Shown: one piece after another, positions 1 through 56,321 of the stretch
Layout of the letters: each line of letters opens with the position of its first letter
How positions within the stretch are numbered: the first letter of the stretch is position 1
DNA from: Eubacteriales bacterium
Lineage (GTDB): Bacteria; Bacillota; Clostridia; Oscillospirales; CAG-272
DNA length: 56,321 bases
Direction of reading: 5' to 3'
NCBI GenBank assembly: GCA_045652135.1
Contig: JAZRTS010000163.1
Span: 1 to 56,321, forward strand
Notes under the pieces: model-generated
The model's input: only the letters and a program-made list of their open reading frames with translations
Databases searched by the model: none
What the model was told of the DNA's origin: nothing
Position numbers and translations under genes: made by a program

Positions 1-33
1 ATTTCGCTGGTCCGAATCCAGCCATCCCAGCCA
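1..33 (+). tRNA. 3' end of a tRNA truncated by the window edge (T-arm, acceptor 3' strand, encoded CCA); Gln-like
   Basis: T-arm gctgg/tccgaat/ccagc at 6-22, acceptor strand catccca, discriminator G, CCA at 31-33, followed directly by a terminator. The implied U1:A72 pair plus G73 resembles Firmicute tRNA-Gln. The T-loop reads TCCGAAT rather than TTCGAAT, and the anticodon lies outside the window. Confidence 0.5.
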
Positions 34-34
34 G

Positions 35-66
35 AAAAAAGCTCGTTCGAAAGAACGAGCTTTTTT
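35..66. terminator. Bidirectional intrinsic terminator
   Basis: A6 run, 8-bp stem gctcgttc/gaacgagc with a GAAA loop, then a T6 run. Confidence 0.8.
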
Positions 67-68
67 CA

Positions 69-221
69 ATGATGTTTGCCTTCGGCAAATGATGACGGCT
101 ACGCCTAATGATGTGTGCCCAACGGCACATAGAGGCAAACATCGCATCATTGCGGAACGGAGTGGAGCAACATCATATTTGCGAAGCAAATGCATCATAT
201 CGCCGCAAGGCGATGCATCAT
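69..221. repeat. Hexamer-punctuated hairpin array A (ATGATG x3, then CATCAT x4)
   Basis: ATGATG at 69, 89 and 108; CATCAT at 145, 171, 193 and 216. The spacers fold as short hairpins at 75-89 (TTCG loop), 114-129, 177-191 (GCGAAGC mini-hairpin) and 199-214 (GCAA loop). Confidence 0.75.
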
Positions 222-250
222 TTGACAAATGTGCGAATTTATAATATAAT
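222..250 (+). promoter_or_regulatory. Consensus sigma-A promoter for the four-helix-bundle gene
   Basis: TTGACA (222-227), 17-nt spacer, TATAAT (245-250), 27 nt upstream of the ATG at 277. Confidence 0.75.
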
Positions 251-276
251 AACGGCGATAGGAGGTGCTACTGACT

Positions 277-630
277 ATGAAAGAAAATAAACTCGTCAAG
301 CTTTCAATGGACTTTTCCGTTGATATTATAAATCTCGTTAAATATTTGAAAAGTATCCACGAAACAATCATCGCAAACCAGATCGGCAGAAGCGGCACCT
401 CGATTGGCGCCAATATTCATGAAGCGCAATACGCGCAAGGCACAAAGGATTTTATATCTAAATTCGAAATTGCTCTTAAAGAAGCAAGTGAAACGGGATA
501 TTGGCTTGAGTTGCTTTATAGAACGAAATATATTGATGAGCAAGCTTTTAAAACACTCTCCTCAAAATGCACTTCGTTACGAGTGATGCTGATTGCCTCT
601 TGTAAAACGGTGAAGGAGAACACGAAATGA
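277..630 (+). CDS. Four-helix-bundle protein (23S rRNA intervening-sequence protein family, TIGR02436-like)
   Basis: The ORF track gives 265..630 with a GTG start, but the ATG at 277 lies 11 nt after GGAGG (261-265). It is ~117 aa and helical, with the family-typical SIGANIxEA segment. Confidence 0.8.
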   Translation: MKENKLVKLSMDFSVDIINLVKYLKSIHETIIANQIGRSGTSIGANIHEAQYAQGTKDFISKFEIALKEASETGYWLELLYRTKYIDEQAFKTLSSKCTSLRVMLIASCKTVKENTK

Positions 631-1115
631 AACGCCTATTATCTTTTCTTTGTGTTATGCTTCTTTGTCTCACTGTTTCCGCGTGCGGGTTTACAGAAAA
701 CAAATTAAGTAAGCACTTTGCGTTTGAAACATCTGATTTTATTGTTGTAGAAGAAAATGACACGCACAGTGGTTTTCACGGAGATGGCTCATACTATCTC
801 ATTTTAGATTGCTCGCAAAATACTGATAAAGCAAGAAATATTGTTAAAAGTTGGAAGAGCTTGCCTCTTTCTGAAAACCTGCATCTTGTTATGTATGGCG
901 GCGAAAAAGACGGCATAAATTACGGATACAATTTTGCCGAAGAAGCAAAATGGCCAACAATAGAAAATGGTGTATTCAAATTTGTTGATCGCCACACTGA
1001 ATCCAAAAACATCAGTGATGATTCTCAACTGCTCGACAGATACTCTTTTAATTTTTCTATTGCTGTTTACGATTTGGACTCTGATACCCTGTATTATTTT
1101 GAGATGGATACTTGA
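627..1115 (+). CDS. Hypothetical lipoprotein
   Basis: N-terminal signal peptide with lipobox LTVSA-C. Its start overlaps the upstream stop as ATGA. No recognisable domain. Confidence 0.7.
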   Translation: MKRLLSFLCVMLLCLTVSACGFTENKLSKHFAFETSDFIVVEENDTHSGFHGDGSYYLILDCSQNTDKARNIVKSWKSLPLSENLHLVMYGGEKDGINYGYNFAEEAKWPTIENGVFKFVDRHTESKNISDDSQLLDRYSFNFSIAVYDLDSDTLYYFEMDT

Positions 1116-1182
1116 TAAGTTGACCTTTTGTTCGTAATCACCTCGGCTTTTGACCTTTTATCCGCAACAAGGCAGAAAAAAG

Positions 1183-1207
1183 CATCGATTTTGTCGGTGA
1201 TTTTTTT
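1183..1207 (+). terminator. Intrinsic terminator after the lipoprotein gene
   Basis: Stem catcga/tcggtg (one G-U pair) followed by a T7 run. Confidence 0.55.
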
Positions 1208-1210
1208 CAA

Positions 1211-1386
1211 CGAAATAATAAATCCCTAACGGGATTTGTGAAATATGCTGCCTCATATGAAATAGCTAACGCTATGAAATACGTAGCTTGCGTATGAGGG
1301 ATTTATTTAATTTCACTTTCTGCGCAAGCAGAAAATTTCATAATCCGTGAGAATTATTTCATATTTTCCGCGAGGAAAATATTTCA
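1211..1386. repeat. Heptamer-punctuated hairpin array B ((A)TGAAAT x4, then ATTTCA(T) x4)
   Basis: Forward motifs at 1212 (degenerate), 1239, 1258 and 1275; reverse-complement motifs at 1310, 1335, 1356 and 1381. Spacer hairpins at 1220-1237 (7 bp, TAAC loop), 1263-1274 (TAAC), 1279-1295, 1317-1334 (7 bp, GCAA) and 1363-1380 (7 bp, GCGA). Confidence 0.8.
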
Positions 1387-1477
1387 TTAAAATCTATCAC
1401 TCCGTCAACAGCAAAATATCACTAAAAGTTTGTTATTTAAAGAATCGAAGTTATAAAAACGCAAGGGAAAACACGGA

Positions 1478-1798
1478 ATGAACAATACAAAATGGACGGA
1501 AATCTTCAAAGAATTTTATTACGATATTGAATGTTCAAAGGATGATGAATTAAGCCGCACACCGATTCAATGGACAACCAAATCAACAAACGGTTATATA
1601 TACTCCGACACTACATGGACACATTTCGGGGTTGGTATGGAAAATTCAAAAGAAATTGAATGGTTAAAAATCGATCTGACTCCTGCAAATAAGGATATTG
1701 TTCTTGCTGTTTTGAGAAAAATTCATGTCCCGGGTGAAGTGTTTGACGATTGTGTATACGTATATGGCTATCGCACGGATGTTGACTATATAAAATAG
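1478..1798 (+). CDS. Hypothetical protein (106 aa)
   Basis: Clean ORF with a weak AAGGGA Shine-Dalgarno upstream. No recognisable motif. Confidence 0.55.
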   Translation: MNNTKWTEIFKEFYYDIECSKDDELSRTPIQWTTKSTNGYIYSDTTWTHFGVGMENSKEIEWLKIDLTPANKDIVLAVLRKIHVPGEVFDDCVYVYGYRTDVDYIK

Positions 1799-1841
1799 TA
1801 TAATTGCACCGTGACAAACAAAACGATTAAGGAGAATAATA

Positions 1842-2465
1842 ATGAGTGTACCGATTCCGCACTATTTAAATGATATAGCTATTCTTGAAAAGCAAAAGGA
1901 CACTTGGGTTCATTTTACCGTCAAATGCTCTTGTGAAAGTGACCGTTTTCTCGTTTACGAAAACCACCTTAACAAAGAAGAAAAAGCGCTTGAAAGGCCT
2001 TATTACGATAAACTGACGGAAATTTATTGCAGTAATTCCCGGAGGATAACAATAAAAGACGAAAACGGAAAAATACATTATTGGAAAGCGCTTGAAGATT
2101 CAAAAGAAGAAATCGTAATCCCCGAAAAGCCGTATTTTTCGGGAATCACGGTCATCAAGGCAAAATGCGCCGATTGCGGAAAAGAGCATTTGATTTTTGA
2201 CAGCAGGATTCACGGCTACGACGGGATAACAGGCGAAGAAACAAAAGAAGCTATGGAATATGAGCCGCACTTCAGGTTAAAGTGCAAAGGCATTGTTTCT
2301 TTGTCATTGAAAATCGAGAACAGCGAATCTTTTGAAGAATTCAGTGAGGACTACGATCTCGGATTTACCGAAGAACAATATTCAAACGCATTCAGCTGGA
2401 TTATGATTTACAGAACAGACGAAAAAGGAAAGAAAACAAAGATCTTCGATTATGAAACAGCGTAA
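1842..2465 (+). CDS. Hypothetical protein with CxC...CxxC cysteine pairs (207 aa)
   Basis: AAGGAG sits 8 nt upstream of the ATG. Cysteine pairs are KCSCE and KCADCG. No recognisable family. Confidence 0.65.
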   Translation: MSVPIPHYLNDIAILEKQKDTWVHFTVKCSCESDRFLVYENHLNKEEKALERPYYDKLTEIYCSNSRRITIKDENGKIHYWKALEDSKEEIVIPEKPYFSGITVIKAKCADCGKEHLIFDSRIHGYDGITGEETKEAMEYEPHFRLKCKGIVSLSLKIENSESFEEFSEDYDLGFTEEQYSNAFSWIMIYRTDEKGKKTKIFDYETA

Positions 2466-2495
2466 AGCTTTGTATTGGTCGTTGATGGTATAAAT

Positions 2496-2525
2496 AAAAG
2501 GAACACCTTGCAAAGTGTTCCTTTT
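2496..2525. terminator. Bidirectional terminator between convergent genes
   Basis: 11-bp stem aaaaggaacac/gtgttcctttt with an 8-nt loop. The A and T runs are built into the stem ends. Confidence 0.8.
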
Positions 2526-2530
2526 GTTAT

Positions 2531-4066
2531 TTAAAGAATTTCCGATGCCGTGCGTTCAACCTCAAGCATCTTTTTATATTCTTCCATATATTTATTGAAT
2601 CCGTCTATGTCGCTTTGATCTGCCTTCACGGTTACGCTTTCGGCATTCTTAAACACACGGTCATTCAAATAATCTTCAAGTGATTCGCCGTCATTTTTGT
2701 CTGACGCATAAGCTGCAAGAAGCGCCATACCGTAAGGGCCGCCCTCACCAGCTGTTTTCATACAGGTGATAGGTGCGCCCGAGCACACGCACGACATATA
2801 CGTTTGACCGACCTTGGGTGTTTTGAACAGTCCGCCATGGCCCGTCATAGAATCGATTTTCACATTTTCCTTTTCAAGAATATCCATTCCGAGCTTCAAG
2901 GTCGCCATTGTGGAATAAAGAATCGACCTGAAAAAGTTTGCAAGCGTAAATTTACTGTCAGGACGGCGCACAACTAACGGACGTCCGTTTTCAATATGCG
3001 TTATGACCTCACCTGCAAGATAATTGCAAACAAGCACACCGCCGCAGTCAGCATCCCCCGTCAGTGACTTTTCGTAAAGCTTCGTGTATATATCGCCGTC
3101 TGACACATCAGCGCCGAGAAGCATCGCCGATTCTTTAAGAACGGACACCCACGCATTTGAGTCAGTTGTGCAGTTGTTACCGTGAACCATCGCAACATTC
3201 TTTCCGCTTGGTGTTGTTATAATGTCTATTTCCTCATACACGTTTTCAAGAGGTTTCTCCATAACGACCATCGCAAAAATGGACGTACCTGCAGAAACAT
3301 TTCCAGTTCTCGGTGCTACTGCATTCGTTGCAATCATTCCCGTTCCGCCATCCCCCTCGGGAGGTGCAAACGGAATACCCTCAGGCAAAAGTCCGTCTAT
3401 CATTTCAGAACCTTTTTTCGTAAGCGTACCTGCATTTTCACCTGCAACAAGAATCTTCGGTAAAACATCCGTAAGCTTCCACGGAATCTTTTTTTCCTCT
3501 GCAAGCTTGTTGAACTTTTCGACCATTTTTTCATCATAGCAAAGCTTTTCCGTATCCACGGGGAACATACCCGATGCTTCGCCTATACCGACAGCATTGA
3601 CACCCGTCAGCATATAATGAACATATCCTGCAAGGCTTGTTATATGCGCAACTTTAGAAACGTGTTCTTCCCCATTTAAGACCGCCTGATACAGATGAGC
3701 TATAGACCATCTTTGCGGAATATTGAAATTAAAAAGCTCTGTAAGCTCATAAGCCGCAGGTGCTGTTATCGTGTTTTGCCATGTTCTGAAAGGTACTAAA
3801 AGATTCCAATCTTCATCAAAGACGAGATATCCGTGCATCATACCCGAAAGTCCCATATAACAAACGTCTTCCCTGCCCTGTATCTGTGACAGCGCAGTTT
3901 TAAGTCCGTCCCAGACCTTTGAAACATCATAAGTCCAGATGCCGTTTTCGTATGAGCTTGCCCACGTATAATCTCCGCTTGACACGGGTTTATATTCAGA
4001 ATCGAGAGCAACGGCCTTTATTCGTGTTGAGCCGAATTCAATTCCGAGAAATTTTTTATTATTCAT
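2531..4066 (-). CDS. FGGY-family carbohydrate kinase (xylulokinase-like)
   Basis: N-terminal GIEFGSTRIKAV actin-fold ATPase motif, ~510 aa, with FGGY-like architecture throughout. The ATG at 4066 lies behind AAGGCGG; the GTG at 4075 in the track is less likely. Confidence 0.75.
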   Translation of the reverse strand: MNNKKFLGIEFGSTRIKAVALDSEYKPVSSGDYTWASSYENGIWTYDVSKVWDGLKTALSQIQGREDVCYMGLSGMMHGYLVFDEDWNLLVPFRTWQNTITAPAAYELTELFNFNIPQRWSIAHLYQAVLNGEEHVSKVAHITSLAGYVHYMLTGVNAVGIGEASGMFPVDTEKLCYDEKMVEKFNKLAEEKKIPWKLTDVLPKILVAGENAGTLTKKGSEMIDGLLPEGIPFAPPEGDGGTGMIATNAVAPRTGNVSAGTSIFAMVVMEKPLENVYEEIDIITTPSGKNVAMVHGNNCTTDSNAWVSVLKESAMLLGADVSDGDIYTKLYEKSLTGDADCGGVLVCNYLAGEVITHIENGRPLVVRRPDSKFTLANFFRSILYSTMATLKLGMDILEKENVKIDSMTGHGGLFKTPKVGQTYMSCVCSGAPITCMKTAGEGGPYGMALLAAYASDKNDGESLEDYLNDRVFKNAESVTVKADQSDIDGFNKYMEEYKKMLEVERTASEIL

Positions 4067-4116
4067 ATACTTCACCGCCTTGGTTTTATTCTACCATACA
4101 ACTTTGAAAATGTCAA

Positions 4117-4146
4117 ATCCCCGACAGATTTTTGTCTGTCGGGGAT
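4117..4146. terminator. Intrinsic terminator
   Basis: 12-bp perfect stem atccccgacaga/tctgtcggggat with T-rich flanks. Confidence 0.75.
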
Positions 4147-4150
4147 ATTT

Positions 4151-4534
4151 TTATTCATCATCTTCCTCGTCTTCGTAATTTTCCTCGTTTTCATCATCAG
4201 GCTTAAACTCATTGTCGGGATTTGATATTTTATCATTTAAAAATTCTCGAACATTTTCCATCCAATTACCGTCCTCAGACATCATATCCTTGAACGTTTC
4301 AAAATCGGAATCATCGCTTTCCTCAAGAAATGTCTGACGGAGCCTCATCTGCTCCACAAACGAAAGAGCAACATCAAAAAGTAAAATTGCCAAGCCTATG
4401 TTAACGAATGACTTAACGAATATTCCCACTATCGAAAAAACAATACCCAAAACAAAAAGTACCCAAAATCTGAATACTATATTCATCACAAAACCAAAAA
4501 TAAATAAGCTTATCGGATATTTTCTGTTTTTCAC
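4151..4534 (-). CDS. Small membrane protein with an acidic C-terminal tail
   Basis: GTG start 7 nt after AAGGAG. Two or three hydrophobic helices are followed by a D/E-rich tail. Confidence 0.6.
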   Translation of the reverse strand: MKNRKYPISLFIFGFVMNIVFRFWVLFVLGIVFSIVGIFVKSFVNIGLAILLFDVALSFVEQMRLRQTFLEESDDSDFETFKDMMSEDGNWMENVREFLNDKISNPDNEFKPDDENEENYEDEEDDE

Positions 4535-4576
4535 CCTCGAACTCCTTTAATCTTTATATCCACCTTATTATAACAT

Positions 4577-4611
4577 AAAATCAGCAGGAAAACAATATCC
4601 CTGCTGATTTT
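4577..4611. terminator. Intrinsic terminator downstream of putP
   Basis: 12-bp stem aaaatcagcagg/cctgctgatttt. Confidence 0.75.
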
Positions 4612-4621
4612 TATATTTTAA

Positions 4622-6184
4622 TTATTCACATTTACCTGCACGTACAGCCTCGAAATCTTCTTCGATTTCTTTTGAAGGTGCTTTTGTCAGAAGTGAAACA
4701 ACAACGATGCAAACACACGAGAATATGAACGCAGGAAGAAGCTCATAAATTGCGAACACGCCGCCTATCTTGCTGAGCACGAGCTTCCAGAAGAATACCA
4801 TAAACGCACCGCTTATCATACCTGCGACAGCACCGGGCTTATTGACACGCTTCCAGAAAAGTGAGAATATCATAATCGGTCCGAATGTTGCACCGAATCC
4901 CGCCCAAGCAAAGGATACTATTTCAAATATAACGCTGTTTTCATCAAGTGCTATAACAATACCGATAGCGGTAAGAACAAGAAGCGTGATACGTGAAACG
5001 TTCATAACCTGCTTGTCGCTTGCGTTTTTCTTGAATACTCCCTGGAAAACGTTCTTTGAAAAAGCAGATGCGGCAATAAGCAGATATGAGTCTGACGAGC
5101 TGATAGTCGCCGCAAGAATTCCTGCCATTACAAAGCCTGCGAGAATGGGGGGAAGGAATGACTCTGACATAAGAATGAATATGCTTTCCGCTGATGACTT
5201 TGTCAAAAGTGCATCGGGGAAAAGCTGACGTCCGACAATACCTATAAATACCGCAACGGCAAGGGATATAACTACCCAAACCATAGCAATTCTGCGTGAA
5301 CGCTTAAGTTCTTCTTCCTTACGTATAGCCATAAAGCGCAAAAGTACCTGAGGCATACCGAAGTAACCGAGGCCCCATGCCATCATTGAGAAGACGCTGA
5401 GCAAGCCGTAATTTGCAGCCTCACCGAATACGGGCTTACCGCCTTCAAGGAGCTGTGTTCCCGCTTCGTTAACAGTAGGTGTTGCAAGTCCGAAAAATTC
5501 GAAAAATCCGGGGATAGCCTTTGCATTGTCAACGACAGCGCCGACACCGCCTGCCTGTACCACGCCGATTATAACGATAACAGCGAGCGCCACTATCATA
5601 ACAATAGCCTGCATAAAGTCAGAAGCACTTTCAGCCAAAAATCCGCCGAGTATCGTATACACAAGCACGAACACCGCACCTACGATAAGCATTGCCTGAT
5701 AAGGAACACCGAACAATGTTGAAAAAAGCTTTCCGCATGTTACAAAGCAGCTTGCCGCATATACCGTAAAGAATATAAGTATAAACAAAGCCGAAAGAAG
5801 CATTATATGCTTGTTCTTTTCTCTGAAACGGTTTGAAAAGAAATCGGGAAGTGTAATCGAGTTATTAGCCCTTACACTGTAGCGCCTTAAACGCTTTGAA
5901 ACGATAAGCCAGTTAAGGTATGTACCTACCGCAAGACCTATAGCCGTCCAAGCGGCATCCGCAAGACCGCACCAATAAGCAACACCGGGGAGTCCCATAA
6001 GAAGCCATCCACTCATATCCGATGCCTCAGCACTCATCGCCGTTACCCAAGGACCGAGTGAACGACCGCCGAGAAAATATTCTTCAGAGCTTTTATTGGC
6101 ACGCTTCGCATAGAAGACACCGATCATAATGACTGCTGCCATATATATGACCATTGCAATCAAAATCTGAATTGTATCATTCAT
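4622..6184 (-). CDS. putP: Sodium:proline symporter (SSF family)
   Basis: 520 aa and polytopic. N-terminal YFLGGRSLGPWVTAMSAEASDMSGWLLMGLPG is typical of PutP. GGAGG RBS. Confidence 0.85.
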   Translation of the reverse strand: MNDTIQILIAMVIYMAAVIMIGVFYAKRANKSSEEYFLGGRSLGPWVTAMSAEASDMSGWLLMGLPGVAYWCGLADAAWTAIGLAVGTYLNWLIVSKRLRRYSVRANNSITLPDFFSNRFREKNKHIMLLSALFILIFFTVYAASCFVTCGKLFSTLFGVPYQAMLIVGAVFVLVYTILGGFLAESASDFMQAIVMIVALAVIVIIGVVQAGGVGAVVDNAKAIPGFFEFFGLATPTVNEAGTQLLEGGKPVFGEAANYGLLSVFSMMAWGLGYFGMPQVLLRFMAIRKEEELKRSRRIAMVWVVISLAVAVFIGIVGRQLFPDALLTKSSAESIFILMSESFLPPILAGFVMAGILAATISSSDSYLLIAASAFSKNVFQGVFKKNASDKQVMNVSRITLLVLTAIGIVIALDENSVIFEIVSFAWAGFGATFGPIMIFSLFWKRVNKPGAVAGMISGAFMVFFWKLVLSKIGGVFAIYELLPAFIFSCVCIVVVSLLTKAPSKEIEEDFEAVRAGKCE

Positions 6185-6216
6185 ATTTTTTCCTCCATAT
6201 TGAATAAATATAATGC

Positions 6217-6246
6217 ATTATATCATAAATATACAATAAATGTCAA
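6217..6246 (-). promoter_or_regulatory. Sigma-A promoter for putP
   Basis: On the minus strand: TTGACA (6246-6241), 18-nt spacer, TATAAT (6222-6217). Confidence 0.7.
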
Positions 6247-6290
6247 TATCTTTTAATATAATCATAATTTAAGATTGCCCTGTATATTAA

Positions 6291-6465
6291 TGAAATCGTG
6301 CGGAATTGCTTCGCACAATGAAATCCTCACTTTGTTCGGATGAAATCTTCAGCCTACGGCTTCAGATGAAATTAAATCCACCCATCCGCCGTCGAGGCAG
6401 ATTTCATTCCCGCAGGGAATTTCATCGTCGAATACGATTTCACCCACCCGCAAGGGTGGATTTAG
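6291..6465. repeat. Heptamer-punctuated hairpin array C ((A)TGAAAT x4, then ATTTCA(T) x4)
   Basis: Forward motifs at 6291, 6319, 6341 and 6367; reverse motifs at 6401, 6419, 6437 and 6460 (the last degenerate, ATTTAG). Spacer hairpins at 6298-6316, 6407-6419 (GCA loop), 6424-6438 and 6444-6459 (GCAA). TAAATCCACCC (6373-6383) is perfectly complementary to 6454-6464. Confidence 0.8.
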
Positions 6466-6470
6466 TTGCA

Positions 6471-6500
6471 AAAAGAGCAAGTCATATGACTTGCTCTTTT
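6471..6500. terminator. Bidirectional terminator after tRNA-Ser
   Basis: Perfect 30-nt palindrome aaaagagcaagtcat/atgacttgctctttt. Confidence 0.8.
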
Positions 6501-6503
6501 CTC

Positions 6504-6594
6504 TGGCGGAGAAGCAGAGATTCGAACTCTGGAACCCTTTTACCGGTTACACGATTTCCAGTCGTGCGCCCTCGACCAACTAGGCGACTTCTCC
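6504..6594 (-). tRNA. tRNA-Ser (anticodon GGA)
   Basis: The reverse complement reads ggagaagtcgcctagttggtcgagggcgcacgactGGAaatcgtgtaaccggtaaaagggttccagagttcgaatctctgcttctccgcca. It is 91 nt with a long variable arm, a GTTCGAATC T-loop and an encoded CCA. Confidence 0.9.
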
Positions 6595-6615
6595 ATATCG
6601 GTTGAATACTTGTGT

Positions 6616-6644
6616 ATTATATCACAACAAATCAAAAAAATCAA
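6616..6644 (-). promoter_or_regulatory. Sigma-A promoter for tRNA-Ser
   Basis: On the minus strand: TTGATT (6644-6639), 17-nt spacer, TATAAT (6621-6616), about 20 nt upstream of the tRNA 5' end. Confidence 0.65.
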
Positions 6645-6694
6645 GAGTTTTTTCAAAAAAATATTATTTTTTTGATATTCAACCTTTTTCGGCC

Positions 6695-7132
6695 TTATAT
6701 TACGATATTAACATCGAAATTTTGACCGCAACGAGGACATTTTACCGTGTGTTTTCCCTTTTTTCTCGGCAAGCGCAAGAAGCTTTTGCAGTGCGGACAT
6801 TTGCGATAGCGATGTGTTTTTATATACTTTACACGGTTGAAACTTCTTTTGAAAAACTCGCCGATGGGCCTTGAAAGCTTAAGATATACTGCATTTTCCT
6901 TTTGGCGCGCGTAAATATTTTTTGAAAAAAATCGAAAAATTATAATCGCCAGCAGCATAAAGCTAAAAATCAGTAGCGCCAATGAAATTATCTGTGATGC
7001 TTTTGATGAGGAAAAAGCAAGAAATGCTCTTATTATAAAAATTACAAAGTACGCACAGAACATAAAAAACGAAAACTTATCGTATCCGTATCTGCCGTAC
7101 ATAAATCTTATCAGCTTATCACGAAATCTCAT
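6695..7132 (-). CDS. Membrane protein with a C-terminal zinc ribbon (CPHC...CPRC)
   Basis: The ATG at 7132 lies behind AAGGAG; the longer track start at 7195 would overlap the upstream gene. Two TM helices are followed by CPHCKS...CPRCGQ. Confidence 0.65.
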   Translation of the reverse strand: MRFRDKLIRFMYGRYGYDKFSFFMFCAYFVIFIIRAFLAFSSSKASQIISLALLIFSFMLLAIIIFRFFSKNIYARQKENAVYLKLSRPIGEFFKRSFNRVKYIKTHRYRKCPHCKSFLRLPRKKGKHTVKCPRCGQNFDVNIVI

Positions 7133-7181
7133 TTTATTCTCCTTAAAATCAGTAAAGACAACCTTTCGGTTGTCTTTACCA

Positions 7182-8597
7182 TTATAACGAAACATCTTGA
7201 ACGAATATTTCTCTTATTGTATCTTTTTTAACTTCATTCTGAGTATTCGCCGTTTTTCCTCTTTTTTCAAAGAAATCCGTTGCAACCTTCGGGAAAAGCG
7301 CATAGGAAAGCACATCCTCCTCACACTTGGCAATTCCCTTCGCTTCTTCTTTGTACTTTTCAAGCTCGGGCGCAATAAGATCGGCAGGACGGCAGGTTAT
7401 GACTTCTTCATCGCCTATTGCCTTTTTGCGCACTTCTTCATTGACTTCCCCCGGAAGTCTTCCGTATTCACCCTTCAAAAGCCCTTTTGACTCCTTGGTG
7501 AACACCTTGTATCTTTCACCGGAAAGCACGTTGAGAACTGACTGTGAGCCTACGATCTGGCTTGTGGGTGTTACAAGAGGAGGATAACCGAAGTCCTTTC
7601 TTACACGGGGAATTTCCGCAAGCACCTCGTAATATTTATCCTCGGCATTCGCCTGCTTTAGCTGTGATATGAGGTTTGAAAGCATACCGCCGGGAACTTG
7701 GTACAAAAGCGTATTTGTATCAACGTTGAGCACCTTGGGATCAAGCGAACCGCTTTCTTTGAGTTTCTTTGCAATGCCTCTGAAATGCGTTGCGGCATCG
7801 CTTAAAAGCGCAAGGTCAAGACCTGTATCGCGTTCTGTTGATGCCATTGTGGCAACAAGTGATTCGGTTGCCGGCTGTGATGTGCCGTTCGCAAGCGGTG
7901 AAAGTGCCGTATCAACTATATCAACACCTGCCATTGCCGCCATAAGATACGTCATATCGCCCGTACCCGACGTGTTGTGTGTATGCAAGTGGATCGGCAC
8001 GGATATTTTTTCTTTAAGTGCCTTTACAAGCGAGTATGCATCATAAGGCAAAAGCAGGTTTGCCATATCTTTGATACAGATAATGTCAGCGCCCTTTTCT
8101 TCAAGTCGGCACGCAAGATCAACAAAATATTCGTGGCTGTGAACGGGGCTTGTCGTGTAGCTTATTGCCGCTTCGACCGTACCGCCGTACTGCTTTGTAA
8201 ACTTCATCGCCGCTTCGATATTTCTTATATCGTTCAGCGCATCAAAAATTCTGATTATATCGATACCGTTTTCAACGGATTTCTTTACAAAAGCTTCTAC
8301 AGTGTCATCGGCATAGTGCTTGTAGCCGAGAAGATTCTGCCCTCTTAAAAGCATCTGGAGCTTCGTATTCGGCAAAGCCTTGCGAAGCGTGCGAAGTCTT
8401 TCCCACGGATCTTCATTCAAAAAACGCATACATGAATCGAATGTTGCGCCGCCCCAGCATTCAAGCGAATAAAAGCCTATTTTGTCAAGCACCTCGCAAG
8501 CAGGGAGCATATCCTCAATTCTCATTCTCGTTGCGGCTTGCGATTGATGTGCATCACGCAGTATAGTATCTGTTATTTTTAACGGATTTTTAGCCAT
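7182..8597 (-). CDS. oadA: Oxaloacetate decarboxylase alpha-type carboxyltransferase subunit, with no biotinyl domain
   Basis: N-terminal ITDTILRDAHQS HMGL-like TIM-barrel motif and HxH metal site (HLHTHNTSG). 471 aa, ending before any biotin-attachment domain. Confidence 0.8.
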   Translation of the reverse strand: MAKNPLKITDTILRDAHQSQAATRMRIEDMLPACEVLDKIGFYSLECWGGATFDSCMRFLNEDPWERLRTLRKALPNTKLQMLLRGQNLLGYKHYADDTVEAFVKKSVENGIDIIRIFDALNDIRNIEAAMKFTKQYGGTVEAAISYTTSPVHSHEYFVDLACRLEEKGADIICIKDMANLLLPYDAYSLVKALKEKISVPIHLHTHNTSGTGDMTYLMAAMAGVDIVDTALSPLANGTSQPATESLVATMASTERDTGLDLALLSDAATHFRGIAKKLKESGSLDPKVLNVDTNTLLYQVPGGMLSNLISQLKQANAEDKYYEVLAEIPRVRKDFGYPPLVTPTSQIVGSQSVLNVLSGERYKVFTKESKGLLKGEYGRLPGEVNEEVRKKAIGDEEVITCRPADLIAPELEKYKEEAKGIAKCEEDVLSYALFPKVATDFFEKRGKTANTQNEVKKDTIREIFVQDVSL

Positions 8598-8614
8598 ATT
8601 ATACCCCTTTCAAG

Positions 8615-9796
8615 TTAAAACATATTGGGTATCTGCAAAAGAACGCCTGCGGCAATCGCAGAACCTATAACACCGGCAACATTGGGTCCCATTGCGTGCA
8701 TAAGCAGGAAGTTTGAGGGATTAGCCTCCTGACCGACCTTTTGCGAAACACGTGCCGCCATAGGCACAGCGGAAACACCTGCCGAGCCGATGAGGGGATT
8801 GATCTTGTTTTTGGAAAACAGATTCATAAATTTAGCAAGGAGCACACCGCTTCCCGTACCTATCGAGAATGCGAACACACCCATAACAAGTATAGCAAGC
8901 GTTTCAAGATTAAGGAAGCGTTCAGCGGTTGCCGTAGCGCCGACGGAAATACCGAGGAATACCGTGACAATATTCATAAGCTCATTCTGAACGGTCTTGC
9001 TGAGTCTTTCTGTAACACCGCATTCACGAAGCAGGTTACCGAGCATAAGCGAACCGATAAGAGATGCCGCAGACGGAACAAGCAGTGATACGAATACAGT
9101 GATTACAATGGGAAAAACGATTTTTTCTGTTTTTGAAACCTCACGAAGCTGTTTCATCTCTATCATACGTTCTTTTTTAGTTGTGAGGAGCTTCATTATC
9201 GGAGGCTGAATAAACGGCACGAGCGCCATATAACAATATGCCGCAATAGCGATAGAGCCCAAAAGCTCAGGCGACATTTTTGTTGCCGTGTATATTGCCG
9301 TAGGGCCGTCAGCGCCGCCGATGATTCCGATAGAGCCTGCCTGCTGGGGTGTAAATATCCCCGAAACACGGGCAAGTATATACGTTACAAAGATACCTAT
9401 CTGTGCCGCCGCACCCAAGAGAAGCGACTTGGGATTTGCAATAAGCGGTGCAAAGTCAGTCATCGCACCGACACCGATAAATATAAGACACGGGAAGATA
9501 CCGAGCTTGACACCGAGATACAGATAGTCGATAAGACCTGCCGCACCATCGGAAAACATCCCCCAGTTTATATGTCCCGTTTCATTTATAAATATTTCGG
9601 GGTGATAAAGCTCAGCCCCCGGAAGATTTGTAAGGAGCATGCCGAATGCTATCGGCAAAAGCAAAAGGGGTTCAAACTTCCTTACTATCGCAAGATAAAT
9701 AAGAAATGCCGAGATGGCATACATCACAAGCACCAACGGCTTATCGGCGATACCGAAAAAACCTGTGGTCTTGACAAAATTTAAAAGTGCATCCAT
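8615..9796 (-). CDS. oadB: Na+-translocating decarboxylase beta subunit
   Basis: 393-aa polytopic protein of the OadB/GcdB/MmdB type, located inside the decarboxylase operon. Confidence 0.85.
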
Positions 9797-9806
9797 ATTT
9801 ACACCC

Positions 9807-10142
9807 TTAACCTATCGTGCAAAGAAGCTCGCCCGACGCAACCGTTGCGCCTTTGCTTACTGAAACAGAGGCAACCGTACCGTCGCAGGGAGCGCATATT
9901 TCATTTTCCATTTTCATCGCTTCAAGCACCATAAGAACATCGCCTGCTTTAACATTACTTCCCGATGATACATTAACCGAAAGTATCGTACCTGCAATAG
10001 GTGCGTTTACTGCCCTGCCACCTGTCGTCTGTGCTGCAGGCTGTGCCTGGGGCGCAGGCGTATTTTTGATTTCGGAGGCTGAAATTTCCTCAAGTTGTAT
10101 CTCGTATGTGTTTCCGTTCACATTTACTCTGAAAGTTCTCAT
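9807..10142 (-). CDS. Biotin carboxyl carrier (biotinyl/lipoyl domain) subunit
   Basis: Ala/Pro-rich linker followed by the EAMKMENE biotinylation motif. AAGGAG RBS. Confidence 0.85.
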
Positions 10143-10155
10143 TTTATTTTCTCCT

Positions 10156-10461
10156 TTATATTTTTTTAATTGATACTATTCTGAAAGAGTTTATGTCCTC
10201 TCCCATATACTCAGCAAGTGCGGCTGATACTGCCGCTACGAATTCTTCCCTGTTCGGGATTTCCTCGGTTCGTGCCGTAACCTGTGACGGCGATGTTTCT
10301 TTTATTTCCTCGTTTCCACGCATCACACCGACAAGCAGACCGAGAAGCTTGCAAATAAGAATTATAACGATAAGTCCAACGAATACAGTTCCTATTCCAA
10401 ACAGACATACCTGCCAGTCTGTGAAACAAAATTCGGGGATCGTCAATAAAATATTGCCCAT
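10156..10461 (-). CDS. oadG: OadG-family decarboxylase gamma subunit
   Basis: Single N-terminal TM helix and a C-terminal AAVSAALAEYMGE motif typical of OadG. The ATG at 10461 follows CGGAGAG; the track start at 10479 lacks an RBS. Confidence 0.7.
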   Translation of the reverse strand: MGNILLTIPEFCFTDWQVCLFGIGTVFVGLIVIILICKLLGLLVGVMRGNEEIKETSPSQVTARTEEIPNREEFVAAVSAALAEYMGEDINSFRIVSIKKI

Positions 10462-10533
10462 ATTTTCTCTCCGTTTCATTTTTATTATAAATAATATTAA
10501 CCGTAAGATGAATGTTTATTTCACTGTTTGTAT

Positions 10534-11193
10534 TCAGGTATCAGACAACCTGATGTAATTATTTTCCGCCACTATATAGTGATCAAGAAGCTTTATGTCA
10601 ACGAGCATCAGAGCACGGCGTATACTTTCCGTTACCGAAATATCGTCCGCTGACGGAAATGCTATCCCTCTGGGATGATTATGCGCGATAACAACTGACG
10701 ATGCTCTGCTCATAAGAGCGATTTCCGTTATACGTCTTACGTTTACCGCCGAGGAATTTACAGAGCCTTCATGTAATACTCTCGATTCTATAAGTCCTCC
10801 CTTGTTATCAAGAAGCAAAAGTATAACTTTTTCGTTTTCTTCACCGGCAAACTTTTCGACAAGAAATTTTCCTATCGTATCTTTACTGTCAAACGAATCC
10901 TGCGAGCGTCTTGACACATCGTTTTCATAATACCTGACGGTTGAATGTAAAAGCTTCAAAAACATCGCCGCATTTTCGCCAACACCGTCAACGCTTGCAA
11001 GTTCATCCAAAGGGGCTTCAAGCACCTCCGAAAAAGAACCGAATCTGTCAATAAGACTGTGTGCTATACCGTTGGTGTCTATTCTCGGCAACGCATAGAA
11101 AAGCAAAAACTCAAGGGCATTATGCGCTTCAAATCCATCAAGATCTTCCGAAAGAAATCTTCTTTTTACTCTTTCTCTGTGTCCTTCAGCCAT
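10534..11193 (-). CDS. radC: RadC-family JAB-domain protein
   Basis: N-terminal HRERVKRRF...EAHNALEFLL, a helix-hairpin-helix segment and a C-terminal HNHPRG JAMM motif. Confidence 0.85.
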   Translation of the reverse strand: MAEGHRERVKRRFLSEDLDGFEAHNALEFLLFYALPRIDTNGIAHSLIDRFGSFSEVLEAPLDELASVDGVGENAAMFLKLLHSTVRYYENDVSRRSQDSFDSKDTIGKFLVEKFAGEENEKVILLLLDNKGGLIESRVLHEGSVNSSAVNVRRITEIALMSRASSVVIAHNHPRGIAFPSADDISVTESIRRALMLVDIKLLDHYIVAENNYIRLSDT

Positions 11194-11212
11194 TTAATCA
11201 CTCCTTTTCGTA

Positions 11213-12658
11213 TTATTTGCCGTTTTTGTCAAGCAATTCTTTTTTAATATCCCAAAGCTTCTGCGAGAGGTCTACATAATAGTTGTGAGGATTTTCAAAA
11301 CGCGTTACCTCATCCCATAGCGTTTCAAGCTGCGATGCGCAGTATTTTCTTATTTCTTCGATGTCGGGCAGATCATACACGCACTTACCGTTTTCGAATA
11401 TACGCACCTGAAGCTCTTTTGCGGTATAGTCTGTCAAAATCTTTCGTTTCCACGTATAATCGGGATCAAAAAGCTCATACGGCTTCGTAAAGTCGGGATT
11501 TTCATCGTGTACGCACAAAAGGTCCGCAGCCGCCTTGCCGCTTCCGTTTTCATAAAGTCTATATAACTTTTTAAAATGCGGATGAGTTATTTTTTCAGGG
11601 TTTTCACTTATTTTTATTCTCGGCACTATATCGCCTTTTTCATTTTCCACAGCTGCAAGCTTATAAACACCACCGAATACGGGTTCGCTTTTTGACGTTA
11701 TAAGTCTTTCACCGACACCGAAAATGTCAATTTTCGCTCCTTGATTAAGCAATTCTCTGATTATATATTCATCAAGAGAATTCGAAGCAACTATCTTACA
11801 ATGACTGTATCCTGCCTCATCAAGCATCTTTCTCGCTTTTCCGGACAGATACGCAATATCTCCGCTGTCAAGTCTTATGGCGAGAGATACTTCTTTATTA
11901 TCCTTGCCGTACACGTTGTCGAATGCTTTTATGGCGTTCGGAACGCCGCTTTTCAAAACGTTATACGTATCGACGAGGAGAGTTGCGCTTTTGCTGTACG
12001 TTTTACAGTACGTTTCAAACGCTTCGTATTCCGTGTCGAACATCTGTACCCACGAATGAGCCATAGTACCGCCGGACGGTACACCATACATTTCGTCTGC
12101 AAGCACGCATGCCGTTCCGTTACAGCCTGCAATATACGATGCCCTTGCACCGAGCACCGCGCCGTCAGCTCCCTGCGCCCTGCGCGAGCCGAATTCCGAC
12201 ACAGCTCTGCCGCCCGCCGAACGCACGATGCGGCTTGCCTTTGTGGCGATAAGTGATTGGTGATTCAGTGACAAAAGGACAAACGTTTCTATAAGCTGTG
12301 CCTCGACAGCATTTCCCCTTACCGTCATTATCGGTTCTCTTGGAAACACGGGTGTTCCCTCAGGTACCGCCCAGATATCTCCCTTGAAACTGAACGTGCG
12401 CAGATATTCCAGAAATTCACTCGAAAATAAATTTTTGTTTTTCAGAAATTCAATGTCATCGTCATCGAAATGAATATTTTTGATGTATTCCACCACCTGC
12501 TCAAGACCTGCGGCAATGGCAAATCCGCCACCGTCGGGAACTCTGCGAAAAAATACATCGAAATAAACGGTCTTGTCCTTCATACCGTTTTCAAAATAAC
12601 CGTTGCTCATTGTAAGCTCATAAAAATCGCACAGCAACGTATAATTTCTTTCTTCCAT
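11213..12658 (-). CDS. pncB: Nicotinate phosphoribosyltransferase
   Basis: 481 aa. N-terminal LLCDFYELTMSNGYF is typical of Firmicute PncB. Confidence 0.85.
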   Translation of the reverse strand: MEERNYTLLCDFYELTMSNGYFENGMKDKTVYFDVFFRRVPDGGGFAIAAGLEQVVEYIKNIHFDDDDIEFLKNKNLFSSEFLEYLRTFSFKGDIWAVPEGTPVFPREPIMTVRGNAVEAQLIETFVLLSLNHQSLIATKASRIVRSAGGRAVSEFGSRRAQGADGAVLGARASYIAGCNGTACVLADEMYGVPSGGTMAHSWVQMFDTEYEAFETYCKTYSKSATLLVDTYNVLKSGVPNAIKAFDNVYGKDNKEVSLAIRLDSGDIAYLSGKARKMLDEAGYSHCKIVASNSLDEYIIRELLNQGAKIDIFGVGERLITSKSEPVFGGVYKLAAVENEKGDIVPRIKISENPEKITHPHFKKLYRLYENGSGKAAADLLCVHDENPDFTKPYELFDPDYTWKRKILTDYTAKELQVRIFENGKCVYDLPDIEEIRKYCASQLETLWDEVTRFENPHNYYVDLSQKLWDIKKELLDKNGK

Positions 12659-12693
12659 ATTATCCTCATTTGGGTTATTTTTTTAAAAAACTA

Positions 12694-12721
12694 TTGACAT
12701 TTGGCCGTTTAGGTGTATAAT
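12694..12721 (+). promoter_or_regulatory. Sigma-A promoter for the ECF S-component gene
   Basis: TTGACA (12694-12699), 16-nt spacer, TATAAT (12716-12721). Confidence 0.65.
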
Positions 12722-12750
12722 TATACCATTAAATAAAGGGGGCAACCAAA

Positions 12751-13371
12751 ATGAACAATAAACAAAAAACTTATAAATTGGTTCTTGCCGCAGTATTTAC
12801 GGCTCTTATACTCGTTATGTCGTTTACACCTCTCGGCTATCTCCGCGTAGGCTTTGTATCCATCAGCTTTATGACCGTGCCGGTAGCACTCGGTGCCGTT
12901 TTGCTCGGCCCTGTGTACGGTGCATACTTCGGTCTTCTTTTCGGTATCACAAGCCTTATACAGTGCTTTACGGGTGATCCCTTCGGCGCGATGCTTGTTG
13001 GTGTAAGCCCCGCTTTGACGGCTGTTATGTGTATCATTCCGAGAATACTTATCGGTCTTTTGTCAGGTCTCATATTCGTAGGTATTAAAAAAGCATCAAA
13101 AAACGACATAGGTGCTTTTCTCGCAGCAAGCCTTTCAGCCCCGCTTATAAACACAGTGCTTTTTATGGGCTTTATGATGGCGTTCTTCTACAACAATCCT
13201 GCATTCCATACAGGACTTGAGTCACTTGGCATCACAGGATACGAAAACATTTTCAACCTGCTTTGGATCATGATAGGCACAAACGGTATAATCGAATTTT
13301 TCGTTTGCGGTATCATTGCATTTGCACTTTCAAAGTCTCTCAGCACAGTTTTACTCAAGCGCATCGGTTAA
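12751..13371 (+). CDS. ECF-transporter substrate-specific (S) component; substrate unknown, niacin is a position-based guess
   Basis: 206 aa with about six TM helices and a PF12822-like N-terminus (LAAVFTALILVMSFTPLGYL). It is divergent from pncB. Confidence 0.7.
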   Translation: MNNKQKTYKLVLAAVFTALILVMSFTPLGYLRVGFVSISFMTVPVALGAVLLGPVYGAYFGLLFGITSLIQCFTGDPFGAMLVGVSPALTAVMCIIPRILIGLLSGLIFVGIKKASKNDIGAFLAASLSAPLINTVLFMGFMMAFFYNNPAFHTGLESLGITGYENIFNLLWIMIGTNGIIEFFVCGIIAFALSKSLSTVLLKRIG

Positions 13372-15324
13372 TTACAAAATAATTTCCGTAAAACCGTCCT
13401 TTGTAAGGGCGGTTTTTTTGCCGTTTAAAACAAGCACACCGCCGTCTTTGTTCGTATAAACACGGCATATTTTTCCGTCAAATTCCACCTTGACGCAACC
13501 GCCGTTAAGCGGTACGGTGCCCGAAATTTTTTCAAGACCGCCAAGGCACGGCTTTACCTCAAACGTTTCAGCGCCGATTGACGTTGATGAAACTCCGAGA
13601 AAATATTTGCCGAAAAGGTAAACAGGGCCTGCGCCCCACGCATGGCAAAGCGATTTTCCGTATTTCATACCGTACATCGAATAATGCTGTTCTCCCTCTT
13701 CTTCGGGAATGTACTGCTCCCAAATCGACGTTGCGCCGAGGTTCACCATTCCGCCCCAATACGAGCGTATAAGATTCGTTGCGTATTCAACATTACCTGT
13801 TTTACAGATAGCATCCGTTTCAAAAAATTTGAAATACGGCGTTGTTATCTGTGTTATTTCGTCGTTATCAATGACGTTTTTGATTATTTTTTCGCTCTGT
13901 TCATCAGATGCAATACCGTAAAGAAGTGCAAAAATATTTGCGTGCCTTGTTACGTGGCGTCTTCCCGATGTAAAGCTGTCGATATATGCACCCTTTTCTT
14001 CACTCCAGAAGTATCTGTTTATCCTTTCGAAAAGGTCTTCGGCACGCGTTTTGTATTCACCGCCGTCCTGACCTACGGCTTCGGCAAGCGCTTGCATACA
14101 GATCATAGCACGGTACAAAAGCATCTGCTCCGCGCACGGCGCACCGTCCTTGTCGATATCCGACCAGTCGATAAATATCCAATCCCCGTCACGGTGGACG
14201 ATAAAGCCGTTTTCGTCAAGTCGGGATATTATAAAATCGCAAAGCGACTTTATCCTCGGATATATGAACTTGACGAAATCATTGTCCCCTGATGAAAAAT
14301 AATATTCATACGTACCGATTATAAGGTAAAGCGAATAATCGTTTATCGTATTTATATGCGTATTTATCGGGTCTTTTCCCCGAAGCGCCGTTATTGTACG
14401 GCGAACGATAGGATAGTCAAGAAACAGATATTCGTTTATTTTGAAGCTTTGGTAGGCATCGCCCGACCATACCCAACGGTCACGCTTTATGCCGTCAAGG
14501 AAAAATTCCCTTGCATTCAGATGAAACGTATATGCGGAAATATCCCATATTTTATTTATCAATTCATCGTCGCATTTGAATTCACCCTTATATTCAAACG
14601 GAATATATTCGTATTCCGCATAAACGTTTAAAGGTATCGTTGTGTTTATAAACACATATCTGAATGCACGTGAGGATAAAACAGCATCCCCGCTTACCTT
14701 TTCCCATAAATACGTATTTTTGTCTGCAGAAAGCGCCTCGCATTTGCTTTCACCGAAATAAACGGTGAATTCATTCCCCACACTGTTTGAAATGACGAGC
14801 TTGGAAAACATCTCACGTCCGAAATCGTAAAGAATACCGCTGTTTGTTTTCTGAATACTTACAGGTTCAACCCTTTCGTATTCGAAGTTAAATACCTCGG
14901 GGTTATCGGATACGCTTTCGTATGCAGGTTCATCACCTGCGTTTACACGTTCCCCGGTGTTGTGTCCGCATATCCAGCTGCTGTCGGAAATAAGCTTGTC
15001 ACTTTCACAGTATATTGACGGAAGCCCCTGCGGCTTTGTCACAAGAACGTGCACATTATGCTCGCCTTTGCAAAATGAAATATCCTCACCGATAATATAC
15101 CGCACGCCGTCAAGCTGTACAAACCCTTTGGCATTTGATATTATCTTAAATGTTCCGTCTTCTTCCGCCGTGAAGTGTTTATCAAAAGATACGGTGGGGT
15201 ACGGCGTATAAAGCTCCCACATAGGAGGGACGCAAAAGCCGAATTCATCACGTCTTGAATGAAGCATAAGGCTGTGATATATTTCAAAATCGCCTCTGTA
15301 CCATATCCACCTTGATTTTTTCAT
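13372..15324 (-). CDS. Six-hairpin glycoside hydrolase, GH78 (alpha-L-rhamnosidase)-like
   Basis: 650 aa and cytosolic. The DGIKRDRWVWSGDAYQS segment resembles the D-x-P-x-R-[DE]-x-x-G-W-x-GD block of rhamnosidase-type (alpha/alpha)6 enzymes. Confidence 0.55.
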   Translation of the reverse strand: MKKSRWIWYRGDFEIYHSLMLHSRRDEFGFCVPPMWELYTPYPTVSFDKHFTAEEDGTFKIISNAKGFVQLDGVRYIIGEDISFCKGEHNVHVLVTKPQGLPSIYCESDKLISDSSWICGHNTGERVNAGDEPAYESVSDNPEVFNFEYERVEPVSIQKTNSGILYDFGREMFSKLVISNSVGNEFTVYFGESKCEALSADKNTYLWEKVSGDAVLSSRAFRYVFINTTIPLNVYAEYEYIPFEYKGEFKCDDELINKIWDISAYTFHLNAREFFLDGIKRDRWVWSGDAYQSFKINEYLFLDYPIVRRTITALRGKDPINTHINTINDYSLYLIIGTYEYYFSSGDNDFVKFIYPRIKSLCDFIISRLDENGFIVHRDGDWIFIDWSDIDKDGAPCAEQMLLYRAMICMQALAEAVGQDGGEYKTRAEDLFERINRYFWSEEKGAYIDSFTSGRRHVTRHANIFALLYGIASDEQSEKIIKNVIDNDEITQITTPYFKFFETDAICKTGNVEYATNLIRSYWGGMVNLGATSIWEQYIPEEEGEQHYSMYGMKYGKSLCHAWGAGPVYLFGKYFLGVSSTSIGAETFEVKPCLGGLEKISGTVPLNGGCVKVEFDGKICRVYTNKDGGVLVLNGKKTALTKDGFTEIIL

Positions 15325-15342
15325 GACGTTCTCCGTTTATTT

Positions 15343-16038
15343 TTATTGATATACTGTTTTGCAGTCTTTTTTAAATGTTATTTCTTTCATAACGGTGTAG
15401 TATTCGCCGTTTTGTTCAAAATCTATATTCAGATATTTTGCGAGCGCGCGGATTATATAATCGGGGTTTATATAGTTGTCAACGCTTGATTCAAGGTCAG
15501 CGACTATCTTTACGCACTCACCGTTAAAGCTGACGTCACTTGATTTTATACCCGGTAAAATATCAACGTCGGTAAGACCGCTTTTCGTTTTCTTCGTGCG
15601 CTTTGTTATTATCATAGGATTTTCAAGCATAACCTTTATTTCGTTTGCTTTTTCTTCCGACATACCGTTAAAGTAAAGCTTGAACGTATATCTTGACCAG
15701 AATAAGTCCTCAAGCTTTGTTTTCGGTTTATACACACGCTTGACTTGTATATCGTCGGGAAGATTTTTGTTAAGGCTTTCCTTTATCTTCTCGTAATCAA
15801 CGGGCGGAAGCACACGTATGTCAAGAAACTCACACATGCTTTCCGCACCAAGCGAAAGCGGAAGCGAAAACACAAGCTTCGGATGGGGGTTAAATCCGTT
15901 TGTAAACCATATTGCCACCTTGGCTCTTACAAATGCCGTGCGAAGCGTTCTGTTCAGATCAAGGTGAGAAATGAATTTTGCCCTGCCTGTTTTGGAAAAT
16001 TCAAGTCTCACTTTTTCGTATTCGTTGACGGACACCAT
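15343..16038 (-). CDS. TIGR03936-family radical-SAM-associated protein (DUF2344)
   Basis: GRAKFISHLDLNRTLRTAFVRA is a family-typical N-terminal block. The ATG at 16038 lies 9 nt after GGAGG and overlaps the end of the upstream radical-SAM gene. Confidence 0.8.
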   Translation of the reverse strand: MVSVNEYEKVRLEFSKTGRAKFISHLDLNRTLRTAFVRAKVAIWFTNGFNPHPKLVFSLPLSLGAESMCEFLDIRVLPPVDYEKIKESLNKNLPDDIQVKRVYKPKTKLEDLFWSRYTFKLYFNGMSEEKANEIKVMLENPMIITKRTKKTKSGLTDVDILPGIKSSDVSFNGECVKIVADLESSVDNYINPDYIIRALAKYLNIDFEQNGEYYTVMKEITFKKDCKTVYQ

Positions 16039-17918
16039 GTACATTCACCTCCGAGCTTATTTGCGCCGCATCCTGCGCAAGACTTCATACAGTTTTCGGT
16101 AACCGTATCGTTATATGCCTTATGACGTTCACGCAGGAAGAATTCCTTTGATACACCGCAGTCTATTATATCCCACGGAAGTATCTCGTCCTCGCCAAAC
16201 TCACGGTTAGCATAGAACGACGGGTCAATACCGCATTCCTCGAACACGGATAACCATTTGTCATAATCAAAACATTCGTCCCACGCATCGAATTTAAATC
16301 CGTATTCTGCCGCCTTTGCAAGAGCTTTTGACAAGCGTCTGTCGCCTCTTGCAAACACCGCTTCGATCCTGCTGACGTTTGCATCGTGATAATTATATTT
16401 TATACTTCTGTCTGTTATTGCCGAAGCAAGAAGCTGTTGCTTTTCAACAAGTTCCTCCATAGTTGATTGTCTATCCCATTGGAACGGTGTAAACGGCTTC
16501 GGTATAAAGCACGCAACGCTTATTGTAACGGTAGGACGTCCTTTCGGTCTGTTTTCCGTCTGATAGTATTCATCAACAACAGCCTTTGCAAGCTTTTCAA
16601 TACCCAAAATATCTTCGTCCGTTTCAGTAGGAAGACCGCACATAAAGTACAGCTTCACTTGATTTCGTCCGCCCTCAAATGCGGCACGGCACGCTTCAAA
16701 TATATCCTTTTCGCAGATGTTTTTGTTTATTGCATCACGCAATCTTTGCGTGCCTGCCTCGGGCGCAAACGTAAGTCCCGATGCGCGGACGGATGACACC
16801 CTTTTCATAAGCTCACGTGAAAAGCTGTCCGCCCTCATTGACGGAAGCGAAAGACCGACCATTTTATCGTCTGTCCACTCCAACAGCTTGTCCGTCAGCT
16901 CTCTTATGTACGGATAGTCGGAAATCGACAAAGAGCAAAGAGATATTTCATCGTATCCCGTATTTTCATAAAGCGTTTTAGCGTCACGATTCAGCGTATC
17001 GGGGGACTTTGCGCGTGCGGGACGGTATATCATACCTGCTTGACAGAAGCGGCAGCCTCTCGGACATCCTCTGTATACCTCAAGCACTATTCTGTCGTGT
17101 ACCGTTTCAATATACGGCATTACAAACTGCTCGGGATAATATGTCTTATCAAAATCTTTTATTATTCTCTTTCGTATCTTAATCGGTATATCATCATACT
17201 TAGGAGTGTATTCTTTAACCGTGCCGTCATCGTTATACGAAACGTCATATAATGACGGAACGTAAAAGCCCTCTATTTTTGCCGCTTCGTGCAAAAATCT
17301 CTGCTTTGTATAATCGCCCGATTCTTTCATTTTAACATAAAGCTCACAAAACTCGACAAGCGCTTCCTCGCCCTCTCCTATTGAGAAAACATCAAAAAAG
17401 TCAGCGATAGGCTCTGCATTGTAAGCACAAGGCCCACCTCCTATGACAATGGGGTATTCTTCCCCTCTGTCCTTGGCATAAAGAGGAATATTTGAAAGAT
17501 CAAGCATATTCAGAACCGTTGAATAGCAAAGCTCATACTGAAGCGTGAAACCGAGTATATCAAATTCACACACAGGGTCCATACTTTCGTGTGCGTAAAG
17601 CGGTATGTTATGCTTTTTCATCTGTTCCTGCATATCTATCCACGGCGCATACACACGCTCACACCAGATATTTTCATTTTTGTTGAGTGCGCCGTACAGA
17701 ATACGCACGCCGAGGTTTGACATTCCTATTTCATAAGTGTCCGGAAATGCGAAAGCAAACCTGCACTTGACCTTTTCTTTTTCTTTTATTATCTGACCGT
17801 ATTCACCGCCCGTATATCTTCCGGGTTTAAGAACCTTTCTTAAAATACCGTCAACGTTATATTTTTGATTCAAAGCACTACTTCTCCGATTATATTTATT
17901 ATGCATAATATTATACAT
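16008..17918 (-). CDS. TIGR03960-family B12-binding-domain radical SAM protein
   Basis: 636 aa. It has a CPRGCRFC radical-SAM cluster motif and the N-terminal YTGGEYG block. Confidence 0.85.
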   Translation of the reverse strand: MYNIMHNKYNRRSSALNQKYNVDGILRKVLKPGRYTGGEYGQIIKEKEKVKCRFAFAFPDTYEIGMSNLGVRILYGALNKNENIWCERVYAPWIDMQEQMKKHNIPLYAHESMDPVCEFDILGFTLQYELCYSTVLNMLDLSNIPLYAKDRGEEYPIVIGGGPCAYNAEPIADFFDVFSIGEGEEALVEFCELYVKMKESGDYTKQRFLHEAAKIEGFYVPSLYDVSYNDDGTVKEYTPKYDDIPIKIRKRIIKDFDKTYYPEQFVMPYIETVHDRIVLEVYRGCPRGCRFCQAGMIYRPARAKSPDTLNRDAKTLYENTGYDEISLCSLSISDYPYIRELTDKLLEWTDDKMVGLSLPSMRADSFSRELMKRVSSVRASGLTFAPEAGTQRLRDAINKNICEKDIFEACRAAFEGGRNQVKLYFMCGLPTETDEDILGIEKLAKAVVDEYYQTENRPKGRPTVTISVACFIPKPFTPFQWDRQSTMEELVEKQQLLASAITDRSIKYNYHDANVSRIEAVFARGDRRLSKALAKAAEYGFKFDAWDECFDYDKWLSVFEECGIDPSFYANREFGEDEILPWDIIDCGVSKEFFLRERHKAYNDTVTENCMKSCAGCGANKLGGECTWCPSTNTKK

Positions 17919-17961
17919 AAAATTACCTCAAATGTCAATATTTCAGCTGTCTTAAAACGCA

Positions 17962-17991
17962 AAAAAACCTTTCTTGCAAGAAAGGTTTTTT
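17962..17991. terminator. Bidirectional intrinsic terminator
   Basis: aaaaaacctttc/gaaaggtttttt stem with a ttgcaa loop. Confidence 0.8.
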
Positions 17992-18013
17992 ATAGCAAAT
18001 AATTGTCTGTAGC

Positions 18014-18874
18014 TTATGCGTTCTCTATAGCTTTTTCGGGAAGCTTGGGTGATGCAAACTGTAACGTTCTTATAACAGCGTAAAGGAGAAGCGCAACCTG
18101 CAAGCCGCTGTATACGGAAAACGTGTCAAACGGAAGCACGAGCATAATCGTAAGTATAAGATTTGGTATACAGTACGTTGCCGTAACGACAATAGTTACG
18201 AGTGAAAGTGCAAGATGCAGATGATGCCTCGGCCTCGTTATTCTGAATTTCGCTTCCGACGTGAGGTAAAGCATAATAAATATAACGGAAAGCTGTGCGC
18301 ACATTTTTTCCGAATTGTTTATTACGACGGAATTTTCAAAATAGAGATATATAAGATATGAAATGCACCAAAGTACCGGGAAGAAAGATAATATCTTCAC
18401 CGCAGTATCATTTTCATTCTTCGTCGATTCGGCTCTCAGGAAAAAGCCTGCGGCGGGAAGCGACATAACGAGTGTAGAAATGAACGATATAACCTCTATC
18501 TTTTCACCTCTGGTCCAGGCAAGTTTGATGCCGCCGTTTGAAAAAAAGTCGAAATTAATATAGATTACCAAAAACAAAGACGAAATGAAGAAAAATCCGC
18601 AAAGCGACGATGCAAAGAGTGACGATACCGTACTCTGCGGTATATTTGCGCCCTTTTTGGGAGGCTTAATAAAGAAATATACCGAAAACAACGCAATACA
18701 ACAAATAATAAGCAAAATGCTGTACAGCATAGGCAAGTTCGTCGTAGTCTTATAATTCTGAAGACTCGGATCGTAAAAATAATTCATAAGGAATATTCTC
18801 GCCACGGAAAGCGCCGCAGCAATAACAATTGCACTTATGGCAAAAGATTTGTAGATTTTTTTAAAAAGGATCAT
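18014..18874 (-). CDS. Polytopic membrane protein, function unknown
   Basis: 286 aa with about eight hydrophobic helices. No recognisable motif. Confidence 0.6.
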   Translation of the reverse strand: MILFKKIYKSFAISAIVIAAALSVARIFLMNYFYDPSLQNYKTTTNLPMLYSILLIICCIALFSVYFFIKPPKKGANIPQSTVSSLFASSLCGFFFISSLFLVIYINFDFFSNGGIKLAWTRGEKIEVISFISTLVMSLPAAGFFLRAESTKNENDTAVKILSFFPVLWCISYLIYLYFENSVVINNSEKMCAQLSVIFIMLYLTSEAKFRITRPRHHLHLALSLVTIVVTATYCIPNLILTIMLVLPFDTFSVYSGLQVALLLYAVIRTLQFASPKLPEKAIENA

Positions 18875-18971
18875 AATTTACCCCAATATAATGATGTTGT
18901 ATGTAATGACATACAATATTATATATTACAAATATTAACAAACAACCTTTCAAAGCGTAAACAATTCATCA

Positions 18972-20462
18972 TCATACATCAAATGATTTAAGAATTTGAG
19001 GTATAAAACTTGCCGTATCAGACGACGTCATACCAACTGACGTGAATTTTTTCTGTGCCGTTTCACCGCAAAGACCGTTTATATAAGCACCTGCCGCAGT
19101 TGACAAAAGCAATTCGTCATCTTTTGCAAAACCCATAATACCGGTCAATATTCCGGAAAGCACATCTCCACTTCCCGCAGTTGCCATTCCTGCACATCCG
19201 GTATCCGTTATATATACCGTATCACCGTTCGTAATAACAGTTGCCGTACCCTTTAAAAGAAGTACCACACCGTATTTTTTCGCATATTCTTTCGCGTGTT
19301 TAACGGGTTCGTCCAGTATCTCCTCACAACTTTTTCCGGAAAGCCTTGAAAACTCCTTAATGTGCGGTGTCAATATTACGTTTGCGCTCGTTTTCATAAG
19401 ATAACCGCTGTCCATGTCGGCAAGATTATTTAATCCGTCAGCATCGATTATCAACCTGCCCTTGTAATTTTCAAGTATATAAGCGAGCATTTTTTTCTGT
19501 TCTTCACCCGTTTTTATACCCATACCGAATGAAACGCATTCAGCGCCCGTTATTGCATTTTTGACAGACGCTTCATCGAAAACAAGTCCGTTTTCATCGC
19601 ATTTCAAAGGACATAACGTGCTTTCAAGCAAATACGGCATTACCGAATGAGCTATATTTTCCGGCACCGCAAGACGGCACACACCGCACCCCGAACGCAA
19701 TGCGCACATTGAAATGTTCGCAAGCTTTGCCGCACCGCTGTACTCCACGCTTCCGCCGATGACAGTCACATATCCGTAGACACCCTTGTGGCTGTAATTC
19801 TTTCTGCCTTCAAAAAGATGTCTGATATCGGACTGTTCTATCAGAAATGTATCATTTTCAATTACTTTTATGCCGACATCGCATCTTATTTTTGATTTCA
19901 TTACGTCCTTTGCACGGGATAGGCAGTGACCGTACTTGTATTCACCAAGGGCAACGGTAATATCGGACAAAACGCATACCTCACCTATTCCGCTGTTACT
20001 GTCAAGTCCACTGTTTATATCGGCTGAAATAACGTATGCGCCCGAATTATTTATCATCTTTACTGCTTTTTCGGCATTTCCACGCAGCTTCCCCGAAAAT
20101 CCGGTACCGAGTATACAGTCAACGACCGTTTTATACTGTGTGATATCAACGCTTTCAAGCGATAAAACGGGTATACTTTCACGCTTACATTCCGCCAAAA
20201 AGTATTCCCCCTCATCGGAAAGTCTTTCCGAAACCGTGCAGATATCCGCCTTTATATTTGCTTTTTTGAGTAAAAGCGCAAGAGCAAAGCCGTCGGCGCC
20301 GTTGTTCCCTCCTCCGCACACAATGCATACGGGCGGTGTATATTTTGCCGACGAAAACAGAGCTTCTGCGGCTTTTTTTATAAGCTCCCTTTCAGGCGTA
20401 ATATTTTCCACCGTGTACGCATCACTTTTTCTCATTTGTTCACGTGACAAAACTGTTATCAT
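18972..20462 (-). CDS. nnr: Bifunctional NAD(P)H-hydrate repair enzyme (epimerase/dehydratase)
   Basis: N-terminal YjeF_N block (CGGGNNGADGFALA) and a C-terminal carbohydrate-kinase-like block (GSGDVLSG). Confidence 0.85.
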   Translation of the reverse strand: MITVLSREQMRKSDAYTVENITPERELIKKAAEALFSSAKYTPPVCIVCGGGNNGADGFALALLLKKANIKADICTVSERLSDEGEYFLAECKRESIPVLSLESVDITQYKTVVDCILGTGFSGKLRGNAEKAVKMINNSGAYVISADINSGLDSNSGIGEVCVLSDITVALGEYKYGHCLSRAKDVMKSKIRCDVGIKVIENDTFLIEQSDIRHLFEGRKNYSHKGVYGYVTVIGGSVEYSGAAKLANISMCALRSGCGVCRLAVPENIAHSVMPYLLESTLCPLKCDENGLVFDEASVKNAITGAECVSFGMGIKTGEEQKKMLAYILENYKGRLIIDADGLNNLADMDSGYLMKTSANVILTPHIKEFSRLSGKSCEEILDEPVKHAKEYAKKYGVVLLLKGTATVITNGDTVYITDTGCAGMATAGSGDVLSGILTGIMGFAKDDELLLSTAAGAYINGLCGETAQKKFTSVGMTSSDTASFIPQILKSFDV

Positions 20463-20511
20463 AATTTCCCTTTAAATACATAGTGGGCGACCAATGGTCG
20501 CCCCTACATTT

Positions 20512-22464
20512 TTATTTTGCGTTATACTGATATTTGAATCTTCCCGTAGGTGCTACGTCACCGCTTACGTAAAAGTCCATAATATCGCCTTCGTTCTGAA
20601 CGTTATCCGTCCACTTGAAGTTTATCGTAAATTCGTTTGACGTTATACCGAGAAGCGCTTTGGGAATCTTCACCATGATAACGTTTCCATTCACCTTATA
20701 TTCAACGTCACCGACGACCTCCGTTTCAAAGCCGTTGCCTGTGAATTTTTCAAGTACGGCAACACTTTCGGATTTAGGTGTCTGCTTGTTGAGAATATAA
20801 TCAAATGTTTCCCAGTCAGCATCGCCTGTATTCACATCAAGATACAAGTGCATCCATTTTTCATCTGTGTAAGGTGTGATATTTTCAACACAGCGAGCCA
20901 TAAAGTACACGTTTTCGTTATCACGTGCAACCTTGAAATCATAAAGGTCATTTCTTCCCGACTGATCCTTATACTGAATGGGGAGCATCGTTTCGGGGTC
21001 CTTGTAGCCTCGTGAGTTTCTGTTTTTGGTATTTCCTGCATAGCTTATATAGCGAGGACCTACCTCTGCCCACTGACCGTATCCGCCGTTAATGTCTATT
21101 TTAACAGGCTTTGATGCATCTTCAACCTTGTCAGCGCCCTTGAACTTACGGATATAATCAACCATCTGATAGTAGTAATGGTCCTTCAAAGCACCCTTTG
21201 TAGGTTCAATATCACGGCTGAATTCATCATTATACTGGTCTGCAAAGGCATTGTTGACGTCTGACCAGTTAGGCTGTCTTATCGCAACCCATTCGTTATA
21301 GCACGATACGAGAATAAATTGCGGAGATTGTTCTATTGCATATTCAAACTGCTCGGCAAAGTTTGCGCCGTAAAGCACGGCGTTTTCACGTGTATCATAG
21401 CCTTTTGACGTGTATGTTCTGCCTGTTACGTTTTCGCCGTTCATAGCAGTCAACTGCTTTGCGACATAATCGTGGTTCTGCGCAACGCCGACAGCCATCT
21501 GTTCAACAGGGCTTTTTCTGTCACGTCTTATCTTCTTGTATGTGGCCTGAGGATACATCGAGAGCCATCCCCACTGCTCGTCTACCTGCTGTTTTTCAAG
21601 ATAGTCGGGCTGTCCGCGTCTGAATGTGAAATATTCAAGTAATTTGGCTTCTTCAGCATTATTTTCATTAAATGCATCTGCCGAGGCGATTATAAGAGGC
21701 TTTCCCTCCCACATAAACCAGTTATCTGCATACTGTTCTCTGCTGTAAAGCTTATTGTAAAGCTCCTTTGCCTGAGTAACCGTTGAATCTGCTTCAAAGA
21801 AGGGCAGATGGAAAATTATCTGCGGAACGTCAACACCGTCTGCTCTTGCTTCATTGAACACCTTGAGCATCTGATTTATTGTATCAGCCCACGTATACGT
21901 TCCGTTCGTGTTATCGCATACGATGGCATCAACACCTGCGGCTGCAAGCATTTCCGCCTGACGTCTTATTACCCATTCGTCTTTTTGAGTATAATATCCG
22001 TAAATAGGCTCATTCCAGAAATGGTATCCGTCATCGCCCCAGCGTTCGTCATAAAAATCATTTTTGTCAATGTCGGGATACTTGTCGAGTATCTGCTGAT
22101 TATTGTAAGCAACGTACTGCGTCGAGAACGTACCGTGCCACGGTGAGAAAAACACAGCGACAAACTTATCGTCTTTAAGGTCGCCAACCTCGCTGTTCAC
22201 AGCGGCTGTTCTGTCAAGTCCGTCAGTTACCACCCACGAACTCGTTGAAGCGTAGTTTTCTTTAAGTGCGGTATAGTCCCCTGTTTCGTACAGTTTGACA
22301 GTAGAATCGTCAAGTGTGGGGTCGTATTCGCCCACTCCCTCTACAACCGTTGTATCGGAAGGATCTCCGTTTGTATCCGTCGACTGTGAGCCGCCCGTGC
22401 AGGAAGCAAACGCCGACAGCAAAAGCGATGCTGTAAGCATAGCTGTTATTATCTTCTTTTTCAT
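20512..22464 (-). CDS. Secreted lipoprotein, putative glycoside-hydrolase-like TIM barrel plus a C-terminal beta-sandwich
   Basis: Lipobox LSAFAS-C. The ATG at 22464 follows AAGGGGA. The central AAAGVDAIVCDNTNG segment resembles a glycosidase barrel strand. The family is not identified. Confidence 0.5.
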   Translation of the reverse strand: MKKKIITAMLTASLLLSAFASCTGGSQSTDTNGDPSDTTVVEGVGEYDPTLDDSTVKLYETGDYTALKENYASTSSWVVTDGLDRTAAVNSEVGDLKDDKFVAVFFSPWHGTFSTQYVAYNNQQILDKYPDIDKNDFYDERWGDDGYHFWNEPIYGYYTQKDEWVIRRQAEMLAAAGVDAIVCDNTNGTYTWADTINQMLKVFNEARADGVDVPQIIFHLPFFEADSTVTQAKELYNKLYSREQYADNWFMWEGKPLIIASADAFNENNAEEAKLLEYFTFRRGQPDYLEKQQVDEQWGWLSMYPQATYKKIRRDRKSPVEQMAVGVAQNHDYVAKQLTAMNGENVTGRTYTSKGYDTRENAVLYGANFAEQFEYAIEQSPQFILVSCYNEWVAIRQPNWSDVNNAFADQYNDEFSRDIEPTKGALKDHYYYQMVDYIRKFKGADKVEDASKPVKIDINGGYGQWAEVGPRYISYAGNTKNRNSRGYKDPETMLPIQYKDQSGRNDLYDFKVARDNENVYFMARCVENITPYTDEKWMHLYLDVNTGDADWETFDYILNKQTPKSESVAVLEKFTGNGFETEVVGDVEYKVNGNVIMVKIPKALLGITSNEFTINFKWTDNVQNEGDIMDFYVSGDVAPTGRFKYQYNAK

Positions 22465-22545
22465 AAACAATTCCCCTTAAAAGATATGTTCTTTAAGTAT
22501 TTATACCATAAATAAGCATTTAATGTCAACAAAAAAACTTACAAT

Positions 22546-23262
22546 TTACCATTTGTTTTCTTTTTTGCATTTCATATAGCACGCAAATACCGTTATCAAA
22601 AGTATAATGCTTATAAATTGAGATGTGGAAAAAATCAATATTTTCCCTCTTACCTCGTCACCTCTCAAAAATTCGATAAAGAATCTGCCAACAGCGTATA
22701 TTCCGAGATAAATATACAAAAGCTTACCCGAAAACACATTTTTTTCAAATATAATAAAAAGCATTAAAAACAGTACAAGCAGTAAAAATGCGCTTAAAAG
22801 CTGAACGGGAAAACGTTTGACACCGTCAAGCATAATACCGAGCTGTGATTCAACACCGTAACAGCACCCCGAAAAGAAACAGCCGATTCTGCCGAAGGAA
22901 TGAAAAAGCGGTAAGGCTATCGCCGCACCGTCCGTATACGGAGAGGTGTCAACACCTTTGATCTTCAAAACAGCAATACCTGCAAGCAGTGTTCCGAAAA
23001 GACCGCCGTAAAAAACACCGCCGCCGAAAATAACATCGGGTGTGGCATCCCAAAGGTCATATCTTGTAAGTGCGTAAAGCAGCTTCATACCGACAGCACC
23101 GAAGAAAACGGAGATAAGCTGTACCTCACGGGCACAGCTGACAAGTCCGCCCCTCTTTTTGACGGCATATACAAAAACGAAATACTGAAGTACAAGGCCG
23201 ACAAACGCAAATATATCATATAAAGCAAATTTCAAACCGAATATATCGATATACGGATGCAT
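22546..23262 (-). CDS. lgt: Prolipoprotein diacylglyceryl transferase
   Basis: Polytopic, with GRIGCFFSGCCYG and GRFFIEFLRGD motifs. The ATG at 23262 follows GAGGTGG. Confidence 0.85.
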   Translation of the reverse strand: MHPYIDIFGLKFALYDIFAFVGLVLQYFVFVYAVKKRGGLVSCAREVQLISVFFGAVGMKLLYALTRYDLWDATPDVIFGGGVFYGGLFGTLLAGIAVLKIKGVDTSPYTDGAAIALPLFHSFGRIGCFFSGCCYGVESQLGIMLDGVKRFPVQLLSAFLLLVLFLMLFIIFEKNVFSGKLLYIYLGIYAVGRFFIEFLRGDEVRGKILIFSTSQFISIILLITVFACYMKCKKENKW

Positions 23263-23339
23263 ACGCCACCTCACATAATGTTTTTTTCATCCTATCATAC
23301 AGCCTTCATTATTTCAAGTGATTTTTGAAAACAATAACG

Positions 23340-23368
23340 GAATATAAAAAAATGCCGCCGCATAGACT
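23340..23368 (+). promoter_or_regulatory. Sigma-E-type sporulation promoter upstream of spoIIID
   Basis: GAATATA (23340-23346) fits the -35 consensus ZHATAXX. After a 14-bp spacer, CATAGACT (23361-23368) matches 7 of 8 positions of CATACAHT. It lies ~30 nt upstream of the ATG. Confidence 0.5.
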
Positions 23369-23398
23369 TTACCAAACAAACTGAAAGGCTGTAACGAT

Positions 23399-23668
23399 AT
23401 GGAACACGATATAAAAGAAAGGTGCATTATTTTAGGACGGTATATTGCCGAAACGGGACAAACGGTGCGCGCGTGCGCTTCGAAATTCGGAGTTTCCAAG
23501 TCAACGGTGCATAAAGACGTCACCGAACGTCTTAAATACATACATCCGACACTTCACGGACAAGTATGCGAGGTACTGAACATAAACAAAGCCGAGCGTC
23601 ACATAAGAGGCGGAATTGCCACAAAAAACAAATATCTGCATAATAAGGAGGAAGACGGGGCAAAATAA
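23399..23668 (+). CDS. spoIIID: Stage III sporulation transcriptional regulator SpoIIID
   Basis: 89 aa. FGVSKSTVHKDVTERL helix-turn-helix and a C-terminal RHIRGG block closely parallel B. subtilis SpoIIID. Confidence 0.9.
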   Translation: MEHDIKERCIILGRYIAETGQTVRACASKFGVSKSTVHKDVTERLKYIHPTLHGQVCEVLNINKAERHIRGGIATKNKYLHNKEEDGAK

Positions 23669-23696
23669 CACCGTAATTTTTCAAGGAGATTTTACG

Positions 23697-24692
23697 GTGA
23701 GTGTAATAAAAATAAAAAATCCCCCGTGTGTTTCGGGGGTTGGAAATGCAGTAGGAAAAGAAGAATTCGAAGGACCTTTGGGCGCTTATTTTTCATTTCA
23801 CAGCGACGACAACCGCTTCGGAATGAAAACGTGGGAAAAAAGCGAAGCGGAAATGGTGCGCACATCATATAACAATGCGCTTTCGAATGCAGGTATCGCA
23901 TCGGGTGATATCGGCGCAATATTTGCAGGCGACCTTATGAATCAATGCACAGCATCGGCTTACGGACTTGCCGACACAAACGTTCCGTATTTCGGGCTTT
24001 ACGGCGCCTGCTCAACCATGGCGGAGGCGATAATGCTCGGTGCGCTTACGGTAAGCGGCGGAAATTTCAAGAGAGTGGCGGCGTGTGCGGCATCACATAA
24101 CTGCACGGCAGAAAGGCAGTTCCGCTTCCCTGTTGAATACGGCGGTCAGCGCACGCCGACCTCGCAAAGAACAGTAACTGCGGCGGCAAGTATGATACTG
24201 TCGCAAGGTGACTCTTATATGTACGTTTGTAACGTATCACCCGGCAGAATATTTGATGCGGGAATAAACGATATAAACAATATGGGTGCGGCAATGGCAC
24301 CTGCGGCATACGATACTCTGTTTAATTTTTTCACTTCAACGGCAAGCGCACCGAAGGATTTTGACCTGATAGTAACGGGTGACCTCGGCTTTGAGGGCGC
24401 GGAAATACTGAAAGACCTTATGAAAGAGAAAAATTACGATATTTCAAGGGTGTATAATGACTGCGGACTGATGATATATGACAGAAAAGAACAGGACGTT
24501 CACGCAGGCGGAAGCGGTTGCGGATGCGGTGCGTCAGTGCTTTGCTCATATATAGCCGACAAATTCAGAACGGGCGAATTCCGTGATGTACTGTTTATAG
24601 GCACGGGAGCACTTATGAGCCCTTTGACCGTTTTTCAAGGCGAAACGATTCCCGCCATTGCACATCTTGTGCATTTTTCATCAAAAAAATAA
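23697..24692 (+). CDS. spoVAD: Stage V sporulation protein AD
   Basis: Thiolase-fold-like SpoVAD blocks (FAGDLMNQCTASAYG, LYGACST). The GTG at 23697 lies 9 nt after AAGGAG. The longer track ORF (from 23616) would overlap spoIIID. Confidence 0.85.
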   Translation: MSVIKIKNPPCVSGVGNAVGKEEFEGPLGAYFSFHSDDNRFGMKTWEKSEAEMVRTSYNNALSNAGIASGDIGAIFAGDLMNQCTASAYGLADTNVPYFGLYGACSTMAEAIMLGALTVSGGNFKRVAACAASHNCTAERQFRFPVEYGGQRTPTSQRTVTAAASMILSQGDSYMYVCNVSPGRIFDAGINDINNMGAAMAPAAYDTLFNFFTSTASAPKDFDLIVTGDLGFEGAEILKDLMKEKNYDISRVYNDCGLMIYDRKEQDVHAGGSGCGCGASVLCSYIADKFRTGEFRDVLFIGTGALMSPLTVFQGETIPAIAHLVHFSSKK

Positions 24693-24703
24693 AGGAAATA
24701 AAA

Positions 24704-25069
24704 ATGGATATTTTACTTCACTATCTCCGTGTTTTCATAACAGGCGGTATATTCTGCGTTATAGCGCAGATATTAATCGACAAAACACGCATAACACCCG
24801 CAAGAATACTCGTTTGCTATGTTGTAAGCGGAGTTATTCTGCACGCTGTCGGTGTGTACGAAAAAATAATATCATTCGGCTCAATGGGGGCAAAAGTCCC
24901 TCTGACAGGCTTTGGATATTGCCTTGCAGACGGAGTACAAAAAGCGGTTGACGAAAAGGGACTTTTCGGTGCTTTGACGGGTGGGCTTACGGGTGCTTCG
25001 GCAGGTATTACAGCCGCAATACTTTTTTCGTATCTCTTTTCCCTTTTCTTTACAAGCCGTGATACGTGA
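24704..25069 (+). CDS. spoVAEB: Stage V sporulation protein AE (SpoVAEB-type, 121 aa)
   Basis: SpoVAC/SpoVAEB-family membrane protein (FITGGIFCVIAQILID, GAKVPLTGFG). The short length fits AEB rather than AC. Confidence 0.8.
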   Translation: MDILLHYLRVFITGGIFCVIAQILIDKTRITPARILVCYVVSGVILHAVGVYEKIISFGSMGAKVPLTGFGYCLADGVQKAVDEKGLFGALTGGLTGASAGITAAILFSYLFSLFFTSRDT

Positions 25070-25080
25070 TAAGTCAAAAA

Positions 25081-25111
25081 AAAGATATGAGTTGCAAAAA
25101 CTCATATCTTT
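25081..25111. terminator. Bidirectional intrinsic terminator
   Basis: 11-bp stem aaagatatgag/ctcatatcttt flanked by A and T runs. Confidence 0.8.
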
Positions 25112-25119
25112 TTATTTTG

Positions 25120-25542
25120 TCAGCACACAAGAAATCCTATAACGGGGCCTGCAAATATAGCGAGATATATAAGAGTTATCCACGGCTGATAATCTATGTA
25201 AAAGCCCTTGAATGACAAGCTCCACGGATGCTTTATAATAACCCATCCGAACACATCGAAAACAATGCAGATACATGCCCATATTGCACCTGTAATTAAA
25301 GCCTCGCCCAGTGAAGGTGTCTGCAAGCCGTTCATATAAAGATAACCGAATACCGAAAACAGTATTACATTGTATAAGGGGTGCCACGGCTTTGTTTTTT
25401 CGTACCCCTCGCCCATACTTTCGCTGTCCATCGGCTTCATGTGAAGTACATATATGTTAAAAACCGTATGAAGTATCCCTATAGCGGTAACTATAGCATA
25501 AGATACCCAAAAATAAAGCATTGACATTCCGAAATTTTGCAT
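25120..25542 (-). CDS. Hypothetical membrane protein (140 aa)
   Basis: Four hydrophobic helices. The RBS is weak and the exact start is uncertain (M1, M6 or M8). Confidence 0.5.
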   Translation of the reverse strand: MQNFGMSMLYFWVSYAIVTAIGILHTVFNIYVLHMKPMDSESMGEGYEKTKPWHPLYNVILFSVFGYLYMNGLQTPSLGEALITGAIWACICIVFDVFGWVIIKHPWSLSFKGFYIDYQPWITLIYLAIFAGPVIGFLVC

Positions 25543-25560
25543 GATAAGTTTCTTTTTGTA

Positions 25561-25648
25561 TGAAATCTTCAGCCTATGGCTTCAGATAGAATAACTTTCG
25601 TTTTAATATCGGCAAGAAAACAAGCTCACCGATAAATTGGAATTTGAC
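25561..25648. repeat. Copy 1 of a ~90-bp dispersed repeat (D1)
   Basis: Near-identical to 26186-26276. It starts with (A)TGAAATCTTCAGCCTATGGCTTCAG, also present in array C at 6341-6365, and ends with ACCGATAAATTGGAATTTGAC. Confidence 0.85.
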
Positions 25649-25656
25649 CTGAAAAA

Positions 25657-26073
25657 TCAGGCTTTTGTTTCGTAAATAAACAGTATTTCATCAATGATAG
25701 CATATAACACACTTTTACCGACAAGATCTTTGGCCTCATCGTGGCTGAAATATGCAGAGGACCAATACTCGTTGCCATCAACCTTTACGACAACACTACC
25801 CGTACGCTGGAAAAAACCGGCTTCCCAATTGGACACGACGCCTTCAACGGGGGTGTAGCGTTCACACTTATTTTTAAAATTAAGGTACATAACAAGGTAA
25901 TACACTGCGGGAAGCAATGTACAAACACCATTGATTGCAACTGTGATAAACAGAAAGATTCCGGTTTCGAGTGCGCTCGTCAACCAGCCAAACAACAAAA
26001 AAACTTCTATAAAAGCGAAAAGGGCAAACCATTTTAACGTGGTTTCCAGGTATTTACTTAAAGATAGTTTCAT
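25657..26073 (-). CDS. Hypothetical membrane-anchored protein (138 aa)
   Basis: AAAGAGGT RBS. Two N-terminal TM helices are followed by a ~60-aa soluble domain. Confidence 0.65.
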   Translation of the reverse strand: MKLSLSKYLETTLKWFALFAFIEVFLLFGWLTSALETGIFLFITVAINGVCTLLPAVYYLVMYLNFKNKCERYTPVEGVVSNWEAGFFQRTGSVVVKVDGNEYWSSAYFSHDEAKDLVGKSVLYAIIDEILFIYETKA

Positions 26074-26089
26074 AATATACGACCTCTTT

Positions 26090-26142
26090 GTAAAATTCTT
26101 ATTTATCGGTTAGATTATACCACAAGATATTACCAAAATCAA
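26090..26142 (-). promoter_or_regulatory. Promoter plus conserved leader module L1
   Basis: On the minus strand: TTGATT (26142-26137), 17-nt spacer, TGgTATAAT (-10 at 26119-26114), then CTAACCGATAAATAAGAATTT (26113-26093) and the RBS. Confidence 0.7.
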
Positions 26143-26185
26143 GTCTTGTGCCTTGTATAACATCAATATCAGAGAACAGCAATAA

Positions 26186-26276
26186 TGAAATCTTCAGCCT
26201 ATCGGCTTCAGGCAGAATAACTTTCGCTTTTTAATTTCGGCAAGAAAACAAGCTCACCGATAAATTGGAATTTGAC
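26186..26276. repeat. Copy 2 of the ~90-bp dispersed repeat (D2)
   Basis: Differs from D1 by a few substitutions and short indels. It abuts the stop codon of the SMI1/KNR4 gene. Confidence 0.85.
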
Positions 26277-26280
26277 AGCA

Positions 26281-26718
26281 TCACACCTCGTTATTGTAAT
26301 ACTTGGTTATCAAATCGGAAATATCCTTAGCAACCTCACGAATTTCAAAAAGCTCATGTTCCCAAATATATATTGCTGATGTATCCGTTTCGTCATTGGA
26401 AAGGACACGATAGCAGTAATAATCACCACAACCATTTGATGCAAAATAAACAAAACGGTTTACTTTTTCTTCAAATTCATCAGGCTCAAAGTATTCAGCC
26501 ATTATCTCACGATTTCTCTTTACATTGCTGATGATTTCTTCTGCAGAAAGCAGAAACCAACGGTCTCCATTAGTTTCTCGCAATAAGGCTTTCAATTCTT
26601 CAGGAAAGGTAAAACCAACATATTTCTCGGCTTTCTTAATTTGTTTTTCCGGGCAAGGTTCTTGTAACTTTGCCCAATCATGCCCCTCTATTAGTTTTCC
26701 AATAAGTTCTCTATACAC
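26281..26718 (-). CDS. SMI1/KNR4 (SUKH-1) family protein, immunity-protein-like
   Basis: KKAEKYVGFTFPEELKALLRETNG matches the SMI1_KNR4 signature. The GTG at 26718 lies 8 nt after GGAGG; the track start at 26733 overlaps that RBS. Confidence 0.75.
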   Translation of the reverse strand: MYRELIGKLIEGHDWAKLQEPCPEKQIKKAEKYVGFTFPEELKALLRETNGDRWFLLSAEEIISNVKRNREIMAEYFEPDEFEEKVNRFVYFASNGCGDYYCYRVLSNDETDTSAIYIWEHELFEIREVAKDISDLITKYYNNEV

Positions 26719-26733
26719 GATAAAAACCTCCAC

Positions 26734-26754
26734 AAATTCTTATTTATCGGTTAG
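26734..26754 (-). promoter_or_regulatory. Leader module L2 (no -10 element)
   Basis: On the minus strand CTAACCGATAAATAAGAATTT. The last codons and the TAA stop of the GNAT gene lie inside the motif. Confidence 0.6.
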
Positions 26755-27262
26755 TCCACTCGTCTCTTGTAATGGCAAAAACCTTTGTAATTTCATTTAT
26801 CTCATCAGAAAACTCATCTACTTGTTTACAACCATAGGAAATCGCAGTTTTAACTGACGGTTCATTGGTATATTTCATATAAGAATAAACAATGTTAAAC
26901 GGCGTGTTGTTAAACGTCCAATCTCTGACTGCAATCGCGGCTTCTTTGGCATATCCTTTTCTTTGTTTATCAGCTCTTATATGATAGCCGATTTCAGGTT
27001 TTATTTGCCCATTGATAAGCTGCATTGTCAAACCGCAATCACCTATCATTTCGCCTGTGTCCTTCAAACATACTGCCCATAAACCAAAACCGAGAATTTT
27101 GTATCTTTCGATATTTCTATTTATCCAGCCTCTTACCCTTGCATCGTCAAAAGTATATGGATAATGTTGCATGATGTCCGAATCCGCCAAGACCCTATAA
27201 AGTGCATCGAAGTCATTTTCTCTCATTTCTCTTAATAACAAATGCTCTGTTTCAATAACCAT
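26744..27262 (-). CDS. GNAT-family N-acetyltransferase (RimJ/RimL-like)
   Basis: 172 aa with LLLREMRENDFDALY at the N-terminus and the acetyl-CoA block KQRKGYAKEA. Confidence 0.8.
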   Translation of the reverse strand: MVIETEHLLLREMRENDFDALYRVLADSDIMQHYPYTFDDARVRGWINRNIERYKILGFGLWAVCLKDTGEMIGDCGLTMQLINGQIKPEIGYHIRADKQRKGYAKEAAIAVRDWTFNNTPFNIVYSYMKYTNEPSVKTAISYGCKQVDEFSDEINEITKVFAITRDEWTNR

Positions 27263-27276
27263 TACTTTTCTCCTGC

Positions 27277-27303
27277 AAATTCTTATTTATCAAGCTGATT
27301 ATA
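27277..27303 (-). promoter_or_regulatory. -10 element plus leader module L3
   Basis: On the minus strand TATAAT (27303-27298), then CAGCTTGATAAATAAGAATTT, then the CAGGAG RBS. Confidence 0.6.
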
Positions 27304-27308
27304 AGGCA

Positions 27309-27887
27309 TTAAAACTCCTCTGCAATTTTCAGACCTTCGGAAATTGCCTTTCTGATTCTTTCTTCGATTTCCGTCTCGGAAAGGTAATCCATATTCTGTG
27401 CCGAAACCACCTCTAATGGTCCTATGCCCCAAAGCCAGGACAGAGCCTTAAGATATGATGAGCCCTGCTCTAACGCATCACCGGTGTCAATATCCATACC
27501 TCTTGTGGTGATGTAAAGCATTTTTTCAGCCTTGCAATTCCCGTAGCAGGTTTTGTCATTTGATTTGAAGGTTACATCAAAAATGGAGCAAAGCTCAAAA
27601 AAATTCTTGAGTGCCGCAGGGATTGACATATCCCAGAAGGGTGCCGCAATAACAATTCTGTCGGCATCACGTATGCTTTCCGCCCAAGACATAACCTGAG
27701 GCTCAATATCACCGTTTGTTCGCTTCGTTACAAGCGCCTTTTTTACAATGCTTAAATCAAGGTCATTTATAACAAGAGTATGAACCTCGTATTTCTGCTT
27801 CAATGCCTCCACAATGGGTGTTGCAATTCGTTTGGTTCTTGACTGCTCATCTCTTATGCAAGCATCAATATATAATAACTTTTTCAT
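27309..27887 (-). CDS. Flavodoxin-like-fold NAD(P)H-dependent oxidoreductase (azoreductase/quinone-reductase-like)
   Basis: 192 aa. MKKLLYIDACIRDEQSRT at the N-terminus and the PFWDMSIPAALKNFFE block are typical of the FMN-dependent NADH-azoreductase/ACP-phosphodiesterase fold. Confidence 0.7.
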   Translation of the reverse strand: MKKLLYIDACIRDEQSRTKRIATPIVEALKQKYEVHTLVINDLDLSIVKKALVTKRTNGDIEPQVMSWAESIRDADRIVIAAPFWDMSIPAALKNFFELCSIFDVTFKSNDKTCYGNCKAEKMLYITTRGMDIDTGDALEQGSSYLKALSWLWGIGPLEVVSAQNMDYLSETEIEERIRKAISEGLKIAEEF

Positions 27888-27910
27888 TATGAAAACTCCT
27901 TTTCCTGAGT

Positions 27911-27959
27911 CAAATTTTTTATCAAACTGATTATATCATAATAAAGCAAACATTTTCAA
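27911..27959 (-). promoter_or_regulatory. Promoter plus leader module L4
   Basis: On the minus strand TTGAAA (27959-27954), 18-nt spacer, TATAAT (27935-27930), then CAGTTTGATAAAAAATTTGAC. Confidence 0.65.
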
Positions 27960-27976
27960 CAGTAAGAGATGACACG

Positions 27977-27999
27977 CCCCTGACTTTTACGGTCAGGGG
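27977..27999. repeat. CCCCTGAC...GTCAGGGG hairpin, copy H1
   Basis: 8-bp perfect stem with a 7-nt loop. Related copies lie at 29459-29481 and 30710-30733. The T-rich tract is on the plus strand only. Confidence 0.6.
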
Positions 28000-28035
28000 T
28001 TGGGGTTTGCTATTTGGTAAATCGGAGTTTGTCTT

Positions 28036-28284
28036 TTATATACCCCAAATAACGGAAGCTACATTATACACAGTTACAACTAACAAGAACACTCCCAACA
28101 GCAAGAAATAAAGTGCTGAATTCTTTTGCTGTTTATCCTTGTATTCTTTGGAAGTTATGAACATCGTGCTTGCTAAGCAAACGAATGTTATCGGCATTGT
28201 AATATCTGTTGAAAGAGCCTTTGTTAATCCCAAAATTGCAAATGCCACTGTTAATGCTGAGAAAAATAGTTTTAGATTTTTCAT
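28036..28284 (-). CDS. Small membrane protein (82 aa)
   Basis: The ATG at 28284 follows AAGGAG; the TTG at 28311 in the track is unlikely. Three hydrophobic helices. Confidence 0.6.
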   Translation of the reverse strand: MKNLKLFFSALTVAFAILGLTKALSTDITMPITFVCLASTMFITSKEYKDKQQKNSALYFLLLGVFLLVVTVYNVASVIWGI

Positions 28285-28303
28285 ACAATCACACTCCTTT
28301 GTC

Positions 28304-28329
28304 AAATTCAAGTTTATTTATCCGTCAGA
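28304..28329 (-). promoter_or_regulatory. Leader module L5 (no -10 element)
   Basis: On the minus strand CTGACGGATAAATAAACTTGAATTTGAC, immediately upstream of the RBS. Confidence 0.5.
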
Positions 28330-28372
28330 TTCCTCAACATAAGCTTATTAAGGCTTCTTCGGTTTCAGATAC

Positions 28373-29335
28373 TCATTGTTTTGTTTCTGCTATTTTGTCA
28401 AACAGCTCAGAACATGCTATTGTAACCTTCCACGGAACAACAGGACTTTCGATTTCACCTGAATTAATGCATCTCATAGCCTCGCTGATTTCATAAGTGA
28501 AGCCATTTACCGTTTCTTTATCTTCAAAATGTTCCTTGATATTTCCGGAAATATCATATAAAAAGCATTCGCTTGAATGATGGGGATTCGGGATAACGAT
28601 CTTTCCGTGTTTTCCGTATATTATCATTTTATCGTCAATAGAGGTCATAATAGATGCTGCCAAATCTGCCAAGGTGTGCTCAAATTCAATACTGATATGA
28701 TTGTTGGTATCCACACCGCTGTCGCTCCATGTAGCAGAAACATTCATGTTTTTTATTTCCTGCTCAATCAGATACGTAGTAATTTCATAGGCGTAAACAG
28801 TAATATCTTTTGCCGCACCGCCACCGAGCAAGGGGTTAAAAAATCGGTTACTGTTATCTTCGGCGGCCTTAAATCCGATTGAAAACTGTGAGATTTCAGG
28901 AATGCCGATTTCGCCCTTATCTATCCACGCTTTTGCCTTGTTGACTGCGGGTAAGAAACGACTCCACATAGCCTCCATAACGAAAACCTTATTTCTTGCA
29001 GCTACTTCAAAAACCTTTTGCGCTTCGTCTGAATTCTGAAACATAGCTTTTTCGCATAATACAGGAATGCCTCTTTCAACGCACATCATTGTAAGACGAT
29101 AATGGTCATTGTTTGTAACAGCAATATATACGCAGTCAGGTTTTTCAGCTTCAAGCATTTCTATATAACTGTCGTAATATTTATTTACGCCGTGCTTGGT
29201 CGCAAGGTCTTTTGCCCTGTCATAGCTTTTGCTTGAAATTGCACACACTTCACAGTTATCAAGTAACGAAACTGCTTCACAAAACTTGTTTGCAATTTTA
29301 GCTGCACCCATAATACCGAAACGAAAAATACTCAT
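28373..29335 (-). CDS. Gfo/Idh/MocA-family NAD(P)-dependent oxidoreductase
   Basis: FGIMGAAKIANKF Rossmann start and the EKAM active-site-region block. 320 aa. Confidence 0.8.
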   Translation of the reverse strand: MSIFRFGIMGAAKIANKFCEAVSLLDNCEVCAISSKSYDRAKDLATKHGVNKYYDSYIEMLEAEKPDCVYIAVTNNDHYRLTMMCVERGIPVLCEKAMFQNSDEAQKVFEVAARNKVFVMEAMWSRFLPAVNKAKAWIDKGEIGIPEISQFSIGFKAAEDNSNRFFNPLLGGGAAKDITVYAYEITTYLIEQEIKNMNVSATWSDSGVDTNNHISIEFEHTLADLAASIMTSIDDKMIIYGKHGKIVIPNPHHSSECFLYDISGNIKEHFEDKETVNGFTYEISEAMRCINSGEIESPVVPWKVTIACSELFDKIAETKQ

Positions 29336-29350
29336 ATCAATTCTCCTGAA

Positions 29351-29376
29351 TAAATTTTATTTATCGAAACAATTAT
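29351..29376 (-). promoter_or_regulatory. Extended -10 promoter plus leader module L6
   Basis: On the minus strand TGgTATAAT (-10 at 29376-29371), then TGTTTCGATAAATAAAATTT, then the CAGGAG RBS. Confidence 0.6.
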
Positions 29377-29458
29377 ACCACATTCAAATCGAAAATGCCA
29401 CCCTTACGGATGGCACAGTTGCGTCTTGTATGATTATTGAATTGAGGGGATGAAAATG

Positions 29459-29481
29459 CCGCTGAGTTTTGCAGTCAGGGG
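29459..29481. repeat. CCGCTGAG...GTCAGGGG hairpin, copy H2
   Basis: An imperfect copy of the H1/H3 hairpin. On the minus strand it is followed by GGCATTTTC, as is the neighbouring hairpin at 29396-29416. Confidence 0.5.
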
Positions 29482-29553
29482 TTGTTATGTTATTTTCTTC
29501 ATCCACAGCGATTTGATAAAAGCGATTAAGCACATTATTTCTCTTAACTCTGA

Positions 29554-29583
29554 AAAAGAGCCGTCCATATTGGCGACTCTTTT
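29554..29583 (-). terminator. Intrinsic terminator after the exonuclease gene
   Basis: aaaagag...ctctttt stem with one internal mismatch. The U-run lies on the minus strand. Confidence 0.55.
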
Positions 29584-29591
29584 CAATTAAA

Positions 29592-30551
29592 TTATACGGC
29601 TTTTTTTACAGCTGCTGTATAATATTTAGTTTCTTGATGTTTTTTCACCTTTCTTTCGTTTTTCTGGTTCCATCTTGACCAATAGTATTTATAGTGGTCA
29701 TCATCCATTTCATAAACCATACGTGAAACGCTATACTTATTTAATCCCCAACGTTTAAACTTGAATCTTACAAATAGCTCTTTACCAGACTTGCTTATAC
29801 CTATTGCTATAAACTTTATATCATTTTGCTCAAGAATACCTGTGCAAATTATTTCTTCCCCAAACTCAGGATAATAAAAGCTTATGAGTTCCGGATCTTT
29901 AAGAGCTTCTTTTTTAGAGGTGTAATACTTAGTAGGTTTCGGAGTTTCTTTCAATACATTGGCAATACATCTCATCTGTTTTCTTGCTTCTTCGTATTGA
30001 GTTAAACCTTTCTCCATATCAATATGCTTACATATACAGGCTGTGTTTTTGGCATCATTCAGTGCATCATGGGCTGTAAGTGCTGTTTCCTGCACCATTT
30101 CCATTGCGGCAGTCAGTGAAATCTGACGATGTTCTTTGGAAATCTGGTCATCAAATATAACCTGAAGATTATATGTAGTAGGTAACCACTTCACATTGAT
30201 TTTATGAAGTAGCATATTGTCCTTCAACATATTCACATCATCAAAGCCCCAGGTAAGAAAAGCGAATTCATTACCACACCATCTTTTGAAATGCTCAAAC
30301 GCAACCTTAAACGGAAATCCATACTGTAAATCCTCAGCAGTAATCTTTGTTATTTCAGATACTACCTCATGCATCTGTGTATAATACTTTGGAGTTACCA
30401 TTATTTTAAAAGTATCTATAACAGAAAACTTTTCATCAAGTTTAACAGCACCTATCTGAATAATTTCACCGTTAAGCAAAACAGGAAATCTCACTCTCGG
30501 TTTACCTTTTATTCTCTGATTCCATTCCATATCCAAGACAATATAATTCAT
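29592..30551 (-). CDS. DEDDh 3'-5' exonuclease (KapD/ERI-1-like) with a ~135-aa uncharacterised C-terminal domain
   Basis: VLDMEWN (Exo I), FLTWGFDDVNML (Exo II) and HDALNDAKNT (Exo III with His). The promoter is TTGAAA-18 nt-TATAAT at 30630-30601. Confidence 0.75.
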   Translation of the reverse strand: MNYIVLDMEWNQRIKGKPRVRFPVLLNGEIIQIGAVKLDEKFSVIDTFKIMVTPKYYTQMHEVVSEITKITAEDLQYGFPFKVAFEHFKRWCGNEFAFLTWGFDDVNMLKDNMLLHKINVKWLPTTYNLQVIFDDQISKEHRQISLTAAMEMVQETALTAHDALNDAKNTACICKHIDMEKGLTQYEEARKQMRCIANVLKETPKPTKYYTSKKEALKDPELISFYYPEFGEEIICTGILEQNDIKFIAIGISKSGKELFVRFKFKRWGLNKYSVSRMVYEMDDDHYKYYWSRWNQKNERKVKKHQETKYYTAAVKKAV

Positions 30552-30709
30552 AGCTTTTCACCTTTCTATTGAAATTGATGTGCTTGGGATTTTCTGCGAT
30601 TATTATACTCCTTTCATTTTTATTATTTCAATAGGTTTTCGGATCGCTAAGAGCTATAGTCCCAATAAAAGGACTGCGAAGCCGTATTTTTTATAAAAAA
30701 AACAAAATA

Positions 30710-30733
30710 CCCCTGACATTTTACAGTCAGAGG
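30710..30733 (-). terminator. Intrinsic terminator (hairpin copy H3)
   Basis: CCCCTGAC...GTCAGAGG stem followed on the minus strand by a long T-rich run. Confidence 0.7.
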
Positions 30734-30740
30734 TAAAACA

Positions 30741-31778
30741 CTATTCATTCACAATCGCAACCTTAATAACCCCATCAAGCTTATTCTCAAAAATATCATA
30801 AGCCTTTTCGATATCCTTAAGAGCGAATCTGTGGGTTATGAGAGGCGTAGTGTCAATCTTGCCCTCAGCAATAAGTGAGAGGATTTCATCACAGTCACAG
30901 CCGTCAACACCGCCCGTTTTAAAGATAAGATTCTTGCCGTACATATCGGGAAGAGGTAAGGTCTGTGCCTTATCGTAAAGAGCAACCACCGTAACAACAG
31001 CGTTAGATCTTGCACACTCCCAGGCAAGGCGGAAGGTATCCTCTGCACCTGCAACCTCAAGTACAACATCTGCACCGCCGTGGTCAGAATTTTCAAACAC
31101 AAACTCTTTACACTTTTCAGGCTCGCAGACAAGAACTTTGGGATAGTGACTCTTCACAAAATCAATGCGGTTTTTATCCTTTTCGCAGACGATAATCCGT
31201 TTGGGCTTTTTCAGCATAGTGCAAAGGAGAGTACAGATACCCGTAGGACCTGCGCCGATAATAAGCACAGTATCATCCTCTGTAATTTCAGAAATGCGTG
31301 TCGCCCAGAAGCCTGTGGCAAGAACATCACCCACAAAGAGAGCCTGTTCATCGCTGACACTGTCGGGAATTTTGTTAAGACCCATATCAGCATAAGGCAC
31401 CCGCACAAACTCGGTCTGTCCGCCGTCGATACGGCAACCTAAAGCCCAACCGCCGTTCTTGTCGGTGCAGTTATTCACATAACCTTTCTTGCAGAAAAAG
31501 CACTCTCCACAGAAGGTTTCAACATTGACAGTAACTCTGTCACCGGGCTTGAATTTAGTCACGCCACTGCCGACACTTTCAACGATGCCGACCATCTCGT
31601 GACCGACGGTAATCCCCGGAACAGCCCTTGGCACAGAGCCGTGCTTGATATGTAAATCGCTGCTGCAGATACTACTCATTGTCACTCTAACAATGGCGTC
31701 ACGAGAGTCGAGAAGCTCTGGTTTGGGCTTGTCGGTGAGGGTGAATTTATTGTGGTGTTTGTAGGTGTAAGCTATCAT
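30741..31778 (-). CDS. Zinc-dependent medium-chain alcohol dehydrogenase family protein
   Basis: GHEMVG catalytic-zinc block, CGECFFCKKG structural-zinc block and a GAGPTG Rossmann motif. Confidence 0.85.
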   Translation of the reverse strand: MIAYTYKHHNKFTLTDKPKPELLDSRDAIVRVTMSSICSSDLHIKHGSVPRAVPGITVGHEMVGIVESVGSGVTKFKPGDRVTVNVETFCGECFFCKKGYVNNCTDKNGGWALGCRIDGGQTEFVRVPYADMGLNKIPDSVSDEQALFVGDVLATGFWATRISEITEDDTVLIIGAGPTGICTLLCTMLKKPKRIIVCEKDKNRIDFVKSHYPKVLVCEPEKCKEFVFENSDHGGADVVLEVAGAEDTFRLAWECARSNAVVTVVALYDKAQTLPLPDMYGKNLIFKTGGVDGCDCDEILSLIAEGKIDTTPLITHRFALKDIEKAYDIFENKLDGVIKVAIVNE

Positions 31779-31802
31779 ATTAAAACTCCGTTGGAAAGAT
31801 TA

Positions 31803-32231
31803 TTATTCAAGGCACAAAAGCAACGCCTTCAGAAAGTCTGCGTCATTCTGTGCAGTTCTCTTTTTCGGACCCTTTGTTCTGTTGCCTGCCATTCTCTCCT
31901 TTTTGCCTATAAAACGGGTAAAAAGGAGATTTTCTATATTGTTGTCGGTGTAGATAAGTCCATTCTGATTAAGCGCCTTAGCGCCCTTACCAAGCACAAG
32001 AGCAGCTAGACCGTAGTCCTGTGTAACAATTACATCGCCCTTTTCGGTAAGGTTTGCAATACGGCAATCGGCAGAATCTGCACCCTTATCAACGACAATA
32101 GTTTTTGCGACCTCTTTTTCAATGGAGTGGGTGTTGTCGCAGACAATAATACACTCAAGGCCTCGCTCTTTTGCTATACCTACGGTAATATCTACAACAG
32201 GGCAAGCGTCAGCATCAATTATTATTTTCAT
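31803..32231 (-). CDS. YaiI/YqxD-family protein (UPF0178/DUF188)
   Basis: MKIIIDADACPV N-terminus and the VTQDYGLAALVL block are typical of the family. Confidence 0.8.
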   Translation of the reverse strand: MKIIIDADACPVVDITVGIAKERGLECIIVCDNTHSIEKEVAKTIVVDKGADSADCRIANLTEKGDVIVTQDYGLAALVLGKGAKALNQNGLIYTDNNIENLLFTRFIGKKERMAGNRTKGPKKRTAQNDADFLKALLLCLE

Positions 32232-32240
32232 AGTTTCACC

Positions 32241-32654
32241 TTAAATTAGTATTCCGCCGCAATGGTCAACCTCATGCTGAATTATCTGTGCAGGGAAGCC
32301 TGTAAATGTTTTGATGCGAATCTGCATTTCAGCTGTCTGCCATTTGACTTTTATAGTCTTATAACGTTTACACTTACGGGGACCTCCAAGCAGAGAAAGG
32401 CAACCTTCTTCTGTTTCGTACGGTTCTGACTTTTTGATAATCTCAGGGTTAAACATAACCATATATGTACCTTCGTTATCAAAGGCGATAATGCGTTTGC
32501 GTACACCTATCATATTTGCAGCCATACCGACACAGCCGTCTTTATGTGCGGTTAGTGTATCGAGTAAATCTTCAGCTACTTGTAAATCTTCTTTTGTTGC
32601 GACTTCCGATTTCAGGCTTAGAAAAATTGGGTCGTGGGTTAGTTGTTTAATCAT
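32241..32654 (-). CDS. def: Peptide deformylase
   Basis: GVGMAANMIG, EGCLS and QHEVDH motifs. Confidence 0.9.
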   Translation of the reverse strand: MIKQLTHDPIFLSLKSEVATKEDLQVAEDLLDTLTAHKDGCVGMAANMIGVRKRIIAFDNEGTYMVMFNPEIIKKSEPYETEEGCLSLLGGPRKCKRYKTIKVKWQTAEMQIRIKTFTGFPAQIIQHEVDHCGGILI

Positions 32655-32733
32655 TTAAATACCTTCTTGTTTTCTTAACAATATGGATTTAATATGTATT
32701 ATACTGCAAAAAATTTCTTATTGCAATATAATC

Positions 32734-33282
32734 TCATTTCACTCTCCCCATATACACCCCACCATTCTCACTCAACCACTTATGCCACTTCTTATACTCA
32801 GGGAACACCTTTTCAATCTCGGCATAGAACTGCGGTGAATGATTCATATGCTTCCTGTGGCAGAGTTCGTGCACAACAACGCTGTCGATAACCTCAACCG
32901 GAAACAGTGCCAACAGGCAATTAAAGTTTAAGTTCCCCTTTGACGAACAACTGCCCCAACGGGTACGCTGACAACGGATAGTGATCCTGTTATATGTAAC
33001 GCCGATTTTCGGAGCGTAATATCTCACACGATCAGGAATGATGGCTTTTGCTTTTTCGGCAAGGGCGTTTATTTCTTCCTGCGTGAAAGGGAGAACCTCG
33101 CTGATTGCTTTTTCATGTTTCTCTATCTTGGCAAGATTCTTTTCAATCCACGACTTTTTGGAGTCAATGAAGTTGTAGATCTCTTTATCCTTCATACGCA
33201 AAGGTGCACGGGCGATGATTTCACCGGGCTTGAGCTGAATTGATAAAGTTTTTCTGTTGCTTCGAATAATAGTAACCTTCAT
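32734..33282 (-). CDS. YgjP-like (DUF45/M48-related) metal-dependent hydrolase
   Basis: HELCHRKHMNHSPQF zinc-binding HExxH block near the C-terminus. GGAGG RBS. Confidence 0.75.
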   Translation of the reverse strand: MKVTIIRSNRKTLSIQLKPGEIIARAPLRMKDKEIYNFIDSKKSWIEKNLAKIEKHEKAISEVLPFTQEEINALAEKAKAIIPDRVRYYAPKIGVTYNRITIRCQRTRWGSCSSKGNLNFNCLLALFPVEVIDSVVVHELCHRKHMNHSPQFYAEIEKVFPEYKKWHKWLSENGGVYMGRVK

Positions 33283-33296
33283 ATTTTGTCCTCCGT

Positions 33297-33467
33297 TTAT
33301 GATTTACCGATAAGGCACAGCACCCAACCGATAATTGCCAACACAATCAAAGCAGTAGCACAGCCTGAGTTACCGCTACCGCCATTAACAGAATTATTAT
33401 TTCTTCCTCCAGAGCTGCTTCCTCCGCTGGTCATCTTAAAAGCATAAAAATCGTTAAGGTCAGGCAT
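33297..33467 (-). CDS. Small Gly/Ser/Asn-rich tail-anchored membrane peptide (56 aa)
   Basis: The ATG at 33467 lies 9 nt after GGAGG. A low-complexity GGSSSGGRNNNSVNGGSGNSG stretch precedes a single C-terminal TM helix. The stop lies 14 nt upstream of the DUF45 gene start. Confidence 0.5.
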   Translation of the reverse strand: MPDLNDFYAFKMTSGGSSSGGRNNNSVNGGSGNSGCATALIVLAIIGWVLCLIGKS

Positions 33468-33676
33468 AATAGCAGCCTCCGTATCTGTTCTGTTGCACAC
33501 ATTATACTCCTAAAGTCGCTACGAATGCAATAGCCGATCACCCTTATGTGAATTTCAGTCCGTATAAACGGACAACACGCTCGACCCCTATTGCAATTCG
33601 TTTTTTGCCGTTATACAATCAAACCATAGTAAAAATCAAATGACAGAAATACAAAAGAAAACAAGGAGGAAAACAT

Positions 33677-33991
33677 ATGGGTAAAGACGGTTACAGCAGA
33701 CGAGGCTTCTTCGGCGACATAATTCACTATGACGCCAAAGGCAACAAAGTTGGCGAAAGCAGACCTAGTCTTTTCGGAGGCTACACAAACTACGATGCCA
33801 AAGGCAATAAGGTAGGACGCTCTTACCCTGGATTCTTCGGCGGACAGAATCATTATGACAACAACGGACATAAAACTGGTCATTCCGAGCCGGGTCTCTT
33901 TGGTGGCTTCAATCACTATAACAGCGATGGAGATAAGGTTGGTCATAGTGATCCCGGTTGGTTTGGGGATTTTAATCATTATAAAAAATAA
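33677..33991 (+). CDS. Tandem 21-aa repeat protein (YD-like repeats), 104 aa, no signal peptide
   Basis: AAGGAGG lies 8 nt upstream of the ATG. There are four full repeats and one partial repeat of S-x-P-G-x-F-G-G-x-x-H-Y-D-x-x-G-x-K-x-G-x, and a terminator follows directly. Confidence 0.75.
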   Translation: MGKDGYSRRGFFGDIIHYDAKGNKVGESRPSLFGGYTNYDAKGNKVGRSYPGFFGGQNHYDNNGHKTGHSEPGLFGGFNHYNSDGDKVGHSDPGWFGDFNHYKK

Positions 33992-33997
33992 GTGTAT

Positions 33998-34022
33998 AGC
34001 CGTCACCTTTGTGGCGGTTTTT
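33998..34022 (+). terminator. Intrinsic terminator of the repeat-protein gene
   Basis: Stem agccgtcac/gtggcggtt (with G-U pairs) followed by TTTTT. Confidence 0.65.
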
Positions 34023-34115
34023 ATATAAGCAAGGCTATGAATTACTAACTTGAAAATTTTATAATTATATTACGTAAGCTGAAATTATACAATAATTGAA
34101 AAAATGAAAAAACAG

Positions 34116-34148
34116 CGCAAAAAACCGCCCTCGTTACGAAGGCGGTTT
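34116..34148 (-). terminator. Strong intrinsic terminator downstream of lysS
   Basis: aaaccgcc...ggcggttt stem with an inner tcg/cga extension and a U-run on the minus strand. Confidence 0.75.
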
Positions 34149-34229
34149 CTGTATTATTCCGGAAAAATTGGGGTAAAATTGGGGTATTTTTGAGTACCCG
34201 TGCCCCGAAAACCCTTTATTTATAAGGGA

Positions 34230-35738
34230 TTATTTGTCAAGTGACTTCATTGTGGGGAAGAGGAGAACATCTCTGATTGCAGCTGAGTCAGTAAGAAGCA
34301 TAACCATTCTGTCGATACCGAAGCCGATACCGCCGGTGGGAGCCATGCCGTACTCGAGTGCAGTCATGAAATCCTCGTCAGTTGTGTTTGCTTCTTCGTC
34401 GCCCTGCTTGAGAAGCTCTTCCTGTGCCTTGAAGCGCTCTCTCTGATCAATGGGGTCGTTGAGCTCGGAGTAAGCGTTTGCCATTTCCCAGCCGTTCATG
34501 AAGAACTCGAAGCGCTCAACGTAGTCGGGATTTTCAGGCTTACGCTTTGTAAGAGGTGAAATCTCAACGGGGTGGTCCATAAGGAAGGTGGGCTGAATAA
34601 GGTGGTGCTCAACAAACTCTTCAAAGAAGAGGTTGAGGATGTCACCCTTCTTGTGTCTTGCTTCAAATTCAACGCCCTTTTCCTTTGCAAGAGCCTTTGC
34701 TTCGTCGTCAGTTTTGATTTCGTTGAAATCAATGCCTGTGTACTTCTTGACAGCATCAAGCATGGTGATACGCTCGAAGGGCTTACCGAGATCCATTTCA
34801 ACGCCGTTGTAAACAATTTTTGTTGTGCCGAGAACAGCCTGTGCAACATGGCGATAAAGATTCTCTGTAAGATCCATCATGCCGTGATAGTCGGTGTAAG
34901 CCTGATAAAGCTCCATAAGTGTGAACTCGGGGTTGTGACGGGTGTCAAGACCCTCGTTACGGAAAACTCTGCCGATTTCATAAACTCTTTCAAGACCGCC
35001 TACGATAAGTCTCTTAAGATAAAGCTCAAGAGAAATGCGGAGCTTGAAATCCTCGTCAAGTGCGTTGAAGTGAGTTTCAAAGGGACGTGCAGCTGCACCG
35101 CCTGCGTTTGAAACGAGCATGGGAGTTTCAACCTCAAGGAAGCCCTCACCGTCAAGGTACTTTCTTACCTCGCGGATGATTCTTGAACGGTTGATGAGAG
35201 TCTGCTTTGACTCCTGGTTCATGATAAGGTCAACATAACGCTGACGGTATCTTGTGTCGGTATTTGTAAGTCCGTGGAACTTTTCGGGAAGGGGAAGAAG
35301 TGACTTTGTGAGAAGCTCAATCTTTTCTGCGTGGATTGAGATTTCGCCTGTCTTTGTCTTGAATACAACGCCCTCGATACCGATGATGTCACCGATGTCG
35401 AGCTTCTTGAAGCCCTTGTATTCTTCTTCGCCGAGGCTGTCACGGGCAACGTAAGACTGAATGTTGCCCTTAAGGTCCTGTATGTTGCAGAAGGAGGCCT
35501 TACCCATGATACGTTTTGACATCATACGGCCTGCAACACGGACTGTTTTACCCTCGAGCTCTTCAAAGCTTTCCTTGATTACTGCGCTGTGGTGTGTCTG
35601 GTCGTATTTTGTAATAACAAAGGGATCCTTGCCTGCCTGCTGAAGAGCTTCAAGCTTGTCAACCCTTACCTGTCTTAATTCGTTAACGTCCTGTACGGCT
35701 TCTTCCTGGGGAAGATTTGCATTTTTTTCCTGTGCCAT
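34230..35738 (-). CDS. lysS: Lysine--tRNA ligase (class II)
   Basis: About 500 aa with an OB-fold N-domain and class II motifs (FRNEGLDTRHNPEFT, GGIGFGIDR). The ATG at 35738 lies 9 nt after GAAAGG. Confidence 0.9.
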   Translation of the reverse strand: MAQEKNANLPQEEAVQDVNELRQVRVDKLEALQQAGKDPFVITKYDQTHHSAVIKESFEELEGKTVRVAGRMMSKRIMGKASFCNIQDLKGNIQSYVARDSLGEEEYKGFKKLDIGDIIGIEGVVFKTKTGEISIHAEKIELLTKSLLPLPEKFHGLTNTDTRYRQRYVDLIMNQESKQTLINRSRIIREVRKYLDGEGFLEVETPMLVSNAGGAAARPFETHFNALDEDFKLRISLELYLKRLIVGGLERVYEIGRVFRNEGLDTRHNPEFTLMELYQAYTDYHGMMDLTENLYRHVAQAVLGTTKIVYNGVEMDLGKPFERITMLDAVKKYTGIDFNEIKTDDEAKALAKEKGVEFEARHKKGDILNLFFEEFVEHHLIQPTFLMDHPVEISPLTKRKPENPDYVERFEFFMNGWEMANAYSELNDPIDQRERFKAQEELLKQGDEEANTTDEDFMTALEYGMAPTGGIGFGIDRMVMLLTDSAAIRDVLLFPTMKSLDK

Positions 35739-35768
35739 TTTTTTCATCCTTTCGGGATTGAAGTGAAT

Positions 35769-36251
35769 TTATTTTGTGATTTCGATGATTTCGTACTTGA
35801 TAATGCCCATGGGAGCCTCAACATCAACAACATCGCCAACCTTGTGGCCGATGATTGCCTTTGCTACGGGAGATTCGTCACTTGTAAGGTAGTCAGTACC
35901 CTTATCCTTTGAGGTTGAGGATGAGGAGATAATCTGATACTTGTAAACATCACCGTATTCGATGTCCTTGATTGTTACCTTTGAGCCCATCTGGATAACG
36001 TCGGTGCTGAGTGCATCCTCGTCAATGATTTTTGCAGTTGCAAGAGTTTCTTCAATTTCCTTGATGCGTGCTTCAAGCTTTGCCTGATCGTTTCTTGCTT
36101 CGTCGTATTCGCTGTTTTCGGACAAGTCACCGAAGGAAAGTGCTACCTGGATTTTCTCCTTGATTTCCTGACGGCCTTTAACCTTCAGTTCCTCAAGTTC
36201 CTCTTCAAGTTCTTTAAAACCGGCGCTGGTAAGAAGTTTTTCCTGTGCCAT
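35769..36251 (-). CDS. greA: Transcription elongation factor GreA
   Basis: 160 aa. The coiled-coil N-domain carries DLSENSEYD, followed by a C-terminal FKBP-like domain. Confidence 0.9.
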   Translation of the reverse strand: MAQEKLLTSAGFKELEEELEELKVKGRQEIKEKIQVALSFGDLSENSEYDEARNDQAKLEARIKEIEETLATAKIIDEDALSTDVIQMGSKVTIKDIEYGDVYKYQIISSSSTSKDKGTDYLTSDESPVAKAIIGHKVGDVVDVEAPMGIIKYEIIEITK

Positions 36252-36301
36252 TATATTTCATCCTTTCGCATATAGATTTATATATAAACTATCAGTTTAA
36301 T

Positions 36302-36330
36302 ATTATATAAAATAATAGGCAAAGTGTCAA
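36302..36330 (-). promoter_or_regulatory. Consensus sigma-A promoter for greA-lysS
   Basis: On the minus strand TTGACA (36330-36325), 17-nt spacer, TATAAT (36307-36302). Confidence 0.7.
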
Positions 36331-36418
36331 GTGAAAAAGGAATAAATTTAGCCCGCTGCAGGCAGGCTTTTGTGAATTTTGTCCCTTTTCGGCTCATATA
36401 CTCCCCCGAGGTGATTTT

Positions 36419-37012
36419 ATGAAAAAAGTAATTACCCTTTTTGCCGCACTTATTTGTGTGTGCAGTCTTTCCGCCTGTACTCCTGCCGGCAGCTCAAACC
36501 TTCTGCTTTTTACCGAAAAGCTAAACGCCGTCAGCGATGAAAAAATAAGCCTTACGGATTTTGTCACAGACGGCAGCAGCTACAGAACAGTTTTCAGCAG
36601 AGGGAACACAGAGCTCCTTCTTACCGCGGAGACAAACGAGAAAAACGAAATAAAAAAGATGCGCCTTACAATCAGCAAAATTGATGAAACGGGCAGCTAT
36701 AAATCTCCCACCGACGCCGAGGCGGATTTTTTCCGTCAAAAGGCAACGCTGATGCTTACCGCATTCACCCTTTTTGAAAAAGAAAAAAGCACCGCAATAA
36801 CAGAAAAAATCCTGCCCTCAAAAGGTGAAGACCTTTTAAGAACAGGAGAGCTCACTACGGACACGGACAATTTTCACATTGTCTATTATTCAAACAGAAT
36901 CTGCTGTCAGTTTACCGTCACAAACACCTTCCTTGAAAAAACAGAAATCACCGAGAAGCCCGTAAGCAGACCTCTTTATGAGGTGACGGCAAATGTAATC
37001 AGCGAGGATTAG
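36419..37012 (+). CDS. Hypothetical lipoprotein
   Basis: Lipobox SLSA-C and a GAGGTG RBS. No recognisable domain. Confidence 0.65.
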   Translation: MKKVITLFAALICVCSLSACTPAGSSNLLLFTEKLNAVSDEKISLTDFVTDGSSYRTVFSRGNTELLLTAETNEKNEIKKMRLTISKIDETGSYKSPTDAEADFFRQKATLMLTAFTLFEKEKSTAITEKILPSKGEDLLRTGELTTDTDNFHIVYYSNRICCQFTVTNTFLEKTEITEKPVSRPLYEVTANVISED

Positions 37013-38046
37013 TCTCTGAAATTATAGGCACTTTCCTTTACGCGGAAGGAATAGCCGTTATCCTCAAGCTTTTTCATGTTTTTGAGAATGAAGCCTGCAC
37101 CCTTTGCACCGCAATGCTCCGGGTCAGCGGCAACAGTAACCCTTATGCCGAGCTTTTGTGAAAGGAACTTATCAATGCCGTAAAGCTTTGCACCACCGCC
37201 GGCAATTATTATGCCCTCATTACATATATCCGAATAAAGCTCGGGAGGAGTCTGGTCGAGAACCTCCATCACACCGTCAAAAATAGCTTTCACATCATCC
37301 TCAAGTGCCTCGCAGACATCCCTTGAGCTGATGTTGAAATTCTTCGGCATACCTGTCACAAAGTCCTTGCCTGTACAGATGATTTCGAATTCCTCTTCTC
37401 TTTTAACGGCACAGCCGATGGCATGCTTGATTTTTCTGCCTGTCTGCTTGCCGATGTGAATGTTCATGTTCTTTTTAACAAAGCGGCACACCGATTCGTC
37501 CATGGTGTCACCGGAAACCCTTCTCAATGAAGCGGCATAAGCCACAGTGCCCATAGTTATAACGGCAATATCCGTTGTACCCGCACCGATGTCAACAACC
37601 ATCACACCGCGGGGGTGGTCAATGGAAAGACCTGCTCCGAGAGCAGCAACAACAGGCTCATCAACAAGGTGAACCTTACCTGCACCTGCGGCACAGGCGG
37701 CTTCAATAACCGTCTTTTTTTCAAGCTGAGTGCTGCAGCTGGGGGCACTTATAAGCACATTGGGTCTGAAGATGCTGTTTTTACATATCCTCATAATAAA
37801 ATGGGAAAGAATCTCCGACATCACGGTGAAATCGGAAATGACACCGCCGGAAATCGGTCTTTTCAGCACATAGCTGTCGGGAGCCTTGCCGAACATTCTT
37901 CCCGCATCGTCTCCGATTGCAACAAGCTCATCACTTCTTGCATCATAGCAGATTGAATTATCCTCACAAAGCACAATACCTCTGCCGCTGACAAAGGCTG
38001 TAACCGTGCTTGTGCCAAGGTCAATACCGATGTTGTAGCCTGCCAT
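37009..38046 (-). CDS. MreB/Mbl-family actin-like protein (divergent paralogue)
   Basis: IGIDLGTS phosphate-1, VVDIGAGTTD phosphate-2 and the overall MreB length. The sequence is noticeably divergent from canonical MreB. Confidence 0.75.
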   Translation of the reverse strand: MAGYNIGIDLGTSTVTAFVSGRGIVLCEDNSICYDARSDELVAIGDDAGRMFGKAPDSYVLKRPISGGVISDFTVMSEILSHFIMRICKNSIFRPNVLISAPSCSTQLEKKTVIEAACAAGAGKVHLVDEPVVAALGAGLSIDHPRGVMVVDIGAGTTDIAVITMGTVAYAASLRRVSGDTMDESVCRFVKKNMNIHIGKQTGRKIKHAIGCAVKREEEFEIICTGKDFVTGMPKNFNISSRDVCEALEDDVKAIFDGVMEVLDQTPPELYSDICNEGIIIAGGGAKLYGIDKFLSQKLGIRVTVAADPEHCGAKGAGFILKNMKKLEDNGYSFRVKESAYNFRD

Positions 38047-38115
38047 TTTTTCACCTTCCCTTCATTTTTTACCGTACGTTTTATTTTACTTTGTTTTTAC
38101 GCTTTTGTCAACGGG

Positions 38116-40308
38116 TCAATCCTTCAAAAGCATATATCTGAGTGCGGAATAACGGCGTGTTTTTTTATCGTTATCCACCATGGAAAAAATTTCCTGCTGA
38201 TTGCCGAGAAGAATCAGTCTTGCCTTTGCCCTTGTAACCGCCGTGTAAAGAAGATTGCGGTAGCAAAGCCTCGGCGGAACCGCGCACACGGGCATGACAA
38301 CACTTTCGAACTCACTGCCCTGACTTTTGTGCACGGTGATTGCATAAGCAAGCTCAAGCTCATTTGCGCTGTCGAAGGGATAAATTGCAGTTCTTGTATC
38401 AAAAAGGATTTTCATAAAGCCCGCATTGTGGTTGACGGAAATTATTCTTCCGATGTCACCGTTATATACGCCTGCCATGGTTTCCTTGCCCCTTGTCCAG
38501 ACAATGTCATAATTGTTTTTAATCTGCATAACCTTGTCCCCCTCACGGAAAACACGGCTTGCACGCACAAGCTCCTCCTTATCCCTTGAAGGAGGATTAA
38601 GCACCTTCTGCATCATTTCGTTTATTCTCACCGTACCCGTTTCTCCCATTTTTGAGGGACAGATAATCTGTATATCCTCAAAGGAGTCGTAGCCGTAAGC
38701 CTTCGGCAGTCTGTTTGTGCAAAGGTCAACCACCGTTTCGGCACAGTTATACATGTTGCTTCTCTGCATAAAGAAGCAATCCTTATCCTTGACGGAAAGC
38801 TCAGGGTATTCTCCCCTTACAATTTTGTGGGCATTGGTTACAATCAGGCTTTCAAGGCTCTGTCTGAAAACCTCCGTAAGAGCAACCGTGGGAATAAGAC
38901 CCGAGGAGATTATATCCTGTAATACATTTCCCGCACCTACGGGCGGAAGCTGGTCAGAGTCTCCCACCATTACAAGCCTGCAATTAAGGGGAAGTGCATC
39001 AAGCAGTGCGGCAAAAACGTGCACATCAACCATAGAAAGCTCGTCTACTATCACCGCATCTGCATCAAGGGGATTTTCCATGTTTCTTGTAAAGCGCTGT
39101 CTGTCGCCCTCACCCCACTCAACCTCAAGCAGACGGTGAATTGTTTTTGCCTGTCTGCCTGTAACCTCACTCATTCTCATAGCGGCTCTTCCTGTGGGTG
39201 CGGCAAGAAGCACACGGAGCTTTTTCTTTTCAAAAAGCTCAAGAATACCGTTGAGAGTTGTGGTTTTACCTGTACCGGGGCCGCCCGTCAGCACAAGCAG
39301 ACCGTCATTGACGGCGGTAAGGATTGCCTTGCGCTGCTTTTCCTCAAAAGAAATGCCCTTTTTCTTTTCTATTTCATCAATTGCACTTTCGCTGATTCTT
39401 CCCTTTGCGGGCGGAAAGCGGAGCATAACCTTAATTCTGTCAGCAATGCTCTTTTCGTCAATATATTCCTCAGTCAGAAAGATGTAGGGCTTATCGTCAA
39501 AAAAGTCCTGCACAATCTCTCTGTCTTCAATAAGGTCGTCTATTATTTCATTAGTTCCGTCGCGGTCTGTACCGATAAGCTCCTCAGAGGGTATGATAAG
39601 CTTTTCTCTGGGCACACAGGTGTGTCCGTTGTTGAGGTTATGCCTTAAAATATGTAATATACCCGCGCGCTGACGGTAAATATCCTTGACCCTTGTCGGA
39701 AAGGCTGCTGCAATTTCATCAACACGTTCAAAGCGAAGCCCTGTTTTTTCACCGCAGAGAATGTACGGATTTTCGTTTATTCTTTCAACCGCGGAGCTTC
39801 CGAAGGCTTTATAGGCAGCAAGGGATTCCGAGGGAGAAAGACCCCACCTTTCCAGGGCAATAATAACCTCCCTTGCGGCGAACTGACTTTTGAAGCTTTT
39901 GCTTATTTCAAGCGCCTTTTCCCTTGTAATGCCCCTTATCTGACTGAGCCTTTCCGGGTGATGCTCAATAACCTCAAAGCTTTCCTCGCCAAAGCGCTCA
40001 ACAATTTTGTTTGCAGTTGCAGGGCCTATGCCCTTTATTGCTCCGCCCGAAAGGTAGCGGTACATATCGGCGGCAGATTCAGGCATACTGCGCTCACATT
40101 TTTCAACGGCAAACTGAGTGCCGAAGGTGGGATGCTTCTTCCACCTGCCGTGAATTTTAAGCTTTTCACCGGGCGCACAGGAGGGCATAATGCCCACAGC
40201 CGTAATAAGACTTTCGTCGGTACTGATTGTCACAACGGTATATCCGTTTTCCGCATTGGAATACACTATATCCTCAACAGTTCCTTCAATCACAAGCAGC
40301 TCGGACAT
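38116..40308 (-). CDS. recD2: RecD2-type SF1B ATP-dependent DNA helicase
   Basis: 730 aa with Walker A GGPGTGKT, Walker B VDELSM, an N-terminal HhH region and a C-terminal YAITVHKSQGSE block. Confidence 0.85.
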   Translation of the reverse strand: MSELLVIEGTVEDIVYSNAENGYTVVTISTDESLITAVGIMPSCAPGEKLKIHGRWKKHPTFGTQFAVEKCERSMPESAADMYRYLSGGAIKGIGPATANKIVERFGEESFEVIEHHPERLSQIRGITREKALEISKSFKSQFAAREVIIALERWGLSPSESLAAYKAFGSSAVERINENPYILCGEKTGLRFERVDEIAAAFPTRVKDIYRQRAGILHILRHNLNNGHTCVPREKLIIPSEELIGTDRDGTNEIIDDLIEDREIVQDFFDDKPYIFLTEEYIDEKSIADRIKVMLRFPPAKGRISESAIDEIEKKKGISFEEKQRKAILTAVNDGLLVLTGGPGTGKTTTLNGILELFEKKKLRVLLAAPTGRAAMRMSEVTGRQAKTIHRLLEVEWGEGDRQRFTRNMENPLDADAVIVDELSMVDVHVFAALLDALPLNCRLVMVGDSDQLPPVGAGNVLQDIISSGLIPTVALTEVFRQSLESLIVTNAHKIVRGEYPELSVKDKDCFFMQRSNMYNCAETVVDLCTNRLPKAYGYDSFEDIQIICPSKMGETGTVRINEMMQKVLNPPSRDKEELVRASRVFREGDKVMQIKNNYDIVWTRGKETMAGVYNGDIGRIISVNHNAGFMKILFDTRTAIYPFDSANELELAYAITVHKSQGSEFESVVMPVCAVPPRLCYRNLLYTAVTRAKARLILLGNQQEIFSMVDNDKKTRRYSALRYMLLKD

Positions 40309-40340
40309 TTTATCCCTCCTTTTCTTAAATCTGACTATTG

Positions 40341-40369
40341 ATTATACTATAAATCTGCCCGATTTTCAA
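40341..40369 (-). promoter_or_regulatory. Sigma-A promoter for recD2
   Basis: On the minus strand TTGAAA (40369-40364), 17-nt spacer, TATAAT (40346-40341). Confidence 0.65.
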
Positions 40370-40378
40370 TTATAACGG

Positions 40379-42004
40379 TTAATATTTTCTTTTTATTTTA
40401 TGTGTTGTGGTTTTTGTAAAGCCGTCCTTTCTCACGGTAACCTTTTTTATTCTTTTGTAAGCAGGCAAAAGCCTGTTTATGCTACGAACGGCTTCGTTTA
40501 TGACGGATTTTATCTCTTCCTCACTCACAACGGATTTTTTTAGCCTTGCCTTCACCACCGCCTCATCGGGCACAACCTCACAGCTGACAATATCCCCCTT
40601 TTCGCCGTAAACAAGGCTCTCTGCAATAAAGGGACTTTTGTTCAGACGGGTTTCAAGCTCCTCGGGATAAATATTTTTACCGTTTGCCGTAACAATCACA
40701 TTCTTGCACCGTCCGCTTATACGGTATCTGCCGTTTTTATCCCTGTAGCCCAGATCTCCCGTACAAAACCAACCGTCACGGAAGACCTCATCGGTAGCCT
40801 TCTGATTTTTATAGTAGCCAAGCATGACCATGGGACCCTTGACAAGAATTTCTCCTACACCCTTTTCGTCGGGCGAGTCAATTTTAATTTCAGTTTCACC
40901 CAGGGGGCGTCCTACGGTATCTGTTGATCTGTCGTCAATGCTGTTGCAGATTACAATGGGAGAGCATTCCGTAAGCCCGTAACCGATGAGCACCCTGAAG
41001 CCGAAAAGCTCAAAATCGCGGACAACCTCCGACTGTACTGCCGCCGCACCTACTACAATTTTTTCAAGCCTTCCGCCAAAGAAGGATTGAATGTCACCGA
41101 AAAGCTTTTTCTTTTTTTCGTCACTTACCGCAGAGGACATGAGTGCCGCCAGACGGAATTTCTGCCTTAAGCCCTTGCTTTCAATTTCAGCGACAATTCT
41201 TTCGTGAAGCTTTTCAAGTATAAGCGGCACGGTCACAAAAACCGTGGGAGAAAAAAGCTCAAAGCTTTTACCAAGGTATCTTATTCCGCCGCAAAAGGCA
41301 ATACAGCCGCCACAGTAAAGCATCATCAGAAGGGCTATTGCTTCATAGGTGTGGTGAAGAGGCAGAAGAGAAAGTGAACGGTCATTTTCACCCACTCTGA
41401 TATTATCCCTCACAAGGTAAAGGTCGCTGCACAGGTTGTGGTTTGAAAGCATAACGCCCTTGGCGTTCCCCGTTGTACCGGAGGTGTAAAGCAGCACCGC
41501 AAGCGCTCTCGGGTCAATGTCCGCTTCAAGGGTAAAGCCCTCTTTTTTCAGTGTCTCACCCTCGCAGATAAGAGGATAAAAGCCCTGTTGAGCATCATCA
41601 AGGGTGATGTAAGCTATATCCTTTTCTTTATTCAGCTTTATGAAGCTGTTTTTGTCGCACACGACGGCTCTTACCCCTGCCGCACGGAGAATTTCGCCTG
41701 CATCCTCTCCCGAAAGCTCTCTGTCAACGGGCACAGCCACAATCCCTGCCGAAAGGCAAGCAAGATAAGCCACACACCATTCGTAGCAGTTAAAGGCAAT
41801 GATGCCCACCTTTTCATTATGCAGCTTCAGCTTATGCAAAAATACCAGAGCCAGACTGTCCACATCATTTTTCATCGTTTCATAGGTTATTTCCTTTACC
41901 TTCCCCTCCTTGTCAAGAAAGGTAAAGGCAGTATTCTGCCCGAATTTTTTCGCGCTTTTTTCAATTATTTCTCTTACCGTTACGGGTCTGTACAAAAAAA
42001 TCAC
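40379..42004 (-). CDS. AMP-binding enzyme (long-chain acyl-CoA synthetase-like)
   Basis: The LLYTSGTTGNAKGV AMP-binding signature, plus GYGLTE and TGDLG blocks. The start (GTG at 42004) is uncertain. Confidence 0.8.
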   Translation of the reverse strand: MIFLYRPVTVREIIEKSAKKFGQNTAFTFLDKEGKVKEITYETMKNDVDSLALVFLHKLKLHNEKVGIIAFNCYEWCVAYLACLSAGIVAVPVDRELSGEDAGEILRAAGVRAVVCDKNSFIKLNKEKDIAYITLDDAQQGFYPLICEGETLKKEGFTLEADIDPRALAVLLYTSGTTGNAKGVMLSNHNLCSDLYLVRDNIRVGENDRSLSLLPLHHTYEAIALLMMLYCGGCIAFCGGIRYLGKSFELFSPTVFVTVPLILEKLHERIVAEIESKGLRQKFRLAALMSSAVSDEKKKKLFGDIQSFFGGRLEKIVVGAAAVQSEVVRDFELFGFRVLIGYGLTECSPIVICNSIDDRSTDTVGRPLGETEIKIDSPDEKGVGEILVKGPMVMLGYYKNQKATDEVFRDGWFCTGDLGYRDKNGRYRISGRCKNVIVTANGKNIYPEELETRLNKSPFIAESLVYGEKGDIVSCEVVPDEAVVKARLKKSVVSEEEIKSVINEAVRSINRLLPAYKRIKKVTVRKDGFTKTTTHKIKRKY

Positions 42005-42055
42005 CGCCTGTTGTCATATATCAATATGATTAACAAAAGGCGGCTGATTATTCAA

Positions 42056-43960
42056 TTATTTAACCTTGTAAACATTTGCTTCAAAGGGAGCAAGTGTGTC
42101 TGTCTTTGTGCTGTTTATATTTGAAATTACCTTTTCAAAAGCCTTGACGGAAACAGGTCTCTTTTTCGGCTTATCGGTAAGATTCATTTCAATAAAGAAG
42201 GTTCCGTCCTCACCCCTTCTGTAGTAGCAGAGAACATCCTTCCAATCTGATTTTGCAAGCTCAAAATCGCCGTAAACAAGGGCAGCGTTTTCGTGTCTGA
42301 GCTTTGTCATGCTGCGGTAGAAATTAAGCACGGAGAAGCGGTCCTTATCCTGGGACTCAACATTGATGCGCTCAAAGTTGCCGATGGTCTTAATCCAGGG
42401 AGTGCCTGTTGTGAAGCCTGCGTTTTCATCCTTTGTCCAGCACATGGGAGTTCTGCCGTTATCACGGCTGCCTGCACTGACAACCTCGAAGACCTTGTCA
42501 GATGCCTCACCTTTTTCAATAAGCTCGTTATAGTAGTTGATTGACTCAACATCGCGAAGCTCACTCATGTCCTTGAAGTCGGCGTTACACATACCGATTT
42601 CCTGTCCCTGATAGATAAAGGGACAGCCCTTCATTGTAAGCTGCATTACTGCAAGAAGCTTGCTGAGCTCATTTCTGTAAAAGCCGTCGGGGCAAACCTT
42701 GCTTGTCATTCTTGTTGTGTCGTGATTTTCAAAGAAAACTGTAGGCCAGCAACGATTGCCGTAATTAAGCTGCCAGTTAACAAGCTCCTTTGCCATGGGA
42801 CGAAGGTCATACTTATACTTAAGGAAGCGCTTTTTGCCGGGATTTTCCACATGGTCGAAGGAGAAAACAACGCTCAGCTCCTTGCGGTAGTCACCTGTCA
42901 TAAGCTTACTCATTTCAATACCTGTGCCCTGACATTCACCGACGGTGAAGGCATCGTACTTATTGAAGGTGTTTTCTGCCATTTCATGAAGATACTTATG
43001 AAGCTTCGGGCCATAGAAATAGTTTTCAACACCTATTACGCCCATCATAGAGCCGATAGTGCTGTTGCCGTCGGGAAGACCGTCAACCTTGGAAATAAAG
43101 CTGATAACATCAAGACGGAAGCCGTCAACACCCTTGTCAAGCCACCAGTTTATCATTTTGTAAAGATCTTTTCTGAGAGCTTCGTTTTCCCAGTTGAAGT
43201 CCATCTGCTTTTTTGAGAAAAGGTGCAATGCCCATTGCTTGCGCTCGGGATAATAATTCCATGCCGAGCCGCTGAAAATTGAATTCCAGTTATTGGGAGG
43301 TGTGTTTTCGTCACCGTCACGCCAGATATAGTAATCCTTGTAGGGAGAGTCGGGGTCGCTTACACTTGATTTAAACCACTCGTGCTCATCGGAGCTGTGG
43401 TTGATAACAAGGTCCATGATGATTTTCATGTCTCTGTCATGAATACCCTTTACAAGCTCGTCAAAGTCCTCCATTGTGCCGAACTCTTCCATGATTTTCC
43501 TGTAATCGCGGATATCGTAGCCGTTGTCATCGTTGGGAGAATCATACATGGGGCTGAACCAGATTGCATCCACACCGAGAGCCTTGAGATAATCAAGCTT
43601 TTCGGTAATACCCTTTATGTCACCGATTCCGTCACCGTTGCTGTCCTTGAAGGAGCGGGGATAAATCTGATAAAACACCGCTTCCTTCCACCACTTTTTC
43701 TCAATGGGGGCATCGTCCATAAGCGGCTTATCCTTTTCAATGTTAAGTATACCCAGAAGTGAATCAACAAAGCTGTCGTCAATTTTTCCGCCTGTAAGCT
43801 TCTGCAAAGCGCCAAGGGTAAGCTTTGAAAGCGGACCCTTTTTAAGCACATCACCGCTCATGCCTACCTGATAAAGCGCCTTCATAATAATATCGTGTCC
43901 TGCAGGTGTTGCAAGAATTTCTCCCAAGGGCGTTTTTCTTGTAATTTCAATGTTTGCCAT
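42056..43960 (-). CDS. GH13 alpha-glucosidase / oligo-1,6-glucosidase with an ~88-aa N-terminal extension
   Basis: WWKEAVFYQIYPRSF, GVDAIWFSPMY, DGFRLDV, and FFENHD blocks. The ATG at 43960 lies 9 nt after AAGGAG. Confidence 0.85.
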   Translation of the reverse strand: MANIEITRKTPLGEILATPAGHDIIMKALYQVGMSGDVLKKGPLSKLTLGALQKLTGGKIDDSFVDSLLGILNIEKDKPLMDDAPIEKKWWKEAVFYQIYPRSFKDSNGDGIGDIKGITEKLDYLKALGVDAIWFSPMYDSPNDDNGYDIRDYRKIMEEFGTMEDFDELVKGIHDRDMKIIMDLVINHSSDEHEWFKSSVSDPDSPYKDYYIWRDGDENTPPNNWNSIFSGSAWNYYPERKQWALHLFSKKQMDFNWENEALRKDLYKMINWWLDKGVDGFRLDVISFISKVDGLPDGNSTIGSMMGVIGVENYFYGPKLHKYLHEMAENTFNKYDAFTVGECQGTGIEMSKLMTGDYRKELSVVFSFDHVENPGKKRFLKYKYDLRPMAKELVNWQLNYGNRCWPTVFFENHDTTRMTSKVCPDGFYRNELSKLLAVMQLTMKGCPFIYQGQEIGMCNADFKDMSELRDVESINYYNELIEKGEASDKVFEVVSAGSRDNGRTPMCWTKDENAGFTTGTPWIKTIGNFERINVESQDKDRFSVLNFYRSMTKLRHENAALVYGDFELAKSDWKDVLCYYRRGEDGTFFIEMNLTDKPKKRPVSVKAFEKVISNINSTKTDTLAPFEANVYKVK

Positions 43961-44091
43961 TTTCTTCATCTCCTTTTTTATATAATAAACCAAAAAAACT
44001 TCATTTACAATAATTTGTACTAAAATATTTGACTTTTTATCATTGAATATATAATATTAAAGGTGTAAAAATCATACTGGAGGTAATTATT

Positions 44092-44757
44092 ATGGAAATT
44101 AAAGATATACTTTCAAGGGTAGACCATACGGTTTTAGGTCAGGCCGCCACATGGGACGATATAAAGACACTTTGTGATGACGGAATAAAATACGGCTGTG
44201 CAAGTGTATGCATTGCACCCGCCTTTGTTAAAAAGGCAAAGGAGTATGTCGGCAATGACCTTAAAATCTGCACGGTAATCGGCTTTCCCAACGGCTACAA
44301 CACTACAGCGGTGAAAGCATTTGAAACTGCTGATGCAATAAGCAACGGCGCTGACGAAATTGATATGGTTATTAACATCGGCATGCTCAAGGAAAAGAGA
44401 TACGGCGAAATTCTTGAAGAAATCAACGCTGTAAAGGCAGCATGCGACGGCAGACTTTTAAAGGTAATTATTGAAACCTGCCTTCTGACCGAGGAGGAGA
44501 AAATTGAAATGTGCCGCATCGTTTCCGAATCAGAGGCAGACTACATCAAAACCTCAACAGGCTTTAGTGCAGGCGGTGCCACCAGAGAGGACATTGCCCT
44601 TTTCAAGGCAAATGTTTCCGATGTGACACTCATCAAGGCGGCAGGCGGCATTTCAAGCTTACAGGATGCCGAGGATATGCTTAAGCTGGGCGCATCAAGA
44701 CTCGGCACAAGCAGAATTGTCAAGCTTGTCAAAAATGAGGTCGGCGAAGGATATTAA
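44092..44757 (+). CDS. deoC: Deoxyribose-phosphate aldolase
   Basis: 221 aa. The Schiff-base lysine context is DYIKTSTGF. The promoter is TTGACT at 44029-44034 with an AT-rich -10 near 44050. Confidence 0.9.
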   Translation: MEIKDILSRVDHTVLGQAATWDDIKTLCDDGIKYGCASVCIAPAFVKKAKEYVGNDLKICTVIGFPNGYNTTAVKAFETADAISNGADEIDMVINIGMLKEKRYGEILEEINAVKAACDGRLLKVIIETCLLTEEEKIEMCRIVSESEADYIKTSTGFSAGGATREDIALFKANVSDVTLIKAAGGISSLQDAEDMLKLGASRLGTSRIVKLVKNEVGEGY

Positions 44758-44893
44758 GTGAGGTCCGAGGACCCTTTAAACGCAAACAATATCTCCCGTG
44801 GGAGATGTCGGCAAAGCCGACAGATAGCATTACAATGCGTCGCAGACCCTCAATTATTCACTATTCATTATTCATTAAAACAGGAGAAAAGCT

Positions 44894-45613
44894 ATGAACA
44901 CTCCCCACATAAATTTACTTGATAATATCGGCTTTGCAAAAACTGTGCTTATGCCGGGCGACCCGTTAAGAGCAAAAATGATTGCGGAAACCTTCCTCGA
45001 GGATGCCGTTCTCATCAATAATGTAAGAAATATCCAGGGCTATACAGGCTATTATAAAGGACACAAGGTATCCGTTATGGCAAGCGGTATGGGTATGCCC
45101 TCAATCGGCATCTACTCCTACGAGCTTTTTAAATTCTTCGGTGTGGAAAACATTATCCGCATCGGCTCTGCAGGCGGAATAGGCGAGGGTATAAAGCTGC
45201 GCGATGTTGTTGCAGGTATAGGCGCAGACACAAACTCCTCATTCATGAAGCAGTACGGAGTAACAGGCACTCTTGCCCCCACCTGCTCCTATGAGCTTCT
45301 CAGCACAGCCGACGAATGCGCAAAGGAAATCGGCATTGAGCTTAAAATAGGCAACCTCTTCTCCTCGGACACCTTCTACGATGCGGACGAAAGCTGTCTG
45401 AAAAAATGGGCAGCGGCAGGCTCACTTGCAGTTGAAATGGAGGCCGCCGCGCTTTATCTGAATGCAAAGCACCTCAGAAAAAGAGCACTCGCAATCTGCA
45501 CAATCTCCGACCTTCCCTTCACAGGTGAGGCATGCTCCGCCGAGGAGAGACAGAACACCTTCACCGACATGATGAAAATTGCCCTTGAAACAGCGGTGAG
45601 GTTTGACAAATGA
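44894..45613 (+). CDS. deoD: Purine nucleoside phosphorylase, DeoD type
   Basis: 239 aa with VLMPGDPLRAK, GMGMPS and AVEMEAAAL blocks. Confidence 0.9.
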   Translation: MNTPHINLLDNIGFAKTVLMPGDPLRAKMIAETFLEDAVLINNVRNIQGYTGYYKGHKVSVMASGMGMPSIGIYSYELFKFFGVENIIRIGSAGGIGEGIKLRDVVAGIGADTNSSFMKQYGVTGTLAPTCSYELLSTADECAKEIGIELKIGNLFSSDTFYDADESCLKKWAAAGSLAVEMEAAALYLNAKHLRKRALAICTISDLPFTGEACSAEERQNTFTDMMKIALETAVRFDK

Positions 45614-46782
45614 GCATCCGCCGTGTATTTCTGATTATACTTGACTCCTTCGGCATTGGTGAAATGAGGGATTCTCACCTTTACGGTGACGAGGGAAGCA
45701 ACACCCTGCGCTCCTGCTTTTCACAAAAGGAATTTCATGTGCCCAACATGAAAAGGCTGGGACTTTTTAACATTGACGGAGTCAACCTCGGCCAAAAGGA
45801 AGAAAGCCCTATCGGCGCCTACGGACGCTTCAGCGAAATGAGCAAGGGTAAGGACACCACAATAGGTCATTGGGAAATTGCAGGCATTGTTTCCGATGTT
45901 CCCCTGCCCACCTATCCCGAGGGCTTTCCCCGGGAGATATTACAGGAGTTCAGCGAAAAAACGGGCAGAGGTATTCTTTGCAATAAGCCCTACTCAGGCA
46001 CAAAGGTGCTTGAGGATTACGGCAGAGAGCACCTTGAAACAGGCAAGCTCATTGTTTACACCTCCGCAGACAGCGTTTTTCAGATTGCGGCACACGAAAG
46101 CCTTGTACCGCCCGAAAAGCTTTACGGATACTGCCGTATTGCAAGGGAGATACTCAAGGGCAGCCACGGTGTAGGCAGAGTTATCGCCCGTCCCTTTGAG
46201 GGAGAATATCCCCACTTTAAAAGAACAGCAAACCGCCACGATTTTTCCCTCGAGCCACCCAAGGACACCCTCATTGATGTGCTGACAAAAAACCGCCTTG
46301 AGGTTATTCCTATCGGCAAAATTTATGATATTTTTGCGGGCAAGGGCATGAAAAAATCCAACCCCACCCGTTCAAACAGCCACGGCATGGAGCTGACGGA
46401 AAAAGCGCTGGAAAGTGATTTTCACGGGCTTTGCTTTACTAATCTTGTGGATTTTGACATGGTTTACGGTCACCGTAACGACGCCACAGGCTATGCCAAG
46501 GCATTGAGTGAATTTGACCTGTGGCTCGGCTCATTCATGGAAAAAATGAAGGTCGACGACCTTCTTATGATTACCTCCGACCACGGCTGTGACCCGCTCA
46601 CACCAAGCACCGACCATTCAAGAGAGCATACACCCCTGCTCGTTTACGGCAAAAGAGTAAAGCCTGTCAATCTCGGCACAAGAAGCACCTTTGCTGACAT
46701 CGGCAAAACAATCGAAGACATTTTCGCTCTTAAGTCAGACATCTGCGGCGAGAGCTTCAGAAATAAAATTACGGGAGAATAA
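45610..46782 (+). CDS. deoB: Phosphopentomutase
   Basis: 390 aa with LDSFGIGE, TSDHGCDP blocks. Its start overlaps the deoD stop as ATGA. Confidence 0.9.
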   Translation: MSIRRVFLIILDSFGIGEMRDSHLYGDEGSNTLRSCFSQKEFHVPNMKRLGLFNIDGVNLGQKEESPIGAYGRFSEMSKGKDTTIGHWEIAGIVSDVPLPTYPEGFPREILQEFSEKTGRGILCNKPYSGTKVLEDYGREHLETGKLIVYTSADSVFQIAAHESLVPPEKLYGYCRIAREILKGSHGVGRVIARPFEGEYPHFKRTANRHDFSLEPPKDTLIDVLTKNRLEVIPIGKIYDIFAGKGMKKSNPTRSNSHGMELTEKALESDFHGLCFTNLVDFDMVYGHRNDATGYAKALSEFDLWLGSFMEKMKVDDLLMITSDHGCDPLTPSTDHSREHTPLLVYGKRVKPVNLGTRSTFADIGKTIEDIFALKSDICGESFRNKITGE

Positions 46783-46786
46783 AAGC

Positions 46787-47179
46787 ATGACAAATGCAGA
46801 GCTTATTTCAAAAGCAAAGCAGGCGGCTGAAAACGCCTATGCCCCCTACTCACATTTCACGGTGGGTGCGGCACTTTTAGCAAAAAGCGGCAGGATTTAC
46901 CTTGGCTGTAACATTGAAAACGCAGCCTTCGGCCCAACAAACTGCGCTGAAAGAACTGCCTTCTTCAAGGCGATAAGTGAGGGTGAGCGCGACTTTGAAA
47001 AAATTGCAATAGTCGGCGGAAAAGAACAGGATTTTGCCGACTACTGTCCACCTTGCGGAGTTTGCCGTCAGGTGATGGGTGAATTCTGCAGCGACGGGTT
47101 CACAGTCATTCTCGGCAAAAACGGTGACGATTACAGGGAGCTTACTCTCGGTGAGCTTCTGCCCTGCAGATTTGAATAA
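46787..47179 (+). CDS. cdd: Cytidine deaminase
   Basis: The ATG at 46787 lies after GGGAGA. CAERTA and PCGVCRQ zinc motifs. 130 aa. Confidence 0.9.
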   Translation: MTNAELISKAKQAAENAYAPYSHFTVGAALLAKSGRIYLGCNIENAAFGPTNCAERTAFFKAISEGERDFEKIAIVGGKEQDFADYCPPCGVCRQVMGEFCSDGFTVILGKNGDDYRELTLGELLPCRFE

Positions 47180-47340
47180 GCAGCACTTTAAACCACACAT
47201 AAAAGCCCCCTCGGACACAAAATTCCGAAAGCTTTGAGAGAGTCAGTCCTGCGATTGTGTAAGCTTTTTTTCATAAAAGTGATGACTTGTTGCTTTTTTT
47301 GTGGTAGAATACCTTGAAAATAAAATTCAGGGTGACAAAA

Positions 47341-48309
47341 ATGAAAATAGGTAACATTGAAATAGACAGCCGCACAGCGGCACTTGCTCCCATGGCGGGA
47401 GTTGCCGATAAGGCATTCAGAGAAATCTGCGTTTCCTACGGCGCTTCCTACGTTGTCAGCGAAATGGTCAGCAGTAAGGGACTCACCATGTGCGACAGAA
47501 AAAGCAAAAAGCTCCTTTCCCTTTCAGAAAAGGAGCGCCCCGCCGCAGCACAGATTTTCGGCAACGACCCGGAAATTATGGCACAAAGTGCAAGGGCGTG
47601 CCTCGATTACGCGCCCGACGTAATTGACATCAACATGGGCTGTCCCGCGCCCAAAATTGCAGGCAACGGCGGCGGAAGTGCACTTCTGAAAACTCCCGAC
47701 CTCGCCGAGGAAATCATGAAAAGCGTCAGGTCCGCTGTTGATATTCCCGTTACGGTAAAAATCCGTCTTGGATGGGACAAGGATAGCATCAACTGTATTG
47801 ACATGGCACAGAGAGCAGAAAGAGCAGGCATGTCCGCCGTGACTCTCCACGGAAGAACACGTCAGCAGATGTATGCACCCCCTGTCGACCTTGAAATGAT
47901 TGCCCGCGTAAAAGAAAGCATCGGCATTCCTCTTATCGGCAACGGTGACATCACCGACGGAGTTTCTGCCGCAAGAATGCTTGAAGAAACAGGCTGTGAC
48001 TACCTTATGGTCGGCAGAGGTGCTCTCGGCAGACCCTGGGTTTTCAGCCAGATAAATGCCTACCTTCAGCAGGGAATCATTCTCCCCGAGCCGCCTGTAA
48101 GCGAAAGAATGCTCGTGATGATTAAGCACATTAAGCTTATCTGTGAATACAAGGGTGAGCGCATCGGCATCAGAGAGGCGCGAAAGCACGCCGCCTGGTA
48201 CATCAAGGGTATCAAGGGTGCTGCCGCCTACCGTCAGCAGGTCGGCGCACTTGAAAGCATTGAGCAGCTTGAAGAAATGGCATTCAGAATTGTTAAGGAG
48301 AACAGCTGA
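47341..48309 (+). CDS. dusB: tRNA-dihydrouridine synthase
   Basis: LAPMAGVAD, DINMGCP, and LHGRTR blocks. The ATG at 47341 is preferred over the TTG at 47314. Confidence 0.85.
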   Translation: MKIGNIEIDSRTAALAPMAGVADKAFREICVSYGASYVVSEMVSSKGLTMCDRKSKKLLSLSEKERPAAAQIFGNDPEIMAQSARACLDYAPDVIDINMGCPAPKIAGNGGGSALLKTPDLAEEIMKSVRSAVDIPVTVKIRLGWDKDSINCIDMAQRAERAGMSAVTLHGRTRQQMYAPPVDLEMIARVKESIGIPLIGNGDITDGVSAARMLEETGCDYLMVGRGALGRPWVFSQINAYLQQGIILPEPPVSERMLVMIKHIKLICEYKGERIGIREARKHAAWYIKGIKGAAAYRQQVGALESIEQLEEMAFRIVKENS

Positions 48310-48352
48310 CGGGAAAAAACCGAATCGCATCACCTTGATTATAGTTGACACC

Positions 48353-48383
48353 CAAAGCGGACAGATGAATTTCTGTCCGCTTT
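48353..48383 (+). terminator. Intrinsic terminator of dusB
   Basis: 12-bp stem aaagcggacaga/tctgtccgcttt followed by T residues. Confidence 0.8.
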
Positions 48384-48409
48384 TCATATACAATTTTCAT
48401 ATACAATAA

Positions 48410-48436
48410 AAAGCACCGCCTAAAAAAGGCGATGCT
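48410..48436 (-). terminator. Intrinsic terminator of mutS2
   Basis: aagcaccgcc/ggcgatgctt stem with one mismatch and a U-run on the minus strand. Confidence 0.7.
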
Positions 48437-48440
48437 TCTT

Positions 48441-50837
48441 TTATTTCAGCGTTACAATTGTTACACCTGTTTCTCCCTCACCGTAAACCCCGAGACGGAA
48501 GGATTTAACATAGCGGTTTTTACGCAGGTATTCGTGAATACCCTTGCGCAGGACGCCTGTGCCCTTGCCGTGAATAACAGTGATTTCGCCAAGACCGAGA
48601 CGAAGTGCCTGATCAATGTAGCGGTCAACCTCAAGCACACCCTCCTCCACATTCATACCGCGAAGGTCACAACGGGTCTGTGCCTCAGAGCCGGGTGAAA
48701 ATACACGCTCTGTCCTGTTAGGAACATTGCGGGGCTTGCTGTTATTCTTGTGCTGCTTACCCTTTTCGATAAGTCGGAGATTACTTTCAGGGGTGCGCAT
48801 TTTCATAATGCCTGCCATAACCTCAACATTGCCCTTTCTGTCCTTGAGGGCGGTAACGGTGGCTGTTTTTCCCATGTCGGCAACAAGCACCTCGTCACCG
48901 ATTTTAAGCTCACGGGGAAGCACATAGTTTTCGTCCTCAATGACGGCGGCTACAACGGGGTTAGTGATGTCATCAAAGTTTGCAAAGCCTTTTTTCATCA
49001 TCTGCTTTGCCCTGCGGAGCATTTCAGCCTTGTCGGCGCTCTTGTCGCTCTGCTTTTTAAGCTCCTCAAGCTCCTGAGTAAGTGCCATTGCGGAGCGTTT
49101 TGCCTGCTCAACAATTTTGAGTGCCTGGCTCTGTGCCTTTTCAAGCTCATCCTTGCGCAGCTTTTCAATGCCATCCTTAAGCTTCTGTGCCTCTGCCTTT
49201 TCTCTTTCGGCCTCAGCCTTGAGATTATCGGCTATCTCCTTCTGCTTTTCAAATTCCTGTCGGCTGAGCTCAAGGTTGTGAAGCACATTTTCAAACTGTG
49301 TGCTCTCCTTTGAAACAAGCTCCTTGGCTCTGTCAATCACACCGGACTCCATGCCCAGACGAAGAGAAATAGCAAAAGCATTGGAGCGTCCGGGTGTACC
49401 GATTAAAAGGCGGTAGGTAGGCTTGAGTGACTCAACATCAAACTCACAGCTGCCGTTTTCAATACGCGGAGTCTCAAGGGCATACGCCTTAAGCTCGGCA
49501 TAGTGAGTTGTGGCGGCAATTTTTGCGCCCTTTTCATGAAGCTTTTCAAGTATCGATATAGCAAGTGCCGCACCTTCAATGGGGTCAGTACCTGCACCGA
49601 GCTCGTCAATCAGCACAAGACTTTTTTCATCAGCCTTTTCCATGATGTCAATGATATTGACCATGTGTGAGGAGAAGGTGGAAAGGCTCTGCTCAATGCT
49701 CTGCTCGTCACCGATATCGGCAAGAATGCTGTCGAAAACGGAGATTTCACTCTGATCTCTGACAGGAAGCATAAGACCGCACATCGCCATCAGAGAAAGA
49801 AGTCCCACGGTTTTTATTGAAACGGTTTTACCGCCCGTGTTGGGACCTGTGATAACAAGGGTATCAAAATCCTTACCCAGAGAAATATCCGTGGCAACAA
49901 CCTTTTTAGGGTCAATCAGAGGGTGACGTGCACTTTTTAAATTGATGATGCCCTTATCGTTGACAATGGGCATGGTGGCTTTCATTTCATAGGCAAGCTT
50001 TGCCTTAGCAAAAATAAGGTTAAGCTCAACGGCACATTCATATGAGTGCTTGATTCCCTGATAGAATGAGCCTGCTTCTACGGAAAGCTCAAAAAGAATA
50101 CGCTCGATTTCTTCCCTTTCCTTACCCTGAAGCACCTTGATTTCGTTATTTGCTTCAACTACAGCGGCAGGCTCAATGAAAACCGTTGCGCCGCTTGATG
50201 ATGTATCGTGAACAAGACCGTTGATGTCACCTCTGTGCTCAATTTTTACAGGCACAACATATCTGCCGTTACGCATGGTGACAATGTTTTCACGCAGAAA
50301 CTTCTGAAAATGAGGTGAACGGGTCATTTTATCAAGGCTGTCCCTTACCTTTGAGGAGGCAACGCGTATTTTTCTTCTTATATCATAAAGAGCAGAAGAA
50401 GCGTTATCACTCATTTCATCCTCGCTGATAATTGCTGAAGTGATTTTATCTTCGAGATATTTATTAGGTGAAAGTGTGTAAAAATATGTATCAATTGAGG
50501 TTGTGATTCCGCTGTTACGGCTTTTCCATTCATTGAGTGAACGGATTACGCGAAGCACCTCCGCAATGTCAAGAAGCTCTCTCATATTAAGCACGCTTCC
50601 CGCATTTGCACGGGACAGGGAGTTATTGACATTTTTAAGTCCGCCAAAGGAGGGCGCACCGAATTTTGCCATAAGCATATATGCGTCATCGGTCTGCTGT
50701 AAAAGCACCCTTGCAAGGTCAATATTATGCTCGGGCTCAAGCTGTTGAGCCATTTCCCTTGCATCGGCACAGCCTGTAAAATCGGCAAGGCGTGCAAGTA
50801 TTTTGTCAAGCTCAAGAGCTTTGTAATGTTTGTTCAT
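48441..50837 (-). CDS. mutS2: Endonuclease MutS2 (MutS domain V plus C-terminal Smr)
   Basis: 798 aa with Walker A GPNTGGKT, a long coiled coil and a C-terminal Smr domain (DLRGM...IHGKGTGVLR). Confidence 0.9.
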   Translation of the reverse strand: MNKHYKALELDKILARLADFTGCADAREMAQQLEPEHNIDLARVLLQQTDDAYMLMAKFGAPSFGGLKNVNNSLSRANAGSVLNMRELLDIAEVLRVIRSLNEWKSRNSGITTSIDTYFYTLSPNKYLEDKITSAIISEDEMSDNASSALYDIRRKIRVASSKVRDSLDKMTRSPHFQKFLRENIVTMRNGRYVVPVKIEHRGDINGLVHDTSSSGATVFIEPAAVVEANNEIKVLQGKEREEIERILFELSVEAGSFYQGIKHSYECAVELNLIFAKAKLAYEMKATMPIVNDKGIINLKSARHPLIDPKKVVATDISLGKDFDTLVITGPNTGGKTVSIKTVGLLSLMAMCGLMLPVRDQSEISVFDSILADIGDEQSIEQSLSTFSSHMVNIIDIMEKADEKSLVLIDELGAGTDPIEGAALAISILEKLHEKGAKIAATTHYAELKAYALETPRIENGSCEFDVESLKPTYRLLIGTPGRSNAFAISLRLGMESGVIDRAKELVSKESTQFENVLHNLELSRQEFEKQKEIADNLKAEAEREKAEAQKLKDGIEKLRKDELEKAQSQALKIVEQAKRSAMALTQELEELKKQSDKSADKAEMLRRAKQMMKKGFANFDDITNPVVAAVIEDENYVLPRELKIGDEVLVADMGKTATVTALKDRKGNVEVMAGIMKMRTPESNLRLIEKGKQHKNNSKPRNVPNRTERVFSPGSEAQTRCDLRGMNVEEGVLEVDRYIDQALRLGLGEITVIHGKGTGVLRKGIHEYLRKNRYVKSFRLGVYGEGETGVTIVTLK

Positions 50838-50981
50838 GGTTTCACCTCTTTTAAATGAATTTTCATTAGTCAGTAGTCATTGCTGCGACTGACGGCGCAA
50901 TAGAAATACAGAAGACAGAATGAAGCTTAAAATTCTTCGCGATGCTCAGGATTACACGGTGAATAACGTAAAATGAAAAGC

Positions 50982-50997
50982 GGTTTTTGACAAAACC
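50982..50997 (-). terminator. Short terminator hairpin after recO
   Basis: On the minus strand GGTTTT-gtca-AAAACC followed by GCTTTTCATTTT. Confidence 0.5.
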
Positions 50998-51001
50998 TTC
51001 A

Positions 51002-51748
51002 TCAGAACTCTGTCATCTTTTTATAAAAATCGAGTGTCTTGTATCGCTTACCTGTAACGGAAAGCAGATATTTTTCCGCGGCGGCGGAAAGCTCAAGCAT
51101 TCCCTCTGCAGGCAGGCTGAAGCTGAAAATCTTTCCTGCGTCGCTTAAGCAGATGTGCCTTATAGCTCTGAGTGTGCCGCAGGAGATTTCCCTGACCTTT
51201 TGCGCAGGACGGCACTTACTGCAGAAAATTTCACCCGAAAAGACATCAAAAAACATCCTTTCATCCTCAAAGGCACCGCACTTGCTGCAGCCTACAATCT
51301 GTGGCATATAGCCCGAAAGAGTGAGCATTCTCAATTCCGCAACCGCCTTGATAAGATTCCTGTCCTTTTCACCCACGCAAAGCAGATGAAGGCTGTTGAG
51401 AAGCAAGGAAAGAAACTCCCCTGCCTCTTCTTCTCTAGGCGCAAGCTCACTTGTCAGCTCTGCAAGATACTGGGCAAGGGAAAGAGTCACGATGTCGTTT
51501 CTCAAGGAGAAAAAGACATTTTTAGGCGTTGCTTCCTTTATATAGCAAGTGCCTTTTTTAGTTTTTTCAAGGGAAAAATCGGAATAGCAAAGCAAATCCG
51601 TGGAGGAAACATTTTTATTTTTGGGGCTTCGCCCTCCGTTGACAAAGGCATTTATAACCCCCGACTCCTTTGTCAGCAGAGTTATCAGCTTGTCCTGCAT
51701 GGCGGCATTTTTTTCACGAATTACTATACCGTCCGTTCTGATTGTCAT
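51002..51748 (-). CDS. recO: DNA repair protein RecO
   Basis: 248 aa with an N-terminal OB fold (TDGIVIRE) and a CxxC...CxxC zinc motif (CSKCGA...CSKC). GGAGAGG RBS. Confidence 0.85.
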   Translation of the reverse strand: MTIRTDGIVIREKNAAMQDKLITLLTKESGVINAFVNGGRSPKNKNVSSTDLLCYSDFSLEKTKKGTCYIKEATPKNVFFSLRNDIVTLSLAQYLAELTSELAPREEEAGEFLSLLLNSLHLLCVGEKDRNLIKAVAELRMLTLSGYMPQIVGCSKCGAFEDERMFFDVFSGEIFCSKCRPAQKVREISCGTLRAIRHICLSDAGKIFSFSLPAEGMLELSAAAEKYLLSVTGKRYKTLDFYKKMTEF

Positions 51749-51911
51749 ATTTGTAATCCTCTCCGTTGGGACAATCGGGATGGATTTCCTGCGCGATTTC
51801 GTAATCGGTCAGCTCATAGTCCTCGACATTTCTTTCTGCCTTGCGGTATCTGAGATAGTCGGAAACCTTTCCCGTGCGGATGAATTTATCCCATAAAGCT
51901 TTTTTGTTCAT
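51714..51911 (-). CDS. yqzL: YqzL-family small protein
   Basis: 65 aa with a WDKFIRTGKVSDYLRY N-terminus. It sits in the conserved era-yqzL-recO position. GAGGTGA RBS. Confidence 0.65.
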   Translation of the reverse strand: MNKKALWDKFIRTGKVSDYLRYRKAERNVEDYELTDYEIAQEIHPDCPNGEDYKYDNQNGRYSNS

Positions 51912-52053
51912 AGTCTGTCACCTCAACTGCAAATTGAAAAGATTGCTTCTTTTCACATCTTTATCTTTTGCAGAAAAGGCAGTAAGTAAACAGCTGAAAA
52001 TCAATTCTGTGTTACTGACAAAAATCAGCACCTGTTTTTGTGCAGAATTTTTT

Positions 52054-52941
52054 TTAATCAAGTCCGAAATTGTGAATAAGTCCCTCGCGGTTACGCCAGT
52101 CCTCCTTAACCTTTACCCAGCATTGGAGGTTGACCTGGCAGGCAAAAAACTTTTCCATATCCTGACGGGCGTAGGTAGAAATACGCTTGAGGGTAGCACC
52201 CTTTTTACCGATGATAATGCCCTTGTGGCTTTCCTTTTCACAGTAGATGATTGCCTCGATGTCCATGAGGTCGCGGTCGCTTCTCTCGCGCATTTTTTCA
52301 ATGGAAACCGCAACACCGTGAGGTATCTCCTTATCAAGAAGGCGGAGCATTTTTTCACGGATAATTTCAGAAGCAAGGACTCTTTCGGGCTGGTCGGTGA
52401 GAGTGTCCTCAGGGAAAAAATGCTCTGAGGGGAAGGCAAGCTTTTCCATTTCATCGACGAGAATATCAATGCCGTCATTTTTTACCGCAGAAACGGGCAC
52501 AACACATTCAAAGCCGTGTAAGGCTGAAAGCTCTGCGATTCTGCTGATGATGAGAGCCTTATCGTTAAGGGTGTCAATTTTATTTATAGCAAGAATTGCG
52601 GGAATGTTGCTTCTTTTGATTTTATTGAGCAGCTCAAGCTCACTTTCGGTAAGCTCACCTGCAGGCTCAACCACAAAAAGACAGGCATCAACGCCGGAAA
52701 TACTGTCACCGACTGCCTTAATCATTTTTTCACCGAGCTTTGTCCTGGGCTTGTGGAAGCCGGGAGTGTCAGTGAAAACAAGCTGAGTTTCACCCCTTGT
52801 GAGCACACCCATAATTCTTGTTCGGGTGGTCTGGGGCTTATCAGAAACAATGGCAATTTTCTGTCCGAGAACCTTGTTGAGTATTGATGATTTTCCTACA
52901 TTGGGCTTGCCGACGATGGCAATAAAAGCAGTTTTTGTCAT
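52054..52941 (-). CDS. era: GTPase Era
   Basis: GKPNVGKSS G1, DTPG G3 and NKID G4 motifs plus a C-terminal KH domain. Confidence 0.9.
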   Translation of the reverse strand: MTKTAFIAIVGKPNVGKSSILNKVLGQKIAIVSDKPQTTRTRIMGVLTRGETQLVFTDTPGFHKPRTKLGEKMIKAVGDSISGVDACLFVVEPAGELTESELELLNKIKRSNIPAILAINKIDTLNDKALIISRIAELSALHGFECVVPVSAVKNDGIDILVDEMEKLAFPSEHFFPEDTLTDQPERVLASEIIREKMLRLLDKEIPHGVAVSIEKMRERSDRDLMDIEAIIYCEKESHKGIIIGKKGATLKRISTYARQDMEKFFACQVNLQCWVKVKEDWRNREGLIHNFGLD

Positions 52942-52952
52942 TTTGTTCTCCT

Positions 52953-54164
52953 TTAGTAAGCACCTGTTTTATCAAAAAGAATAAAGCTTGTGCTGTTCTT
53001 TTTCACCGTTCTCATGTATTTGCGGGAATATTCGCTGAAATCTATTACAGGGACGAAGGTCTTTTCCTCATAATTCTTTCCGATTGAAGAGAAAAGCTCA
53101 AGCATCTGCACAAAATCGGTTTTCTTGTCAAGCTGATAATCCTCGGGACGGATAAGGGTGTCTGCCGCAATTCCGTCAAAGGAGGCGCTGCTGATGCTGC
53201 CAGAAAAAAGCTTTTTGTTGCCGTTGAGAGCATCGGTTGCACTCTGGGCGATAATCAGGAACTTATCCTCGTCAAGAGATTTCTTCACATCGGAAATAAA
53301 GGTGCGAAGAGCATCATTTTTGTTTTTGAAGCCTTTCACTCCCGGGTAGGTTGCACCGTCGGTGTTTCCGCTGTCGGGGAAGTGACACTTTTCAAGAATA
53401 AAGCCGTCAATATTGAACCCCTGAAGCTCTTTTATAATATCGATAAGATAAGCCTGTGCTGCCTTTGAGCAGGGATTGAGCCAGGTTTTTCCGTCATCAC
53501 CCATTGCAGCGTCAATCCAGTTAACATCAGTGTTCATGTATTTGACCGCAAGGGCGGGGCTGTTTGCGGGAATTGTGTTGTCAAGGAAGCAGTAAATTCT
53601 TGCCGCAACCGCCATGTTTTCCTTTTTGAAAATACTCATTGCCTCACGGACGGTGTTGTTATCAAAAACAGCACACCTTGCATTGATTGCATGGGTGTTA
53701 AGTGAGCTGTAACAAAGCTTACCGCTTTCTGTTTTAAAGTCAATGACAACGCCGTTGCAATCCTTTTTTTCAGCCTTGCGGATAAAGGACCTGATGTAAG
53801 CGGTGTCGCCGAGTCGGTCATAGGGCATGTAAAGAGCTCGGAAGCCTTCACTCTTGAGAATCGACTCAGCCTCCTGCTGAAGCTGACCGACAGACTGTGA
53901 GCCGTCATTTTCAGCGGGGGTTTTATAAGAAATGTCAAGCAGAAGCCTTACGGAAAAGAAGGAGAAAAGAACAAGCATGAGTGAAGCAAGAACATATACG
54001 CTCTTTTTTGTGTGCTCTGACTTGAAGCGAAGATGAATACGCCTTTTAAGAGGAATGTTACCCGCAGGGTACTCCTTTGAAAAGGTGTAGTAGCTGTTTC
54101 TTACTCTGGGATTGCTTGTTTTGTAAGGGCTTCTTGCTTTTGCGAAGAATTTTTTCTTGTTCAT
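52953..54164 (-). CDS. Membrane-anchored putative glycoside hydrolase (GHL/DUF4015-like TIM barrel)
   Basis: An N-terminal TM anchor is followed by a barrel-like domain with NGVVIDFK and DGFILEKCHFP blocks. Confidence 0.5.
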   Translation of the reverse strand: MNKKKFFAKARSPYKTSNPRVRNSYYTFSKEYPAGNIPLKRRIHLRFKSEHTKKSVYVLASLMLVLFSFFSVRLLLDISYKTPAENDGSQSVGQLQQEAESILKSEGFRALYMPYDRLGDTAYIRSFIRKAEKKDCNGVVIDFKTESGKLCYSSLNTHAINARCAVFDNNTVREAMSIFKKENMAVAARIYCFLDNTIPANSPALAVKYMNTDVNWIDAAMGDDGKTWLNPCSKAAQAYLIDIIKELQGFNIDGFILEKCHFPDSGNTDGATYPGVKGFKNKNDALRTFISDVKKSLDEDKFLIIAQSATDALNGNKKLFSGSISSASFDGIAADTLIRPEDYQLDKKTDFVQMLELFSSIGKNYEEKTFVPVIDFSEYSRKYMRTVKKNSTSFILFDKTGAY

Positions 54165-54207
54165 CGTAAGCGTGCCTTTCTTAAAAAGTTAACGTTAAGA
54201 AGGTAAA

Positions 54208-54870
54208 TCAAAAGTATTTTGCTGCCTTTGCACGAAGCTCTGTTATTGTCTTTTCAGGGTCAGCGCTGCCGAAGATTGCAGAGCCTGCAACAAGGACATT
54301 TGCGCCTGCCTTTGCGGCAGTTTCAACGGTGTCAAGGGAAATTCCGCCGTCAACCTGAATATCCATTTCAATGCCTCTTGAAGCGCACTCCTTACGAAGG
54401 GCAACGATTTTATCCATCATGTCTCCCATGAAGGACTGTCCGCCGAAGCCGGGCTCAACTGTCATAACAAGAACCATACCAAGCTTTTCAAGGTAGGGAT
54501 AAACTGTCTCAATGGGAGTGCCGGGCTTTACGGCAAGGGCTGCAATTTTGCCGTTTTCACGGATGAGGTCAATTGTTTCCCCGACGGGTGAATCACTTTC
54601 AACGTGGAAGCAGATAAGGTCTGCACCTGCGCTGATGAAATCGGGAATATACTTTTTGGGGTCACTTATCATGAGGTGACAGTCAAAAACAAGGTCGGAG
54701 CATTTGCGAAGGCACTTGACAAGGGGCGCACCGAGAGTTATATTGGGCACAAAGTGGCCGTCCATAACATCAATGTGAAGCCAGTCAGCTCCGCATTTTT
54801 TCATATTTTCAAACTCCTCGCCCATTTTTGAATAGTCACAGGAAAGAATTGACGGTGAAATTTTAATCAT
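54208..54870 (-). CDS. rpe: Ribulose-phosphate 3-epimerase
   Basis: ISPSILSCD, HIDVMDGHFVPN and MTVEPGFGGQ blocks. Confidence 0.9.
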   Translation of the reverse strand: MIKISPSILSCDYSKMGEEFENMKKCGADWLHIDVMDGHFVPNITLGAPLVKCLRKCSDLVFDCHLMISDPKKYIPDFISAGADLICFHVESDSPVGETIDLIRENGKIAALAVKPGTPIETVYPYLEKLGMVLVMTVEPGFGGQSFMGDMMDKIVALRKECASRGIEMDIQVDGGISLDTVETAAKAGANVLVAGSAIFGSADPEKTITELRAKAAKYF

Positions 54871-55106
54871 GATTATTACCTCTCTTATTCTATAAATATC
54901 AGATGATATAATTTTTCATTTTATTATACCAATTAGCGGCTCAAAAATCAATACAATCACCCATTAAACCTGTCGCGAAAACAAAAATTACCTTTTTGTT
55001 TAACATATATTTACAAAAAGGAATCTCTATTGTATTATAATAGTAATGGCTTTAATTTTGTTGCCGCCGCGGCAACACATATATGAGAGAAAAGGAAGTA
55101 AAAAAC

Positions 55107-56048
55107 ATGAGTTTAAAGTATTACATGCAAAGAGCACTTGCTGCACCCGAAGAGGGTGACAGAATTGAATACTTCAATCTGAAGGCAAGAGTTTCGGGCA
55201 ATGTTCTTGTAAACGCTCAAAGAACAATCCCCACCCCCACCTATGTTTACGAGGCAGATATCACAAAATTCTACGAGGAATTCAAAAAGCTCAAGGCAGA
55301 AAGTGATTATCAGCTTTCCTTCAACACGCTTATGATGAAGCTGTTGGCTGAAGGTCTCAAGGTTGCTCCCAGACTCAACGCTCACCTTGAGTACAACCAT
55401 ACCGCCTCCTGCGGAAGACTCATCATCAAAAAGCATATTGACGTTGCTATGCCCATTTTTATGGATGACGGTGCAACCTTCCCTGTAAAGGTACGCGGAA
55501 TTGAGGACAAGAGCCTGAGAGAAATCTCTGACCAGATTGCCGACATTATGGAAAAGCTTAAAAAAACTGATGTAGACCAGGTTCTCTTTGACCTTATTCA
55601 GCAGAGAATGGTAGGCTTCGTATTGAAGGGCAAAGTAGTTTCCACTATTGCACAGATTGCATCGGGATTTGTAGGAAAATACAGCGTTACAAGTGTCGCC
55701 GACCTTTTCAAGAAAAAGAACAGAAACCCTGAAGGACTCGGCATGTACGACCTTAACGAAGGTACCGTCTGCTTTACAAACACAGGTACACTCTGCCCCG
55801 AGCTTACAGGTCATATCTCCTACGGCCCCCTGCTTTATCCTCAGGTTTTCCTCTTCGGTATCAGCAGCATCAAGGATGTTGACTACCCCGTCAGAAACGA
55901 AAAGGGCGAGGTTGATATTGCCACAAAGAAAATGCTCCCCATGACCTTTGCCTTCGACCACAGAATCGGCGGCTTCGGTGACGTTATCCCCCTGATTAAA
56001 AAATTCGAGGAGGTTTTCGCAGACCCCTCAGTTATCCGCAACTGGTAA
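55107..56048 (+). CDS. Stand-alone 2-oxoacid dehydrogenase E2-type acyltransferase catalytic domain
   Basis: About 313 aa. C-terminal FAFDHRIGGFGD corresponds to the E2/CAT-fold DHRxxDG catalytic block. No lipoyl or subunit-binding domain is present. The ATG at 55107 lies after AAAGGAAG, with 55083 as an alternative start. Confidence 0.7.
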   Translation: MSLKYYMQRALAAPEEGDRIEYFNLKARVSGNVLVNAQRTIPTPTYVYEADITKFYEEFKKLKAESDYQLSFNTLMMKLLAEGLKVAPRLNAHLEYNHTASCGRLIIKKHIDVAMPIFMDDGATFPVKVRGIEDKSLREISDQIADIMEKLKKTDVDQVLFDLIQQRMVGFVLKGKVVSTIAQIASGFVGKYSVTSVADLFKKKNRNPEGLGMYDLNEGTVCFTNTGTLCPELTGHISYGPLLYPQVFLFGISSIKDVDYPVRNEKGEVDIATKKMLPMTFAFDHRIGGFGDVIPLIKKFEEVFADPSVIRNW

Positions 56049-56071
56049 AAACGATTTTAAATTCAGAACAC

Positions 56072-56105
56072 AAAGAGGACAGGTTCAACGCTTGCCCTCT
56101 TTTTT
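56072..56105 (+). terminator. Intrinsic terminator after the E2-like gene
   Basis: aaagagg...ccctcttt stem followed by a T run. Confidence 0.65.
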
Positions 56106-56321
56106 ATTTTGCCGCACCCCTGCCCTTTTCTTCGCCCCGAAGCTGTACATCAGTACCGCGAGAGGGCAAAAAAAGATCTGAACAAAGCCGAAAGAGGACA
56201 GACTCGATGTCCGTCCTCTGTTCATTTTCATTAAAGCACAAGCTTTCCCGATATGTTGTTTACAGTACAACCTTGCATGGAAGTTAACAGAATGACGAGA
56301 AATGTGCAAGAAGGCCTTTTC

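Follow-up and report, generated by a model that had tools for sequence, protein, structure and literature searches.

The first few hundred nucleotides of the 56,321-nt stretch of DNA analysed here (the window) hold an intergenic array of short hairpins, array A, at positions 69–221. It is a slightly short copy of a dyad-symmetric element, ~170 bp long, of gut Clostridia. The superfamily to which it belongs includes the Gut-1 motif (RF01706) as its GTGAAAT class, and array A and Gut-1 are sisters. Directly downstream of array A lies a gene for a four-helix-bundle (4HB) protein, and array and gene together point to a partnership between protein and nucleic acid that has not been described before.

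The window opens, on the + strand, with the 3′ end of a tRNA gene (positions 1–33), complete with CCA and cut at the window edge. Judged from sequence, it is probably tRNA-Gln: T-arm, acceptor and CCA are very similar to the tRNA ends found ahead of two other copies of array A, L004 and L016, and the Gln identity is read off the anticodon of L004; ARAGORN reports tRNA-Gln upstream of nine A copies. A bidirectional intrinsic terminator follows at 34–67—A-tract, 15-bp stem with arms at 34–48 and 53–67, T-tract—and only this stretch of the array A region qualifies in an intrinsic-terminator test; no array hairpin is followed by a T-run. The forward half-array (69–133, + strand) carries ATGATG at 69, 89 and 108. 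These motifs punctuate a perfect hairpin at 75–89 (tttgcc/TTC/ggcaaa), a weaker one at 97–105 (GGC/TAC/GCC), and a second perfect one at 114–129 (tgtgcc/CAAC/ggcaca), and a degenerate motif, ATAGAG, closes the half at 129–134. The conserved centre, GGCAAACATCGCATCATTGCG, was located at 134–154 (+ strand) by its 21-mer match and includes the first CATCAT. It is complementary to the left end of the array, ATGATGTTTGCC, and in the minimum free energy (MFE) fold it pairs with 69–80. The reverse half-array (145–221, + strand) carries CATCAT at 145, 171, 193 and 216, with a weaker hairpin containing purine-purine mismatches at 150–170 (TTGC..GCAA) and perfect hairpins at 177–191 (atttgc/GAA/gcaaat, containing GCGAAGC) and 199–214 (atcgcc/GCAA/ggcgat, with a GCAA loop). 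A sigma-70-type promoter on the + strand (222–250) comes next, its -35 box directly adjoining the last CATCAT; TTGACA at 222–227, a 17-nt spacer and TATAAT at 245–250 give a 12/12 consensus match. Array A has no promoter of its own, and sits between this promoter and a strong terminator. An earlier, sequence-only reading of this DNA had listed the seven motif positions and the flanking terminator and promoter, all of which are borne out, and four mini-hairpins, which are indeed perfect; the loop at 75–89 is a TTC triloop, however, and not the TTCG that had been assigned to it.

That reading also took the array to be ordered rather than random, and here it was right. A search of the 56-kb window for arrays in which a 6-mer occurs three or more times forward and three or more times reversed returned three—array A and two siblings, B and C—compared with none in 100 dinucleotide-preserving shuffles. 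The region 30–260, terminator included, folds with a z-score of -7.0 on the + strand and -5.8 on the - strand.

We define the A family by two features, an HMM match and the central 21-mer, and array A has both. The HMM, for which 75 copies were used including the window's own, matches it over 69–221 in nhmmer with 133 bits (E = 1.8e-40), and the 21-mer, in which position 10 is Y, occurs exactly in at least 119 loci from gut Oscillospirales-type MAGs of many species. The density of A-type copies is ~2 per Mb of unselected DNA. Canonical copies comprise four ATGATG-plus-hairpin units, the conserved centre, and four CATCAT-plus-hairpin units, so that each half presents four perfect punctuation motifs and one degenerate motif, separated by self-folding mini-hairpins. 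This 4+4 form accounts for 74 of 100 copies; the forward half of array A is one unit short of it. The switch from forward to reverse orientation, already remarked on in the sequence-only reading, is constant across the family. Orthologous comparison of arrays A to C is precluded, because none of the 80 loci reached via the neighbouring symporter has kept synteny; exact-protein look-ups with three window proteins gave no match.

The spacers between motifs are selected to fold, as had been proposed. In the aligned hairpins, 87.9% of cells are paired, compared with ~40% in slid controls, and changes have occurred on both sides in 23 of 37 hairpin pairs; none of 500 shuffles reaches the observed values. 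Each unit position has a stem sequence of its own, which occurs as few alleles and is kept in more than 100 genomes of the family. These unit alleles are mosaic across copies, and units are gained and lost. The notion that conservation lies in the punctuation and not in the stems is thus correct within one array and between classes, but not across A-family copies.

The two halves differ in which strand carries the stabilizing features. Read on the + strand, hairpin loops of the family are overwhelmingly TNC in the forward half (166, versus 3 GNA), and GNA (88) or GNRA (23) in the reverse half (versus 6 TNC). Single mismatches follow suit: C.T predominates in the forward half (24, versus 2 G.A), and G.A (16) and G.G (8) in the reverse half (versus 3 C.T). 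Stable features—C-GNA-G triloops and purine-purine mismatches—are found, in other words, on the CATCAT-reading strand in both halves. G.U mismatches are not in excess over A.C, and triloops predominate over RNA-type tetraloops. This switch of strand at the centre is one of several observations that tell against a nested rod, in which forward motifs pair with reverse motifs, as the essential form of the element. Unit numbers on the left and right sides do not covary (r = 0.00), half-arrays are also found singly, and forward-then-reverse and reverse-then-forward orders both occur. Our automated half-array grammar applied an overly stringent hairpin filter, so that many dyads came out as apparent singletons, and we use its adjacent-pair result alone: 46 of 50 adjacent half-array pairs, complementarity not being required, were called same-class; of the remaining four, at least two share a class but were read at shifted k-mers, and L214 is a genuine junction of different classes.

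The sibling arrays supply the connection to Gut-1. Array B (about 1211–1424), which follows a terminator at 1176–1206, has the same architecture with (A/G)TGAAAT and then ATTTCA(C/T) as punctuation. Array C (about 6288–6468, - strand) has it too, and lies between a tRNA-Ser terminator and the promoter of a symporter gene. The Gut-1 model matches array C on the - strand at 6396–6468 with 65.4 bits, above the gathering score of 50 bits, and array B with sub-threshold scores of 38.4 bits (+ strand) and 36.6 bits (- strand); over 69–221 it finds no match even at E ≤ 10. Array A is missed by Rfam because its punctuation differs: the Gut-1 linker is GUGAAAU, those of array A are ATGATG and CATCAT, and the RTGA core alone is common to them. 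In other respects the likeness is close. Both consist of short hairpins of unrelated sequence parted by a constant 6–7-nt linker, both are found in gut Clostridia, and both, as arrays B and C illustrate, occupy the same positions. The criterion applied to Gut-1, at least three variable hairpins with covariation, describes array A equally well. The sequence-only reading recognized no named element here; its siblings do match one, and array A itself is a variant that the model overlooks. The Rfam entry, classed as Gene; sRNA, covers one half only (three hairpins). Gut-1 corresponds to half of a dyad element, and its punctuation is one class among at least eight. It was put forward as an RNA on the strength of covariation, and was said only to occur in human-gut sequences (Weinberg et al. 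2010, PMC2864571). That paper with its supplements, the sole one found on Gut-1, mentions no dyad, no terminator or promoter context and no 4HB partner, and our literature search found no functional study of Gut-1, or of PF05635 outside retroelements.

The 4HB gene (277–630, + strand, with the RBS GGAGG at 261–265) encodes the protein of 117 aa that we propose as the partner of array A. It did not figure in the sequence-only reading, and is the most informative feature of the locus. The protein matches PF05635 (1.4e-27, 96.5 bits, cut-off 33.8), TIGR02436 (2e-30, 105.2 bits, cut-off 24) and PDB entry 2RLD (5e-29), a solved relative with five chains. Outside diversity-generating retroelements, PF05635/TIGR02436 proteins form a large, uncharacterized group known mainly from intervening sequences of 23S rRNA. 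Of 107 A arrays, 32 are followed by a 4HB gene. Approached from the protein instead, with 4HB genes as anchors of a sample drawn blind to the arrays, an array lies just upstream in 54 of 59 cases (92%), compared with 15 of 974 control windows that satisfy the same definition of an array, four or more class motifs within the 260 nt that precede the promoter.

Punctuation class tracks 4HB protein phylogeny. The nearest neighbour of a protein shares its class 51 times out of 52, and protein identity is 0.79 within classes and 0.61 between them, a difference that none of 2000 permutations reaches. Classes that are one base apart (ATGATG and GTGATG; ATGAAG and GTGAAG) pair with sister protein clusters, and the proteins that go with ATGATG differ cleanly from those that go with GTGATG at one residue only (N4 versus S4). 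Drift would hardly alter one base identically in every one of the eight units, on both strands; such an exchange is what a change in the specificity of a reader predicts. Class and protein could also co-vary through being inherited together as a linked unit, with no recognition involved.

PF05635 resembles Avd (PMC10053308), a pentameric, positively charged barrel that binds, through multiple contacts, a specific stretch of non-coding RNA beside its own gene (PMC6182149). The protein encoded at 277–630 belongs to the same fold family (PF05635/cd16375), and here, too, a structured non-coding stretch adjoins the gene. Unlike retroelement Avd, however, this 4HB protein has no reverse transcriptase and no TR/VR pair for company in the first 8.6 kb; we found no reverse-transcriptase domain among the ORFs from 277 to 8597, and rejected a diversity-generating retroelement on these grounds. 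Also unlike the Avd site in the spacer RNA, array A lies upstream of the promoter, outside the transcript, and is repetitive and dyad-symmetric. Reading of short sequence motifs is not known from proteins of the Avd family.

The explanation that we favour, at something short of even confidence, is that array A is a conserved dyad multi-hairpin repeat, and that its half-arrays are putative multivalent sites for a cognate 4HB oligomer. The punctuation motifs would be the recognition sites of this oligomer, and the hairpins would be compact spacers that hold the 6–7-nt motifs exposed and in register. We would expect the protein to bind a single strand in preference to a duplex, and DNA in preference to RNA. 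By virtue of the inverted layout, each strand would then offer one complete half-array, and the element would read alike from either direction. Array and 4HB gene would make up a single genetic module, and the effect of binding might be autoregulatory or selfish. 'Orphan' arrays of the same class are assumed to be served in trans, because ~70% of A arrays, as well as arrays B and C in the window, have no adjoining 4HB gene. That five motifs should match a pentamer depends on counting the degenerate fifth. A more elaborate version is possible but doubtful: a two-part system in which a pentameric Avd-like protein reads five single-stranded motifs between mini-hairpins, in co-evolving classes. 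Such a system would be a retroelement-free relative of Avd and its spacer RNA, stationed at the 3′ ends of tRNA and tmRNA genes, or of rRNA genes in the case of the protein's relatives, and could be a mobile or boundary module that shuffles small cassettes behind tRNA genes.

The setting of the arrays is strikingly regular. A co-oriented tRNA or tmRNA gene lies upstream of 63 of 106 A-family copies. Among 75 aligned copies, 67 have the T-run of a terminator immediately before the array, and 50 have TTGA(CA) or TGAA(A), a -35 box, immediately after it. The terminators usually belong to tRNA operons, and 4HB genes are what the promoters drive most often. The preference for tRNA terminators is unexplained by the 4HB-site model. 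One might suppose, instead, that the arrays are selfish, non-autonomous repeats, in the manner of REPINs/BIMEs, BOX elements or MITEs, that accumulate in the silent gaps beside terminators, and that the 4HB gene is a neighbour or hitch-hiker. They occur in multiple copies whose sequence is conserved from species to species, with mosaic alleles and gain or loss of units; the upstream tRNAs and the downstream genes both vary among copies; deletion variants are present in metagenomes; and at one locus, L124, several arrays are stacked in a single gap. Like REP/BIME and REPIN-RAYT elements, they are extragenic palindromic repeats, conserved across copies, that form inverted pairs at gene ends, and dyad symmetry is a REPIN trait; as in REPIN-RAYT systems, their classes go with a cognate, repeat-flanked protein gene. 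The sequence-only reading considered array A the opposite of REP and CRISPR repeats. It is neither CRISPR nor classical REP, but its conservation at the level of the family is just what REPs and REPINs display. Even so, we think the selfish-repeat explanation unlikely. The heads of REPs are GTAG-type, whereas the arrays have a constant 6-nt linker and a different stem in each unit; within array A the stems are unrelated, with no shared palindromic unit such as a REP/BIME (REPIN) identity calls for. The REPIN gene is a Y1/HUH transposase and not a four-helix bundle, and no transposase or RAYT-like gene was found beside arrays in the mapped loci (nine nearest window ORFs and ten cargo ORFs scanned). 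Copy density is low for elements of this kind. The MITE-like TTGA on both sides of ~50 of 75 copies is not a target-site duplication, because the left one is part of the terminator and the right one is the -35 box, and the flanks do not covary when one of them differs. The central 21-mer has only three matches in IMG/VR and none in isolate phage and plasmid collections, and a phage or plasmid origin was rejected as well. Finally, a selfish repeat would have to be reconciled in some further way with the 4HB genes, 92% of which are linked to arrays, and with class and protein varying together.

That the arrays are structured non-coding RNAs, as Rfam classes Gut-1, is a distinctly unlikely reading. 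In this case the element would be transcribed, would fold into hairpins or the ATGATG/CATCAT rod, and would serve as an sRNA, as a sponge for proteins or as a signal for processing. The covariation from which Gut-1 was proposed as an RNA is present in the hairpins here, the fold is strong on either strand, and an Avd relative binds RNA. RNAalifold recovers long-range ATGATG/CATCAT pairs, both partners of which have changed in one event (L071/L075), and array-like contigs do occur in metatranscriptomes. But array A has no promoter to itself, being placed after a strong terminator and ahead of a promoter, and some solitary arrays are enclosed by two terminators. With the stabilizing features on opposite strands in the two halves, any one transcript would combine a 'good' half with a 'poor' one. 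The lack of a G.U excess, the dominance of triloops over RNA-type tetraloops, and the independent unit counts of the two sides are at odds with RNA, also. The ratio of array depth to 4HB-gene depth is ~0.25–0.5 in two cDNA metatranscriptomes and ~3–13 in DNA metagenomes, leaving the array ~10–50 times under-represented versus neighbouring mRNA in those two libraries, relative to DNA; these RNA data are assembled contigs without strand information, and depth is confounded in that the array is conserved across species and its flanks are not. Runs labelled with organism names behaved like DNA. The small amount of array RNA in the two cDNA metatranscriptomes speaks against an abundant RNA.

Integron attC sites invite a different comparison. 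A serial layout—a tRNA gene, an array of one class, one or two small genes, an array of another class, and more genes—recurs in the window and at L001, L012, L039, L054, L078 and L101, with diverse cargo genes, and the same promoter and gene can be found behind arrays at different tRNAs. The arrays could be folded, single-stranded sites that bound small cassettes behind tRNA and tmRNA genes, to be exchanged by a site-specific recombinase. Like attC sites, they favour structure over sequence, carry complementary short motifs at their two sides, lie between small variable cassettes, and are thought to act as folded single strands; their structure-defined features are typical of ssDNA hairpins. 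An attC site, however, is one bulged hairpin with RYYYAAC/GTTRRRY cores and an intI neighbour, whereas the arrays consist of about eight mini-hairpins with other motifs, and no integrase was found near them in mapped loci or neighbouring ORFs. Array A, with its many hairpins and no R''/R' cores, was rejected as an attC site. The cassettes have promoters and terminators of their own, unlike those of integrons, and arrays also precede housekeeping genes, array C and the symporter being an example. We regard recombination of this sort as improbable.

Improbable to the same degree is a site on duplex DNA: an operator or centromere-like array for a DNA-binding protein of the usual kind, or a gyrase or insulator site after a highly transcribed tRNA gene, with motifs facing one side of the helix at intervals of ~19–20 bp and spacers that are only incidentally palindromic. 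Dyad symmetry suits such a site, as do abutment on the -35 box and a position that separates a strongly transcribed tRNA gene from the promoter that follows. Arrays of the parC/ParR type sit upstream of their own operon, a layout like that of array A. In these, and in the omega heptads of pSM19035, direct or inverted short repeats lie just upstream of the promoter of the reader gene, and specificity classes co-vary with the protein. They are contiguous or evenly spaced duplex sites, however, plasmid-borne, without self-complementary spacers, and read by ribbon-helix-helix (RHH) proteins. A duplex site would leave unexplained the covariation that keeps the spacers self-complementary, and would make the strand-specific G.A and GNA features meaningless. 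Several punctuation classes, moreover, occur side by side in one genome, more than a lone host protein such as gyrase can read; because of this coexistence we dropped Chi-like sites, uptake sequences, methylation motifs and single host proteins such as gyrase as candidates. Two others can be dismissed in a sentence: the repeats of array A are 6 nt long, not 23–47 nt, and switch orientation at the centre, unlike a CRISPR array, and its TGA positions cover two frames only, not all of them as a device of stop codons would.

Gut-1, an orphan since 2010 without organism, context or function, is now placed in named lineages of gut Clostridia, and it gains, in the 4HB protein, a candidate partner that can be tested. 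For genes of the PF05635/TIGR02436 kind, the class-specific cis element upstream is a first handle on their ligand. Should binding prove true, these arrays and proteins would be a compact, programmable example of how short motifs on folded single strands can be recognized multivalently, and may explain how small accessory cassettes build up behind tRNA genes in abundant, uncultured gut bacteria.

Array A, the ATGATG/CATCAT hairpin array at 69–221, is a copy of a widespread element with conserved sequence, and it appears to form one genetic unit with the gene behind it, which encodes a four-helix-bundle (4HB) protein (277–630; PF05635, TIGR02436, PDB 2RLD). On the plus strand, ATGATG starts at 69, 89 and 108, and its reverse complement, CATCAT, at 145, 171, 193 and 216. 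A terminator with a 15-bp stem (34–67) lies to the left and a 12/12 consensus promoter to the right (TTGACA from 222, TATAAT to 250), and four spacers form perfect 6-bp hairpins (75–89, 114–129, 177–191 and 199–214). The sequence-only reading had identified all of these, giving the first hairpin a TTCG loop in place of its actual triloop, TTC. Fifth, degenerate motifs are present at 129–134 (ATAGAG) and 140–145 (CATCGC); each half-array, the forward or the reverse series of units, comprises four perfect motifs and a degenerate fifth in the family. The order is not due to chance: a search for arrays in which any 6-mer occurs three or more times in each orientation finds three in the window and none when the full window is shuffled 100 times with dinucleotides preserved. 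The region 30–260, terminator included, folds with z = -7.0 and -5.8 relative to shuffles on the two strands.

The other two arrays, B (~1211–1424) and C (6288–6468), are built in the same way, punctuated by (A/G)TGAAAT and then ATTTCA(C/T); no 4HB gene comes after either of them. RF01706, the Rfam model of the Gut-1 motif, scores array C at 65 bits, above threshold, and each half of array B, the two on opposite strands, at 37–38 bits, below threshold; array A gets no match from it even at E ≤ 10. The earlier reading recognised no named element in A; the two siblings of A do have a name. The design then described, conserved punctuation with variable stems, is that of the Gut-1 consensus, in which GUGAAAU separates three variable hairpins; the fifth motif of solitary Gut-1 arrays is GTGAAG-like. 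We distinguish at least eight classes of punctuation—ATGATG, GTGATG, GTGAAAT, ATGAAG, GTGAAG, TGATAT, GATGATAT and CGATAT—and the further variants ATGGAAT and AGTTAT; most classes share an RTGA core. Array A is a new punctuation within a known, uncharacterised motif class. The 2010 discovery note (PMC2864571) reports Gut-1 from human-gut sequences but from none of the organisms sequenced, and our search of the literature on Gut-1 returned nothing beyond that note. Absent from the literature searched are the dyad build, the existence of many classes, the terminator/tRNA/promoter context and, the foremost of these four new aspects, the co-varying 4HB partner.

A 37-mer of array A recurs exactly in five other species-level MAGs, and its central 21-mer, GGCAAACATYGCATCATTGCG, in at least 119 loci, all from Oscillospirales-type Clostridia of animal and human guts. 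In 74 of 100 copies the element has its canonical form, which spans ~170 bp: four ATGATG units, a centre (134–154 in the window) and four CATCAT units. The window's copy is one left unit short. Stem sequences are specific to each unit position across genomes, and come as a handful of freely recombining alleles; whole units are gained or lost between copies, and deletion variants occur in metagenomes. An HMM built on 75 copies, the window's own included, scores that copy at 133 bits; in unselected DNA of ~80 related species, 1.07 Mb in all, it detects no more than two others, which implies a few copies per genome rather than hundreds. The family is nearly absent from viral contigs (three loci), and none was found in isolate phage and plasmid collections. 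One IMG/VR contig (L124, 1–1160) carries one Gut-1-class and three A-class arrays within 1.1 kb; one of the latter is truncated and fused directly to the Gut-1 array, and in one case the terminator lies to the right of the array, not the left.

The surroundings recur as well. The T-run of a bidirectional terminator abuts the array in 67 of 75 aligned copies, a -35 hexamer follows directly in 50 of the 75, and a co-oriented tRNA or tmRNA ends just upstream in 63 of 106 copies, with 13 isotypes represented. On the minus strand, array C lies in the order tRNA-Ser, terminator, array, TTGACA-N18-TGxTATAAT promoter, symporter gene, and array B is similarly placed. Among unselected loci, ~5 of 27 tRNA-operon ends have some array after them, so that arrays are common there, not universal. 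We rejected target-site duplication as the source of the TTGA repeats that flank A-family copies, on the 75 aligned copies. One rival reading is that an array so close to a promoter is a conventional duplex operator or insulator. Another is that it is an attC-like site: several species share a serial layout in which a tRNA precedes an array of one class, then come one or two small genes, and an array of a different class leads on to further genes. The genes carried differ between cases without being related (phosphoesterase, HTH protein, histidine phosphatase, hydrolase, unknowns).

Other elements share this neighborhood. Bidirectional terminators near many arrays (e.g. L004, L005, L016) have a conserved apical TTTGTCTACCGACAAA and a covarying lower stem, and an identical one can stand behind different tRNAs, directly at their CCA; the terminator in the window belongs to another type. 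After the stop codon of the cassette upstream of array B, at 1117–1175, lies a conserved 60–90-nt element that also precedes terminator and array in L012, L026, L039, L078, L083, L087, L096 and L111. Two (G/A)CACC(T/G)TTT-like boxes mark this element (the window has TTGACCTTTT in both places), which ends in GCA right before the terminator and is not in Rfam. Elements of ~100–130 nt separate a tRNA terminator from the next terminator in L097, L008, L122, L082, L029, L073, L042, L172, L145 and L169. They contain a conserved hairpin, ACAGUCCGG(U/G)GGACUGU, and, where the upstream tRNA end is visible (e.g. L172), finish with a duplicate of that 3' end (T-arm, acceptor, CCA). Rfam returned no family for the nine loci scanned (all but L172); they could represent duplications of a pseudo-tRNA or att-like kind, or else a small RNA that lacks annotation. 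The sodium:solute symporter behind array C (4622–6184, minus strand) has relatives of 79–87% identity in 80 species (L127–L206), several with a tRNA of varying isotype upstream, and none of the 80 keeps the window's neighboring genes.

The 4HB gene is the sole gene consistently linked to arrays, and follows 32 of 107 A-family copies. To remove ascertainment bias, 80 metagenome loci were fetched by the 4HB protein alone; 59 of their genes had enough upstream sequence, and the 260 nt before the promoter were scored. At least four class motifs were found upstream of 54 of the 59 (15 of 974 control windows), and at least six upstream of 47 (5 of 974); by eye, nearly all the cases that a strict detector missed are arrays too. 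Punctuation class follows the 4HB protein tree: the nearest protein neighbor is of matching class in 51 of 52 cases, and mean identity is 0.79 within classes versus 0.61 between, a difference reached in none of 2000 permutations. Classes one base apart go with sister 4HB clusters, and only residue 4 (N versus S) cleanly separates ATGATG-linked from GTGATG-linked proteins. A selfish repeat independent of the protein is a further rival. Changing the same base in all eight units, on both strands, would be hard to achieve by drift, or by conversion across unrelated spacers; it is what selection would favor if a trans-acting reader altered its specificity. In the window, the 4HB gene and the ORF after it (627–1115) share the four bases ATGA at 627–630, where the stop codon of the one overlaps the start codon of the other. 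The second ORF matches no family, its N-terminus resembles that of a lipoprotein, and the two genes probably form an operon.

The hairpins are under selection, and its polarity switches at the centre. In the 75-sequence alignment, local-hairpin cells are paired in 87.9% of cases, versus ~40% with slid partners; 23 of 37 pairs show two-sided changes, and no shuffle reached the observed values. On the plus strand, left-half loops are TNC (166, versus 3 GNA) and right-half loops GNA (88) or GNRA (23), versus 6 TNC. Single mismatches follow suit, C.T in the left half (24, versus 2 G.A), G.A (16) and G.G (8) in the right (versus 3 C.T). G.T and A.C mismatches are balanced. Among the unit alleles, TCGTTTCACT on the left and AGTGAAACGA on the right are reverse complements. 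Loop and mismatch polarity, together with these alleles, make the element a true dyad. In both halves the stabilizing features, C-GNA-G triloops and sheared-type purine pairs, fall on the strand that reads CATCAT; such features stabilize DNA hairpins as well as RNA hairpins.

The nested rod first suggested for array A is not supported as the functional form. The strand switch would give any one transcript one 'good' half and one 'poor' half, which argues against a single functional RNA rod. So do the lack of covariation between left and right unit numbers (r = 0.00), the occurrence of half-arrays on their own (L213, L230, L246, L270, L278) and that of both orders of halves. Adjacent face-to-face half-arrays are of identical class in essentially all cases found with complementarity not imposed. 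In L214 (~3500–4480), a ~270-bp tandem unit begins with a terminator, after which come a CATCAT half-array and then a GTGAAAT half-array, each with a hairpin behind it, so half-arrays of different class can be joined back to back. Another rival takes the array for an sRNA. Four features speak against an abundant, stable RNA and make it unlikely: the array sits between a terminator and a promoter, G.U pairs are not favored, most loops are triloops, and the strand switches at the centre; low-level read-through RNA may cover it. In unstranded contig data from four DNA metagenomes, the array's peak bin is ~3–13x as deep as that of the adjacent 4HB gene, whereas a single study's two cDNA metatranscriptomes put the array at only ~0.25–0.5x the depth of that gene; two more 'RNA' runs resemble DNA.

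The 4HB family is Avd-like (PMC10053308). Avd is pentameric, with a basic barrel, and binds through multiple contacts a specific stretch of non-coding RNA beside its own gene (PMC6182149); the 4HB gene, likewise, has the array beside it. This precedent, the five chains of the solved relative 2RLD, and the four-plus-one motifs lead us to propose, tentatively and with a little more doubt than belief, that one cognate 4HB oligomer binds each half-array at several points. In this scheme the hairpins would act as spacers that expose the linker motifs, and the dyad would offer one complete site per strand, allowing the element to work whichever strand is exposed. The putative complex might autoregulate the abutting promoter, mark or protect the ends of tRNA genes, or propagate the module.

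Follow-up and report, generated by a model that had tools for sequence, protein, structure and literature searches.

Gut-1 has been in Rfam since 2010, reportedly as an orphan, "human gut only" small RNA without a context. It was described by Weinberg et al., 2010, and is filed in Rfam as a small RNA with covariation; both the paper and Rfam present it as a single sRNA of ~77 nt from the "human gut only", and its genomic context is not described (PMC2864571). The mirrored hairpin arrays considered here, of which array B in our window (the whole 56,321-nt stretch of DNA that was analysed) is the subject, are like Gut-1 in having at least three short hairpins, (G)UGAAAU or GUGAUAU linkers, co-varying stems and an origin in gut metagenomes. 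They differ from it in several ways: the motif makes up half of a bigger, mirrored structure that has a closing helix; there are additional linker families; a terminator flanks the structure at one end and, as a rule, a promoter at the other; and the whole lies inside mobile tRNA-flanking cassettes, in ruminant and pig gut as well. The flanks of the published Gut-1 seed alignment already show the mirrored halves, which are not remarked on there.

The REP/BIME/REPIN elements of Proteobacteria (PMC3116915) likewise lie outside genes, near their 3' ends, in high copy number, and form hairpins; they can be inverted or combined into mosaics whose linkers are conserved, and are believed to function or move while single-stranded. 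In contrast to the arrays, whose stems are unrelated and whose linkers alone are kept, the REP unit sequence is conserved within a genome, and REP has the RAYT (Y1 transposase), whereas none was found in the 50 of 61 window ORFs scanned. Integron attC sites share with the arrays the conservation of structure over sequence, a place between serial small gene cassettes and inverted short cores, GTGAAAT agreeing with GTTRRRY at six of seven positions. However, attC is one imperfect hairpin with extrahelical bases, lying 3' of promoterless cassettes and near intI, whereas here there are many small perfect hairpins in cassettes with their own promoter and terminator, the block edges are outside the array, and the linkers of adjacent arrays differ (array A versus array B). 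Pfam scans of 50 of the 61 window ORFs of at least 60 aa gave no integrase, and the arrays lack the defining features of attC. An integron-style crossover at the array centre was dropped as an idea, neighbouring arrays being of different linker families.

The likeness to IS200/IS605 elements and their non-autonomous derivatives is a resemblance only: oriented insertion 3' of a short target without duplication, an element 3' end resembling the target (CCA / GCA), subterminal hairpins at both ends, and tandem stacking. Here the ORFs scanned include no Y1 transposase, an Avd-like gene and a variable gene are carried, and the array is without counterpart in IS200/IS605 elements. Rolling-circle plasmid single-strand origins (sso) are likewise multi-hairpin regions of 150-300 nt that conserve their structure and a few short motifs but not their sequence; they are orientation-dependent and plasmid-borne, whereas the arrays are strand-symmetric and chromosomal. 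A CRISPR array, which would have repeats of 23-50 nt and unique non-palindromic spacers in one orientation, is ruled out: the repeats are 6-7 nt, the spacers are palindromic and the orientation flips at the centre. Intervening sequences of 23S/16S rRNA encode PF05635 proteins (PMC11270868), which are related to Avd (PMC10053308). They too place a four-helix-bundle gene in or next to stable-RNA genes with structured non-coding flanks; unlike the cassettes, which follow the tRNA 3' end behind a terminator and have their own promoter, they split rRNA helices and are excised from the RNA. To our knowledge, PF05635 proteins are known only from rRNA intervening sequences and diversity-generating retroelements, and the present loci link them to a third setting associated with stable RNA.

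Array B in the window

Array B heads the second of two cassettes (1175 to about 2530) behind the tRNA at 1-33. The features of the region are as follows.

1-33, + strand: 3' end of a tRNA gene, truncated by the window edge (T arm GCTGG/tccgaat/CCAGC, acceptor end ...catcccagCCA)
34-67, + strand: bidirectional intrinsic terminator, opening cassette 1 (34-1174); 15-bp stem and T run
68-222, no strand assigned: array A, a mirrored hairpin array with linkers AATGATG x3 / CATCAT x4
222-250, + strand: sigma-A promoter TTGACA-17-TATAAT, overlapping the last CATCAT of array A; 12/12 consensus matches
265-630, + strand: four-helix-bundle gene, Avd-like (family match, PF05635 23S_rRNA_IVP / TIGR02436)
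627-1115, + strand: lipoprotein-like gene, 162 aa, the variable second gene of cassette 1 (signal peptide and Cys in the translation)
1116-1174, + strand: tail of cassette 1, ending ...GGCA, its right edge (alignment A2 with the tails of L351, L233, L335 and L128)
1175-1208, + strand: decayed family terminator, GAAAAAAGCATCGATTTTGTC..GGTGATTTTTTTC, opening cassette 2 (alignment A2)
1209-1311, + strand: left half of array B, a Gut-1-type domain of 4 hairpins and a second GGGATTT (covariance models)
1302-1388, - strand: right half of array B, opposed, 3 hairpins, without closing helix (covariance models)
1211-1216, + strand: motif 1 of array B, degenerate cGAAAT (sequence)
1239, 1258 and 1275, + strand: exact TGAAAT of array B (sequence)
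1310, 1335, 1356 and 1381, + strand letters: exact ATTTCA of array B (sequence)
1430-1457, + strand: candidate weak promoter TTGTTA-16-TATAAA for the next gene, below the 9/12 scan threshold
1478-1798, + strand: DUF6678 gene, first gene of cassette 2 (family match)
1842-2465, + strand: 207-aa gene, second gene of cassette 2 (reading frame)
2493-2528, no strand assigned: perfectly abutting inverted repeat, a terminator shared with the convergent FGGY kinase gene; right limit of cassette 2
6291-6470, - strand: array C, sister of array B (Gut-1 covariance match)

The tRNA 3' end nearly matches the tRNA-Gln of a related locus (L127), and the terminator at 34-67 begins immediately after CCA, like related blocks. 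Hairpin 1 of array A is TTTGCC/ttc/GGCAAA, with a second GGCAAA at 133-138, and array A has orthologues in L152, L128, L326, L335, L336 and L339. The PF05635 gene family also stands immediately 3' of a mirrored array in L233, L302, L310 and L326-L353. In the window, this gene is overlapped (ATGA) by the lipoprotein-like gene, for which the family search was without match; the family search with the 207-aa gene gave no assignment, and exact-protein look-up of the DUF6678 and SSF proteins returned no record. About 12 nt, namely the loop and part of the 3' arm, are gone from the decayed terminator, and the remaining hairpin (1183-1199) with its T run scored terminator-like in the terminator scan. 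Array C is preceded on the - strand by tRNA-Ser(gga) (6504-6594) and then a terminator (6471-6500), and precedes the consensus promoter (6246-6217) of an SSF symporter gene on that strand.

Array B is confirmed as a real, non-random, self-folding mirrored hairpin array. The window has 113 copies of TGAAAT where 68.4 +/- 8.5 are expected, and mirrored hexamer arrays, counted as at least three copies of a hexamer followed by at least three copies of its reverse complement, number three (A, B and C) against none in 200 dinucleotide shuffles. The order within array B is cGAAAT and three TGAAAT, then four ATTTCA, at irregular motif-to-motif distances of 17-35 nt. Hairpins are formed by all seven spacers:

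1220-1237, hairpin 1: AAATCCC/taac/GGGATTT, stem 7 bp
1243-1258, hairpin 2: ATATG/ctgcct/CATAT, stem 5 bp
1262-1275, hairpin 3: ATAGC/taac/GCTAT, stem 5 bp
1279-1295, hairpin 4: ATACG/tagcttg/CGTAT, stem 5 bp
1317-1334, hairpin 5: TTTCTGC/gcaa/GCAGAAA, stem 7 bp
1340-1357, hairpin 6: ATAAT/ccgtgaga/ATTAT, stem 5 bp
1361-1382, hairpin 7: ATATTTTCC/gcga/GGAAAATAT, stem 9 bp

In shuffled spacers, a perfect stem at least as long as that observed arises with a probability of 0-0.11 per spacer. Read on the + strand, the loops are TAAC, CTGCCT, TAAC and TAGCTTG in the left half, and GCAA, (CC)GTGA(GA) and GCGA in the right half. The region 1195-1400 folds as RNA at -60.1 kcal/mol on the + strand (z -6.1) and -61.8 kcal/mol on the - strand (z -6.8), and as DNA at -33.9 kcal/mol (z -5.1); no shuffle was as stable.

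These results bear directly on the preliminary description of the locus. The motifs of its 4+4 layout are present where it placed them, the first being the degenerate copy at 1211-1216; its symmetry stands for the layout of the motifs and not for the halves themselves, which are non-equivalent, the closing helix being confined to the terminator-proximal half. The five spacer hairpins that it named were all recovered, and the remaining two spacers fold as well. Its second GGGATTT does lie at 1298-1304, and the alternative pairing of this segment with AAATCCC proved to be a feature across the array family. Of the loop types attributed to array B, UUCG is absent. A shared ladder, in which motif i would pair with motif 9-i, had also been suggested; thermodynamics predicts two linker pairings only, 1239 with 1310 (P 0.93) and the 1211 region with 1356 (P 0.81), and relatives give the ladder no support either, deviant linkers standing without compensation in the opposite half. 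We therefore dropped the in-register ladder.

Gut-1 and the mirrored-array family

Against the Gut-1 model of Rfam (RF01706; gathering score 50), array C passes with 65.4 bits, and the left and right halves of array B score below the threshold at 38.4 bits (E 6.5e-5) and 36.6 bits (E 1.8e-4). Our own model, R1, was built from nine first halves, all outside the window, with the closing helix included. It gives 46.8 bits (E 5e-7) to array B at 1209-1311, 59.2 bits to array C and 23.9 bits (E 0.02) to the right half of array B; array C and the two halves of array B are its only matches in the 56-kb window. Gut-1 is defined by at least three hairpins with (G)UGAAAU linkers, and the left half of array B has four. 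In alignment A1, of nine TGAAAT arrays, 19 of the 29 predicted pairs changed on both sides. Array B is two opposed copies of the Gut-1 motif, the left one divergent, the right one weaker and on the other strand, and the earlier view that arrays B and C are one type of element is upheld. The Rfam matches to the Thr/Trp leader, STnc30, MIR8001 and NsiR1 are terminator hairpins far under their gathering scores and were set aside.

It is well supported that array B is a copy of a strand-symmetric family of mirrored hairpin arrays. Their common anatomy runs from a terminator through hairpin 1 (X' loop X) and linker/hairpin units to a second X able to close the first half, and on through complementary linker/hairpin units to, usually, a promoter. 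Linkers vary between arrays (TGAAAT, TGATG, TGATAT, TGAAGC), and the anatomy recurs with different linkers in L120, L122, L127, L128, L152, L198, L223, L233, L259, L269, L274, L302, L310, L312, L326, L335, L345 and L351. Equally well supported are a terminator-proximal half with RTGAAAT (7-nt) linkers, whose domain can be closed by the X'/second-X helix, and a distal half in which further hairpins, with linkers of the same family, are arrayed on the opposite strand.

Related stems differ in sequence yet remain paired, and among 109 distinct spacers the stems are unrelated, recurrence being limited to the linkers. Helix tests among related arrays found compensatory change in the stems and in both X' pairings, so that the covariation proposed as a check in the preliminary description is indeed seen; X', X and distal X change together in orthologues (TTTGCC/GGCAAA/GGCAAA versus TTGCCC/GGGCAA/GGGCAA), and the 3' arm of hairpin 1 is repeated downstream in 16 of 32 arrays, against 10 of 97 other hairpins. 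The stems are almost purely Watson-Crick, internal G.U pairs amounting to ~1%, symmetrically between the strands (6 versus 5). On the strand opposite to the Gut-1 sense, the loops fit G-N-A / G-N-N-A closed by C:G, which is the DNA mini-hairpin rule (PMC13037366, PMC3201870). By our reading of the rendered sequences, a terminator hairpin precedes all of the ~23 assessable mirrored arrays and a tRNA at least 12 of them. A promoter-like site lies within 130 nt downstream of 19 of 26 arrays, against 5 of 26 on the reverse strand. Where the Gut-1-sense half occurs alone, eight of nine arrays begin 2-22 nt past the stop of a co-oriented gene. One family, TATATCAT/ATGATATA, has its halves in reversed order.

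The further copies for which a pattern search had been recommended exist in large numbers. The metagenome scan for GTGAAAT x3 returned many unrelated tandem repeats and, after the hairpin filter, ~21 true arrays; in viral contigs, the TGAAAT x3 matches listed were mostly chance-looking, and window 1-9000 had no megablast match among phage genomes. In 1.27 Mb of loci from related species R1 found no TGAAAT-type domain, this type being patchy. Homologues of the DUF6678 gene in L198-L202 stand 48 nt behind another gene and have no array B orthologue, and that in L203 stands behind a tRNA without an array; array B is therefore not positionally conserved with its downstream gene. In L205 the family is a second gene behind an IVP gene.

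The tRNA-flanking cassettes

That such arrays are the non-coding module of small tRNA-flanking cassettes in gut Clostridia is well supported. Blocks of ~1-1.4 kb carry, in order, a bidirectional terminator, the array, a promoter, a small gene or a pair of them, and a tail ending in GCA; the genes very often comprise a PF05635 Avd-like four-helix-bundle gene and a variable partner. The left edge falls immediately after the tRNA CCA or after the tail of the preceding block. The block edge was mapped in L344/L345/L351, and the window junction ...GGCA/GAAAAAAGC... at 1174/1175 aligns with the block junctions of L351, L233, L335 and L128. Array B stands in this same order, with its terminator decayed and its promoter weak. 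Blocks are 98.1-99.9% identical, and what lies to their left is unrelated: one set follows tRNA-Pro, tRNA-Arg or a pseudo-tRNA end, the second tRNA-Ala, tRNA-Gln or a remnant resembling tRNA-Ser. Because near-identical copies sit behind different tRNAs, the cassettes move. Pfam scans of 50 of the 61 window ORFs of at least 60 aa, the other eleven being seven of <120 aa scattered before 52 kb and four beyond, found no transposase, integrase or reverse transcriptase, and PADLOC gave no match for the cassette proteins.

The Gut-1 motif thereby becomes one side of a bigger, strand-symmetric element whose position is defined, the gap between terminator and promoter in mobile cassettes of ~1 kb. In the gut Clostridia of ruminants, pigs and humans this element is so frequent that metagenome assemblies break at it.

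What the array may do

We infer the function of the array from its position. Tentatively, and with rather less than even confidence, we favour array B as the non-coding module of its cassette acting as a folded single-strand boundary module; the array is wedged between cassette terminator and promoter and is alike on both strands, and for this reason we consider a cis-acting boundary. In this scenario, the array would work as a folded single strand: a polymerase escaping the terminator, from either side, would transcribe one hairpin half and then the linker complement, and the resulting RNA would fold into a compact, branched shape, which might keep the cassette promoter and the upstream tRNA unit mutually independent. 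The conserved features are limited to hairpin-forming ability, linkers, C:G-closed loops and the X'/X/X triple. The Gut-1-sense-only arrays just past stop codons are consistent with a role at the RNA level, and the position beyond a terminator argues against a simple stand-alone sRNA. A search of RNA data returned no run for the window, and the runs matched to the related loci L207 and L233 proved to be contigs that contain DNA. Several points count against a boundary function: little RNA should reach the arrays because strong terminators precede them, the near-absence of G.U pairs is unusual for an RNA under selection, the DNA mini-hairpin loops lie opposite the Gut-1 sense, the TATATCAT/ATGATATA family reverses the order of the halves, and the terminator of array B itself is decayed and its promoter weak. 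Two narrower ideas were dropped. Kissing of loops with linkers (UUC with GAA) does not fit loops that remain UUC/UGC where the linker becomes GAU, and tandem weak terminators (hairpin plus AUUUCA) do not fit a U-richness confined to the TGAAAT family.

The main rival, which we consider possible though on balance unlikely, is a cis site for cassette mobility: the array would fold at a single-stranded transfer stage, whichever strand is exposed, and be recognised by structure and short linkers, by analogy with attC, IS200/IS605 ends and plasmid single-strand origins. It would account for arrays inside discrete, 98-99.9% identical blocks behind different tRNAs, for block edges that are sharp (left after CCA, right after ...GCA), for blocks always co-oriented with the tRNA and with hairpins at both ends, and for Watson-Crick stems on both strands with loops obeying the DNA mini-hairpin rule; in addition, arrays pile up at 400-1200x against 10-20x for flanking genes where they break metagenome assemblies, and at one tRNA-Ser/SSF locus (window versus L129) the array alone is present or absent. 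However, the scanned ORFs (50/61 of at least 60 aa, Pfam) contain no transposase, integrase or reverse transcriptase, the array is inside the block and not at its edge, Gut-1-sense-only arrays lie in ordinary 3' UTRs in consistent orientation, and recognition would have to be structural because stems are not conserved between copies. A broader conjecture, which we rate as possible but rather unlikely, is that Gut-1 is not primarily an sRNA and is instead a structured cis element of undescribed non-autonomous mobile cassettes, inserted exactly after tRNA CCA, stacking in tandem and typically carrying an Avd-like gene and an exchangeable second gene, with the strand-symmetric array and its DNA mini-hairpin loops recognised single-stranded by the mobilising machinery or the Avd-like protein. 

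It is distinctly improbable, in our judgement, that array B instead represents a convergent pair of separate Gut-1 RNAs, either small RNAs or domains of 3' UTRs, that bind or sponge an oligomeric protein, each presenting 4-5 identical single-stranded linkers around a closed junction, with the Avd-like protein as candidate partner. The Rfam filing of Gut-1 as an sRNA with covariation (PMC2864571) speaks for such RNAs, as do the sense orientation of Gut-1-sense-only arrays past stop codons (8/9), one such array in a 5' leader, the Gut-1-sense specificity of U.G pairs at stem/linker edges (87 versus 13), and an IVP gene behind the array in four of four assessable first loci and in every later IVP context, TGATG arrays being accompanied by the window type of IVP and TGAAAT arrays by the L233/L302/L310/L345 type. 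Yet the cassette right half has no promoter reading in the Gut-1 sense, both halves lie past terminators, plain linkage may explain why IVP and linker co-vary, and no cognate IVP gene adjoins arrays B or C. A functionless by-product, a decaying remnant of a cassette end whose palindromes are made and kept perfect by replication template switching, has a slim chance of being correct: the decayed terminator and weak promoter of array B, stems perfect on both strands, and half or degraded arrays in L141, L149 and L198b would agree with it, whereas the architecture, with its linkers, loop polarity, C:G closing pair and X'/X/X triple, persists across five or more linker families and in gut samples from ruminants, pigs and humans, and orthologues change X', X and distal X jointly. 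Hardly to be expected is a duplex-DNA platform, an iteron or operator array in which a sequence-specific protein would read TGAWRY hexamers both ways upstream of the promoter. Eight short identical motifs in mirror order just upstream of promoters invite this view, and in L198 the second half and the promoter are duplicated together; however, linkers differ within one genome (TGAAAT and TGATG in the window), motif spacing is irregular at 17-35 nt, and palindromic spacers with compensatory change and polar loops are left unexplained. The preference already expressed in the preliminary description for a folded nucleic acid over a row of duplex protein sites agrees with the relatives, which change stems and keep hairpins.

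With these readings, Gut-1 gains a testable biology, be it insulation, mobility or binding of the neighbouring Avd-like protein. In practical terms, the arrays are a source of misassembly and spurious gene calls; some gene callers run the IVP gene on into the array and so predict proteins of 171-185 aa.

Array B and the Gut-1 family

The identification of array B as a mirrored Gut-1-type array, and as a fixed module of mobile cassettes that flank tRNA genes, is well supported. The motif positions of the preliminary description and its hairpin in every spacer were borne out, all seven spacers forming perfect hairpins of 5–9 bp, and the second GGGATTT, which repeats the 3' arm of hairpin 1, is indeed present at 1298-1304.

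Motifs of array B
1211: cGAAAT
1239, 1258, 1275: TGAAAT
1310, 1335, 1356, 1381: ATTTCA

Scanning for any hexamer with at least three copies followed by at least three copies of its reverse complement returned three mirrored arrays in the 56-kb window, namely A (68-222), B and C (6291-6470), and none in 200 dinucleotide shuffles. The 206-nt region of array B folds with z-scores of -5.1 to -6.8 against shuffles, on both strands and as RNA or DNA.

The minus-strand half of array C is Rfam Gut-1 (RF01706; 65.4 bits, gathering score 50), and the halves of array B match Gut-1 on opposite strands, significantly yet below threshold (38.4 bits on plus, 36.6 bits on minus). A covariance model built from nine related first halves, none from the window, matches the window at three places only.

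Matches of the nine-half covariance model
First half of array C: 59.2 bits
Array B, 1209-1311: 46.8 bits, E 5e-7
Second half of array B, minus strand: 23.9 bits

These Rfam and covariance-model matches make array B a divergent member of an extended Gut-1 family, in which every "array" consists of two Gut-1-type units that face one another. In the published Gut-1 seed alignment, too, mirrored halves are readable in the flanking sequence. The 2010 description of Gut-1 (PMC2864571) goes no further than a candidate non-coding RNA "found only in human gut" sequences. The hairpin motif is thus already known; to our knowledge, the mirrored architecture with its closing triple, the linker families and loop polarity, and the terminator/promoter placement and cassette/tRNA context are undescribed in the literature searched.

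Array anatomy and the closing helix

We gathered ~35 arrays from related genomes (80 loci around SSF symporter orthologues), metagenome contigs and contigs encoding homologues of the neighbouring genes. By our reading of the rendered sequences, all assessable mirrored arrays (~23) share one order of parts.

Order of parts in mirrored arrays
1: intrinsic terminator, usually bidirectional
2: hairpin 1 (X' loop X)
3: three or four linker-plus-hairpin units
4: centre with a second copy of X
5: three or four further units, with reverse-complement linkers

A sigma-A-type promoter follows within 130 nt of the array in 19 of 26 cases, and a tRNA gene precedes at least 12 arrays, array A following a tRNA 3' end (window 1-33) and array C a tRNA-Ser. 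The linkers vary among arrays around a common core TGAWRY (TGAAAT, TGATG(T), TGATAT, TGAAGC/T and ATGSAAT were seen), and in one array family the halves stand in reverse order, TATATCAT and then ATGATATA. L185 1-215 shows a third way of arranging these units: two TGAAAT hairpin arrays converge on a central bidirectional terminator, which takes the place of the usual closure. The mirrored repeat at L192 3539-3666, CACCGG three times at 15-nt spacing and then CCGGTG three times, differs in kind, being G+C-rich and short-spaced.

Stem sequences are unrelated among arrays while pairing is kept almost always (109 distinct spacers), and of the 29 consensus pairs in nine aligned TGAAAT arrays, 19 have changes on both sides. 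The 5' arm of hairpin 1 is able to pair with either the adjacent or the distal X, and the same compensatory changes keep both.

Arms X', X and distal X
B type: AAATCCC, GGGATTT, GGGATTT
C type: AAATCCACCC, GGGTGG, GGGTGGATTT
Array A orthologues: TTTGCC, GGCAAA, GGCAAA versus TTGCCC, GGGCAA, GGGCAA

An exact second arm copy exists for hairpin 1 in 16 of 32 arrays, compared to 10 of 97 other hairpins. RNAalifold prefers the long-range closure on the family; for array B itself, the local hairpin 1 is thermodynamically predicted to be favoured over it (P 0.96). Since the closure is found in the terminator-proximal half only, the two halves are not equivalent.

Linker-linker pairing is predicted in array B between 1239 and 1310 (P 0.93) and between the 1211 region and 1356 (P 0.81). 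The ladder suggested earlier, with motif i pairing in register with motif 9-i, is not predicted thermodynamically, and relatives carry single deviant linkers without a matching change opposite, among them TTTTCAC (L312), ATATCAC (L259), ATTTCTC (L310) and several in L198. Uniform linkers also persist in arrays that have no mirrored half. The linker complementarity is therefore explained by two units that share a linker family and lie on opposite strands, not by a selected long helix.

Cassettes, copy number and neighbouring elements

Beside tRNA genes, successive arrays enclose one or two small genes, as seen in the window (A to B) and in relatives L122, L128, L198, L233, L326, L335 and L351. 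The gene after array A encodes a PF05635/TIGR02436 four-helix-bundle protein, of a family already met in rRNA intervening sequences and, as the Avd accessory protein, in diversity-generating retroelements (PMC11270868, PMC10053308). In the first 3.1 Mb of loci four PF05635 genes could be assessed; each stands directly behind a mirrored array with promoter, as does the PF05635 gene in all further homologue contexts fetched. Close homologues number thousands, mostly on contigs <2 kb, which fits repeats on both sides.

Parts of the block, in order
1: terminator, often ...TTTGTC tacc GACAAA...
2: array
3: promoter
4: four-helix-bundle gene
5: overlapping variable second gene (MazG-like, nucleotidyltransferase, lipoprotein, DUF6678 or deaminase-like)
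6: ~80-nt tail ending ...GCA

The next block of a series begins directly where the previous tail ends. The window has this same junction at 1174/1175 (...AAGGCA/GAAAAAAGCATCGATTTTGTC...), and therefore has two cassettes in tandem after the tRNA at 1-33; the terminator of array B is a decayed copy with ~12 nt missing.

Cassettes of the window
34-1174: cassette 1, array A, four-helix-bundle gene, lipoprotein gene
1175 to ~2530: cassette 2, array B, DUF6678, 207-aa gene

The PF05635 gene (265-630) and its partner (627-1115) overlap by ATGA, and relatives join the same first gene likewise to MazG-like, NTP_transf_2, 124-aa, DUF6678 and deaminase-like second genes, which suggests that the second gene is exchanged at a fixed joint.

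L351 shares a 1,020-bp block with L344 (99.7% identity) and with L345 (98.1%), the flanks being unrelated. The copies of this block sit immediately behind the CCA of tRNA-Pro, behind that of tRNA-Arg and behind a pseudo-tRNA end. A second block type, of the array-A family, lies behind tRNA-Ala, tRNA-Gln and a tRNA-Ser-like remnant (L335 and L339 99.9% identical). Judged from sequence, such near-identical blocks shared between unrelated flanks are evidence of block movement; all flank-block junctions come from metagenome assemblies, in which the left and right flanks of a contig may be mis-paired across a 1-kb repeat, while the junctions themselves should be real. Metagenome contig depth reaches 400-1200x on arrays versus 10-20x on flanking genes, a pile-up that shows high copy number. 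Outside the two cassettes, the ORFs scanned, up to ~52 kb of the window, are ordinary chromosomal genes, none of them for a transposase, integrase or reverse transcriptase.

Several minor observations concern these and other loci. The TGAAAT-type cassette of L344 (1-1230) follows a pseudo-tRNA 3' end (TCTA/tcaaaat/TAGA gtcatttgCCA) immediately beyond a gene for a large serine recombinase, and this may be the border of an integrated element. L129 9551-10003 and window 6184-6600 (minus strand) share tRNA-Ser, a homologous terminator core (CAAGTC.tat.GACTTG), promoter and SSF gene in the same order. At the position of array C L129 has none, so presence or absence at this locus concerns the array alone. 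A second high-copy stretch, at L207 1977-2138 just downstream of a Gut-1-sense array on a human-gut-type contig, has a depth of 200-500x versus 15x in its flanks and hairpins of GGGGACGG/aagg/CCGTCCCC type. Inverted copies of a G+C-rich three-hairpin module at L194 2561-2665 and 5969-6079, around ~3.3 kb, may mark the two ends of a transposon as its terminal inverted repeats. In the window, 4150-4567, between the FGGY kinase and SSF symporter and including a 127-aa ORF (4151-4534), is skipped by related-strain contigs in four gut metagenomes, some with 5-15 other letters instead; the small gene is thus present or absent among strains. A+T-rich palindromes of TTTTTTCAAAAAAA type (6631-6676 and 6914-6933) lie at both sides of a 166-aa zinc-ribbon ORF (6695-7195), and 25120-26733, where a SUKH-1/SMI1_KNR4 immunity-type protein (26281-26733) adjoins two unassigned 138-140-aa ORFs, may be a small immunity-gene cluster.

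Strand of action and possible role

The evidence is split between an RNA-level and a DNA-level role of the arrays. A search for RNA runs turned up none that covers the window, and the runs matching L207 and L233 proved to be contigs with DNA among them, uninformative on strand and ends. For RNA we count that eight of nine arrays with the Gut-1 sense only start 2-22 nt past the stop codon of a gene oriented like them, that one array sits in a 5' leader, and that the G of GUGAAAU can add a U.G pair to each stem, on the Gut-1-sense strand only (G.U pairs at the stem/linker edge are 87 versus 13 between strands). At L261/L301 (minus strand, oriented ~790-900), a promoter-like site comes first, then a Gut-1-sense array, then the ribosome-binding site of a gene, which puts the array in a 5' leader and not at a 3' end. 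For DNA, or for both strands, we count that stem-internal G.U is ~1% and symmetric (6 versus 5 of ~520 pairs), and that strong terminators precede the mirrored arrays, the next promoter coming only after them. The loops are strongly polar: on the strand opposite the Gut-1 sense they read G-N-A or G-N-N-A closed by C:G (GAA, GCA, GCAA, GTCA, GAAA and others), and in the Gut-1 sense U..C. Many are triloops or non-GNRA tetraloops, and C:G-closed G-N-A or G-N-N-A is the rule of extraordinarily stable DNA mini-hairpins (PMC13037366, PMC3201870).

As to function, we tentatively suggest, at somewhat under even confidence, that the array would be a cis-acting boundary module, placed between the terminator and the promoter of the cassette and working in folded single-stranded form. 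That it instead serves as a cis site for cassette mobility during a single-stranded stage seems to us somewhat less likely. Smaller weight is given to an operator array acting as duplex and to a non-functional remnant. Smaller weight also goes to convergent protein-binding RNAs, possibly bound by the neighbouring Avd-like protein, for which it speaks that the Avd-like subfamily tracks the linker family.

Follow-up and report, generated by a model that had tools for sequence, protein, structure and literature searches.

A Gut-1 inverted doublet behind a tRNA-Ser gene: a structured, probably mobile intergenic repeat of uncultured gut Oscillospirales

The window, by which we mean the whole 56,321-nt stretch of Eubacteriales DNA analysed here (GCA_045652135.1 JAZRTS010000163.1:1-56321), carries an array of short words and hairpins (array C) behind a tRNA-Ser gene, and one half of this array is the catalogued Gut-1 RNA motif, an identity that was absent from an earlier, sequence-only reading. 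We propose that array C is a copy of a dispersed structured intergenic repeat of uncultured gut Oscillospirales, here called the Gut-1 doublet, which acts as a single strand and is probably mobile; we put the probability of this reading at roughly 0.45.

Results and Discussion

Array C and its sister arrays in the window

The sequence-only reading had described array C as four forward ATGAAAT words followed by four reverse ATTTCAT words, with local hairpins and an 11-bp long-range pairing that competes with one of them. The word pattern stands, with exact ATGAAAT at 6290, 6318, 6340 and 6366 on the plus strand, ATTTCAT at 6401-6407 and 6419-6425, ATTTCAC at 6437-6443 and ATTTAG at 6460-6465, although three of the forward coordinates had been off by one. 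There are 41 copies of ATGAAAT in the 56-kb window compared with 18.6 +/- 4.0 expected (none of 100 shuffles reaches 41), and clusters of GAAAT/ATTTC in the order ++++--- occur at two places in the 56 kb. All four of the quoted hairpins are found at the positions given for them, and TAAATCCACCC (6373-6383) is indeed the exact complement of GGGTGGATTTA (6454-6464), a pairing that overlaps the 6444-6459 hairpin. Because the tRNA-Ser(GGA) gene is on the minus strand, array C lies downstream of it, beyond a terminator hairpin (h0) that has a 12-bp stem at 6474-6497 with an A-run and a T-run on either side. The polarity of the array is that of the minus strand, and the half closed by the long-range helix is therefore the one previously called 'reverse'. 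That the polarity of the element is set by the upstream gene was absent from the earlier account.

A word-agnostic detector, requiring at least three copies of a 6-mer and then at least three copies of its reverse complement, identifies three arrays in the window at 67-221 (array A), 1208-1387 (array B) and 6288-6468 (array C; Table 1). Upstream of array A are a terminator (34-67) and, before that, the 3' end of a tRNA (1-33); downstream, the array runs straight into the promoter (222-250) of the gene at 277-630, which encodes a four-helix-bundle (IVP) protein. In array B, x is AATAAATCCCT (1217-1227) and pairs with x' at about 1299-1309. There are also solitary units: array C 6335-6372 is 87% identical over 38 nt to 25555-25592, and the copies at 25555 and 26185 each lie between tandem paralogous small ORFs. 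The link to 25.5 and 26.2 kb drawn earlier thus stands as shared sequence, but it amounts to one shared hairpin unit and does not establish a tie between the array and an 'accessory island'.

Table 1. Features of the three arrays, the solitary units and the surroundings of array C in the window
Feature	Coordinates	Strand	Basis and remarks
Sister array A	67-221	+	Word AATGATG/CATCAT; same design as array C
Sister array B	1208-1387	+	Word RTGAAAT/ATTTCAY; behind terminator 1183-1207
Na+/solute symporter gene	4622-6184	-	Pfam SSF, 7e-92; served by promoter 6246-6217
Sigma-70-type promoter, predicted	6217-6246	-	TTGACA, 18 nt, TATAAT, with TG; 12/12 consensus
Inverted 'antisense' module of array C	6288-6372	-	Sequence; homologous modules in 30 other arrays
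Antisense-module ATTTCAT words	6366-6372, 6340-6346, 6318-6324, 6290-6296	-	Minus-strand reading
Antisense-module hairpins	6347-6365, 6325-6339, 6297-6317	-	
Closed 'sense' module (Gut-1 RNA motif)	6373-6468	-	RF01706 match and covariation
x' of array C	6373-6383	-	End of closed sense module
Sense-module hairpins	1, 6444-6459; 2, 6426-6436; 3, 6408-6418; 4, 6384-6400	-	
Sense-module words	GTGAAAT 6437-6443; ATGAAAT 6419-6425; ATGAAAT 6401-6407	-	
Degenerate first word CTAAAT, carrying x	x, 6454-6464	-	Sense module of array C
Hairpin h0	6470-6500	-	Sequence and fold; intrinsic terminator of tRNA-Ser, directly abuts array C
tRNA-Ser(GGA)	6504-6594	-	ARAGORN; Rfam tRNA 56.4 bits; upstream gene, sets polarity
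Solitary unit of array C	25555-25592	+	Tandem-G.A hairpin and flanking word
Second solitary unit copy	26185-26217	+	18-mer shared by three copies

Identity with Gut-1 RNA

Rfam identifies 6396-6468 on the minus strand as Gut-1 RNA (RF01706), with a score of 65.4 bits against a gathering score of 50 and an E-value of 4e-13 (7.8e-11 over the whole window). The covariance model, which contains four UGAAAU words and three hairpins, is matched end to end by this half of array C. The other (forward) half scores only 18.5 bits on the plus strand, and array B scores 38.4 and 36.6 bits on its two strands, below the gathering score. Compensated hairpins are a mark of membership, and in the 54 distinct sense-half hairpins, whose sequences differ, there are 223 Watson-Crick pairs, 0 G.T, 0 A.C and no mismatches of any kind. 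In its full doublet form, array C is representative of the Gut-1 family.

The Gut-1 motif was described in 2010 as an orphan without function or host, with three short hairpins, GUGAAAU-type linkers and members from gut microbiomes (Weinberg et al. 2010, PMC2864571). The published motif covers one half of the element seen in array C; neither the paper nor its supplement describes the second, inverted module, the closing helix with its covariation, the setting beside terminators and tRNAs, the variation in words or the linkage to IVP genes (PMC2864571). However, the flanks in the 2010 Stockholm file show the inverted second half (GUGAUAU then AUAUCAC) and, in one case, a tRNA 3' end and a terminator upstream of Gut-1 (PMC2864571). 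Beyond the 2010 description, our literature search found no paper mentioning Gut-1 or RF01706. Rfam types Gut-1 as 'Gene; sRNA', a typing that the positions of promoters and terminators in the arrays do not support.

Architecture of the doublet

We collected 35 doublets from two genome scans and the word-agnostic detector, and all of them read alike when oriented by the upstream gene. A long GC hairpin, h0, which is usually the A-run/T-run bidirectional terminator of the upstream gene, is followed by CAACGAAAT, x, a loop and a', which together form hairpin 1; then come GTGAAAT, h2, GTGAAAT, h3, GTGAAAT, h4 and GTGAG; then x', which is a' plus ATTTC; and finally TTTCAC, h5, ATTTCAC, h6, ATTTCAC, h7 and ATTTCAC-T, with the next promoter after the array. 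The 4+4 mirror design noticed in array C is conserved in other genomes and is not a local accident. Spacers are about 11-14 nt in the sense half and about 15-21 nt in the antisense half.

The words are alike within one array, with the second module carrying their complement, but differ between arrays even in one genome (RTGAAAT, AATGATG, ATGAAGC, GTGAAATC and GUGAUAU). One comparison is that of L124 and L146, two loci with the same downstream IVP gene, where by eye the words are unchanged, the hairpins have changed with compensation, and the flanking non-coding DNA is far more diverged than the arrays (again as judged by eye rather than by a computed count). There are two types of departure from the standard form: solo modules exist besides the doublets, and L089 has convergent modules with different words. 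Both weaken a 'ladder' fold with obligatory pairing of forward and reverse words. A number of other candidates (a tRNA-like cloverleaf, C/D-box, K-turn, cre or Rex operator, NusG pause motif, Tn7-like end arrays, and readings of the words as start or stop codons) were dropped as misfits to the word variants or to the hairpin constraint.

The antisense-half stems are also essentially perfect, with 421 Watson-Crick pairs, 4 G.T and 5 A.C among 432 checked, so that in neither half are the stems enriched in G.U or biased towards one strand in this respect. We considered the asymmetry between G.U and A.C as a means of distinguishing RNA from DNA, but the terminators neighbouring the arrays have 4 G.T and 0 A.C in 232 pairs, and the test is blunted, and here uninformative, because they are almost as poor in G.U. 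On average the sense strand forms the more stable hairpins, with counts of 43 against 8 for the sense half and 42 against 28 for the antisense half. A tandem G.A motif (ATCGAnC...GnGAGAT) is conserved in the first antisense-half hairpins and tandem G.A pairs occur in at least 16 hairpins, where they are stabilising on the sense strand only. In array C they are on the minus strand in the hairpins at 6347-6365 and 6325-6339, which are CUGAAGCC-GUA-GGCUGAAG and CCGAAC-AAA-GUGAGG. The loops are TTC, TGC, TAC and TTGC on the 'RTGAAAT' strand and GAA, GCA, GTAA, GTTA and GCAA, closed by C-G, on the other. The latter set corresponds to the GCGNAGC/GCGNNAGC consensus of extraordinarily stable DNA mini-hairpins.

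These loops raise the question of whether the array is a signal in single-stranded DNA. In a gene that points the same way as replication, the coding strand serves as lagging-strand template, and the hairpin blocks could fold on this strand behind co-oriented tRNA genes. There they could act as a priming or restart site, as a target of an HUH or tyrosine recombinase that recognises hairpins, or as a junction between cassettes in the manner of attC; with one module per strand, the signal would be independent of the strand exposed. Nearly all of the hairpins have C-GNA-G or C-GNNA-G on one strand (GCGAAGC, GCGTTAGC, GCGTAAGC and GCGCAAGC) on perfect Watson-Crick stems without wobble, but the two strands are not equivalent because the tandem G.A hairpins are on one strand only. 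The position of arrays behind strong terminators, without a promoter, would suit a DNA signal, as would the array-cassette-array tandems of the window, L100, L116 and L152, each of which begins with a tRNA (see below), but no integrase, primase or HUH gene is linked to the arrays, integron core sites are absent, and there are solo modules. Mini-hairpin DNA of the GCGNAGC/GCGNNAGC type is present at single-strand priming signals, including the origins of phages G4 and St-1 and ssiA/ssiB of RSF1010 (Kimoto and Hirao 2026, PMC13037366). The array hairpin tops match this consensus on one strand per module, and the two Gut-1 modules are on opposite strands as are ssiA and ssiB, so that the inverted doublet recalls the ssi pairs of RSF1010; in contrast to these priming signals, Gut-1 arrays are chromosomal, present in tens of copies, and have their hairpins interleaved with conserved heptamers. 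Overall, we regard a signal of this kind in DNA alone as unlikely.

A long-range helix competes with hairpin 1

An exact x:x' complement of 9-15 nt is present in 30 of the 35 arrays, with a separation of about 80 nt between its two sides. It occurs on a single strand, and across the arrays x takes about ten different sequences. In an alignment of 25 sense modules from other genomes, 94.6% of the cells of the long-range helix are paired and 8 of its 12 pairs have double changes, giving a covariation score that is reached by none of 500 shuffles. The local hairpin 1 behaves similarly in the same alignment (95.3% paired, 6 of 7 pairs compensated). The two helices share six columns and both covary, and because both competing helices covary across the copies, mutually exclusive folds are a trait of the family. 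In array C the closed state is the minimum-free-energy fold, at -42.9 kcal/mol compared to -33.7 kcal/mol with x' blocked. More generally, the closed state beats the x'-blocked state in all 30 modules, by about 6 kcal/mol on average, and in 26 of the 30 it equals the minimum-free-energy fold or falls short of it by no more than 1 kcal/mol.

The competing folds that the sequence-only reading had pointed to are therefore borne out by covariation, but the 'switch-like' character attributed to them is a structural possibility only, with neither an expression platform nor a promoter of its own. As in RNA switches, x:x' and hairpin 1 are two conserved and exclusive pairings. However, there is no expression platform in a 5' leader, since the array follows a terminator and precedes a promoter, and there is no downstream element overlapping the alternative pairings.

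A structured RNA, either stand-alone or made by read-through, could nonetheless combine the Gut-1 sRNA of Rfam with such a conformational switch. Hairpin 1 would fold first, x' would then invade through a GAAAU toehold and close the module, and the two states would differ in activity, for example in binding protein or RNA or in blocking an exonuclease. The Rfam match above the gathering score and the covariation of both helices, with the closed state thermodynamically favoured, speak for this explanation, but it lacks an expression platform downstream. Details of the hairpins can be read either way: the sense half has U.G closing pairs and some cUUCGg loops, and the antisense half has GNRA-type loops and tandem G.A, but the stems are virtually without G.U pairs, and in the sense half most loops have the form GCTTCGC, whose complement is the DNA mini-hairpin GCGAAGC, rather than cUUCGg. 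Orientation always follows the upstream gene, which favours an RNA, but strong terminators, many of them bidirectional, precede the arrays, the gap from the terminator T-run to the first word is too short for a promoter, and we find no consistent promoter on either strand. Direct evidence for RNA comes from one RNA-seq run, with a 247-nt contig that covers a related array (L159 4137-4382) exactly, without mismatches and with the flanks uncovered. This represents about two reads, with a depth of 2 for the L159 array compared with 90 for the tRNA, and an RNA search on L144 returned tRNA words only. For the window itself, sequencing runs contain at most 16% of its words. We consider this explanation somewhat unlikely. 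An opposite-strand sRNA ending at the bidirectional terminator was also rejected as a general explanation, as there is no consistent promoter. We infer that the Gut-1 doublet is neither a free-standing sRNA gene nor a ligand-sensing switch.

Returning to the Gut-1 doublet as a single-strand-acting repeat, we think there is a reasonable chance, somewhat better than even, that the conserved fold works in the single strand of the sense orientation, either as read-through RNA or as lagging-strand template DNA. An 11-bp helix shuts the sense module by pairing the first word and the 5' arm of hairpin 1 with the central copy of the 3' arm. In the inverted module the four ATTTCAY words alternate with longer hairpins, which have GNA or GNNA loops and tandem G.A pairs. 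The fold may be a cis-signal for the element's own propagation or maintenance. It is conceivable that, as a side effect like that of REP/BIME elements, the stable hairpin block also keeps the next promoter apart from a tRNA gene that is very active.

Distribution and position

Array C is not unique to the window, and its architecture recurs in dozens of other genomes. The centre 18-mer GGATTTATTTCATTTCAC is present in more than 120 species-representative genomes, often on several contigs per MAG, and nearly all of its carriers are labelled as uncultured gut Clostridia. The relatives of the window's symporter are in Oscillospirales MAGs from animal guts, at 80-87% amino-acid identity, and the carriers of the Gut-1 doublet are uncultured gut Oscillospirales. 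The density of modules is about 1 per 170 kb in unbiased DNA of the group. Among viral contigs there are 117 loci with the word pattern; the one doublet inspected (L210) was confirmed, and a second locus (L264) was flagged as a candidate. A phage or plasmid origin, considered on this sample of viral contigs, was rejected.

The location of array C behind a tRNA-Ser gene, noted in the sequence-only reading, is typical of the whole family. In a sample of 95 arrays obtained with the 18-mer, which was not selected for genomic context and is independent of the first sample, 40 have a co-directional tRNA ending no more than 90 nt upstream; these represent 20 isoacceptors, and none is in the opposite orientation. 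The rest lie behind a variety of protein genes. At its upstream end an array adjoins the terminator, with the first word in contact with the T-run or h0, and at the other end a -35 hexamer begins right after the last word in six arrays. No consistent promoter was found on either strand of the arrays themselves.

Gain, loss and duplication

The sequence-only reading had proposed conservation at the orthologous locus as its own test, and in the one case found the array is absent. Among 80 symporter loci compared, synteny is mostly lost; the one syntenic locus, L012, has tRNA-Ser(gga), a homologous terminator, the promoter and the symporter, but no array. The L012 intergenic region is too diverged to align and does not provide a sharp empty-site comparison. 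L012 lacks the array, but the family occurs widely at other loci, and conservation is thus at the level of the family rather than of the locus.

There are several instances of related copies at different positions. One example is array A of the window and the L035 array, which are clearly homologous yet are behind different tRNAs. Copies within one genome, including those on different contigs, are up to 95-98% identical, compared to 77 +/- 6% between genomes, and in L116, L152 and L332/L345 the shared unit extends from h0 to just past the last word. The tandems in the window, L100, L116 and L152 have a tRNA, an array, a small gene cassette, a terminator and an array in series; that of the window contains array A, the IVP gene and a 162-aa ORF, array B, and a DUF6678 gene and a 207-aa ORF. 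The absence from L012 together with near-identical copies at different loci indicates a dispersed and probably mobile element. We think it likely that the element moves or duplicates, or did so until recently, and that it homes behind terminators, above all those of tRNA genes. No transposase or recombinase is present among the 25 listed of the 83 Pfam families of the window, and no flanking direct repeat indicative of a target-site duplication was seen in the duplicated copies. The homologous arrays in L124 and L146 persist between species with compensatory changes, a pattern no less compatible with long vertical residence and host-level selection than with mobility.

A linked IVP gene

A gene frequently carried behind the arrays belongs to PF05635/TIGR02436, the 'four helix bundle / 23S rRNA intervening-sequence' (IVP) family. 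A co-directional member is present within 160 nt behind the array in 17 of 114 arrays, and of the 19 loci with an IVP gene, 17 have it right behind an array. The clade of the protein tracks the word. One clade ('MAESKLRELSTDF...') is behind RTGAAAT arrays in 15 clearly typed cases, the typing of clade and word being less clear for L410, L394 and L144, and a second ('MKENKL..LSM(D/E)FSVDIINL') is behind ATGATG arrays in the window and L529, with L504, assigned by eye, a probable third. The module of array and IVP gene is found after at least 10 different tRNAs.

It could be argued that the array is an operator or iteron cluster in double-stranded DNA, in which a protein, perhaps the adjacent IVP, binds the 7-bp words and regulates the abutting promoter. 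The covariation of IVP clade with word type would be explained, but 85% of arrays have no adjacent IVP gene. Similarly, the words of L124 and L146 are by eye unchanged as the spacers drift, but arrays of the same genome can have different words (ATGATG and RTGAAAT). The six arrays with a -35 hexamer right after the last word would also suit an operator, but the word spacing of 18-28 bp is not in helical phase, and duplex binding leaves the perfect hairpins, the loop types and the x:x' helix unexplained. Iterons and centromeres are expected to have one word per replicon and irrelevant spacers; here, ATGATG and RTGAAAT arrays are 1 kb apart, and the spacers are constrained to hairpins with specific loops. 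Such a duplex function seems very unlikely.

As an extension of the single-strand reading, the Gut-1 doublet might be the cis scaffold of an unrecognised kind of mobile element that targets tRNA-gene 3' flanks and whose autonomous form includes a bAvd-like IVP gene. We take the IVP family to include bAvd of the diversity-generating retroelements, a nucleic-acid-binding pentamer; in the folded single strand, the repeated words or the hairpins would be what an IVP oligomer binds. Arrays without an IVP gene would be non-autonomous derivatives, together with junctions of tRNA-anchored gene cassettes. We regard this as a long shot, and quite improbable; if true, it would be the first handle on how intervening-sequence proteins reach stable-RNA genes.

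Comparison with known systems

The REP/BIME elements of enterobacteria and the REPIN doublets are multi-copy clusters of palindromes with short conserved linkers, located extragenically at the 3' side of genes. BIMEs have inverted units, their presence varies between relatives, and they have been proposed to work in a folded single-stranded form and to buffer the transcription units beside them. The Gut-1 arrays are similar in lying behind terminators, in their inverted modules, in being present on several contigs per MAG and in their density of about 1 per 170 kb. However, REP hairpin sequences are conserved genome-wide, whereas Gut-1 doublets keep only their 7-nt linkers and geometry; the hairpins differ among arrays A, B and C and among genomes, and vary from copy to copy well beyond what is seen in classical REP or MITE families, which points to an old or unusual spread. 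REP elements show nothing comparable to the strong preference for tRNA terminators or to the fixed 4+4 design with its closing helix. We know of no RAYT transposase in the carrier genomes, and the RAYT (Y1 HUH) family is not among the 25 listed Pfam families of the window. On the best-supported classification, the Gut-1 doublet behaves like REP/BIME elements without belonging to their family. In comparison to MITEs, we note that the outermost words are inverted (A-RYGAAAT ... ATTTCAC-T).

Integron attC sites are inverted repeats at the ends of small gene cassettes and are conserved in structure and variable in sequence. They share with the Gut-1 doublet conserved 7-nt boxes at their borders and strand-specific features of the single strand, but the RYYYAAC/GTTRRRY cores are absent from Gut-1 arrays and there is no adjacent integrase; nor was an integrase seen among the window's listed Pfam families. 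Furthermore, the Gut-1 cassettes carry their own promoters and are anchored at a tRNA gene, whereas the attC anchor is attI.

Gut-1 has been an orphan 'sRNA' in Rfam since 2010, and it now gains hosts, the uncultured gut Oscillospirales, and a full anatomy, in which an inverted doublet has a covarying closing helix that competes with hairpin 1. It also has a genomic rule, being positioned just behind terminators, about 40% of which are those of tRNA genes, and co-oriented with the upstream gene, and a linked protein family, with IVP genes often behind the array and their clade tracking the repeat word. The question of what Gut-1 is becomes testable, and these observations argue for a REP-like or mobile single-strand element rather than a regulatory sRNA. 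If the link to the IVP genes is functional, it would bear on how intervening-sequence proteins associate with stable-RNA genes.

Word usage, module order and flanks of the arrays

Upstream of array A, a sister of the doublet behind tRNA-Ser (array C), lies a terminator preceded by a partial tRNA (1–33), and the other end of the array is directly abutted by a 12/12 promoter (222–250) that drives a four-helix-bundle gene (PF05635/TIGR02436; 277–630). This gene is overlapped by a 162-aa ORF that has no family match. A flipped variant at three related loci (L100, L466 and L504) is the reverse of array A, with CATCATT words and GNA loops in the closed, terminator-proximal module and AATGATG words in the distal one. 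At another related locus, L089 (3300–4000), a block is duplicated in tandem and modules of the ATGATG and GTGAAAT types converge on a common terminator; complementary words are therefore not required in the two halves of a pair.

Array variants and solitary array C units
Feature	Location	Words or identity
Array A	window 67–221	AATGATG/CATCAT
Flipped variant	L100 987–1130; L466 5248–5390; L504 1500–1645	
Repeat of ~90–120 nt, two copies	window 25555–25650; window 26185–26276	48 nt at 98%, 18 nt at 100%

The terminators adjoining arrays are unusually symmetric, of the form AAAAAAGC-stem-GCTTTTTT (window 34–67, 1183–1207 and 6470–6500, and most related loci). Given this symmetry they could stop transcription arriving from either side.

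L152 carries a pair of near-identical arrays, the second of which is followed at once by a tRNA-like T-arm fragment (5185–5260; GCGGGTTCGAATCCC...) without an ARAGORN call; this fragment may represent a displaced tRNA 3′ piece at an island boundary. At the array-less tRNA-Ser(gga)/symporter locus L012, the spacer holds (at 3893–3925) TTTTCAACGA, an exact match to the arrays' canonical left junction, and after it the palindrome TTTTTCGAAAAA; this could reflect chance, a remnant or a target.

Solitary units, other mirror arrays and RNA

The repeat at 25.5 and 26.2 kb opens, in both copies, with a single unit that is a homologue of the tandem-G.A hairpin in array C. They are flanked by tandem paralogous small ORFs on the minus strand (25120–25542, 25657–26073 and 26281–26733), for which there is no NCBIfam match.

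Other direct-plus-inverted arrays of short words are present in unrelated phyla (L153 2266–2514, Bacteroidota; L540 3093–3346; L430; L490), with words such as TCGTGA (5+5), or TCAATG (×10) with CATTGA (×3). Although these have the mirror logic in common with Gut-1, they are without hairpin spacers and are not Gut-1.

In run X25, a second RNA-seq contig matches the related array of L159 over 4284–4325 only and runs on into a different Gut-1-type unit (...GTGAAATTTTCCGCTTGCGCGGAAG), which suggests that the RNA of this community includes another array as well.
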